Of a stretch of 64,000 nucleotides of DNA, positions 1-64,000 are shown in pieces (positions within the stretch are counted from its first letter, which is position 1; each line of letters begins with the position of its first letter). Below the pieces are notes generated by a model. That model was not told the DNA's origin. It was given only the letters and a program-made list of their open reading frames with translations, and ran no database searches. The position numbers and the translations under genes are program-made. The stretch is from the NCBI GenBank assembly GCA_951406725.2, contig OX597825.1, forward strand, positions 56,978,001 through 57,042,000. The letters are read 5' to 3'. The stretch is from Octopus vulgaris (taxonomy: Eukaryota).

Positions 1-15116: not shown

Positions 15117-15383
15117 TTGGCAGGATATGTTATCCAGACAGATACCATATTAGCTCTCAGTCAAGCTCCTGTTAACGACTAAGCACAATGATCAGTATCC
15201 AATGTCTGTGTCTACAATTAGTTATTAGTCACTCTGTGAATTCTTCCAATGGGTAATTCTGTGCACTCTAAGCTGAACTGTAAAGGTCGCCTGGAGTATA
15301 AATTGATATTAATAATAATAAAGTGTATGGAGACTTGCACATCCGCAAAATTTATTTGATAGTTATATACAGCATATCATAAT

Positions 15384-15467
15384 GACTTACACGTGTTTCC
15401 ACTGCAGTAACTACTCCCTGTTGCAAATGCAATCTTGCAATATTGTCAGTGCAGCTTCATCAGGGTC
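15384..15467 (-). ncRNA. Type I hammerhead ribozyme with long stem II (slightly decayed)
   Basis: GACC-CUGAUGA-AGCUGCA...UGCAGUG-GAAA-CACGUG-UA-AGUC; palindromic stem III; one mismatch each in stems I and II. Confidence 0.65.
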
Positions 15468-15896
15468 TATCCATTTATTTTTAGAGTTTACTTCAAGGAT
15501 GACCAAATAGACATACTTTTTATTATTATTAATATATATATATATAAACCGATAAAGGTGAGAAAATTGGGTACTAATTTAATAGCACATCCATTTACCA
15601 CCAAGTGGCTTAGTGCATAAAAAACCCGGATTATGACACATTTTATACATAAATATAAGAGAGTGACCACCATGTAGTCTACTCTAGCACTAAAAATAGA
15701 TCCGCAAGGTTTCAGCCATATATATATATATATATATAATAGAAGTCAGGGTAGAATATGCTTGATCAAGCAAACAGGTGTATATTGTACCCTGACTTTT
15801 AATATATATTTTGCATAGTTGGATTATGTTTGCTGTCTACTTAATCATAATTTTTTTAAAGATACTGATAACTTAATTGAATTTTGAATTTATATA

Positions 15897-16175
15897 TCAA
15901 CAGGCCCTGCCCTATTTAACATTGTCCCGAAAGAGATCAAAGAGGAAAAGGATCCCATCAACTTTAAACGGATTCTGGATAGATTCCTTCAAAGAATACC
16001 AGATAAGCCACCCATAATTGGATACAACTCACCCAACAAAAACTCACTACTTGAATGGACCATAAACAAAACTTGACTTAAACAGGATTCAAATAATCCT
16101 ATCAGGTGGTGCTATTAAGTTAGACATGGCCTGGACCAATCTTTGGTCGAAACATATCTAAGTTTATCTAAGTTT
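15897..16175 (+). mobile_element. CR1/Zenon-type LINE 3' end
   Basis: Open frame STGPALFNIVPKEIKEEKDPINFKRILDRFLQRIPDKP...NSLLEW to stop at 16076; 3'UTR GGTGGTGC..CATGGCC..hairpin..GAAAC then (TATCTAAGTT)2. Confidence 0.75.
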
Positions 16176-16209
16176 ATATATATATATATTTATAAATATA
16201 TATATATAT

Positions 16210-17431
16210 CATTAACATCATTGTTGTCATTTAATGTCCATGGCATGGGCTGGATGGTCTGACTGAGGACTGGCAAGCCAGAAGACTGCACCAGACTCCA
16301 ATCTGATCTGGCAAAGTTTTTACAGCTGGATGCCCTTCCTAATGCCAACTACTTCAAGAGTGTAGTGGGTGCTTTTACGTGCCACCAGTACAATGGCCAG
16401 TCAGATAGTACTGGCAACGATCATGCTCAAAAGATGTCTTTTACATGCCACCTGCATGGGAGCCAGTCCGGCATCACTGGTAACAACCACACTCAAATGT
16501 TGTTTTTCACGCGCCACTGGCACATGTGCCAGTAAGGCGATGCTGGCAACGATCATACTTGAATGGTGCTTTTTACATGCTACCAGCACGGGAGCCACTC
16601 AGCGACCTTGGCAACAGTCACAAGTGCCAATTAGGTGGTACTGTCATCAGCCACATCAGCAATTTTGATTTTGATTTTGATTTTACTTGCCTCAACAGGT
16701 CCTCGCAAGCAAAGTTTATTGTCCAATGAATGAAGGATACTCCTAAGTGGGCTTGTTATACACCACTGGCATAGGCCATGGGTTATGGCCTCACTTGGCT
16801 TGTCAGGTCTTCCCAAGCACAGCATATCTCCAAAGGTCTTGGTCACTAGTCATTGCCTCAGTGTTCGAAGGTTGTGCTTCACTAACTCATCCCAGGTCTT
16901 CCTGGATCTACCATTTCCACAGGTTCCCTCAACTGCTAGGGTGTGACACTTTTTCACACAGCTGTCCTCATCATCCATTCACAACACGTGACCATACCAG
17001 CACAGTCGTCTCTCTTGCACACCACATCTGATGCTTCTTAAGTCCAACTTTTCTCTCAGGGCACTTACAGCGGAGCACATTGGCTTCATTCCTTGCAAGC
17101 TTACACATGTCCTCAGCAGTCACAGCCCATGTTTCACTGCCATGTAGCATGGCTGTTCATACACATACATCATACAGTCTACCTTTTACTCTGAGTGAGA
17201 GGCCCTTTGTCACCAGCAGAGGTAGGAGCTCTCTGAACCTTGCCCAGGTTATTCTTATTCTAGCAGCTACACTTTCAGAGCATCCACCCTCGCTACTGAC
17301 TTGGTCACCTAGGTAATGGAAGCTATCAACTGCTTGTAGTTTTTCTCGCTGGAATGTGACAGAAGCTGTTCTCTGCACATTTTCAATGTTTATTGCTCCT
17401 GAGCAAGTTGCCACATACAAAAACTATCTTC
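16210..17431 (-). mobile_element. Decayed RTE LINE 3' fragment
   Basis: ORF 17157..17420 (VDSFHYLGD...WARFRELLPLLVTKGLSLRVKGRLY) homologous to the 34314 ORF; 3'UTR repeats and tail present. Confidence 0.88.
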
Positions 17432-18914
17432 CTTTGATATATATATATATATATATATATATCTATATATGGTTAAGTAGTACATTTTAAAATTACATGG
17501 TTCTAAGCTCTGTCTCACTGTGCAGCACCTTGGGCCAACCAAAACCTAATGAATGGATATGGTAAATTCAAACACTAAAAAAAGTCTTTAGTAAGTGTAA
17601 GTGTTTGAGTCTCCTTGTCCTGACATTGGGTGCTCGTTGTTAAAGACTGTGCCTTATTCTTCATTTTGTCATTCATTTGCAATCTTCTGGCTGTTGTGCT
17701 ATTCGTGCTCAAAGGACTATGGAAAATATTACTTTAATTGGAAACAGCAGAAGGTTGGTAACAGGAAAGGCATCCAGCTATAGAAAATTAGCATCAAAGT
17801 TTTTCACCTAAGTTATGTCAGCATGGAAAAGCAGACATTAACTTCTTTGTTTCTAGGTGGATTTTTGGCAACAATTTCTTTGGATTTAAGTTTAGAATTT
17901 TGATGATATATAATTTTTCAAAAACAAGTTTGATTTATTTTTCAAACTTTTCAAGTTTCCTCCTCTAGAAATGTTTATATAGACTTGTCACTTGTCTTAC
18001 TGGACATGGATCAAAAGAAGGTGTCATTATACCATATTTCTTATTGCTTTACTGCCAACAAGGGGCTAAACGCAGAAGGGACAAACAAGGACAGACAAAC
18101 AGATTAAGTCGATTATATCAACCCAGAGTGTAACTGGTACTTATTTAATTGACCCAGGAAAGGATGAAAGGCAAAGTCAACCTCAGCAGAATTTGAACTC
18201 AGAATGTAGCGGCAGACGAGATACTGCTAAACATTTCGCCCGGCATGCTAATGTTTCTGCCAGCTCGCCGCCTTATACCATATTTCTTTGTGGGTATTCC
18301 TGTAGTAAATATGGTTTTCAAAACAAAAGAAGCTTTTATAATTTGCATACACATACACACATACACATAGACACACACATATGCACACATGCAAATATAC
18401 CACCATCACTACCATCATCATCATCATCACCATAACCCACATCAACATCACCACCACCATCATCATTATCATTATTAACACTGTCATCATCATTGTCATA
18501 TAATATTTTAGCTATTTTCATTACAATCAGTACAAGACCTAGTTACAAGGTTACTATTATAATAATAATGGTTTTAAATTTTGCCACAAGGACAGCAATT
18601 TTGGGGGCAGGGGCTCATCGATTATATTAACCCCAGTGTTTCACCAGTATCTAATTTATCGACCCCGAAAGGATGAAAGGCAAGTTAACCTCAGCGGAAT
18701 TTGAACTCAGAACGTAGCGGTAGACAAAAAAACTGCTAATAATCCTTTCTACAATAGGCACAAGGCCTAAAATTTTGGGGGAAGGGACTAGTCGATTACA
18801 TCAACCTCAGTCTTTCACCGTTACTTAATTTATCGACCCTGAAAGGATGAAAAGCAAAGTTAAACCCAGCAGAATTTCCACCTTAATAATAATAAGAATA
18901 ATAATCGTTTCTGC

Positions 18915-19439
18915 AGTAGTAGTAGTAGTAGTAGTAGTAGTATAGTAGTGGTGGTGGTGGTGGTGGTGGTTGTCGTGGTGGTGGTGGTGGTAGTTACCAT
19001 TATTATTATGATAACATACCATTGCATTTTAGTTCCATCACCCACAGATCTGACTCCACCCAAGATACAATTCTTGTTGGCGTCACTGCTGATTATGTTC
19101 AATGCCAATCCATCCATGACAAATCATGCTGCTTTCGCAGTATCTGGGAATAAGCTATCTAATTTGAATTTTCCTTATTTAAGACATTGAAGTGTGACTA
19201 AAGAGAGATTTTGCCTGCTATTTCTAGCAAGTCAAATGACCATGAAGAGGCATTCTCATTTGCTCATTGTACATTTTGTCATTTTTGCTGCTGTTGCTGC
19301 TGCTACTGCTGCTACTGCTGCTACTGCTGCTGCTGCTTTTGTTGTTGTTGTTGTGGTTGTTGTTGCTGTTGATGATGATGATGATGATGTGTTGTAAGTA
19401 TTTATTCTTATGTCACCATGAGAGAATTGCAAATCAAAG

Positions 19440-19475
<36 letters not shown>

Positions 19476-20798
19476 AGGAGAGAGAGAAGGAGAGAGAGAG
19501 AAGAGAGAAGGAGAGAGAGAGGAGAGAGAAAGAGAGAAAAGGAGAGAAGGAGAGAGAGAAGAGAAAGAAGAAAGTATGAGCAAGAGAGAGAGGAAGAGAG
19601 AGAGAAAAAGAAAGAGAGAAGGAAAGAGAGCAAAGGGGAGGAAGAGGAAGAGAGAGAGAAGTGAGAGAGGAGAGAGAGGTGAAGAGAGTGTGAGTGAGAG
19701 AGATAGATAGGGTAGGAGAGAAGAGAAAGAAGAAAGTGTGAGCAAGAGAGAGAGAGAGGAAGAGAGAAGGGAAAAGAAGATGAAAAAAGAGAGAGAAAGA
19801 AGGAGTGAGAGAAAGAGAGAAAGAAAACAGAAATATGAGGAAGAAGAGAGAAAGAAGAGAGAAATATAAGAGAAAAGAGAAAAGAGAAAAGAGAATGAGA
19901 AGAAGGAAGTCAGAGGAAGAGAGAAAGAGAGAGAAAGTGAGTGATGAAGAGGAAGAATGAAAGAAAGAGAGAAAGAAAGGAGAGAGAGAAGAAACAGAAG
20001 CAAGAAATAAGAGAGAAGCAGAGAGGAAAAGATGAAAGATAGAGAAAGAGGAGAGAGGGAGGGAGTGTAGCAGTTTTCCGTGATTACAATCTCACTTGGT
20101 AGGAAACACTACAAACCATGGCGTGTGTGTGTGCATGCGTGTGTGCGTGTGTGTGTGTGTGTTTTTGTGTGTGCACGTATGAATGTGCATACGTGTGTGG
20201 GGGGCATTTGTATGTATGTATGCATGTGTTTATGTGTACATATGCACATATGTATGTGTAGCGTATGTGTGCATGCGTGAGTATTTTATATGTGTATAAA
20301 CGTACATGTGTGTGTGTGAGTATGTCTGTGTGTGTGTATGTCTGCATGTGTGTGTGTGTGTGTGTGTGTGTATTCCTTTGTTTGTGGTATATGTGTATGT
20401 ATTTGTATGTCTGCATGTACGTTGGTGTGTATGAATGTATGCTCATACATATATGTGTGTGTGTGTATATTATATATATATATATATACATATACACATT
20501 TGTGTATGAGGATGTTTATGTTTGTGTTGTGTGTGTGTTTGTGTGGGGGGGCATGTTTATATGTGTGTGTGTGTGTGTGTTTGCTTGAACTACAAGTGTC
20601 ACAATCAAGTGGCATGTAAAAGCTGTGCCAACATCTTCCGTAGCAAGCAGAAAAATATATATAATGGTAGGCAGGAGGCATTGGCGGCAAGTCTTCGACA
20701 CAGATTCTTCAACTAAAGAACCAATATCCAGTTTGCACACACAAACACACACATACCTCAGTACCAATATGGCACGTGAATATTAACATTGGTAATAA

Positions 20799-20840
<42 letters not shown>

Positions 20841-20858
20841 TGTCATCATCACCAACAC

Positions 20859-20890
<32 letters not shown>

Positions 20891-20907
20891 ACATCGTTCA
20901 CCAACAC

Positions 20908-20948
<41 letters not shown>

Positions 20949-21005
20949 ACATCATCAACATCGTTCTCAACATCATCATCACAATCATCACCGACATCAT
21001 CATCA

Positions 21006-21036
<31 letters not shown>

Positions 21037-21210
21037 CAGTATTTCTACTGCTATGTCAATTTACAATAATCTATATTGTTTTTCAGTTACATGTGTGTAT
21101 GTGCGTGTGTGCATGTGTGTGTGTGTTTTATGTGTGTATTGTATGTGTTTATATTGTGTGTGTGTGTGTGGTGTGTGTGTGTGTATTGTGCTTATTGTTA
21201 TGATATATAA
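18915..21210. repeat. Low-complexity block: (TAG)n, (GGT)n, (GCT)n, (GA)n, (TG)n, (CAT)n
   Basis: Direct reading; source of the poly-L/S/E-R/M ORFs. Confidence 0.95.
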
Positions 21211-21799
21211 AGCAATCATTATTATTAATATTGTTATATTATTATATAATATGCTATAGTGCATTATATAATTTAATATAATGCTATATAATATAGTGTA
21301 TTATATAATATAATAAACATCATATAATGTAGCGTGCGTTATGTAATATCAATTAATGTAATATTGTAATATACTCTCATGTCAAGCCCTCTTCAATTCC
21401 ATTATTAAGCCCTTATAAGAATGTAGCAATAGAGAGAGCAGTGTTGCCTTCCTATGTATTTGTCCAAAAGGTGAATAAAGGTAATGAGTATAATCTAATT
21501 GAATGCAACTAATTACTCCCAACATGCATCTGTAGGCCAGGAAAAACAACCAGCAGAGGGCGCTTGCGCTTGATTTTAAGGGTAATTTGGGATCTGTGGG
21601 GTTTCCGCTGAATGGCCGTTCTTTCTTACTGGGGTATATCGTTTCTTGAATTTCTCCATATATGCTGTTAGGCATGAGTTGTTTTGTCATTGGTGTCCAA
21701 TTTCTTCACTTTCCATTCTGTATAATTCCTTCCCATTTTTATGAGTTATCTTTCTAATATCCCCTCATCTGTTTCCCTTGTGACAAATAATGAAACCAT

Positions 21800-22098
21800 C
21801 ATTATTATTATTATTATTATCATCATCATTATCCTCTTTCAATTTTGTTTCCATTTCTTGCTGAGTGTCTTCCCGACACCTAAGAAACTCACTATATACA
21901 TTAGTAGGGCATCAAAATAAAGACACCAGATTGTTCATTTATGAAGTCATGCGATAAGAGAAAAAATGAAGGAAAGGGAAACAGAAAATTAAGGGGAAAA
22001 AGGAAAGAAAATTCACAATGCTCTTCTTAATATGTGTGATGTACCAGTTAATACAATCTCTTGTACTTCTTGCATGGATGCTAAGCCAGGGATCATCC
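21800..22098 (-). mobile_element. R4/Dong-like (RLE) LINE 3' fragment in a (TAA)n tract
   Basis: C-terminal peptide IPGLASMQEVQEIVLTGTSHILRRAL* typical of RLE non-LTR elements; TAA repeats on both flanks. Confidence 0.6.
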
Positions 22099-22125
22099 TA
22101 TAATTATTATTATTATTATTATTAT

Positions 22126-22187
<62 letters not shown>

Positions 22188-22691
22188 AGATGTTGAGCTG
22201 GCAGAATCATTAGCATGCTGGGTGAAATGCTTAGCAATATTTCATCTACCACAATGTTCTGAGTTCAAATTCTGGGGACGCCGACTTTGCCTTTCATAAT
22301 TTTTTGGGTCAGTTAAATAAGTACCAGTTACGCACTGGGGTCGATGTAATCAACTTATCCCTTCCCCATAAATTTCAGGCCTTGTGCCTATAATAGAAAG
22401 GATTACTATAATTATTATTAAGGTGGTGAACTGGTAGAATTGTTAGCATGCCGAGCAGCATTTCGGTTGTCTTCACATTCCAAGTTCAAATTCAGCCAAG
22501 GTCAATTTTGTCTTTCATCATTTCAGGGTCAATAAATTAAGAATTGGGGAATTTCTATTGTTTAATTGTTTTGCTATTTGTTTTTTATTACTAATTGTAT
22601 ACACAGCATTGTTCAACACCTCACTAATCCCTTGTATTGTATCAACCCTATTTGTTTTATGTTCAGCCCTTGTGGCCAAAACAAGAAAGTA

Positions 22692-22731
<40 letters not shown>

Positions 22732-23268
22732 GGCAGTGAGCAGGCAGAATTGTTAGCATGTTGGACAAAACACTTAGTGATATTTCGTCTATCACTATGT
22801 TCTGAATTCAAATTCCACTGAGGTCAACTTTGCTTTACATCCTTTGGGGTTAATAAGTACCAGTTGTGTACTGGGGTTGATGTAATTGACTTAATTCCTT
22901 TCCCCAAATTTGAGGCTTTGTGCTTCCAGTAGAAAGGATTATTATTATTATTATTATTATTATATAAAAGTGGCAAGCTGCAAGAATCATTAACATACAA
23001 GACAAAATGCTTAGCAGAATTTCTTCTAGCATTTAACATTCCAAGTCCAAATTCCACCAGGGTGGACTTTACCTTTCATCCTTTATCATTTTGGGGGTCG
23101 ATAAAATAAGTATCTTTATTAATCTCTGGGATCAATGTAATCAACTAGTCCCTTCCCACCAGAATCCAGCCAAATCAGATCAGAACTTGGTGCAACTCTC
23201 CAGCTTACGAGTTTTCAGTCAAACTGTCTAAACCATGCCGGCATGGAAAGCAGACATAAATGATGATA

Positions 23269-23302
<34 letters not shown>

Positions 23303-23644
23303 GGAGGAGGAGGAGGAGGGGGGGTGGCGGTGATGATAATGATGATGACTACAATTAGGGCTGTGAGCTGATCAAATCATTAAAGCATAGAATTCATTCT
23401 GCATCTCTATGTTCTGGGTTCAAACCCTGCTGACTTCAACTTTGCTTTTCTTCCTTTTAGAATCAAGAAAATGATGAACCAGTCAAGGACTGGGGACAAT
23501 GACATCCACTTAACCCATACCTCAAAACTACTAAAATAGATACCGTTATTGATATTGTTGTGGTTGTATATACAATTGCAATAAATTATTATATAAATTA
23601 TTATATATATATATATATATATCAAACATCCAAACAGTTAGGTG

Positions 23645-23972
23645 ATACAAAAAAAGGGACAACAAAACATTCAGATGTATGAGTCAAAGAAAACAAGGAT
23701 GGATCATTTGTAGTTTTCTTTCCTCAGTCGAGTTCCAGATTATCTTTGCAATTTCAGCTTGTTATACTCAAAATTGTTCCAATCTGGCCAGCCCCAAGGA
23801 AAAACTAAGCTAAGAGCATTAGATTCCTTGGAAGAAAGCAGCAAATGTATATGGAAACAAGGACATTGCAAAGATAATCTGGAAGTCAACTGAGGAAAGA
23901 AAACTCCGAATGACCCGTCCTTGTTTTCTTTGTATCATCTATCTGAATGTTTTGTGTTCTTGTCCCATTTTG

Positions 23973-23976
<4 letters not shown>
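23645..23976. repeat. Inverted-repeat element between (TA)n tracts
   Basis: About 105-bp arms, 23645-23752 vs 23865-23976. Confidence 0.8.
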
Positions 23977-24007
<31 letters not shown>

Positions 24008-25681
24008 CGGCATACGTACACTTTGGTCTCTTGTATATATATATACACAATGGTCTTCTTTCAGTTTCCGTCTACCAAATCTACACACAAGGCTTTGGTT
24101 GACTCGAGGCTATAGTAGAAGACACTTGCCCAAAGTGCCACACAGTGGGACTGAATGCAGAACCATGTGGTTGGAAAGCAAGTTTCTTACCTCACAGCCA
24201 TACCTGCAACAATTTTTTTTATACAGTTCCTAATAACATTCAATTGTAAAAATACAATAGGATTTTATTTAAAAATCAAATGGTTATGGGGGTCCAGTAG
24301 AGTAAAATAGAAACGAAAGGGGTCGAAGGGCAAAAGATGGTTGAGAACCACCATCCTAGACCTTTCAAATAGTGAACAATTCAATGGTCAAACATATTTT
24401 TGCAGTAGATTATAAACGAGGACACTGTTGCAGAGGCAATAGTATTGTTTTTATGCACAAGACAAACACACACATCAATGAACACAAGACACACACACAC
24501 ACACACACACACACATATGTATATATACCAGCTTAAAAGTCACCCAATAGCTCCTGACGAGGGCTCTACATTGGGCCTTGAGCCCAACAATGACACTTCA
24601 TGCATTGAATACACATTAAATTTTATTAAACTTGACCAATATTTTTCAAGCAATGAACAATTTTCATCAAAATAATGATATAATTTGTTGACTTGGAACT
24701 TATTGCAAAGCTGCATGATAAACAACATTTTCTGTCTTCCCATTCAGGGGTCAATACAATTTTTTTCGGTCTAACCACTTTCTTTCTCTTTCTCTCTCTT
24801 TCTGTTGATTGTTTTCAAACATCACCATCACCGGTACCACCACCATCGCCACCACAACTGCATACACACGCCATTCAGACTTTTGACGCCACCACCATCA
24901 GTACCTTTGACTTCGCCGTCTTCCCCTCCACCACCATCACCATTGTCTTTCACATTGCTTACTATCACCATTGTCCCTGACTGCTTCAGCTACCACAGCT
25001 TATACTATTACTATCACCCCATTGCCATCACAACTGTCTCTATAGCTACTGTTACTCTCACCCCAACATGAATAGTGAGAGAGGAGGTTGAAGTGTGACA
25101 CACTGACACACAGAAATTAGTTTTCACATTTAATATATATATATATATATATCTTCTGTTTTCTATCTTTTAATTGTTCCAGTCATTGCTCTGTGACCAT
25201 GCTGTGGGGCATGCTGGAGCACTACCTTCAAGGATTTAGTCAATCAAATCAACCCCAGTACTCCTTTTTTAAACCTTGTACTTATTCTATCAGTCTCTTT
25301 TGCCGAACTGGATGTAAACAAACCAACACCAGTTGCTAAATGGAAGTGAACAAACACACTGATGCACACATAGATACATGCACGCGCACACACATATATA
25401 CTTACAAACACACACACACACATATGAGTGGCTTCTTTCAGTTTCTATCTACCAAATCAACTTGCACGGCTTTGGTCAGCCCAGGGCTATAGTAGAAGAC
25501 ATTTGCCCAAGGTGTTGCACAGTGGAACTGAACCCAAGACCACATAGTTGAGAAGCAAGCTTCTTAACCACACAGCCATGCCTGTACATGCACCGACATA
25601 TGAAGAGCTTCCTTATCAATACATTTGTTAGCTAACAATAATCAACATTTATAATAGTAATTTATTTTTAAAAACTAACAT

Positions 25682-26168
25682 TTGTCATATTCTGAACGCC
25701 TTACTTCCCTGGGCATAGACACATTGAAACTCCAACGTCTGGCAGCTGACTTGGCAGACACCCATAAAATTATTAACCACCTTACTAACAATAACTCTGA
25801 GCACCTTTTCAAACTCCACCTGTCTAACACCCATGGACATATTTACAAAGTCAGAAAACAGCACAGCTCCCATGACTTTCAGAAACATTTTTTCATGCTA
25901 AGAGTTGCTGAAGCATGGAACAAACTGCCAGCATCAGTTGTTAGTTGTCGGAGCACTGCATCCTTCAAAACTTCCATGCTTCCTGAGATCTGCCAACACT
26001 ACACCTGATTTTCTCCCCTCCATATACACGCAAGCATGTATCTGACTCATACACTGTTCACTTCCCAGGCATTTGTACATTACTGCATATGCTTTATATG
26101 CTCTTTTGACAAGTTGTAGTGCACCTGAGCACTGTATACAATAATTTCATAATTATTATTATTATCAT
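25682..26168 (+). mobile_element. CR1-clade LINE 3' fragment
   Basis: ORF 25682..26008 SYSERLTSLG...LFKL...HFFMLRVAEAWNKLPASVV; (ATT)n tail. Confidence 0.85.
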
Positions 26169-27110
26169 TAGTTAACAGATGTTAATATCAACAACATAGT
26201 TAACAGTTGTGACATGCCCTGCAACAGTTAACATTATAATTAGTTCACTAAATAACAATTAGTATTATGATTAGTTAATTGAAGTGATGTCTATACAGTA
26301 AACAGTCGCATAAGTTATCATCAGTTAATATATTATCAATACAACTAACAGTTGAAACAATGTAATAGTTAACACTATCATTTGTAACTACAACAGTTAA
26401 TATTAACGTAATAGTAAGCATTATCATTTGTTAACACACCAGTTAGCATTACCACTAGTTAAGAGAAATCAGATAATATTATTCTTAGTTAAGACAATAT
26501 TGAACATTATGATTAATTAATATGATAATTTACATTAGTTAGTAAATCGATACAGTTAATATTTGAATAAACTAATACAATAGTTAACATTATAATTAGT
26601 TAACACAATAATTAACATTATCATTCATTAACACAATAGTTAACAATGCCATTACTTAACCAATGATAATGATAATATTATGCCAACACCATAGATAATG
26701 TTATTTTTAGTTAACATATATAGCTCTCAGGTACATAAATTAACACAATAGTTAACACAATAGTCAACATCATAGTTAGTTAACACAACAGTTATAACAC
26801 CATCATTTAACATAACAATTAGTTAACAGAATAGTTAACATAATCTTTAGTTAACACAGTACTTGATATTATAATTAGTGAACACAATAGTTAACATAAT
26901 GATTAGTTAACACAATAGTCAACATCGTAGTTAGTTAACACAACAGTTATAACACCATCATTTAACATAACAATTAGTTAACAGAATAGTTAACATAATC
27001 TTTAGCTAACACAATAGTTAACATCTTTAGTTAACACAATACTTGACATTATAATTAGTGAACACAATAGTGAACATAATCATTAGTTAACACAATATTA
27101 TCAAACAGTT
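26168..27110. repeat. Degenerate AT-rich satellite (ttaacacaatagttaaca-like)
   Basis: Short repeats with a higher-order duplication, about 26740-26900 vs 26905-27090. Confidence 0.8.
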
Positions 27111-27189
27111 GTATTGATAAACGACAAATCAAAGCTTTATTTTTCATCTATTTTATCAAATGTTTTACAATGTTTTATGTGAATCAAAA

Positions 27190-28181
27190 CAATGTACACT
27201 ATTATTATTTTTATTATTATTATTATTTTTATTATTGTTATTATTATTGTTGTTGTATTGCTGATTTATATGTTGATTGTTATAATTTGTTTTTAGTGGT
27301 TATTGTTTTTTTTATTCTTGTTGTTTTCTTTAGATTTATCTGTGCATTTCATTTCATTGTTTGGTTTCTTTTTCAGTTCTTGTTTACAGTTACAATCAGC
27401 ATCATCATCATTGTTATTCTTGTTGTTGTTGTTGTTATGTTAATGGTGCTGGTAGGGATGGTGGTGACGGTGGTGGTGGCGGCGGCGGTGATGCTGGTGG
27501 CTTTGGCATTAATTTTGTTTTTTTTGTTGCAATTGCTATCTGTTGATATTCCTGTTTATACTATCATTGTTACTTTGCTTGCTTTTAATTTTGTTGTTGT
27601 TGTTGTTGTTGTTGATGAAGATGATGATGTCATTGTTGTGTTTATTCTTATTGTTGTTGTTGTTGCTGTTTATGTAATCATTGTTGTAGTTCTTTCTGAT
27701 GCTGCTTACATTGCTGTTGTGGTTGATGAAGATGATGATAATAATGATAGTGACGGTGATGGTGGTGGCAGTGATGGCGGTGGCAGTGATGGCGGTGTTA
27801 ATGGCAGTGGTGGTGGTGGTAGTACTGGTGATGGGAGAGGTGTAATTTTCTTATCTTTCTAATCCTATCATTAAGAGCAATTGTTAACACAGTTTTTTAA
27901 AAAATCATCTAAACATATACATACACACACACACACACATACACACACACACACACATATATACACATGCACATATACATACAAATATAGATATACAAAC
28001 ACACAAGTAAAGATAGTGTTCATATACATGTATATGTGTGTATACACACACACACACACATTCTAAATATATACATACATGCACACTAATGTATAAATTC
28101 ATACAAATGTACTTTATATCCACATAAAAGTACAAAGCAGACACACATAAACAAATGTACACATATAACCTATGAATCACG

Positions 28182-28220
<39 letters not shown>

Positions 28221-28370
28221 ACATATTCCCTGCAGCCATACTCACATGCACACATAATGCACACAAGTACACATGCACATGTAAATATATATATGCACAC
28301 ATAAATGCATACACAAACTCTTTCTCATCATCATTACCATCATCATCATCATCATCATCATCATCACTTT
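27190..28370. repeat. Low-complexity (TTA/GTT/GGT)n and (CA)n block
   Basis: Direct reading; source of the spurious 230-aa ORF. Confidence 0.9.
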
Positions 28371-28647
28371 AACATCTGTTTTCTATGCTAGCATGGGTTA
28401 GATGGTTTAACAGGAGATGGAAAGCAAGAGGACTGCCTAATGATGTCCTGATGTCTGCTTTGACATGATTTCTACAGCCAGGTGCTCTTCCTAATGCCAA
28501 CCATTTCACAGCATGTACTGGGTACCTTTTTTTTTTCATGGCATCAGCACCATGATGTCACTGAGCCATTCATAAGACAAGACCCCTCGAATGAGTTGGG
28601 GTGCACTATTAAGGAGGTGGTCTTATGCCAGGTATTGAGAAGCTTAA

Positions 28648-29020
28648 CCCTTTCGTTACCAACCCAGCCAAAACCAGCTCTGGCTCTGTAGTACAAATGT
28701 CTTGTTTTCATAAATTTTGCATTAAAATATACCACCAAACCTTAGTCGCAATTTATATTCCTAACACTAGCTTAATGATAACTAAGTTATTTTACTAAAT
28801 TCTTTGTTATCATCATCATCATCATCATCATTTAGCGTCCGTTCTCCATGCTAGCATGGGTTGGACGGTTCAACTGGGGTCTGTGAAGCTGGAAGGCTCC
28901 ATCAGGCCCAGTCAGATCTGGCAGTGTTTCTACGGCTGGATGCCCTTCCTAACGCCAATTATATTTAAAATAATTGAAAGAAACACAGAGCATCTCAAAA
29001 TAAATACAGTAATGAAAGGG
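28648..29020. mobile_element. piggyBac-type MITE with a nested RTE tail (about 28809-28958)
   Basis: TTAA|CCCTTTCGTTAC ... GTAATGAAAGGG|TTAA; an older related copy lies near 38818-39036. Confidence 0.75.
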
Positions 29021-29141
29021 TTAAGTATAATAGAGAAACAAGAATAGGAGTCATGCTATAGAGACAATATGTGGGTACTCCATGTATCATTTTCTTTTAT
29101 CTTTTACTTGTTTCAGTCATTTGACTGCAGCAATGCTGGCT

Positions 29142-30140
<999 letters not shown>

Positions 30141-30239
30141 ACAAGGTCATTATATATATATATTCAGCAGTGGTGCCCCAGCATGGCTGCGGCCTTCGGA
30201 CTAAAACATTTTAAGGATTTAAGGATTTATACATACATA

Positions 30240-31787
30240 CACACATCCAGAACCATGCTAATAGTTTAGGTGTGAAATTTCAGATTTCTTGGATTTTTGT
30301 GAATCAATTATGATAAAAAATTTTCACAGCTGCTTTGAACACTATGGCAACACTATTGTTATGTTTTCATAATTCTGTGTAACGTCCTTTCTTTTTTATT
30401 TCAGGTTCTTCAGTTTTGGGGTGAACCATGCTAATAGCTTTTGAATGAAAATAGTCCATCTAGACATTTTTCTTTAGAAAGTGAAGGGTAATGATACATA
30501 TTAAGCACGCATTGAGTATATATTCAACAGAAAACCATAATAATATAATAATATTTATTGATGTAACAAATTATTTAGCCACATGAGTGCCAAGGAAGAA
30601 ACGATCCAGTTGTGGGACCTACAAGATTGTGACAGCTAAGGATTTAAGAAATATTGGCCACAAGTTACATGGGAAACCTGGACAAACAAGCAAAACCATT
30701 TTCATCACCTCCAGACTTCCTCATGTACCAAAACCACCAGAAATCACATCCTCGAGACTATGGCTTCCATGTGAGAATCCCTGAAACTGCCTTCTTTAAC
30801 ACCCTGTCACAGGAGCTTGAGGCTTCAATGGGTCCAAAAGTACATGACATAAGACTTGAGTTGTGTTCTATTTACTGACAAAACCAGGGTGACCTTTGAC
30901 AGTTCTGACAGTTGGGCAAATAGTTGGGTTTATTTTGGAGTTGAGCTTCACCAACATTTACAATGTCAACAACAGGGTGGAGGAGTCATGTTGAGGGCTA
31001 GTATCATTGGGGACAGACTTGTTGGCCCAGTCAGGGTGCCTGAAGAGGTTAAAGTGACCACAGCCACCTACTGCAATCTCCAGAAGGAAGTCTTGGATCC
31101 CTGGCTAATGACATACCACTGTCACTTCTAAGGAATCTCATATTCATGCATGACAACACTCCCTCCCACTCTCCTAGGACCACCAAAACATTACTAGGGT
31201 CTTATGGCATACAAGGTGAAAGGTTGATGGTGTGACTGCTAGCATCCCAAGATCTCAACCCTATCGAAAATCTTTGGTCCATCTTTAAACAAGATGTTTA
31301 TGCCGATGGATGTCAATTTATGTCGAAAGATGTCTTATGGGTGACCATCAAAGCTGCAGCAGAGGCAGTCCAATCTGCTACTATTAAGAAATTGACAGAT
31401 TCCATGACTAATATGGTTTTTGAAGTTACCCATTAAAATGGCACTCATGTGGCTAAATAATTCATTATGTCAATAAATGTAATAATATTGTTATCAGTTT
31501 TCTGTTAAATATACACTCAAAGTATTCTTAATATGTATCATTACCCTTCATTTTCTAAAAAAATGTCAAGCTGGGCTATTTTCATTCAAAAGCTTTTACC
31601 TTGGTTCACTTAAAAACAGAAGAATCTGAAATAAAAAAGAAAGGACATTACACAGAATAATGCAAACATAACATTGTTGTTGCCATAGTGTGCAAACCAG
31701 GTGGGAAAAGTTTTACCAAAATCGATTAACAAAAAAATGAGAAATCTTAAATTTCACTCCTAAGCTATTAGCATGGTTCTGGGTGTG
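30240..31787 (+). mobile_element. Decayed Tc1-like transposon with long (about 340 bp) inverted repeats
   Basis: IRs at about 30240-30585 and 31445-31787; transposase remnants VLFTD, FMHDNTPSH and QDLNPIENLW, with stops and frameshifts. Confidence 0.9.
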
Positions 31788-31848
31788 TATGGTGGTGCTC
31801 CAGCACGGCCACAGTCAAATGATTGAAACAAGTAAAAGAATATATATA

Positions 31849-32289
31849 CAGGGGTTGGACAAAATAATTGAAACACCTTAAAACCTCAAGCAAATTTATT
31901 TTAATATGGGGTAGGACTGCCTTTGGCAGTAATTACAGCTTGAATTCTATGAGGTATGGACTTATACAAAGTTTGAATTGTTTCCAAAGAAATGTTTGTC
32001 CATTCTTCAGCTAAAACATTTTGGCTGTTTTCATTATCCTAGCACCTGCCATATGAGCACCAACAATTTGACCTCTTTGAAAGTCTGATAGATCTGACAA
32101 TTTAATGAATTTTAATTACTTTTTTCTGATGATATCTGAAAAGAAACAGCAATTTTAGCATGACACATTAAGCAACACTAATAATAAATCAAAAAACATA
32201 AAAATAAACAAGCTTTTGACAGTTTTATAGATATTTCAAAATTATGATGCTATGATGCTAGGTGTTTACATTATTTTGTCCAACCCCTG
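31849..32289. mobile_element. Tc1-type MITE
   Basis: TIRs CAGGGGTTGGACAAAATAAT.. / ..ATTATTTTGTCCAACCCCTG with TA on both sides. Confidence 0.9.
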
Positions 32290-34394
32290 TATGTATACTC
32301 TTTTACTCTTTTACTTGTTTCAGTCATTCGACTGTGGCCTCGCTGGAAATGCACACCACAATCATCATCATCTTCATTTGAACATACACTTTTTCATGCT
32401 TGCATAGGCTGGGTGGAGTTTATTGAAACAGATTTTCTATGACTGGTGAACTTCCTTTGAGAAAGTGGGAAAAAAAAGAAATAAAGGTGGTAAGCTGGCA
32501 GAAACATTAGCACGTTGGGCGAAATGCTTAGCAGTATTTCGCCTGCCATTACATTCTGAGTTCAAATTCCGCCGGGGTTGACTTTGCCTTCGATGTAATT
32601 GGCTTAATCCCTTTGTCCTTGTTTGTGAGTGTGTGTGCACATATGTATGAGTGTGCATATGCATGTATCTGTGTATAGACATAGGCCTACAAAAATGAAG
32701 AATGACGGTGCATTCTCCATATTTCACAATGAGTTTTCTGGCTCTTTGATCAACTAAACTATTTTCATATAAGAGTATAAGTGGCTGAGTATTCCAGGAA
32801 CATGGATACTTATAACATAATCCTCCTCAGACTCAGATGCAGTATGACAGAGTGTAAAACTATGTAATGGGAAGAGGCAAGATGAATGAAACAAAAATAC
32901 CAGGATGGAGGTGAAACAAGCCAAGCCAGCTCCAAGGAGGATAGGTTATTACTGGAGTGGAAAAGACATAGACAGATAACAGTTAGTATTGGTAGATAGA
33001 CTAGTTAGTATTTGTAGTTATGGTAGATATTATAGTAATATGTATTGAATACTATACAGTAGTCAGTATTATTAGTTATAGTAGTTAGTACTGGTGGTTA
33101 TAGTTATTAGTTTTGATGCCTGTTGTAGTACTGGTGGTCAAAGCCATTAGTAGTGGTGCTATAGTAATTTATACTGATGGTAATAGTAGTTACAATTGGT
33201 TGATGTATTGTAGTTAGTATTAGTGAGAACAGTAGTTAGTATTGCTGGTAATGGCTACAGTAGTTAAAATTATTAGTTATAGTAGTTAGTATTAATGGTT
33301 ATAGTAGACAGTATTAGAGATGGTTATAGTAGTTAGTATTCCTGACTATATCAGTCTTGGTGACAAGAGAAGTTAGGATTGGTGGCTATTGTAGTTAATA
33401 TTGGCAGCTATAGTAGTCAGTAATGGTTACTACAGTAGTTAATATTGGTGGTTATAGTAGTTAGCATTGGTGGTTATACTAGTTAGTACTGCTGGCTATT
33501 ATAGTTAGCATTGGTAGTTACAGCAATTGGTATTGGTAATTACGGTGATTAGTCATTAGATATTATAGTGATTAGTATAGGTGGTTATAGTAATTAATTA
33601 GTATTGGTTATAATAGTTATCATTAGTTGTTAGTTGCAGTAACTATAATGGTTAGTATTAGAGGCTATAGTAGCTAGTATTGCTGGTTATGGTAGTTAGT
33701 ATTGGTTGGTATTATTATAGTTAGTATTGGTTGGTATTATTATAGTTAGTATTATTGGCTATAGTGGTTAGTATCAATGGTTATCGTTGTTAGTATTAGT
33801 GGTTATTGTAGTTAATATAGGTAGTTGCAGTGGTTACAAGTGGTAGTTGCATTAGTATTGACGGTTATAGCAGTTAGTATGTGATGACTATAGTAGCTAC
33901 TGTTAGTAGCTGTAGTAGTTAGTATTGGTAGTTATAATAGTAATTATAGTATCAGTATTAGTGGTTATTTTAGTTAGTATTGGTGACTAAAGAAGTTTAG
34001 TATTAGTGGCTGTAGTAGTAAGTATTGGTGGTTATAATAGTTAATATTGGTCGTTATAGCTGTTATTATCAATAGTGAGTTAGTATTAGTGGTTATGGTT
34101 GTTACTATTACTGTAGTCAGTAATATTGGTGATTAAAGTAGATAGTGTTTGTGGTTATAGAAGTTAGTATTAATAGTAGTTATAGTAATTTATACTCATG
34201 GTTGTATTAGAATGAGTGGTTAATGTAGTTAATATTGGTAGTTGAAGTAGTTAGCATTAATGGTTAGTATTAATGGTTGGAGTAGTCGACTTTGATGTTT
34301 ATAGTAATTTGTTTTGGTGTTTGTAATAGTTACTGTTGGTTGCTGTATCAGTCGGTTAGTATTGTTGGTTATAGTAATTATTATTAATATTCTA

Positions 34395-35959
34395 TGTAAG
34401 CTATGGACATGTAAGCTATGGACACATAAGAGGTGCAGCAATGTCAAAGGAAGGCTAACTAGGAAGATGGTTTTTGTATGTGGCAGATGCTCAGGAACAA
34501 TAAACACTGAAAATGCTCTGAGACCAACTTCCGTCACTTTCCAGGGAGAAAAACTAAAAGTAGTTGATAGTTTCCGTTACCCAGGTGACCAAGTCAGTAG
34601 TGGGGGCGGGTGTGCTGAAAGTATAACTGCTAGAGTAAGAATAGCCTGGGCAAAGTTTAGAGAGCTCTTACCCCTGCTGGTGACAAAAGGCCTCTCGCTC
34701 AAAGTAAAAGGCAGACTGTATGATGCATGTGTACGTACAGCCATGCTACATGGTAGTGAAACTTGGGCTGTGACTGCTGAGGATTTGCGTAAGCTCGCAA
34801 GAAATGAAGCTAGTATGCTCCGATGGATGTGTAACGTCAGTGTTCATAATCGACAGAGTGTAAGTACCTTGAGAGAAAAGTTGAACCTAAGAAGCATCAG
34901 TTGTTGTGTGCAAGAGAGACGTTTGCGCTGGTATGGTCATGTGATGAGAATGGCTGAAGATAGTTGTGTGCGAAAGTGCCACACCCTGACAGTTGAGGGG
35001 ACCTGTGGAAGAGGTAGACCCAGGAAAACCTGGGTCGAGGTGGTGAAGCACGACCTTCGAACTTTAGGTCTCACCAAGGAAATGACCAGTGACCGAGACC
35101 TTTGGAAGTATGCTGTGCGTGAGAAAACCCGGCAAGACCAGTGAGAACAGTCAAAATCAAAATCAAACCAAATATCAGAAAGCAGAACCAAATTGAGGTC
35201 GATCAACATCAGGGCCCCCGTGCAGGTGACACGTAAAAGCACCATCCGTTCGTGGCCGTTTGCCAGCCCTGTCTGGCCCCCGTGTCGGTGGCACGTAAAA
35301 GCACCATCCGTTCGTGTTTGTTGCCAGCCTGGCCTGGCCCCCGTGCCGGTGACACGTAAAAGCACCATCCGTTCGTGGCCGTTTGCCAGCCCTGTCTGGC
35401 CCCCGTGTCGGTGGCATGTAAAAGCACCATCCGTTCGTGTCCGTTGCCAGCCTCGCCTGACCCCCGTGCCGGTGACACGTAAAAGCACCATCCGTTTTGT
35501 GACCGTTTGCCAGCTCTGTCTGGCCCCCGTGTTGGTGGCACGTAAAAGCACCATCCGTTCGTGTCCGTTGCCAGCCTCGCCTGGCCCCCGTGCCGGTGAC
35601 ACGTAAAAGCACCATCCGTTTCGTGACCGTTTGCCAGCTTTGTCTGGCCCCCATGTTGGTGGTACGTAAAAACACCATCCGTTCGTGCCCGTTGCCAGCC
35701 TTGCCTGGCCCCGTGCCGGTGACACGTAAAAGCACCATCCGTTCGTGGCCATTTGCCAGCTCTGTCTGGCACCTGTGTGGGTGGCACGTAAAAAGCACCC
35801 ACTACACTCACGGAGTGGTTGGCGTTAGGAAGAGCATCCAGCCGTAGAAACACTGCCAGATCTGACTGGGCCTGATGAAGCCTTCCAGCATCACAGACCC
35901 CAGTTGAACCATCCAACCCATGCTAGCATGGAGAACGGACGCTAAATGATGATGATGAT
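34395..35959 (+). mobile_element. 5'-truncated young RTE-clade LINE (RT C-terminus, 3'UTR minisatellite, (GAT)n tail)
   Basis: ORF 34314..35144 with RTAMLHGSETW, RRLRWYGHVMRM and GRGRPRKTW motifs; ends GGACGCTAAAT(GAT)n; inserted in a TAGT-rich satellite. Confidence 0.92.
35213..35800 (+). repeat. About 61-bp minisatellite (about 10 units, alternating A/B) in the RTE 3'UTR
   Basis: Repeated gcccccgtgccggtgacacgtaaaagcaccatccgttcgt...ttgccagc; explains the repetitive ORFs 34937..35916. Confidence 0.9.
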
Positions 35960-38599
35960 TCGTGGCTACTGTAGTTAGTATTTATGGCTATTGTAGTTAG
36001 TATTGGTGTAGTTAGTATTGGTGGTTATAGTAGTTAGTATTGGTGGTTATATTATTATTGCAGGTTACAGTATTTAGTATTAGTATATATTACAGTTGCT
36101 CTGTCTCTGATGCAGAGGAATTACTGAGTTCAACTCCTGCCACAAGTCAGCTTTGTCTTTCATACTTCCCAGGCACATAAAGTAGAATTCCAGTCAGGGC
36201 TGATTTAATCAACTATATCTTTTGAGCATTAGGACTGTCAGAGGTGAGGTCCTTTCAAGCATTGGGCCTCATGGAGGCGAGGTGGCTGAGTTCTTTTTGA
36301 GCAGGCTTTGCTGAGGTGAGGTGGCTGAGTTCCTTTCAAACGGGCCTCATGGAGGTGAGATAGCTGAGTTCCTTTCGAGCATTGGGCCTCATGGAGACAA
36401 AGTGGCTGAGCTCCTTTCGAGCGTTGGGCCTCACGGAGGCAATGACAAAGACCTTTGACTTTACGTCATGCTTGTGAAAAAGACCCAAGCCATGCAAAAT
36501 AGCAGTTGTGACAGATACCGGTGTCATGCAAATGGCACCTGTGCCGGTGGCACATAAAAGCACCCATTACACTCTCAGAGTGGTTGGTGTTAGGAAAGGC
36601 ATCCATGCCAAATTAGACTGGATCATGGCACAGCCTTCCAGCATGCAAGCCCAGTCAAACCATCCAACCCATGCCAGTATAAACAGATGCTAAATGATGA
36701 TGGTGATGATGATCCTCACCTAGAATGTACAACTATAAGCCCTTCTCCAAAACGTGTTGCTCAATACCCTTCTCTTAAAATGTGTTGCTATGTGCTCCTT
36801 CCTAAAGATGTGTAGTTAAGTGACCTTCCACTAAAATATGCTACTCTGTGTTTCACCCTCAAATGTGTGGCTATTTGTCTATGTTTCAAATCAGAATCAT
36901 TCATTATAAGATCAATGAATTGGCAGAATCATTGAAGCATCATCATTGTCATTCAACATCTGTCTTCCATGCTGATATGGGTCAGACGATATGACAGGAG
37001 CTGGCAAACTAGAGAGCAACACCAGGCTCCATTGTCTGCTTTGACTTGGTTTCTATGGCCAGATGCCCTTCCTAATGCTAACTGCTTTACAGAGTGTACT
37101 AGGTGTTTTTTTATGTGGCACCAGCACCAGCAGGGTCACCAAGTAAATTGCAAGACAAATATCCCCTCAGCTGAGAGAGGGAGTGGAACACTGGGAAGTG
37201 ACTTTGTAACAGGTGAAAGGTTAGAGTATAATAGAGGGATAAAGATAGGAGATACTTGGCTACCCCAGTAGGAAAAGAGAGGAAAGTAGGGAGAGTTAGA
37301 GAGAAAGATAGAGAGACAGTTAGAGAGACAAAGAGACAGAGAGAGCAGTTAATCAATCAAGTCATGTTCTTGGATCAAATTCTTCAATGATCAACTTTTC
37401 ATTCCATCATTCTGAGATTAATAAAATAAATACCAGGAGAGAGGAGTCACTTTATAGCCTTCTTCCAATGCCAAATTATTAACTCTTCTCATATAAGCAT
37501 GATTTGCCAAAGTTTACTTGGAAAGGAGATATGGTTCTGTATGATGCCCATATCTTTCCCAAGGGTACATCTAATGCAAATCAAATGAAATTACTCCATT
37601 CCCAGCTTGGAATGGATATTTGTATGCCTGTAGACATGATTTGACAAAACTTGTATAACTAGTCACGTAGGCACAACTGTGGCTGTGTGGTAAGAAGTTT
37701 GATTTCCAATCACATGGTTTCAGATTCAATCTCACTGCATGGCACTGTGGGCAAGTGTCTTCTACAATTTATTGCATTGGGGCCAACCAAAGCCTTGTAA
37801 GTGGACTTGGCAGACGGAAACTGAAAGACTGCTCTGTGTGTGTGTGTGTGTGTGTCTTTGCATCTGGGTTTGTCCCCCACCACTGCTTGACAACCGGTGT
37901 TGGTGTTTACATTCCCATAACTTTGCAGTTCAGCAAAAGAGACCAATAGAATAAGTATCAGGCTTTAGAGAAAAAAAAATATTAGAGCCGATTCATTCAA
38001 CTAAAAATTTCTCAAGGCCATGCCCCAGCATGGCCACAGTCTAAAGAGTGAACCAATTAAAAGATGAGAGTTAACAAATGTTCCCAGCCCTACACCATTT
38101 TCAACAAGTTTACAAATTTAACCAAGTCATTTATTTTTCTCTCTTTTCATATCCATTGCATTGTTTCATGGTCCTTTCATATTTATTGCAAGCATAATGT
38201 CTTCATGAGCATGTTGAGCTTTCTTGTGATTACTTGTCAGGACTTTTATCAGGCCTCTGTCTAATCAGCATAAGAAATAGGTGTAAATTGGTCTTTTTCC
38301 CCTTTAGCATTCAGATCATTCTGTCAAATATAATGCTTATTTATTCACATTCTTTTTCAATTAATCCTGCATTATCTCATAGCTGCCAGATTTCCATGAT
38401 GTGACTCTTTACTAGGAATGATATTGTAGGGTAGGTGTAACAGGCTGGATTTGGCTTGTCTGAACATAAAGGAGGTAGAATAATTAGGTCAGATATGGCC
38501 AGTTTGATTGCTAAAAGGTTAAAGTCTAAGAACATTTTTATTCTTAAAACAGAACTTCTCAAAGCTCCCACCACCTCAAGCCACTAAATCGCATTGACT

Positions 38600-40960
38600 A
38601 ATTGGTTCTAATTTGGATACAAGGCCAACAATTACTGAAGTGAGGAAAGAATTAGTTGATACCATTAGCCCCAATATTCAACTGGTATGTTATTTTATCA
38701 CCCTTGAAAAGATGAAAGGCAAAGTTGACCTTAGCAGTATTTGAACTTAGACCTTAAAGAGTTGAAAACTGTGAGACATTTTGCCTGAAGCTGTAACAAT
38801 TCAGCTGAGCTACCACCCTTAACTCTCTCAATACCAAACCACCCTTGGTCCTCTGATACAAAGTTGTCTGTTTTAAAGGGATCTAAATTAAAACCTTACA
38901 GCAAACTTTCATGTTCGTTAACATTCCAAATATCAGATTAATAATGACAAAGTTATTTTGCTAAATTCTTCCTTACTTTCAAAATCAAAACAAAGGTAGT
39001 GTAATATCAATAGAAATTTAGAAACAGAAAGATTAAAGCATTGAATAATAATGCTTTCTACTATAGGCAGAAGGACTGTAATTTGTGGGGAAGGTGTGAG
39101 TCGGTCACATCAACCCTAGTACTTGACTGGTACTAAATTTATCAACCCTTAAAGGATGAAAAAGTCAACTTGGCGGAATGTAGCAATGGGCAAAATACTT
39201 ATTTCTTTATTGCCCACAAAGGGCTAAAAATAGAGGGGGCAAACAAGAACAGACAAAGGGATTAAGTCAATTACATTGACCCCAGTGCATAACGGGTACT
39301 TATTTAATCGACCCCAAAAGGATGAAAGGCAAAGTCGACCTCAGTGGAATTTGAATTCAGAATGTAACGGCAGACAAAATACCGGTAAGCATTTCACCCG
39401 GCATGCTAATGTTTCTGCCACCTTAAAGCATTGTATAATAACAATCCTTTCTACTATAGGCACAAGGCTTGCAATTTTGGGAGAGGGAGATAGTTAATTA
39501 CATTGACCCAAGTGCTTGTCTGGTACTTATTTCATTGACTTCAGCAGAATTTGAACTCAGAATGTAATGGTGGGCAAAATGCCACTAAGCATTTTATCCA
39601 GCATGCTAACGGTGCTGACAGCTCATTGCCTGGGTAATAGGCACAAGGCATCAGATATGGGGAGGGAGGACAGTTGATTAGATTGACCCAGTATCCAACA
39701 GGTATTTATTTCATCGATCCAGTAAGGAGGAAAAGCAAAGTTGACCTCAACGGAATTTAAACCTAGAATGTAAAGCTGAAAGAAATGCCACGAAGCATTT
39801 TGTCAGGTACAGTAACAATTCTGCCAGGCTGCCACCTTAAATAATAATCATCCTTTCTACTATAGACATCAAGCCTGAAATTTTCAGGGTGGGGGCTAGT
39901 TGATTATATCAACCCTAGAGCTCAAATGGTACTTATTCTATCAACCCTGAAAGGATGAAAGGCAATGACAACCTCAGATAGACAAAATGCCACCAAGCAT
40001 TTTGGCCTGCATGGTAATAATTCTACTGAGCTGACCACCTTTATAATAATCCCTTCTACTGTAGACATGAGGCCTGAAATTTTGTCAGAGTGGGTAGTTG
40101 ATTTCATCAACCCCAGTGAAGTATGGTACTTATTTTATTGACCCCAGAAGAACAAAAGGCAAAATCAACCACTGCAGAATTTAAATTCAAAACAGACAAA
40201 ATGGTTCCCAGCATTTTTTACTTGGTATATGAACAATTCTGCCTTCCACCACCTTAATAATAGCAAAAATCCTTTCTGCCATATGCACTAAGTCTGAAAT
40301 GTAGTGGGGAGGGGATAGTCAATGACATCAACCCCAGTGCTCAATATGTAATTATTTCATCCACCCTGAAAGGGTGAAAAGCAAAGATGACCTCATCACC
40401 TGAATAAAATGATAATAATAATAATAACGATTTCAAATTTTGGCACAGGGCCAGCAGTTTTTGAAGGGAGAGAGAAGTTGATCATATCAATTGTAGTACT
40501 TATCGACCCCGAAAGGATGAAAGGCAAAGTCAACCTCAACAAAAGTTGAACCAAATACATAAAGATGGATGAAATGCTACAATTCTAACAATTCTACCAG
40601 CTCACCACCTTAATAATAATAATAGGGGGAGCATCATAGCCATGTGTTGAGAAGGATTCTTTGGGGTTTGAAAAATTCACCTCTGGAAACATGGGTGTTT
40701 CGTTCAACATCCTTAAACAACCCTTATTCAGGGACCTTTTGAGCAAGATGGGTTACTCAACCAGAAAAAAATTCTAACTGGGCCTCACCTGCAAGGTCAT
40801 GTGCTGTTTATCTTGATATGAGATCACCATGTCGCACACATATGGTTGTGATGTATGTGCCTAGTGTACCCTTATCAGACGGGTAGTCATGATGGGTATA
40901 CTGGGCTTTGTATATTTTACCCCAGTGTCATTTTGATGGCATGCACTGCTCTCTCACTCA

Positions 40961-41000
<40 letters not shown>

Positions 41001-41210
41001 GTTTCAAATTTTGGCACAAGGCCAGCAACTTTAGGAGAAAGGGTAAGTCAACATCATCAACCACAGTATTTCACCGATACTTATTTTATTGACTTTGAAA
41101 TAACGAAAGATAAAGCTAACCTCAAACTCAGAAATGTATAGACAGACCAAATGCTACTAAGCATTTTGCAGAGGCGTGCAAACAATTCTACCAGATTGCC
41201 ACCTAAAACA
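38600..41210 (-). mobile_element. Co-oriented cluster of SINE family B (other clusters near 18040-18890, 22190-23160, 43120-44760, 48070-48710)
   Basis: Repeated GAGCTGGCAGAATCGTTAGCA..GAGTTCAAATTCC head and GCCTTTCATCCTTTCGGGGTCGATAAA core, separated by (TTA)n. Confidence 0.85.
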
Positions 41211-41463
41211 ACAACAACACAGCAGCAGCAGCAGCAATGACAGTAGCAGTAGCAACAATAACAACAACTACTACTACTACACCAAAATCACAACTCCTCA
41301 TTAATGGAAGATTGTCTCAATAAAAAAATATTCAGGGCCCCAACAACTGTTCCTCAAATTTAGATTAAACATTTCATTGTACAGGGCTCATATTTTCTTT
41401 TTCTAGAATGTGGATTAAGTTGAATAAAGTCAGACCAAGAGACATTTAAAACTTTCTTAATCA

Positions 41464-41469
41464 TTTATT
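41464..41469 (-). promoter_or_regulatory. Candidate polyadenylation signal AATAAA
   Basis: tttatt on + strand just downstream of the predicted stop codon. Confidence 0.5.
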
Positions 41470-41525
41470 AAAACAAAGTGTACAGACAATCGGTAAAAAT
41501 TTCTTTGAAAGTATCGATTGCATTT

Positions 41526-41570
41526 TCAAACCATTTTTCCTTTAGATTTCTTAAATTTGTTTCTCAGATT
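41526..41570 (-). CDS. Terminal coding exon NLRNKFKKSKGKMV*
   Basis: Strong acceptor gtatttttctttcag|AAT; TGA at 41528-41526; AATAAA about 57 nt downstream. Confidence 0.65.
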   Translation of the reverse strand, partial: NLRNKFKKSKGKMV

Positions 41571-41814
41571 CTGAAAGAAAAATACATAAATCTATAAATA
41601 TTTTACCACATCCAAAACAGAAGCAGAAATTGATTTATCAAATTTTTTTTAATTCTATTTTTTTAATGATATTGTTTTACACACAAACATATATACATTA
41701 CACATATGCACATTTCACAAATAAAAATATAACATCATCAGTTTGCATATACCTTTCTGTGGTAGCACAGAAAGACACACACATATGCACAAAAAAATTC
41801 AGACATACATACAT

Positions 41815-42666
41815 ATATGTGCATACTCAGCAGAATGTAAGTACCTTGTGAGAAAAGTTGGACCTAAGAAGCATCAGATGTAGTGTGCAAGAGAGACGAC
41901 TGCGTTGGTATGGTCATGTGGCAAGAATGGATAAAGATAGCTGTGTGAAAAAGTGCCACACCCTAGCGGTTGAGGGAACCTGTAGAAGAGGTAGACCCAG
42001 GAAGACCTGGGATGAGGTGGTGAAGCATGACCTTAGAACATTAGGCTTCACCAAGGCAATGACTAGTGACCGAGACTTTTGGAAATATGCAGTACATGAG
42101 AAGACCTGGTAAACCAAGTGAGACCATAACCCGTGGCCTATACCAGGGGTGTAAGCAGCCCACTTATGCGTACCTTTCCTTCATTGGACACTAAACTCTG
42201 CTTCCGAAGACCTGTTGAGGTAATCGAAATTGAATCAAATTCAATGACTGGCACCCGTGCCAATGGAGTGCTAAGAGCACCATCTGAGTGTGATCATTGC
42301 CAGAGCAGCTAACTGGCTTCTGTGCCGGTGGCATGTAAAAATGCCAGTGACACGTGAAAAAACATTCGAGTGAGGTCATTGCCAGTGCCGCTGGAGTGGC
42401 TCCTGTGCAGGTGGCACGTAAAAAACACCATTTGATTGTGGTCGTTGCCAGTACTGCCTGACTGGCTCTCGTGCTGGTGGCACGTAAAAGCACCCACTAC
42501 ACTCACGGAGTGGTTGGCGTTAGGAAGGGCATCCAGCTGTAGAAACTCTGCCAAATCATATTGGAGCCTGGTGCAGTCATCTTGTTTGCCAGTCCTCAAT
42601 CAAATTGTCCAACCCATGCTAGCATGAAAAGCGGACGTTAAATGATGATGATGATGATGAAGATGA
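41815..42666 (+). mobile_element. RTE LINE 3' fragment
   Basis: ORF 41858..42112 RRLRWYGHVARM...RGRPRKTW; 3'UTR repeats; (GAT)n tail. Confidence 0.9.
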
Positions 42667-42818
42667 TATATGTAGTGTTTCTACAAAGAAGTTCCCTTAC
42701 TGGTCAATAATGCTACGTAGAAGCTCTCTCACTGGTCAGTGTTGCTACACAGGAGCTGCCTCAGTATTAGTACAAAATAAAAAAGCAAACGGAGAAATTA
42801 CCAATCATAGTACTTTAC

Positions 42819-42969
42819 CTTTTTGCTCTGTTTGAGCAGTTTCTCTGATAATCTTCCTCCAAAAGTACCAGTTGCTATTGGAAACAAGGGAGAAAATAGT
42901 TTAGACTTTAGATGGCTGCCAATACTGCTTGTAAGATCATGAAGAATTTTAAACAGATTTCTACACTGT
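42819..42969 (-). CDS. Coding exon: QCRNLFKILHDLTSSIGSHLKSKLFSPLFPIATGTFGGRLSEKLLKQSKK
   Basis: Acceptor cattattatcag|A and donor AAG|gtaaag (alternative TG|gtaatt at 42802); 151 nt, phase 2 to 0. Confidence 0.7.
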
Positions 42970-43524
42970 CTGATAATAATGAGTGTGATGCAATGAACTA
43001 CTGGAGTCAAAGGAATTTCAACTACTATTCCGCCTGCCACCCAACACCTCAAAACTGCTGACCTTATGCCTAAATCAAAAGCCATTACTATTATTATTAT
43101 TATTATTATTATCATTATTAGAGCAGTGAGCTGGCAAAATCATTAGTGCACCAAGAAAAATGCTTAGCAGCATTTGGTCTGTCTTTACGTTCCAAGTTCA
43201 AATTCCACCAAAGTCGACTTTGCCTTTCAACCTTTCGGGGTCAATGAAATAAGTACCAGTTGAGCAAGCCCCTCCTTCAAACTTGCTGGCCATGTACCAA
43301 AATTTGAAATCATAACTACTACTACTACTGGTAACAAAGAGGCAGAATCATTGAAACATCAGACAAAATGCATTGCAGTGTTTCTTCCAACTCCTTATGC
43401 TTTATGTTCAAATCCTACCGAGGTGAACTTTGCTTTTCAAACCTCCAGGGTCAATAAAATGGTGTCAATGCAATCAACTAATCCCCATCCCTCAAAATTG
43501 CTGGCCTTGTGCCCAATTAGAAAA

Positions 43525-43564
<40 letters not shown>

Positions 43565-43805
43565 GGCAGTAAGCTGGCAGAATTATTAGCATGCCAGAGA
43601 ATGCACTTAACAGCATTCTGTCCATCTTTACCTTTTAAGTTCAAATTCTGCAAAGGTTGACTTTGCCTTTCATCCTTTTGGGGCTGAAAAAATTAGCACC
43701 AGTTGAACACTGGGGTTGATGTAATCAACTAGCCCCTTTCCCCTAATTTCAGGTCTTGTGCCTTTAGTAGAAAGGATTTATTATTATTACTATTATTATT
43801 ATTAT

Positions 43806-44325
43806 TGAGTGAGAGAGCAGTGCAAGCTATCAAAGTGACACTGGGGTAAAATATACAAAGCCCAGTATACCCATCTGATAAGGGTACACCAGGGACATGC
43901 ATCACAACCATACATGCGCGACATGGTGATCTCATATCAAGTTAAACAGCACATGACCTTGCAGGTGGAGCCCAGTTAGAATTTTCTTCTGGTTGAGTAG
44001 CCCATCCTGCTCAAAAGGTCCCTGAATAAAGGTTATTTCAGGATGTTGAACGAATCACCCATGTTTCCAAAGGTGAATTATCCAAACCTCCAAGAATTCC
44101 TCTCAACACACGGCTATGATGCTCACCCCACTACTTCTGCTCGTGATCAGAGATGCGTATATCGTCAGCCACAATGGGACATGCTCAACTGGTTACGGTC
44201 AAACAACTGACAAGCAAATCTGTGGTATTGAGCAGAATATTTGCTGTAGCCCATCTTTTATACCAAGACAAAACAATGTACATGATAACACTTCTAATCA
44301 GAAACCATGAGAGCCACTGCCTGGA
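43806..44325. mobile_element. Unclassified interspersed repeat inserted in (TAA)n (copies near 40625-40960, 46843-47374, 61880-62110)
   Basis: Same sequence recurs four times, in both orientations. Confidence 0.75.
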
Positions 44326-44988
44326 ACTTGTACTTTTTTTTTAATTGTTGTTGTTGTTGTTCTTATTATTATTATTATTATTACTATTACTATTACTATT
44401 ATTATTATTATTTTTATTTTTATTATTATTATTATTATTGAAGGCAGTAGATTGGCGGAATCATTAGAGCATCAGAAAAAATGCTTTACATTCTAAGGGC
44501 AATTTTGTCTTTCATCCCTTTGAGAATCTATAAAATATAGTACCAGTCAATACTGGGGTCAACATAATCACCCCCCACTTCCCACAAAAATGCTGGCATT
44601 CTGCTTAAATTATAAACTATTATTATTATCATTATTATTATTATAATTATTTTAGTATACCAGGCAAAATGCTTAGCAGTATTTCATCCATTTTTCAAAC
44701 TCTGCCATGGTCAACTTTGCCTTTCAATCTTCTGTGATTGGTGAAAAAAGTAGCAATCAAGCATTGTGGGGGTGGGGGGGGGAATGAAATCTACTAGCCT
44801 GTGTCTATAGTGGAAAGGAATATTATTATTATTCTCCCACCAAGGTTGCATTTGCCTTTCATTTTTTGGGGATCGATAAAGTACCAGTTGAGCACTGAGT
44901 GGGGGGGGGGTTGATGTAATCGATTACCTCCCTCCCACAAAACATTAGGGTTTGTGCCTACAATAGAGGGGAATATCATCATTATTAC

Positions 44989-45248
44989 TCACCACTAAAC
45001 ATCTTGAGGTTAACATCCTCATAGTTGAAGGGATTAATATCAGTGAGATTTTTCTTGCCAAATCTACCAGGTTCCTTACTGATGTTCACACTTGGGGATA
45101 TCTTCTCTTCAATTATTTCTACATCAGAATTTTCTGAATCACTGATTTCTACTGTTTCAATAGTGTCCTCGGGTACCATCATTTTCATCTTTTTCCGTTC
45201 CTCTTCCATCCTGGCCATCTTTTTCATGAGTTTCTTCTTCAAAGGTGG
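44989..45248 (-). CDS. Coding exon: PPLKKKLMKKMARMEEERKK...NYEDVNLKMFSG(E)
   Basis: Acceptor ttttattttctcattgattcag|CCA and donor GA|gtaata; 260 nt open non-repetitive frame (ORF 44985..45257); ends in phase 2, joining exon 42969 in frame. Confidence 0.75.
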
Positions 45249-46299
45249 CTGAATCAATGAGAAATAAAACTGTCAATATATAATTAACAACAACAACATC
45301 ATCATCATTATCATCATTTAACATCCATTTTCCTTGCTGGCATGGGTGGGACAGTTTAACTGAAAATTGGAAAGCCGGGTTCCAATCTGCCCTTCCTAAC
45401 ACCAACCACTCCAAGAATGTAGTGGGTACTTTTTACATACCACCAGCACAGGTGCATTGGGCAGGACTACGATCTCACTTGGCTTGCCAAAGGTCTCGGT
45501 CACATGTCACTCCTCCATGAGGCCCAAAGTTTGAAGGGTGCTTTTTATGTGCCACCAGCATGGGTGCCAGTTACACGACATTGGCATCAGCTATGACTAT
45601 GACGATTTCACTTGGCTTGATGGGTCGTCTCAAGCACAGCATATTGCCTAACATTCGAAGGGAGCTTTTCATGTGCCACCATGGCAAACTTTGCTTTCCA
45701 AACCTCAAGACATCTCAAGCACAGCATATTGCCCAATGTTTGAAAGGAGCTTTTTATGTGCCACCGAGGTGAACTTTGCTTTTCAAATCTCCAGGGTCAA
45801 TAAAATGGTGTCAATGTAATCAACTAATCCCCATCCCTCAAAACTGCCCAACGTTCAAAGGGAGCTTTTTATGTGCCACTGCCATGGCTACCAGTTATGC
45901 AATGCTGGCATCAGCCATGACTACAATTATACTTGACTTGACAGATCTTCTCAAGAAGACAACAACAATAACAATGATGATGATGATGATGATAATATTT
46001 ACTTTATTAGCCACTAAGGGCTGACTAAAACACTGGGGACAATACAGGATGATGCATGTAGGATTATGTAAGTGTAAAAAGTAAAACAAAACAAAACAAA
46101 AATATTCAAACAAGAATTAATTCCTCAAAGGTAGAGAAAGATCTACAAGGGTAACTCACGGAAACTCCACAAAACCAGTTACCTTGACCGCTAAAGCAAG
46201 GGCCATGTCCTAGTTATCCTTCACCAATTTATAAGTACATGCTCAGAGCAGATCTGTTCACTCAGACCACAACTGTCACTCTGACTCACCTTTTGATAA

Positions 46300-46816
46300 T
46301 ATATATAATAATCTGCTTGTTCGTTTGCCTGTTATACTTTAGTTAGTTAGAGAGGTAGAGGTAGAGGTGTAGTGAGATGTGGAGTAAAAGAGAGAGGGCA
46401 GAGAAATGTGAGTAGAGAAGAATGAAGAGAGGAGTATAATAATGCACTAAGGTCAAATGCATCATGTGGTTAGTTGAAGGGAAAGGTAATGAGCAAGAGA
46501 AAAAGACAGTGAGAGAAAAATGGAAGAGAGAAGTGTTAATAACATGCTGTAGGGTGGGGAGGAAAAGGTGAAGAGAAATAAAGAAATGTTAAAGACATAA
46601 AAAGAGAAATTGCATGATTAAAAAAAGTTTGTTGAAGAGGTAGAGAGAAAGAAAGAGAGAAATATAAAGTACTTAGCAGAGGGAAATTTTAAAATCATAT
46701 AATATCTTATTGTAATTGGAAGTGAAATAACTTAACAAAATAAAAATCATCCTTTCTTTCTTAAATAGCTTCTCTTAATCTTTTTCATTCTGTGGAATAT
46801 CCACAGGTCCCTCTAG
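46300..46816 (+). mobile_element. Probable non-autonomous Helitron
   Basis: 3' hairpin CTGTGG-AATAT-CCACAG then CTAG|T at 46813-46817; 5' TATATAATAATCTG..GTTTG typical of short Helitrons; 5' TC not clear. Confidence 0.55.
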
Positions 46817-49514
46817 TAATAATAACAATAATAATAAATAAATGCCCTGATGCAGTACCAGACAGTAGCTCTCGTGGTTTCTGATCTTAACTGATTGGAA
46901 GTGTTATCATGTACATGTTTTGTCTTGGTATAAAAGATGGGCTACAGCAAATATTCTGCTCAATACCACAGATTTGCTTGTCAGTTGCCTAACCGTAACC
47001 AGTTGAGCATGTCCCTTGGTAGTTGACAATGTGTGCATTTCTGTTCACAAGCAGCAGCAGTGAGGGTAGCATCATAGCCATGTGTTGAGAGGAGTTCTTT
47101 GGGGTTTGAATAGTTCACCTTTGGAAACATGAGTACTTCATTCATCATTTTTAAACGAACCTTATTCATGGACCTTTTGAGCAGGATGGGCTACTCAACC
47201 TGAAGAAAATTTTAATTGGCCCCACCTGCAAGGTCATGCACAATTTATCTTGATATGAGATCACCATGTCACACACATGTGGTTGCGATGCATGTGTCAG
47301 GTGTACCCTTATCAGATGGCTTCATATATTTGTACCCCAGTGTCACTTTGATAGCACGCATTGCTCTCTCACTCAATAATAATAATAATAGGCGAGCTGG
47401 CAGAATCGTTAGCGCACTGGACAAAATGCTTAGCAGTATTCTGCCTGTTACTACATTCTGAGTTCAAATTCCACCGAGATCAACTTTGCCTTTCATCCTT
47501 TCAAGGTTGATAAATTAGGTACCAGTGAAACACTGGGATTGATGAAATTGACTTATCTCCTCTGCCAAAATTGCCCTTGTGGCAAAATTTGAAACCATTA
47601 TTATTATTATCATTATTATTATTATTATTATTAGGCACATCCTAGAGAACAAGGAGGTGCATGAACCTTGAAAACTTAATAAATGATCATGAGCACCATC
47701 TGAGTGTGATCACTGACTGGCTCTCGTACCGGTTGTACGTAAAAAGCACCATTCAAGCATGATCGTTACCAGCATTGCCTCACTGGCACTTGTGCCAGCA
47801 GCATGTGAGAAACAACATTCGAGCGAATTCATTACCAGTGCTGCTGGACTGGCTCCTGTTCAAGTGGCACGTAAAAAACACTATTTGAGCATGGTTGTTG
47901 CCAGTACCGCCTGACTGGCCCTTGTGCCGGTGGCATGCAAAAGCATCCACTACACTCTCATGGCATCCAGCTGTTGAAACATTGCCAAATCAGATTGGAG
48001 CTTGGTGCAGCCATCTGGCTTTCCAGTCCTCAGTCAAACATGAAAAGCGGATGTTAAATGATGATGATGAAATTTGAAGCCCTGAAATTTGAAGGAGGAA
48101 GTTAATTGATTGAAGCAACTCTCGTACTTGAGCAGTACTTTGTTTTATCAGTCCTTGTAAGGATGGAAGGTAAAGCTGACTTCGGTGAGATCTGAACTCA
48201 GATCATAAAGAGCTGGAAGAAATAACAGAAATTTTTCAATGCTCTAAGTATCTGCTAACCCACTGCCCTCAGTTAAAAAAAAAAAGAAAAAAGAGAATAA
48301 TTATAATAATAATTATTTCTGTTATAGGCACAAGGTCTGAAATTTGGAGTATGGGGAGCTAATCAATTACACTTACCCTCCAGTTGTTGACTGGTACTGT
48401 ATTTTATCAACCCCAAAAGAATGAAAGATAAGGTTGACCTTGGCAGGATTTGAACTCAGAACATAATGAGGTAGGAGAAATGTTACTAAACATTATGTCC
48501 GATGTACTAACGATTCTGCCAGCATGCCACCTTTGGCTTTCAGACTTAAACAGGAGGCCAGCAGTTTTGTAGGGGAGGGGTTAGTTGAGACCATTATCAC
48601 CAGTATTTGACTGGTGTTGTTTTATCGACTCCGGAAGAATGAAATCTCAGCAGGATTTGAACACAAGAATATAAAGATCTAGAACAAATATCACAAAATT
48701 TTACTGATAGCCTAACCATCTTACCACACAGCCACACCCGCACCTACATAACTAGTTATACAAGTTTTGTCAAATCATGTCTACAGGCATACAAATTTCC
48801 ATTCCAAGCTAGGAATGGAGTAATTTCATTTGATTTGCATTAGATGTACCCTTGGGAAAGACATGGGGATCATTCAGAACCATATCTCCTTTCCATGTAA
48901 ACCTTGGCAAATTATGCTTAAATGAGAAAAGTTAATAATTTGGCTTGGAAGAAGGCTATAAAGTGACTCCTCTCTCCTGGTATTTATTTTATTAATCTCA
49001 GAATGATGGAATGAAAAGTTGATCATTGAAGAATTTTATCCAAGAACATAAAGGGACATGACTATATTTGGTTAACTGCCCACTCTCTCTCGCTTTCTTT
49101 CACTGACTGTCTCATTATTTTTCTCTCTAACTCTCCTTCCTTACCTCTCTTTTCCTAGTGGGGTAGCCAAGTATCTGCTCTACAGTAGGATACCTATCTC
49201 TATCCCTCAATCATACTCGAACCTTTTATCTAACAATAAAATTTTTACTGACGCTTTAACATTTCTACCAAACCCGTCCTAGATAATTGTGTCTAGCATA
49301 GACACAACTCCAGAAATTTTGGAAGAGAAAGGTGTTAGTGAATATAATCAATCCATTCCTCACCAGTACCTTATTTTATCAACCTCGAAAGGATGAAAGA
49401 CAAAGTTGACCTTGGTTGGTTTTCAATGTAAAGGGCCAGAACGAACACTACAAGGTATCTTGTTTGACATTTTAATGATTCTGCTAAATCACCACCCTAT
49501 CAGTTGAGTCTCTG

Positions 49515-50391
49515 TAACGTTTAGAAAGCTTCTACCCCTACTGGTGACAAAGGGCCTCTCGCTCAGAGTGAAAGGAAGATTGTACTATGCATGTGTGCGA
49601 ACTGCCATGCTTCACAGTAGTGAAACATGGGCTGTGACTGCAGAGGACATGCGTAGGCTTGAAAGAAATGAAGCTAGCATGATCTGCTGGATGTGTAATG
49701 TCAGTGTGCACACACGACAGTATAAGCACCCTGAGAGAAATGTTGGACATAAGAAGCATAGGATGTGGCATGCAAGAGAGACGCTTGCGCTGGTATGGTC
49801 ATGTACCACAGATGGATGAGGAGAGATGTGTGAAGAAGTGCCACTCCCAAAAAGTTGAAGGAATCCGGAGTAAAGGTAGACCTAGGAAGACATGGGATGA
49901 GGTAGTCAAGCATGACCTTCGAACATTGGGCCTCACAGAGGCAATGACAAAAGACTGCTAAGGCCCAGCAAATAAAGTGAGTTCACAGCTGTATTCCATA
50001 CCAGTTTCGCATAACCAGCCCCAGCCCATTAAAAAGTACCTTGGATCGTAGGGCGACCTGCTGTGCTCGAAGAGACCTATTGAGTCAAATACATCAACAT
50101 CAAAATGAAAATCAAATGGAAATTGTAGTTGTGATACTCGTGCCGGTGGCACGTAACAAGCACCCACTACACTCATGGCCGTTGCCAACCCCCTCTGCAC
50201 CCTGTGCCAGTGGCACGTAAAAAGCACCCACTACACTCATGGAGTGGTTGGCGTTAGGAAGGCCATCCAGTTGTAGAAACACTGCCAGATCAGACGGGAG
50301 CCAGGTGCAGCCTCCTGACTTCCCAGACCCTGGTCGAACCGTCCAACCCATGCTCGCATATAAAAAAAGGACGTTAAACGATGATGATGAT
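49515..50391 (+). mobile_element. RTE LINE 3' fragment (frameshifted)
   Basis: ORFs 49544..49819 and 49698..49961 cover the same RT C-terminus; (GAT)n tail. Confidence 0.9.
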
Positions 50392-50696
50392 CAGTTGTAT
50401 CTAAGATAGATACATGGTCAGAGATTTGTGGGAGGTTGAAAAAGTTTGTTTTACACCCACTAAAACATTTCTTTCTAAAGTTTGTTGGAATAATTGTTAC
50501 TGTTGTTTTGACCAAGCAAAATTAGAATCAAATCTGTTTCACACCTGACCATATATCTGCTTTGCAGCCACACAGTTTTGAGTTCAGTACTACTGTGCAA
50601 CGCTTCGGACAGATGTCTTCTACTATATCCTGGGACAACAGAAGGCAGAAGAAATCTTCTGAGTGAATTTGGTAAATGGAAACTGAAAAGAAGCCT

Positions 50697-50762
<66 letters not shown>

Positions 50763-51291
50763 TGAGACTCCTTGCCCTGACAATGCATGCTAACCCTAAA
50801 TGAATGTCAGTCATCCAAGAGGTCATTCCTTTGCAGTCTTCTATAAAAACTTGTTCATCCATGAGGAAATATTACTGTGGAGGAAAACAGATGAGGATTG
50901 GTTATGGAAAGAGAATCTAGCTGTAGAAAAAAAAAACCTGCTCCAACAAATTTCATGTGACTCATGCACACATGGAAAACCAGATTTTAAAACAATGATA
51001 AAGGTGGTAGCAGTGTATGTGGGACTATATTATCTGATGTTTGCTCCCTTGTTGTTTTTTTTAAGGGGGAACAGAATAGCTGAGTTGGTAGCTATTTCCA
51101 ACAGATCAAGTAACTACTACTGAGTAACTCGTATACCCAGCTGAGTACCCCGTCCTACCACAATCCAATTGGTATACCTATTCCTATCACTAAACCACTA
51201 AGTAGGGAAAACCTGTTTTGTCTTTGGTCAAGTAAACTAGAAAATGCAGAGTTATGTACCTTACTTTGTCACATGACAATATGTTCACTCT

Positions 51292-51623
51292 ACAATAGGA
51301 ATTCTCAACCATTTTTTTTATTGATGGACCTCTTTGATTACTATTTTATTCTGATGGACTCCACCCCACCATCACCAACCATTCGATGTGTAAAAACTAA
51401 TTTTTGAGATGCTTCTTTCAAAACCCCTATTTTGTTATTCACACATTAACATCTTTAGGTGGAACAATGTCAAACACTTGAGAGAGAAAAACCAGCTGTT
51501 TCTTGCAATAAATACATCTAAAGCAAAATTTTTTCAAGGACCCTTAATAAATACAGTGGATCCCTAATTTGCTATTTTGCTTGTATGGACCCGGGTCATA
51601 TGGGCCCCAGTTGAGAACCACTG
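51292..51623. mobile_element. hAT-type MITE remnant
   Basis: Ends ..ttctcaacc and gttgagaaccactg; related partial copy at about 24230-24352. Confidence 0.55.
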
Positions 51624-52596
51624 TGCTATGGTCTGAATGTAGTCCAAAACTATTCTATCTTTGCTTTTCATTTTGCATTTTATGTTTGAGCTATTTTATG
51701 GAGGTTGGGAGGAGGAGAAGATATCATCATCATTTAACATCTATTGTCCATGCTGGCATCTGTTGGATGGTTTGAGCAGAGCTGGCAAGCTGGGGAGCTG
51801 CACCAGACTCTAGTCTGATTTGACTTGGTTTCTATGGCTGGATACTCTTCCTGGTGCCAACCACTTTACAGTGTGTGCTGAATGCTTTTACATGACACCA
51901 CATGGCCACTTTTATGTGGCACCACACTAGCACTTTTACATGATGTCACACGGGTGCTTTTACATGGCACCACACAGGCACTTGTACATGGCTTTATACC
52001 ACCAGAAGGATTCATCTTAACACTTCTGCTGCAGAGGGTGAGTCTTCTTCAGTATGGCCAGGTGCCAGGTATCTTGGTCCTTTGTCATCTCACCTGAAAG
52101 GTTCAGCTTCCTGAGGTTGTTCTTCAGTATTTCATTACTGCTTTTTCACATTTATTAAGATATCTATGGCCTTACATTCAAATAGGCTGATATATAACCT
52201 TCACAGTCACATCAGTGTTTGAAATAAAACACTTACAGTCACATCCCAGACTGACATACAACCATCACAGTCACATCACTAGTTGATATAAGCCAATACA
52301 GCAACATCTTTGACTGATGAGGCTGACACAGTGCTGAACTTAATATTCTGTCATGAGGTAAATGTTAGTAGGAAAAACATGCCTGGGAGAGAGTGAATTT
52401 GGGAATTGAACAACAGTCAAAAGAGGAGGCTGTATAATGGCAGACAGTGTATAATAACAGTTAAAGATATATTGGGAAAGATACAGTATGTCAGTGTGTT
52501 TGTAGTGGAGTGTGTTACTGAATGAGATAAAGGGTTTTCTGTTAGTGGCATGCCCTTTGTATTGATGTGGCCTGGAATGTGAGTAGCAACAATACT

Positions 52597-52647
52597 ATCA
52601 TCATCATCGTTTAACGTCCATTTTCTGCGCTAGCACGGGTTGGACGG
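52597..52647 (-). mobile_element. RTE LINE 3' terminal tail fused to the 5S copy
   Basis: CCGTCCAACCCGTGCTAGCGCAGAAAATGGACGTTAAAC(GAT)n matches the 3' end of the RTE at about 35909-35959. Confidence 0.85.
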
Positions 52648-52657
52648 AAATGTGCTA

Positions 52658-52766
52658 TGCTTACTGCACCTAGGTTTCCCAAGCGGTCACCCATCTAAGT
52701 ACTGACTAGGCTCGACGTTGCTTAACTTCGGTGATCAGACGAGAACTGGTGCTTTCAACGTGATAT
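52658..52766 (-). pseudogene. 5S rRNA: 5S rRNA retrocopy lacking about 10 nt at the 5' end
   Basis: Minus strand ATATCACGTTGAAAGCACCAGTTCTCGTCTGATCACCGAAGTTAAGCAACGTCGAGCCTAGTCAGTACTTAGATGGGTGACCGCTTGGGAAACCTAGGTGCAGTAAGCA; box A and box C regions recognisable. Confidence 0.93.
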
Positions 52767-55054
52767 ATCCTAAATGAGATTAAAAGTACCTGAAGGTATT
52801 CCGTGTATGTATGCATCTGTGTGTGCATGTGCAATTAAAGCTGAAGTAGTTTCTCGTCCTGAAATGGATGCCTTCTCTTTGCAACACATTTTTTGTTTTT
52901 TGTTATTTTCTTCTAGGTGAGAAGGATGTTGTTGCTGCTTTTGGTTTTGGTTTTTTTAACACCAGGTCAGCTCTGCTCAAGATCAGATATTCCACTTATG
53001 ACCATCTGACATTTACCCCAGGTACAGTAAACCCTATGACCACATTAACCAAAGTGTCCTTCTTTTCTAAAACAGCAGAGTGTGATTTCATGGAGATTTG
53101 GCTGCTATTTCTAATAAGCTGGTCTCAAACATATTTCACCAAAGTGTGTATATGTTGTGTGCATGTTACTGTGTTGCTGTTTGCACGTGTGTGCATGCAT
53201 GCATTTGGTGTTGTGAAGCTACTCCAGTTTTGTCCTTAGTTCAAACCTTCTTTGGAGGAAGTAAGCGGCCAGAGAGCAGTGGTCTATCTGAAACAAGGCG
53301 AGTTGAGAGTCTTGTTCAAAGGATTCAATTCAGAGATTGTAGTAAGACCTGGAAACTTCATCACAGCTACATTGGTCTATAGTTTAGCAGAGGAAGAGGG
53401 AAGCACCTCTGGCCTTTTACAAAGACTCAGAAATTGACAGAAGATAATTAGGAACTACATGTGAGCTGGCTTAAGACCAAAGGCCAGGTTAAATTCTTGC
53501 AACACAGTTGACTCTGCTAAAGACATTCAAAGACCAGGTGATAGCACTGGTCTATTTACCCAAGGACCAGGTGATAATAGCATTAGTCTTCCACTGAAGG
53601 ACCAGGAAAAAAGTCAAGATTTGCCCAAGGTGCCACATGATGGGATCAAACCTGGAACCACTTAACTGGGATTATACATATCTTTTATCTTTTACTTGTT
53701 TCAGTCAATTGACAGCAGCCATGCTGGGGCACCGCCTTGAAGAATTTTAGTCAAACAAATCAACCCCATCGCTTTTTTTAAGCCCAGCACATTCTATCAG
53801 CCTTCATTTACTGAATTGCTGAGTTACATAGACATGAACACACCAACACTGGTTGTCAAGTGGTGGTGGGGTACAAACACAGACACACACACACAACAGG
53901 CTTCTTTCAGTTTACATCTACCATGTCCAATCACACAGCTTCGGTCAGCCCGAGGTTATAGTAGAAGACACTTCACTTGCCCAAAGTGCCACATAATGGG
54001 ACTGAACCCGGAACTATAAGGTTGGGAAGCAAGCTTCTTACCACACAGCCACACCTATATGATTAATGAGAGAACATGCTTTACTGGCAAACTACCAGGT
54101 GTATACCATACACCCGGTTTGTTTGGATGATGTGGCTGTAATCGTTTTCGGTTAGGCATAATCTATAACAGCATATCTAAACCTTATCATTCCGGGTCCC
54201 CTGTTTTGATTGGAGCCTCCCCACTTGTTAGAAAACAGCTTCAGGAGTTGTGATGAACAAATTTGTATGCAGTCTGTTTCTGAGAGCTATTCTACTGGAC
54301 CTCTGAGTAATCATTAAAACATTGATTTAATTATGAACATACGAAGAAATTATACATTAATCCCTATTTTTGTAAGCAGTTGTATCCGTAAAAATTTTTT
54401 TTTACAGAGAGCAGAAATTGAAAGAAGATATATGAAGAGAGAGAGAGAGAGTGTGTGTGTGTCTGCGCGGGCGTGCATGCATGCTCGCACGTGTGTATGT
54501 GTTTACGATTATTGATTTATGGAAAAGATTATGTTAAATTTTTGAAATGCAAATATGTGAACGAAAATTAAGTTCAGACCTCTACATGGGAGCTAGACCT
54601 GGTAGAAATACCAGCCAGATCTCCCTCAAAACACCCTACTGTCTTAATCCGACAATTCTGCCTATTATGTAGTTTGAATAAGAAACTGTCACTAAAGATT
54701 AAGATTATTAACCCCACAAAGAGATGAAAGAAGAGAGACAGCATAGCGAAAGTTTTGGCTGACTGTCATACTGTACTCCCCTTGTTGCTAGCGAAATGGT
54801 ATATGCTGGCTGTGTGAGCAACTGGTTGTTTTAATGGTGGAAAAAACAGGGGAATTTCATTAGAAAACGTTTTAAAATGGATTTTCTTGTTAACTATGGG
54901 TGCTAGGAAAAAAATACAAACCGCATTCCAATCTATGCACTCGTCTCCATATGCGTGCCATTTTTCACGCGAATCCACACAGCCATTTGGCTGTGAACCT
55001 CAAGACAAGAAAGAATACAACAATAGCCCATGTCCAATTTATATTATAAATATA

Positions 55055-55269
55055 TGAGGGGGTGCTGAAAAGTTTCTGGCTTTAAGGGTATCACGAAAGG
55101 CTTGGTTGGAGGCCCAACTTTCTGGGTTCTTTTTACAGGGCTTAGAAAAACTGAAGGACTTCCACAGTGTGTGAATCAGAGAGGGGAATATGGTGAATAA
55201 CATCATAATTAACTAATCTTCCTGTATTTTCTTTTACCCAAAACCAGGGACTTTTCAGCACCCATCTCG
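55055..55269. mobile_element. Mariner-type MITE
   Basis: TA-flanked TIRs TGAGGGGGTGCTGAAAAGT / ACTTTTCAGCACCCATCTCG. Confidence 0.75.
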
Positions 55270-55331
55270 TATATGTATGTATATATGTGTGTGTATGTGT
55301 ATATATATATATATATATACAGTTGCCTTAC

Positions 55332-55402
55332 CCTGAAAGACAGAGGAATAATTTCTCCAGGATCTTCTTGTGGACTTTCATCATTTACAGACATTTCTGT
55401 TT
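55332..55402 (-). CDS. Coding exon: (E)TEMSVNDESPQEDPGEIIPLSFR
   Basis: Acceptor ttgttttatttacag|AA and donor AGG|gtaagg; non-repetitive; ends in phase 0, matching the next exon. Confidence 0.7.
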
Positions 55403-58041
55403 CTGTAAATAAAACAAATGACATCAACAACAAATTACAAACAAGATTCAACTAGTAATTTGTAAGGAACGGCAAATCTCAAAAGTAAATAAAGCAATAA
55501 ATAATATCATGTAAATATAGAACTGAAACAATCCTGAGAGTCAGAGGCTGGAATTAAATTACATATATCATAATTTTTTTTGTTTTTCTTTTTTTGCAGG
55601 GGATGGGTTGTTGTTTTTACTTGTTTCAGTCATTAGACTGTGGCCATGCTGGGGCACCACCTTGAAGAATTTTCAGTTGAATGACTCAAACCCAGTACTT
55701 ATATTTTTTAAGCCTGGTACTTACTTTGTTAGTCTCTTTCGTAGAACTACTAAGTTACAGGGGTGTAAACGCACTAACACCAGTTGTCAAACGGTGGGAC
55801 AACCATACACACACACACATCATCATCGTTTAACGTCTGCCTTCCATGGGTTGGACGATTTTGACTGAGGGCTGGTGAGCCAGATGGCTGCACCAAGCTC
55901 TAATCTTGATCTGGCAGAGTTTCTACAGCTGGATGCCCTTCCTAACGCCAACCACATATATATATTTATATATATACGACAGGCTTCTTTCAGTTTCCAT
56001 TTACCAAATCCACTCACAAGGCTTTGGTTGGCCTGAGGCTACAGAAGATACTTGTCCAAGGTACCATGCAATGGAACTGAATCCAGAACCATGTGGTTGG
56101 AAAGCAAGCTTCTTATTACTCACACACACACACATAGTGCAAAAGTGTATACATATGCATACACTCACACATCATCACCACCACCATTTTTACATCCAAT
56201 TTTCCTTGCTGACAAGAGTTGGGGGCACATCGTAGCTTAGCTCAGTGCATATTTGAAGTTACTGTCCACCAAGATACATCAGAGCCCATGTCTTGCTCAC
56301 AAATTCTATTTTGGGGCTTGCTGACCTTCCTGTCCTTAATCATTGCCTCTCTCTTATCATGGACCCAGCACTAGAGAGGGTCACTAAGAAATCCTCTCTA
56401 CTCATTTCCTATTTGTCAGTTTGCCATCATCAGACCATTCTTTCATCTGCAGTTAGCCTAAAAGAGACCTCCCTTGTGGAGGTAAGGGATAATATACAGC
56501 TGGCATAATTGACATCCAGTATATTACTGGTACATATTGGTACATATTTTATCAATGCCGGGAGAATAAACAGCAAAGTAAATTTCCATAAGTACTGTCC
56601 ATTAACCTATTATCATAAGTGAAATTGCAATACTGTTAAACATCTAATTAACACTCTACTAATTACTAATTAACAATTAAGCTGTGTATTTTCCAACATT
56701 TTCTAAATTAGAATGTTTGTGTGCTGTTAGATGTGTTATGGTGATGTCATTGTTTAACCACAGGTCAGTCATCAATGAGCAAACCTATGATCAAAAGGCA
56801 TTCCAGCTATGACCATCCCATTTTTTTCTAACGCTAAGACTACATAGTCCAATGTGGCTTTCCTTTTTTAAATGGTATTGTGTGATTTGAGAGAGATTTG
56901 GCTGCTATTTCTAGCAAGTTGAGCAATGCTGATGTTGTTGCTTAGTCCAATGTCAACCTTGATTGAGGAGACATAATCAAAGGCAACACATTTATGGCCA
57001 CCCTGTCTTTTATTTTGTTAAACAGGTAAGATGACAAAGGACTGAGAGAACTGGCATCTGGCTGTACTTGAGAAGACACGTACCCCACAGCTAAAGTTTT
57101 AAGACCAATCCTTCTGGTGATGTAAAGCACTGATGGCAGTTCCACATAAAAGCACTTGTGCGGTACCTCATGAAAGCACCTGTGCAGTGCTATGTAAAAG
57201 TGCCCATACAGTGTCATGTAAAAGCACCTGGCACATTCTAAAAAGTGGTTGTTGGTAGGAAGGACATCCAGCTGTAGGAACCATGCCAAATCAAACTAGA
57301 ATCTGGTACAGACCCACCAGCTTGCCAGCTCTGGTCACTGTCCAACCCATGCCAGCATGGACAATGGATGTTAAATGATGATGATGTTGATGTGCTTAGG
57401 TCTACATTATCATGTGCCTTTTCAATTTTTTAAGACAGTATGGTTTTGGCTGCTATTTCTAGCAATCGTATACAGACCATTTGTTTGATCACATGTCAGT
57501 TTTCTGATGCAAGTTAAGTTCATACTCCCAACACTTCATACTTTCATGACACCATCCTATAAACATAACAAAAATCTCTTTCATGAGACAAATGCCATTT
57601 ATATATTGTTACAGTCATGGCTTTAGGCACAAGCAAGACTATAGGTGCAGGGATGGCTGTGTGGTAAAGAAGAGTGCTTCACAACCACATGTTCTGGATT
57701 CTCTTCCATTGTGTGGCACATTGCACAAGTGTCTACTTAAGCCCCCAGGCCAACCAAAGCCTTCAGAGTGGATGTGGAGACAGAAACTGAAAGAAGGTCA
57801 TCGTTTATATATCATCATCATCGTTTAACATCCGCCTTCCATGCTAGCATAGGTGGGACAGTTCACAAGAGCCAGCCAAGCAGAAGCCTGCACCAGGCTT
57901 CTGTGACTGTTTTGACAGGATTTTTACAACTGGGTGCCCTCCCTGACAGCAACCACTCAGCAGAGTGGACTTAATGCTTTTTACATGGCATATCATCATC
58001 ATCATCGTTTAACATCCGCTTTCCATGCTAGCGTGGGTTGG

Positions 58042-58070
<29 letters not shown>

Positions 58071-58078
<8 letters not shown>

Positions 58079-58923
58079 TTAGCAATTAAGGACAACTACT
58101 TAATAAGGAAAACTTAACAAGAAATTGTCAGGTAGATAGCGTGAAAGACCTCATAAGAGAAAAAATTTCGAAAATAATTATTTCTTATTGAACATATTAA
58201 TTTATATATAGAGGGCATTATACATACATGCCAGAGGGCATTATACATACATGCCACACGCTAAGAGGGACAATTAGTCATTTCTACCAAAAATTTTACT
58301 AATCCCACCGAATGCAATTTTTCAAAGTAAGACATTAAAAAAAATATAGACCTGTATCACAGTGATTTCATACTTACGTATTCATCAGCAGGCCTGGACG
58401 TATCATAAATAAACGACCCTGCCTCGCTTAAGCCGATCAGCTAACTGATCAACATCAACGAAACACATGGGTGAGTTTACATATATTACATCCGGTAAAT
58501 GGCAGACTTTTACGAATTGCATTTCGGGAAAGGAAAAGTTTTTTCGGAATAAAAATTTAGCAATTAAGGACAACTACTTAATAAGGAAAACTTAACAAGA
58601 AATTGTCAGGTAGATAGCGTGAAAGACCTCATAAGAGAAAAAATTTCGAAAATAATTATTTCTTATTGAACATATTAATTTATATATAGAGGGCATTATA
58701 CATACATGCCAGAGGGCATTATACATACATGCCACACGCTAAGAGGGACAATTAGTCATTTCTACCAAAAATTTTACTAATTTTACTAATTTTACTTTGA
58801 AAAATTGCATTCGGTGGGATTAGTAAAATTTTTGGTAGAAATGACTAATTGTCCCTCTTAGCGTGTGGCATGTATGTATAATGCCCTCTGGCATGTATGT
58901 ATAATGCCCTCTATATATAAATT
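58071..58923 (-). mobile_element. Non-autonomous Penelope-like/retrozyme element: 478-bp unit, partial tandem copy and inverted copy
   Basis: 58071-58303 repeated identically at 58549-58781; 58792-58923 is the reverse complement of 58199-58330; contains a hammerhead; (TA)n on both sides. Confidence 0.75.
58348..58395 (-). ncRNA. Minimal type I hammerhead ribozyme (intact core)
   Basis: AGGCCUG-CUGAUGA-AUAC-GUAA-GUAU-GAAA-UCACUGUGA-UA-CAGGUCU: 7-bp stem I, 4-bp stem II with GNRA loop, quasi-palindromic stem III, AUA cleavage triplet. Confidence 0.88.
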
Positions 58924-59879
58924 TATATATATATATATATATATATTACAGTAAAGACCCCCTCTGGTCATGAATGTTCATGGGGACTGCATCTAGAAAG
59001 TTACCCTCCGAGGCACAAGTCCATGCAAGGTTTTTTATGGAAGACCAGTAGTCACCCATGCATATCAGCCTTTTCTCTGCATGCCACTAATGTTATCCAA
59101 GAGAAAGGCAAAGGCCAATACAGCTTGCTTCCAGTGACATCACAACTCATTTCTATAGCTGAGTGAACTAGAGTAATGTGAAAGGAAGTGTCTTGCTCAA
59201 GAACACAGCACAGTCCAGGAATCAAACTCACTGCCTCATGATTGTGAGCCCAATGCTCTAACCACTAAACCAGGTGCCTATAAATATATATATTTGCTGT
59301 GCTTGAGACGACACATCAAGCTAAGTAAAGCAAAATTGTGGCTGTCTATACATACAAGCATGTCTTTTGCATCCTATCCCTCTCTCAACCAAGAGATTCT
59401 AGTCTTGTGGGCTCGTGGGTACTGTCACCAACATAAAAGCATAGGTGCATGTGCCATGTATAAGCACCTGTGCCAGTGTCACATAAAAGTGCCCATACCA
59501 CATAAAAGCACCCAGTACACTCTTTATAATGGTTAGGAACAGTATCCAGCCATGGAAAACATGCCAAAATAGACAAATGGAGCCAGGGCAGCTCTCCAGC
59601 TGACCAACTCCTGTCAAACTGTCCAACCCATACCATTATGGAGAAGAGATATTAAAAGATGAGATGACAATATATATATATAAATAAACAATAATAAATC
59701 TCTGAGTGAGGTATAAACAGTAGCTGCAAGACATCGTGAAGTATATTAACCCTTAAGGGTTAGCCACATTTAAGTGGCAAATATACTTCATGATATATAT
59801 AAATATATATGAATAAATAAATATATACATATGTGTGTGTATGTATATATATATATATAAAGATTAAAGTAGTGAGGAA

Positions 59880-60091
59880 AGGCAAACAATTAGTCATGGC
59901 AGGACTAGGGTATTTGATTTCATTTAATTCAATCTAAAAATTTAGCTATATGACAAATGGTAAAAATGGTACAAAACTAGTAAAGATAGTATCTTTTTGT
60001 ACCATTTCTACCATTTGTCACGTAGCTAAATATTGAGATTGAATTAAATGAAATCAAATGCCCTAGTCTGGCTTTTACTAATTGTTTGCCT
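59880..60091. repeat. About 210-bp near-palindrome
   Basis: aggcaaacaattagt...ggtacaaaa / ttttgtacc...actaattgtttgcct with a short spacer. Confidence 0.85.
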
Positions 60092-60526
60092 GACTGACTC
60101 AAAGGGAAGCTACCATTAGCCATTTTTTGAACAAGACATTCATACAACCACAACTTCAACCACTGTTCTGACTGGAATTTTGATGGCACCTATTTGAGCA
60201 CTCAAAATGCATACCTATTATTTTGAGACACCTTAACCTAAACTCCTCTTATCTTCTCTGTGTGTGTGTGTGTGTGTGCGTGTGTAGTTCAGATTTACTG
60301 AAAACAAAATATGAAAACAGGTGAAAAAACAAGCAGATCCATTAGTTTTACACTAATATCATCATCATCGTTTGACGTCTGTTTTCCATGCTGGCATGTG
60401 TTGGATGGTTTGCCTGGCGCAGCCTACTAGTTTGCCAGTCCCCAATCTGATCTGGCAAGATTTCTACAGCTGGATGCCCTTCCTAATGCCAACCACTCCA
60501 AGAGTGTAGTGGGTGCTTTTTACATG

Positions 60527-60571
<45 letters not shown>

Positions 60572-63338
60572 TATATATAAATATATATATTTATATCTAT
60601 TTATATTTATTTATTTTTATTTTGGCATTAGGAAGGGCATCCAGCAGTAGAAACTCTGCCAAATCAAGATTGGAGCCTGGTGCAGCCATCTGGTTTGCCG
60701 GCCCTCAGTCAAAATCGTCCAACCCATGGTAGCATGGAAAGCAGACATTAAACGATGATGATGATGATGATCCACAAGTTTTTTTTTATTTTCTCTCTGT
60801 TTACTTTTTCTTATTCTTTTCTGCTGAAGAACATAAGCTCAAAACATAAAAGATTTTTTCACTTTTCTGAGCATCAAATACACCTGCTTGTTGTTCATAC
60901 ACCTGTCTTCATCTTTTGTTTTTCTATAAATTTCAACTATGTACATAGATATATATTTATGTAAGTGTGCCTGTGTTACTGTCTCCTTGCCTTGCCTTTA
61001 CATGACTATTGCAAACAAATCACCATTATGCAAGCAGTGTCCTTTGTTTCCAATCTTCCATGGAGACATGTCAAGTCATGTAGAAATATTAGCTTACTCG
61101 GAAACAAGGACATCTGGCCGTAAAAAAAATCCACCTCAACAAATTCAATCTGACCCATTGAACCATGGAAAAGTGGATGGCAAACAATGATGATGATGAT
61201 GAAATTTTATTAATTCTGTTTTCTTTTACATGTTTCTGTCAATCGATTGTGGCCATGCTGGGGCACTTATTCTATCAGTCTCTTTTGCTAAACTGCTAGG
61301 CTGCAGCAACAACACCAGTTGCCAAGCTGTGACAAGACAAAGACACACACAGATTCACACACATACACACATTCACATAGAAACACGTACAGCAGGCTTC
61401 TACACAGTTTCCATCACTTACAATTCACTCATATGGCATTGGTCAGCCCAAGGCTATAGCAAAAGACACTTGTTGAAGGAGGCAAAGAGTGGGAGAGAAA
61501 CTGGAACTACATGGTTCAGAAGTGAACATCTAAACCACACAGTCACGCCTGCACCCTATATTGTTTGTTCTGCTGTTTCAGATCATTATTAGTTTTCTAG
61601 AATTCTAAGGATTTTCTTTCCGTTACATATTTTTAGTTCAGGCTTACAAATAAATTTTCTGACAACTCCAAAAGTTGGAAAAGGAACAGACTAACACCAG
61701 AGACCACACATCTTGAAATATAATAATACCTTCCTTCAATGTAGAGACAATATTAAATAACTATCATAATTTTTTCTAGAAATTGTGTGTAATTATTACA
61801 CTGAGCAACACAATTTTTGTCCTTGGGCAGGAACTGTTATTTCCTATTTGCTTATCCCCAACAAAGTATGAAAAATGGCTAATATTTCCTTCAAACTTTG
61901 CTTTTGTTACATTCATTCAAACCCCAAAGAATCCCTAACACATGGCTATGATGCTCTCCCACTACTCCTACACATGATCAGAGATGCACAGTTTGTCAGT
62001 TGCTAAGATATATGCTCAAGATATTGTCAGCCACTAAAAGACATGCTCAAGTGGTTAAGGTCAAGCAACTGACAAGCAAATCTGTGGTATTGAGCAGAAT
62101 ATTTGCTATACTGATAGTTCTGCTTCAGCAACTCAGTGCTGAATCAGTCTAAAATGTAATGGAAAATAGGACAGTTTCAAAACATTGATGTCCAGGTCAC
62201 AAAAGCAAAATTTGAAGAGAATAGTAGTGATTTGCTTTGCTTTCTAGATAGAAGCAAATAGGAAATAACACTTACTGACCAAAGACAAAAAAAAATGAAA
62301 AATTTTGTTAGTCTAGCTGAGAACAGGGGAAGACAACTGTACTATTTTAGTTATCAAACTTGACTTTTTGGTTCATGTGACCTTTGATGCATATCAAAAT
62401 GTACATAAATTTTAAATCAAACACATCAATGTCACGGATCTAGGAATGGAGAAAAGCTGTACTCTTAGAGTTCTAGCCACTGCCTACCTATACCCCATTT
62501 GATGTAACAATTAGAGAAATAAATAACAACTATATTCAATGTCCAACATATTCACATTCTGTCATGAAGAATGAAGAAATATTCTACCCAATATAATGAG
62601 AGCAAAATACTTAATGGTTAAATGCAAAAAAATATTTCCCTCTATATATCAGTATTTGAATATATTGAAGGTAGCAGGCTGGTAGAATCGTTAGCATGCC
62701 AGGTAAAATGCTTAGCAATATTTCATCCTTCCTTACATTCTGAGTTTTAATTCTGACATGGTCAACTTTGCCTTTCATCCTTTTGGAGTTGACGAAATGA
62801 GTACCAGTTGAGCACTGGGGTCAATGTAATCGACTTAACCCCCACCCCGAACATGCTGGCCTTGTGCCAAAATTTGAAACCAATATTTGAATATATTTTG
62901 TACCATTAACACCAACAGCCATCAATACTAACTACTACAGCCACAAACATTAACTGCTAAACCCACAATACTAACTACTATAACCACCAACACTAACTAC
63001 AATATAGCCACCAATACTAATTACTATAAGCATCAATACTTATTAGCATAACCACTAATACTTATTATTATAGCTGAAAATACTAACAACCAACAATCCT
63101 CTTCATCAGTGTGCATGTTCTAACAAGGTCTTGGAGTTGTTTACAGTTTATCTATTTTTTTATCTATTTTAACATTTCAAAATACTTATTTCAAATCAGA
63201 ATTCATTGAAGTGAAATAACTGAATAAATTGTGTTTTCTCCAACTTTAAATATGAAGTGGTGGTTTTTATTACCTTCCCTTATACTTCAACACTGAAACA
63301 AGAATTCTCAAATTAAATTTAGATGTAACTATAATTAC

Positions 63339-63408
63339 CATTATTTGACGTTGATTCTGAACAAATCTTTTTCTTCGGTTTTTGCTTCTTTAAAAGTTTC
63401 CAGTGTTT
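63339..63408 (-). CDS. Coding exon (first visible, internal) of an unidentified multi-exon gene: KHWKLLKKQKPKKKICSESTSNN+G
   Basis: Acceptor tttcctttctatag|AAA and donor G|gtaatt; 70 nt, open, ends in phase 1, matching the phase-1 start of exon 55402-55332. Confidence 0.6.
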
Positions 63409-63656
63409 CTATAGAAAGGAAATGTAAATATATAAATCAGTTGCCAGTACCGCCTGACTGGCCCCCTGTGCCAGTGGCACGTAAAAAGCACCCACTACAC
63501 TCTCAGAGTGGTTGGCGTTAGGAAGGGCATCCAGCTGTAGAAACTCTGCCAAATCAAGATTGGAGCCTGGTGCAACCATCTGGTTCACCAGCTCTCAGTC
63601 AAAATCGTCCAACCCATGCTAGCATGGAAAGCGGACATTAACGATGATGATGATGA

Positions 63657-63696
<40 letters not shown>

Positions 63697-63703
63697 CTTT
63701 TTA

Positions 63704-64000
63704 GTCATGTGACACATATGGATGAGGACAGCTGCATAAAGAAGTGCAAAGCTCTAACTGTGGAGGGTACCTGTGGAAGGAGTAGACCAGGTAGATGTGG
63801 GACAAAGTGGTGAGAAAGGATCTTCAGACACTGGACCACACTGAGGAAATGACAAGGGACCAGGAGATGTGACAATTTGCTGTACTTGATAAGATACATC
63901 AAGCTAGGTAAAACTGCTGTCTTTCACATGTACAGGCTTATCCTTTCAGGTGTGAGTGCCACTTAAAAAGTACCTGTGCTGGTACTGCTTAAACGTGCCC
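63704..64000 (+). mobile_element. Old RTE LINE fragment
   Basis: Degenerate HVT.MDEDSCIKKC..LTVEGTCGRSRP motif. Confidence 0.7.

What the first reader, a model, noticed from the sequence alone, without database searches (positions are those of the whole stretch)
58071..58923. Young hammerhead-carrying retrozyme/Penelope-like element, sense-oriented in a host intron
Seen: a non-coding 478-bp unit (58071-58548), an identical partial tandem copy (58549-58781), a short stutter (ttttactaa) and a perfect inverted copy (58792-58923), all inside a (TA)n tract. The unit holds a complete minimal type I hammerhead (58395->58348: AGGCCUG CUGAUGA AUAC GUAA GUAU GAAA UCACUGUGA UA^CAGGUCU). Established: partial-tandem pLTRs, inverted ends and minimal hammerheads with palindromic stem III mark Penelope-like elements and animal non-LTR retrozymes, which can yield small circular RNAs. 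Inference: this is a recently active cephalopod retrozyme family. Being on the same strand as the host pre-mRNA, it could cleave the intron co-transcriptionally.
Basis: partly seen in the sequence, partly recalled or inferred. Interest (0 to 1): 0.85.

Follow-up and report, generated by a model that had tools for sequence, protein, structure and literature searches.

The report
Octopus hammerhead retrozyme in exosome intron
A copy of a repeated 478-base, non-coding octopus element that carries a hammerhead ribozyme motif sits in an intron of the RNA-exosome gene EXOSC10; it is likely a Penelope-mobilised retrozyme of a kind known from mussels and amphibians, and its predicted self-cleavage would likely have little effect on the host gene.

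Summary
Observation confirmed: a 478-bp unit, a 233/233 identical partial copy, a 9-bp stutter and a 132/132 inverted copy lie in a (TA)n tract. The unit holds one type I hammerhead motif on the minus strand, inside a 7.9-kb intron of octopus EXOSC10 (Rrp6), sense to the pre-mRNA. Public runs show a many-copy family whose head-to-tail junction recurs in 4 of 4 runs laid, including a second organism, so 478 bp is the true monomer. Family variants spare the minus-strand RNA fold (0 of 14 break a pair in the ribozyme arm, 5.5 expected; plus-strand control null), which points to selection on an RNA intermediate. Best reading: a non-autonomous Penelope-type (non-LTR retrozyme) insertion made by reverse transcription from both target strands. 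Corrections: the hammerhead is not of the published 'minimal' type; the locus has only one ribozyme; about 1% is predicted in the active fold; this locus's inversion junction was not seen independently; intronic copies are ordinary elsewhere. Cleavage, circles and the mobilising partner are untested. New member of a known kind; no cephalopod report found in three literature searches.

The parts
58047..58073 (.). Left (TA)n target tract; its last bases overlap the element's 3' end
   Evidence: TRF, AT x13.5; junction printed
58071..58548 (-). Full 478-bp monomer (RNA sense = minus strand), GC 33.7%, strongly self-pairing
   Evidence: Period 478; junction 58548->58071 in 4 of 4 runs; fold z = -6.41; GC
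58348..58395 (-). Type I hammerhead motif: helix I 7 bp, CUGAUGA core, helix II 4 bp with GUAA loop, GAAA, palindromic helix III, predicted cut after AUA between 58355 and 58354
   Evidence: Descriptor scan with null; folds; activity untested
58396..58548 (-). Upstream rod-like arm of the monomer RNA; predicted to pair with itself and with 58290-58337
   Evidence: Fold; variants spare its pairs
58210..58256 (.). Internal 23-bp tandem duplication in the monomer (also at 58688-58734 and 58866-58912)
   Evidence: TRF; one repeat is absent from one X8 contig (table 4)
58549..58781 (-). 5'-truncated upstream copy (pseudo-LTR-like), no hammerhead; stops 51 nt short of the cut-site equivalent
   Evidence: 233/233 identity
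58770..58796 (.). Junction stutter: 9-bp unit x3, overlapping the start of the inverted copy by a short microhomology
   Evidence: TRF; junction printed
58792..58923 (+). Inverted 132-bp copy of 58199-58330, no hammerhead; its outer end falls at the monomer's most TA-like 12-mer, its inner end 24 nt short of the cut-site equivalent
58924..58946 (.). Right (TA)n target tract
55403..63338 (-). Host intron (7,936 nt, GT-AG, phase 1) of EXOSC10/Rrp6
   Evidence: Exon mapping of P0001; donor and acceptor printed
63339..63408 (-). EXOSC10 exon upstream of the insertion (aa 676-698 of P0001)
   Evidence: Exact peptide match
55332..55402 (-). EXOSC10 exon downstream of the insertion (aa 699-722)
   Evidence: tblastn and exact match

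Best explanation
This is one copy of a many-copy, non-coding 478-base octopus repeat with a type I hammerhead motif, lying in an EXOSC10 intron, and it is likely a non-autonomous Penelope-type retroelement (non-LTR retrozyme) that a Penelope protein likely inserted recently. Shown: fixed monomer, head-to-tail junctions in other copies, strand-specific sparing of the predicted minus-strand fold, intronic sense position. Inferred cycle: tandem copies are transcribed; the hammerhead cuts the RNA to 478-nt monomers, which may be circularised; a Penelope RT/GIY-YIG protein nicks both strands of a (TA)n tract. One strand primes at the family's usual 3' end and copies about 1.5 units (58071-58781). 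The other primes at an internal UA-rich site (58199 equivalent) and copies 132 nt. The two cDNA ends are joined through a short microhomology with a slippage stutter. In the host pre-mRNA the lone ribozyme probably cuts slowly or partly, and splicing likely tolerates it.
For: Junction 58548->58071 in 4 of 4 runs laid (12 contigs in X1, 5 in X3 from another organism, 2 in X8, 1 in X11); 4,699 and 1,459 contigs laid in the two large runs; share running on into unlike sequence 0 in X1 and X3. Minus-strand fold z = -6.41, 0 of 100 shuffles as stable. Of the 22 substitutions at >=5% in X1 or X3, 11 keep a predicted pair, 2 break one and 9 are unpaired (7.5 breaks expected, P=0.002); in 58290-58548, 0 of 14 break (5.5 expected, P=0.0002); the same test on the plus strand is null (P=0.60 and 0.72). 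Among the hammerhead's 48 nt only 1 variant is listed, and it keeps a G-U pair. Partial tandem + inverted 5'-truncated copy + microsatellite bias are the described PLE signature (PMC8557442, passages and section 15). A purified PLE protein cuts AT-rich DNA and extends both strands (PMC11167929). O. vulgaris has 31 recently active PLE families (PMC13282606 Table 1). A second inversion joint of the family (58446/58548) is seen in X1.
Against: No autonomous partner was linked: no PLE protein homology and no genome to search. This locus's inversion junction was not listed. Cleavage and circles are untested; the two 'RNA' runs are guesses, with low depth (5-60), and may hold DNA or intronic RNA. 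The active monomer fold is 2.8 kcal/mol uphill (about 1%), and in a full-length dimer the double hammerhead is predicted at only 4e-5, although isolated cores co-fold into it. Depletion of variants inside the ribozyme alone is not significant (1/48 vs 21/430, P=0.71). The plus strand also folds better than shuffles (z = -4.54). The pair test uses one member's predicted structure and non-independent variants. In the anole PLE, reverse transcription starts at a site without homology to the target (PMC11167929), so the UA-rich match at the second end may be chance. Only 1 of 9 Xenopus retrozyme dimers cleaved in vitro (bioRxiv 2026.07.22.740005).
Confidence: 0.75

Rival explanations
1. The locus is the 5'-truncated end (pseudo-LTR) of an autonomous Penelope-like element, and 478 bp is just its terminal repeat.
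For: Truncated PLE copies with one hammerhead are the common state in genomes (PMC4209133); the anatomy is the same as for autonomous PLEs (PMC8557442). X8 has loose ends of 196-255 nt that leave the unit (table 7).
Against: The end-to-start junction at exactly 478 recurs in 4 of 4 runs and two organisms; share running on into unlike sequence is 0 in X1 and X3; no RT or GIY-YIG remnant was found in the frames tested.
Confidence: 0.12
2. A real family copy inserted as a monomer, and the partial tandem, stutter and inversion came later or in silico (repair-type templated duplication, or misassembly).
For: 0 differences in 365 duplicated bases is also what an artefact or a recent DNA-level duplication gives; the locus junction was not seen; templated insertions with microhomology are typical of end-joining repair (recalled).
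Against: The tandem junction is identical to the family-wide one; the inverted copy includes 27 nt (58304-58330) absent from the adjacent partial copy; the whole pattern matches the published PLE insertion type; another family inversion exists in X1.
Confidence: 0.08
3. The intronic ribozyme matters to the host: it cuts EXOSC10 pre-mRNA during transcription and lowers or reshapes Rrp6 output.
For: Sense orientation in a 7.9-kb intron; intact core; helices I and II predicted at 0.89-0.99 in the locus context; GNRA loop with U1.7, the geometry linked to fast cleavage (PMC11875169 passages); fast ribozymes can abort splicing (PMC2995048 passages).
Against: One ribozyme only; about 1% active fold; U1.7 is Watson-Crick paired and 10.1-11.1 is A-U; hammerhead-cut introns were spliced efficiently in vivo (PMC2995048); 42-44% of Xenopus retrozyme copies are intronic, so intronic position is ordinary; the insertion looks too recent to show conservation.
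Confidence: 0.08

Closest known systems
Animal non-LTR retrozymes (mussel, coral, axolotl; Cervera & de la Pena 2020, PMC7229834; Li et al. bioRxiv 2026.07.22.740005)
   Same: Non-coding, low-GC, few-hundred-bp monomer with a type I hammerhead, head-to-tail junctions, highly self-paired predicted RNA.
   Different: 478 nt is above the 170-400 nt of the 2020 study (within the 51-972 bp of the 2026 preprint); helix III is a longer palindrome (4 bp + 3-nt loop); this locus has 1.5 units and one ribozyme, plus a PLE-type inversion; circles are not shown; host is a cephalopod.
EN+ Penelope-like elements and their non-autonomous derivatives (Craig et al. 2021, PMC8557442; Frangieh et al. 2024, PMC11167929)
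   Same: Partial tandem with a 5'-truncated upstream copy, inverted 5' copy, insertion into (TA)n, hammerhead inside the repeat.
   Different: No ORF; no autonomous partner identified; the inverted copy starts 128 nt inside the unit rather than at a 30-40-bp tail offset.
Minimal PLE hammerheads (Cervera & de la Pena 2014, PMC4209133)
   Same: Type I, conserved core, palindromic helix III region.
   Different: No extra base between positions 9 and 10.1, A-U instead of G10.1-C11.1, helix I longer and helix II shorter than described.
Intronic ribozymes of amniotes and CPEB3 (PMC6765202, passages)
   Same: Self-cleaving motif in an intron of a host gene.
   Different: Those are described as conserved host features; this is a recent transposon copy with no evidence of conservation at the locus.

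Membership tests
Non-LTR retrozyme | Type I hammerhead motif in the repeat unit | tested here: met
   Descriptor hit with helices 7/4/4; 0 strong hits in 30 simulated windows
Non-LTR retrozyme | Short monomer occurring head to tail in many genomic copies | tested here: met
   478-bp junction in 4 of 4 runs; 4,699 and 1,459 contigs laid
Non-LTR retrozyme | Non-coding, GC under 45-50% | tested here: met
   GC 33.7%; no protein family for 10 frames; phmmer hits spurious
Non-LTR retrozyme | Highly self-paired RNA | tested here: met
   Predicted only: z = -6.41; strand-specific sparing of pairs by variants
Non-LTR retrozyme | Two consecutive ribozyme-bearing units ('active' locus as defined in the 2026 preprint) | tested here: not met
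   This locus has one hammerhead, so it is an offspring-type copy. For other loci the junction contigs reach at most 72 nt on the short side, too short to tell
Non-LTR retrozyme | Self-cleavage and circular monomer RNA in vivo | not testable with these tools
   Only contigs were available; they cannot show strand, ends or circles
Penelope-like element (insertion type) | Partial tandem (pseudo-LTR) with inverted 5'-truncated copy | tested here: met
   compared with PMC8557442
Penelope-like element (insertion type) | Insertion into AT-rich or microsatellite target | tested here: met
   (TA)n on both sides; a target duplication cannot be discerned
Autonomous Penelope-like element | ORF with telomerase-like RT and GIY-YIG endonuclease | tested here: not met
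   No ORF in the unit
Non-autonomous PLE derivative | Sequence similarity to the pseudo-LTR of an autonomous PLE of the same genome | not testable with these tools
   No genome or octopus repeat library held; the repeat paper's supplement gave tables, and no hit for ribozyme, hammerhead or retrozyme
Minimal PLE hammerhead (min-HHR) | Extra base between 9 and 10.1 and G10.1-C11.1 pair | tested here: not met
   Sequence reads core, then A10.1 directly, paired with U11.1 vs PMC4209133
Minimal PLE hammerhead (min-HHR) | Palindromic helix III / loop 3 region | tested here: met
   11-nt strand self-duplex, -10.1 kcal/mol

The most novel reading that the evidence does not exclude
A cephalopod retrozyme has planted a working ribozyme in the pre-mRNA of Rrp6, the nuclear exosome nuclease that would clear such RNAs, and cuts it (alone or paired in trans with abundant family RNA), so the parasite dents its own surveillance. 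The same locus would also preserve a snapshot of two-ended Penelope reverse transcription with telomerase-like repeat addition at the junction.
Probability: 0.07. Interest if true: 0.8.

Novelty: new member of a known kind. Interest (0 to 1): 0.38.

Why it matters
It extends animal retrozymes to cephalopods, where the searched literature mentions none, and gives a family in which variants spare the RNA fold on one strand only, evidence that selection acts on the RNA stage. The insertion anatomy ties a retrozyme-sized monomer to Penelope-type integration, which fits the 2026 proposal that animal retrozymes are non-autonomous PLEs, so far argued mainly from vertebrates. A recent, possibly polymorphic sense insertion in EXOSC10 is a handy natural test of whether such ribozymes affect host splicing. 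None of this overturns a current view.

Tried and rejected
Own-genome search: no genome held. Rfam: no hammerhead match at gathering threshold or at E<=10; the miRNA hits at 58727-58873 are far below their cut-offs and reflect the inverted repeat. Exact hammerhead pattern in metagenome and viral contigs: 0 and 0. Other copies in the window: none beyond this locus. PLE protein remnants: Pfam blank for 10 frames; phmmer of 1 frame gave 2 tandem-repeat proteins, rejected. Strict dimer dependence, my first expectation from the palindrome: isolated cores co-fold as a double hammerhead (-31.1 vs 2 x -12.1), but in a full-length dimer it is disfavoured, so it is left open. Ribozyme-specific conservation: not significant (P=0.71). 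Expression: no RNA holder on record; X8 and X11 are only guessed RNA, so they are not used as proof of transcription. Summed depth is not a copy number. Promoter scan (bacterial model) was uninformative. Earlier scan notes: none. PMC10886601 proved irrelevant.

Full report
Observation. The sequence is as described. A 233-bp stretch (58071-58303) recurs without mismatch 478 bp later (58549-58781). A 9-bp unit is present three times at 58770-58796. Positions 58792-58923 are the exact reverse complement of 58199-58330. AT tracts flank both ends. The minus strand 58395-58348 reads as a type I hammerhead: helix I of 7 bp, intact core, helix II of 4 bp with a GUAA loop, GAAA, a palindromic helix III, and an AUA cut triplet. 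My descriptor (core words recalled) gave 3 hits in the window; only this one has helices of 7/4/4, and 30 simulated windows gave no such hit. Rfam does not detect it. Neither the partial nor the inverted copy contains the ribozyme, so the locus has one.

Host gene. A minus-strand exon at 44993-45248 matches at 99% a protein named exosome component 10-like of Octopus vulgaris (Pfam PMC2NT, 3'-5' exonuclease and HRDC). Five exons map in order on the minus strand. The element lies in the GT-AG intron 63338-55403, whose phase joins codon 699 correctly. The ribozyme is therefore sense to EXOSC10/Rrp6 pre-mRNA, about 3 kb before the 3' splice site.

Family. No genome was held, so I used public runs. 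Twenty of 24 listed runs hold the unit or part of it; they carry 3 organism labels and come from 7 studies. I laid 4 of the 20 on the monomer. X1 gave 4,699 contigs (1,232 at 99% or more, 2,043 at 95-99%, 1,266 at 90-95%, 158 below 90%). X3, another organism, gave 1,459. The joint 58548->58071 ('goes back 478') appears in all 4 runs. In X1 and X3 the share of records running on into unlike sequence is 0. So 478 bp is a family-wide monomer and not a chance truncation. Summed depths of 1e5-1e6, against 37 for a single inversion-joint contig, suggest hundreds to thousands of copies; this is inference, as the tool gives no copy number. X8 and X11 are only guessed to be RNA and show low depth; one X11 contig of 421 nt crosses the junction. 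This does not prove transcription or circles. The inversion junction of this locus was not listed; another family inversion (58446/58548) was. X1 may be the source sample.

Age. The window copy differs from the common allele at 10 sites. Three fall in the duplicated part and two in the inverted part, and all copies share them, so the pieces come from one template. Zero differences in 365 duplicated bases bound their divergence at 0.8% (95%). That fits a recent insertion, and also a later duplication or an artefact. The family itself is of mixed age.

Selection on the RNA. The minus-strand monomer folds at -134.5 kcal/mol, z = -6.41; the plus strand gives z = -4.54. I took the 22 substitutions at 5% or more in X1 or X3; variants seen only in the two small runs, and one second allele at 58505, were left out. 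On the minus-strand fold 11 keep a pair, mostly by G-U/Watson-Crick exchange, 2 break one and 9 are unpaired. Placing the same changes at random gives 7.5 breaks (P=0.002). In 58290-58548, 0 of 14 break against 5.5 expected (P=0.0002). Mean energy cost is -0.15 against 0.97 kcal/mol (P=0.0004). The plus-strand control is null (P=0.60, 0.72, 0.39). G-U tolerance on one strand only points to an RNA-stage constraint. Caveats: one member's predicted structure, one-sided changes rather than two-sided covariation, and non-independent variants. Depletion inside the 48-nt ribozyme alone is not significant.

Ribozyme type and likely activity. The motif does not match the minimal PLE hammerhead of PMC4209133 (parts 1-2 of the text read; one supplement file searched, one not): no extra base before 10.1, A-U instead of G-C, longer helix I, shorter helix II. 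It has a GNRA loop and U1.7, which PMC11875169 (passages) links to fast cleavage when U1.7 is unpaired; here U1.7 is paired at the helix end. Helices I and II are predicted at 0.89-0.99 in the full unit and in the locus, but helix III at about 0.03; in one shorter window (58300-58450) helix I also failed to form. The active fold is about 1% of the ensemble for the single copy. Isolated cores co-fold into a double hammerhead, but a full-length dimer disfavours it (4e-5). Dimer dependence is therefore open; these models ignore tertiary contacts and Mg2+. Published rates vary: the mussel retrozyme cleaves at about 0.1 per minute (PMC7229834, section 14 and passages; supplement not readable); 1 of 9 Xenopus dimers cleaved (bioRxiv 2026.07.22.740005, parts 1-3 of 5); the anole PLE ribozyme needs protein (PMC11167929, parts 1-2 of 4).

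Mechanism. Partial tandems, an adjacent inverted 5'-truncated copy and microsatellite bias are the described signature of Penelope-like elements (PMC8557442, passages and section 15). A purified PLE protein nicks AT-rich DNA and extends both strands. The locus reads as two cDNAs facing each other (inference). The first runs from the left TA tract through 1.5 units. The second runs from the right TA tract, starting at the unit's most TA-like 12-mer, for 132 nt. They meet at a short microhomology with a 9-bp stutter. Their inner ends lie 51 and 24 nt short of the cut-site equivalent, which fits a template whose 5' end was made by the ribozyme, but this is one event. In the anole PLE, priming needs no homology, so the TA-like match may be chance. 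O. vulgaris has 31 recently active PLE families that could supply the protein (PMC13282606, part 1 of 3 plus term searches of text and supplement; no mention of ribozymes). I could not link the unit to one.

Host effect. Probably small. There is one ribozyme, mostly predicted misfolded. Introns cut by hammerheads were spliced efficiently in vivo, and only faster ribozymes aborted splicing (PMC2995048, passages). About 42-44% of Xenopus retrozyme copies are intronic, with a significant depletion after normalising. Intronic ribozymes are known in amniotes (PMC6765202, passages). The inversion also creates a predicted hairpin of over 100 bp (-187 kcal/mol), which could matter as much as the ribozyme.

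Novelty. Three searches (hammerhead + Penelope + octopus; octopus + hammerhead ribozyme; cephalopod + ribozyme + circular RNA) listed no paper whose title or abstract describes a cephalopod retrozyme. Term searches in PMC7229834 and PMC7761336 found no 'octopus' or 'cephalopod'. Supplements I could not see (PMC7229834, the 2026 preprint, one file of PMC4209133) and repeat databases may list it. It works like an animal non-LTR retrozyme moved by Penelope machinery and meets the tested family features, except that this locus is a single-ribozyme copy. Verdict: new member of a known kind, interest 0.38.

Noticed in passing
window 58672-58928: The inverted copy makes a predicted perfect hairpin of over 100 bp in EXOSC10 pre-mRNA (-187 kcal/mol for 58661-58930), a likely A-to-I editing substrate in an animal known for heavy editing (recalled).
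   Followed up: partly
window 52658-52775 (-): 5S rRNA match (83 bits) inside the next EXOSC10 intron, sense to the gene; may be a dispersed 5S copy or a 5S-derived SINE head.
   Followed up: no
window 13581-13686 (-): Full-length U6 snRNA match (112 bits).
   Followed up: no
window 58396-58394 (-): [quoted passage not shown]
   Followed up: partly
run X8, loose ends at 58113, 58495 and 58527: Contigs leave the unit for 66-255 nt of other sequence, one ending in junction-like letters; may be related subfamilies or a longer parent element.
   Followed up: no
run X1, joint 58446/58548: Another inversion in the family, starting at the monomer's 5' boundary, at depth 37.
   Followed up: no
window 34308-35144 (+), also 16974-17423, 41852-42109, 49508-49958: Related LINE-like ORF fragments (RTE-type by recall; Pfam gave no family for the longest).
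   Followed up: partly
window 30853-32038 (+): Broken Tc1/mariner-like transposase fragments (DDE_3, E=0.01, below cut-off).
   Followed up: partly
window 12963-13365, 35213-35799, 47713-47942: Related 61-66-bp tandem arrays of a common dispersed repeat.
   Followed up: no
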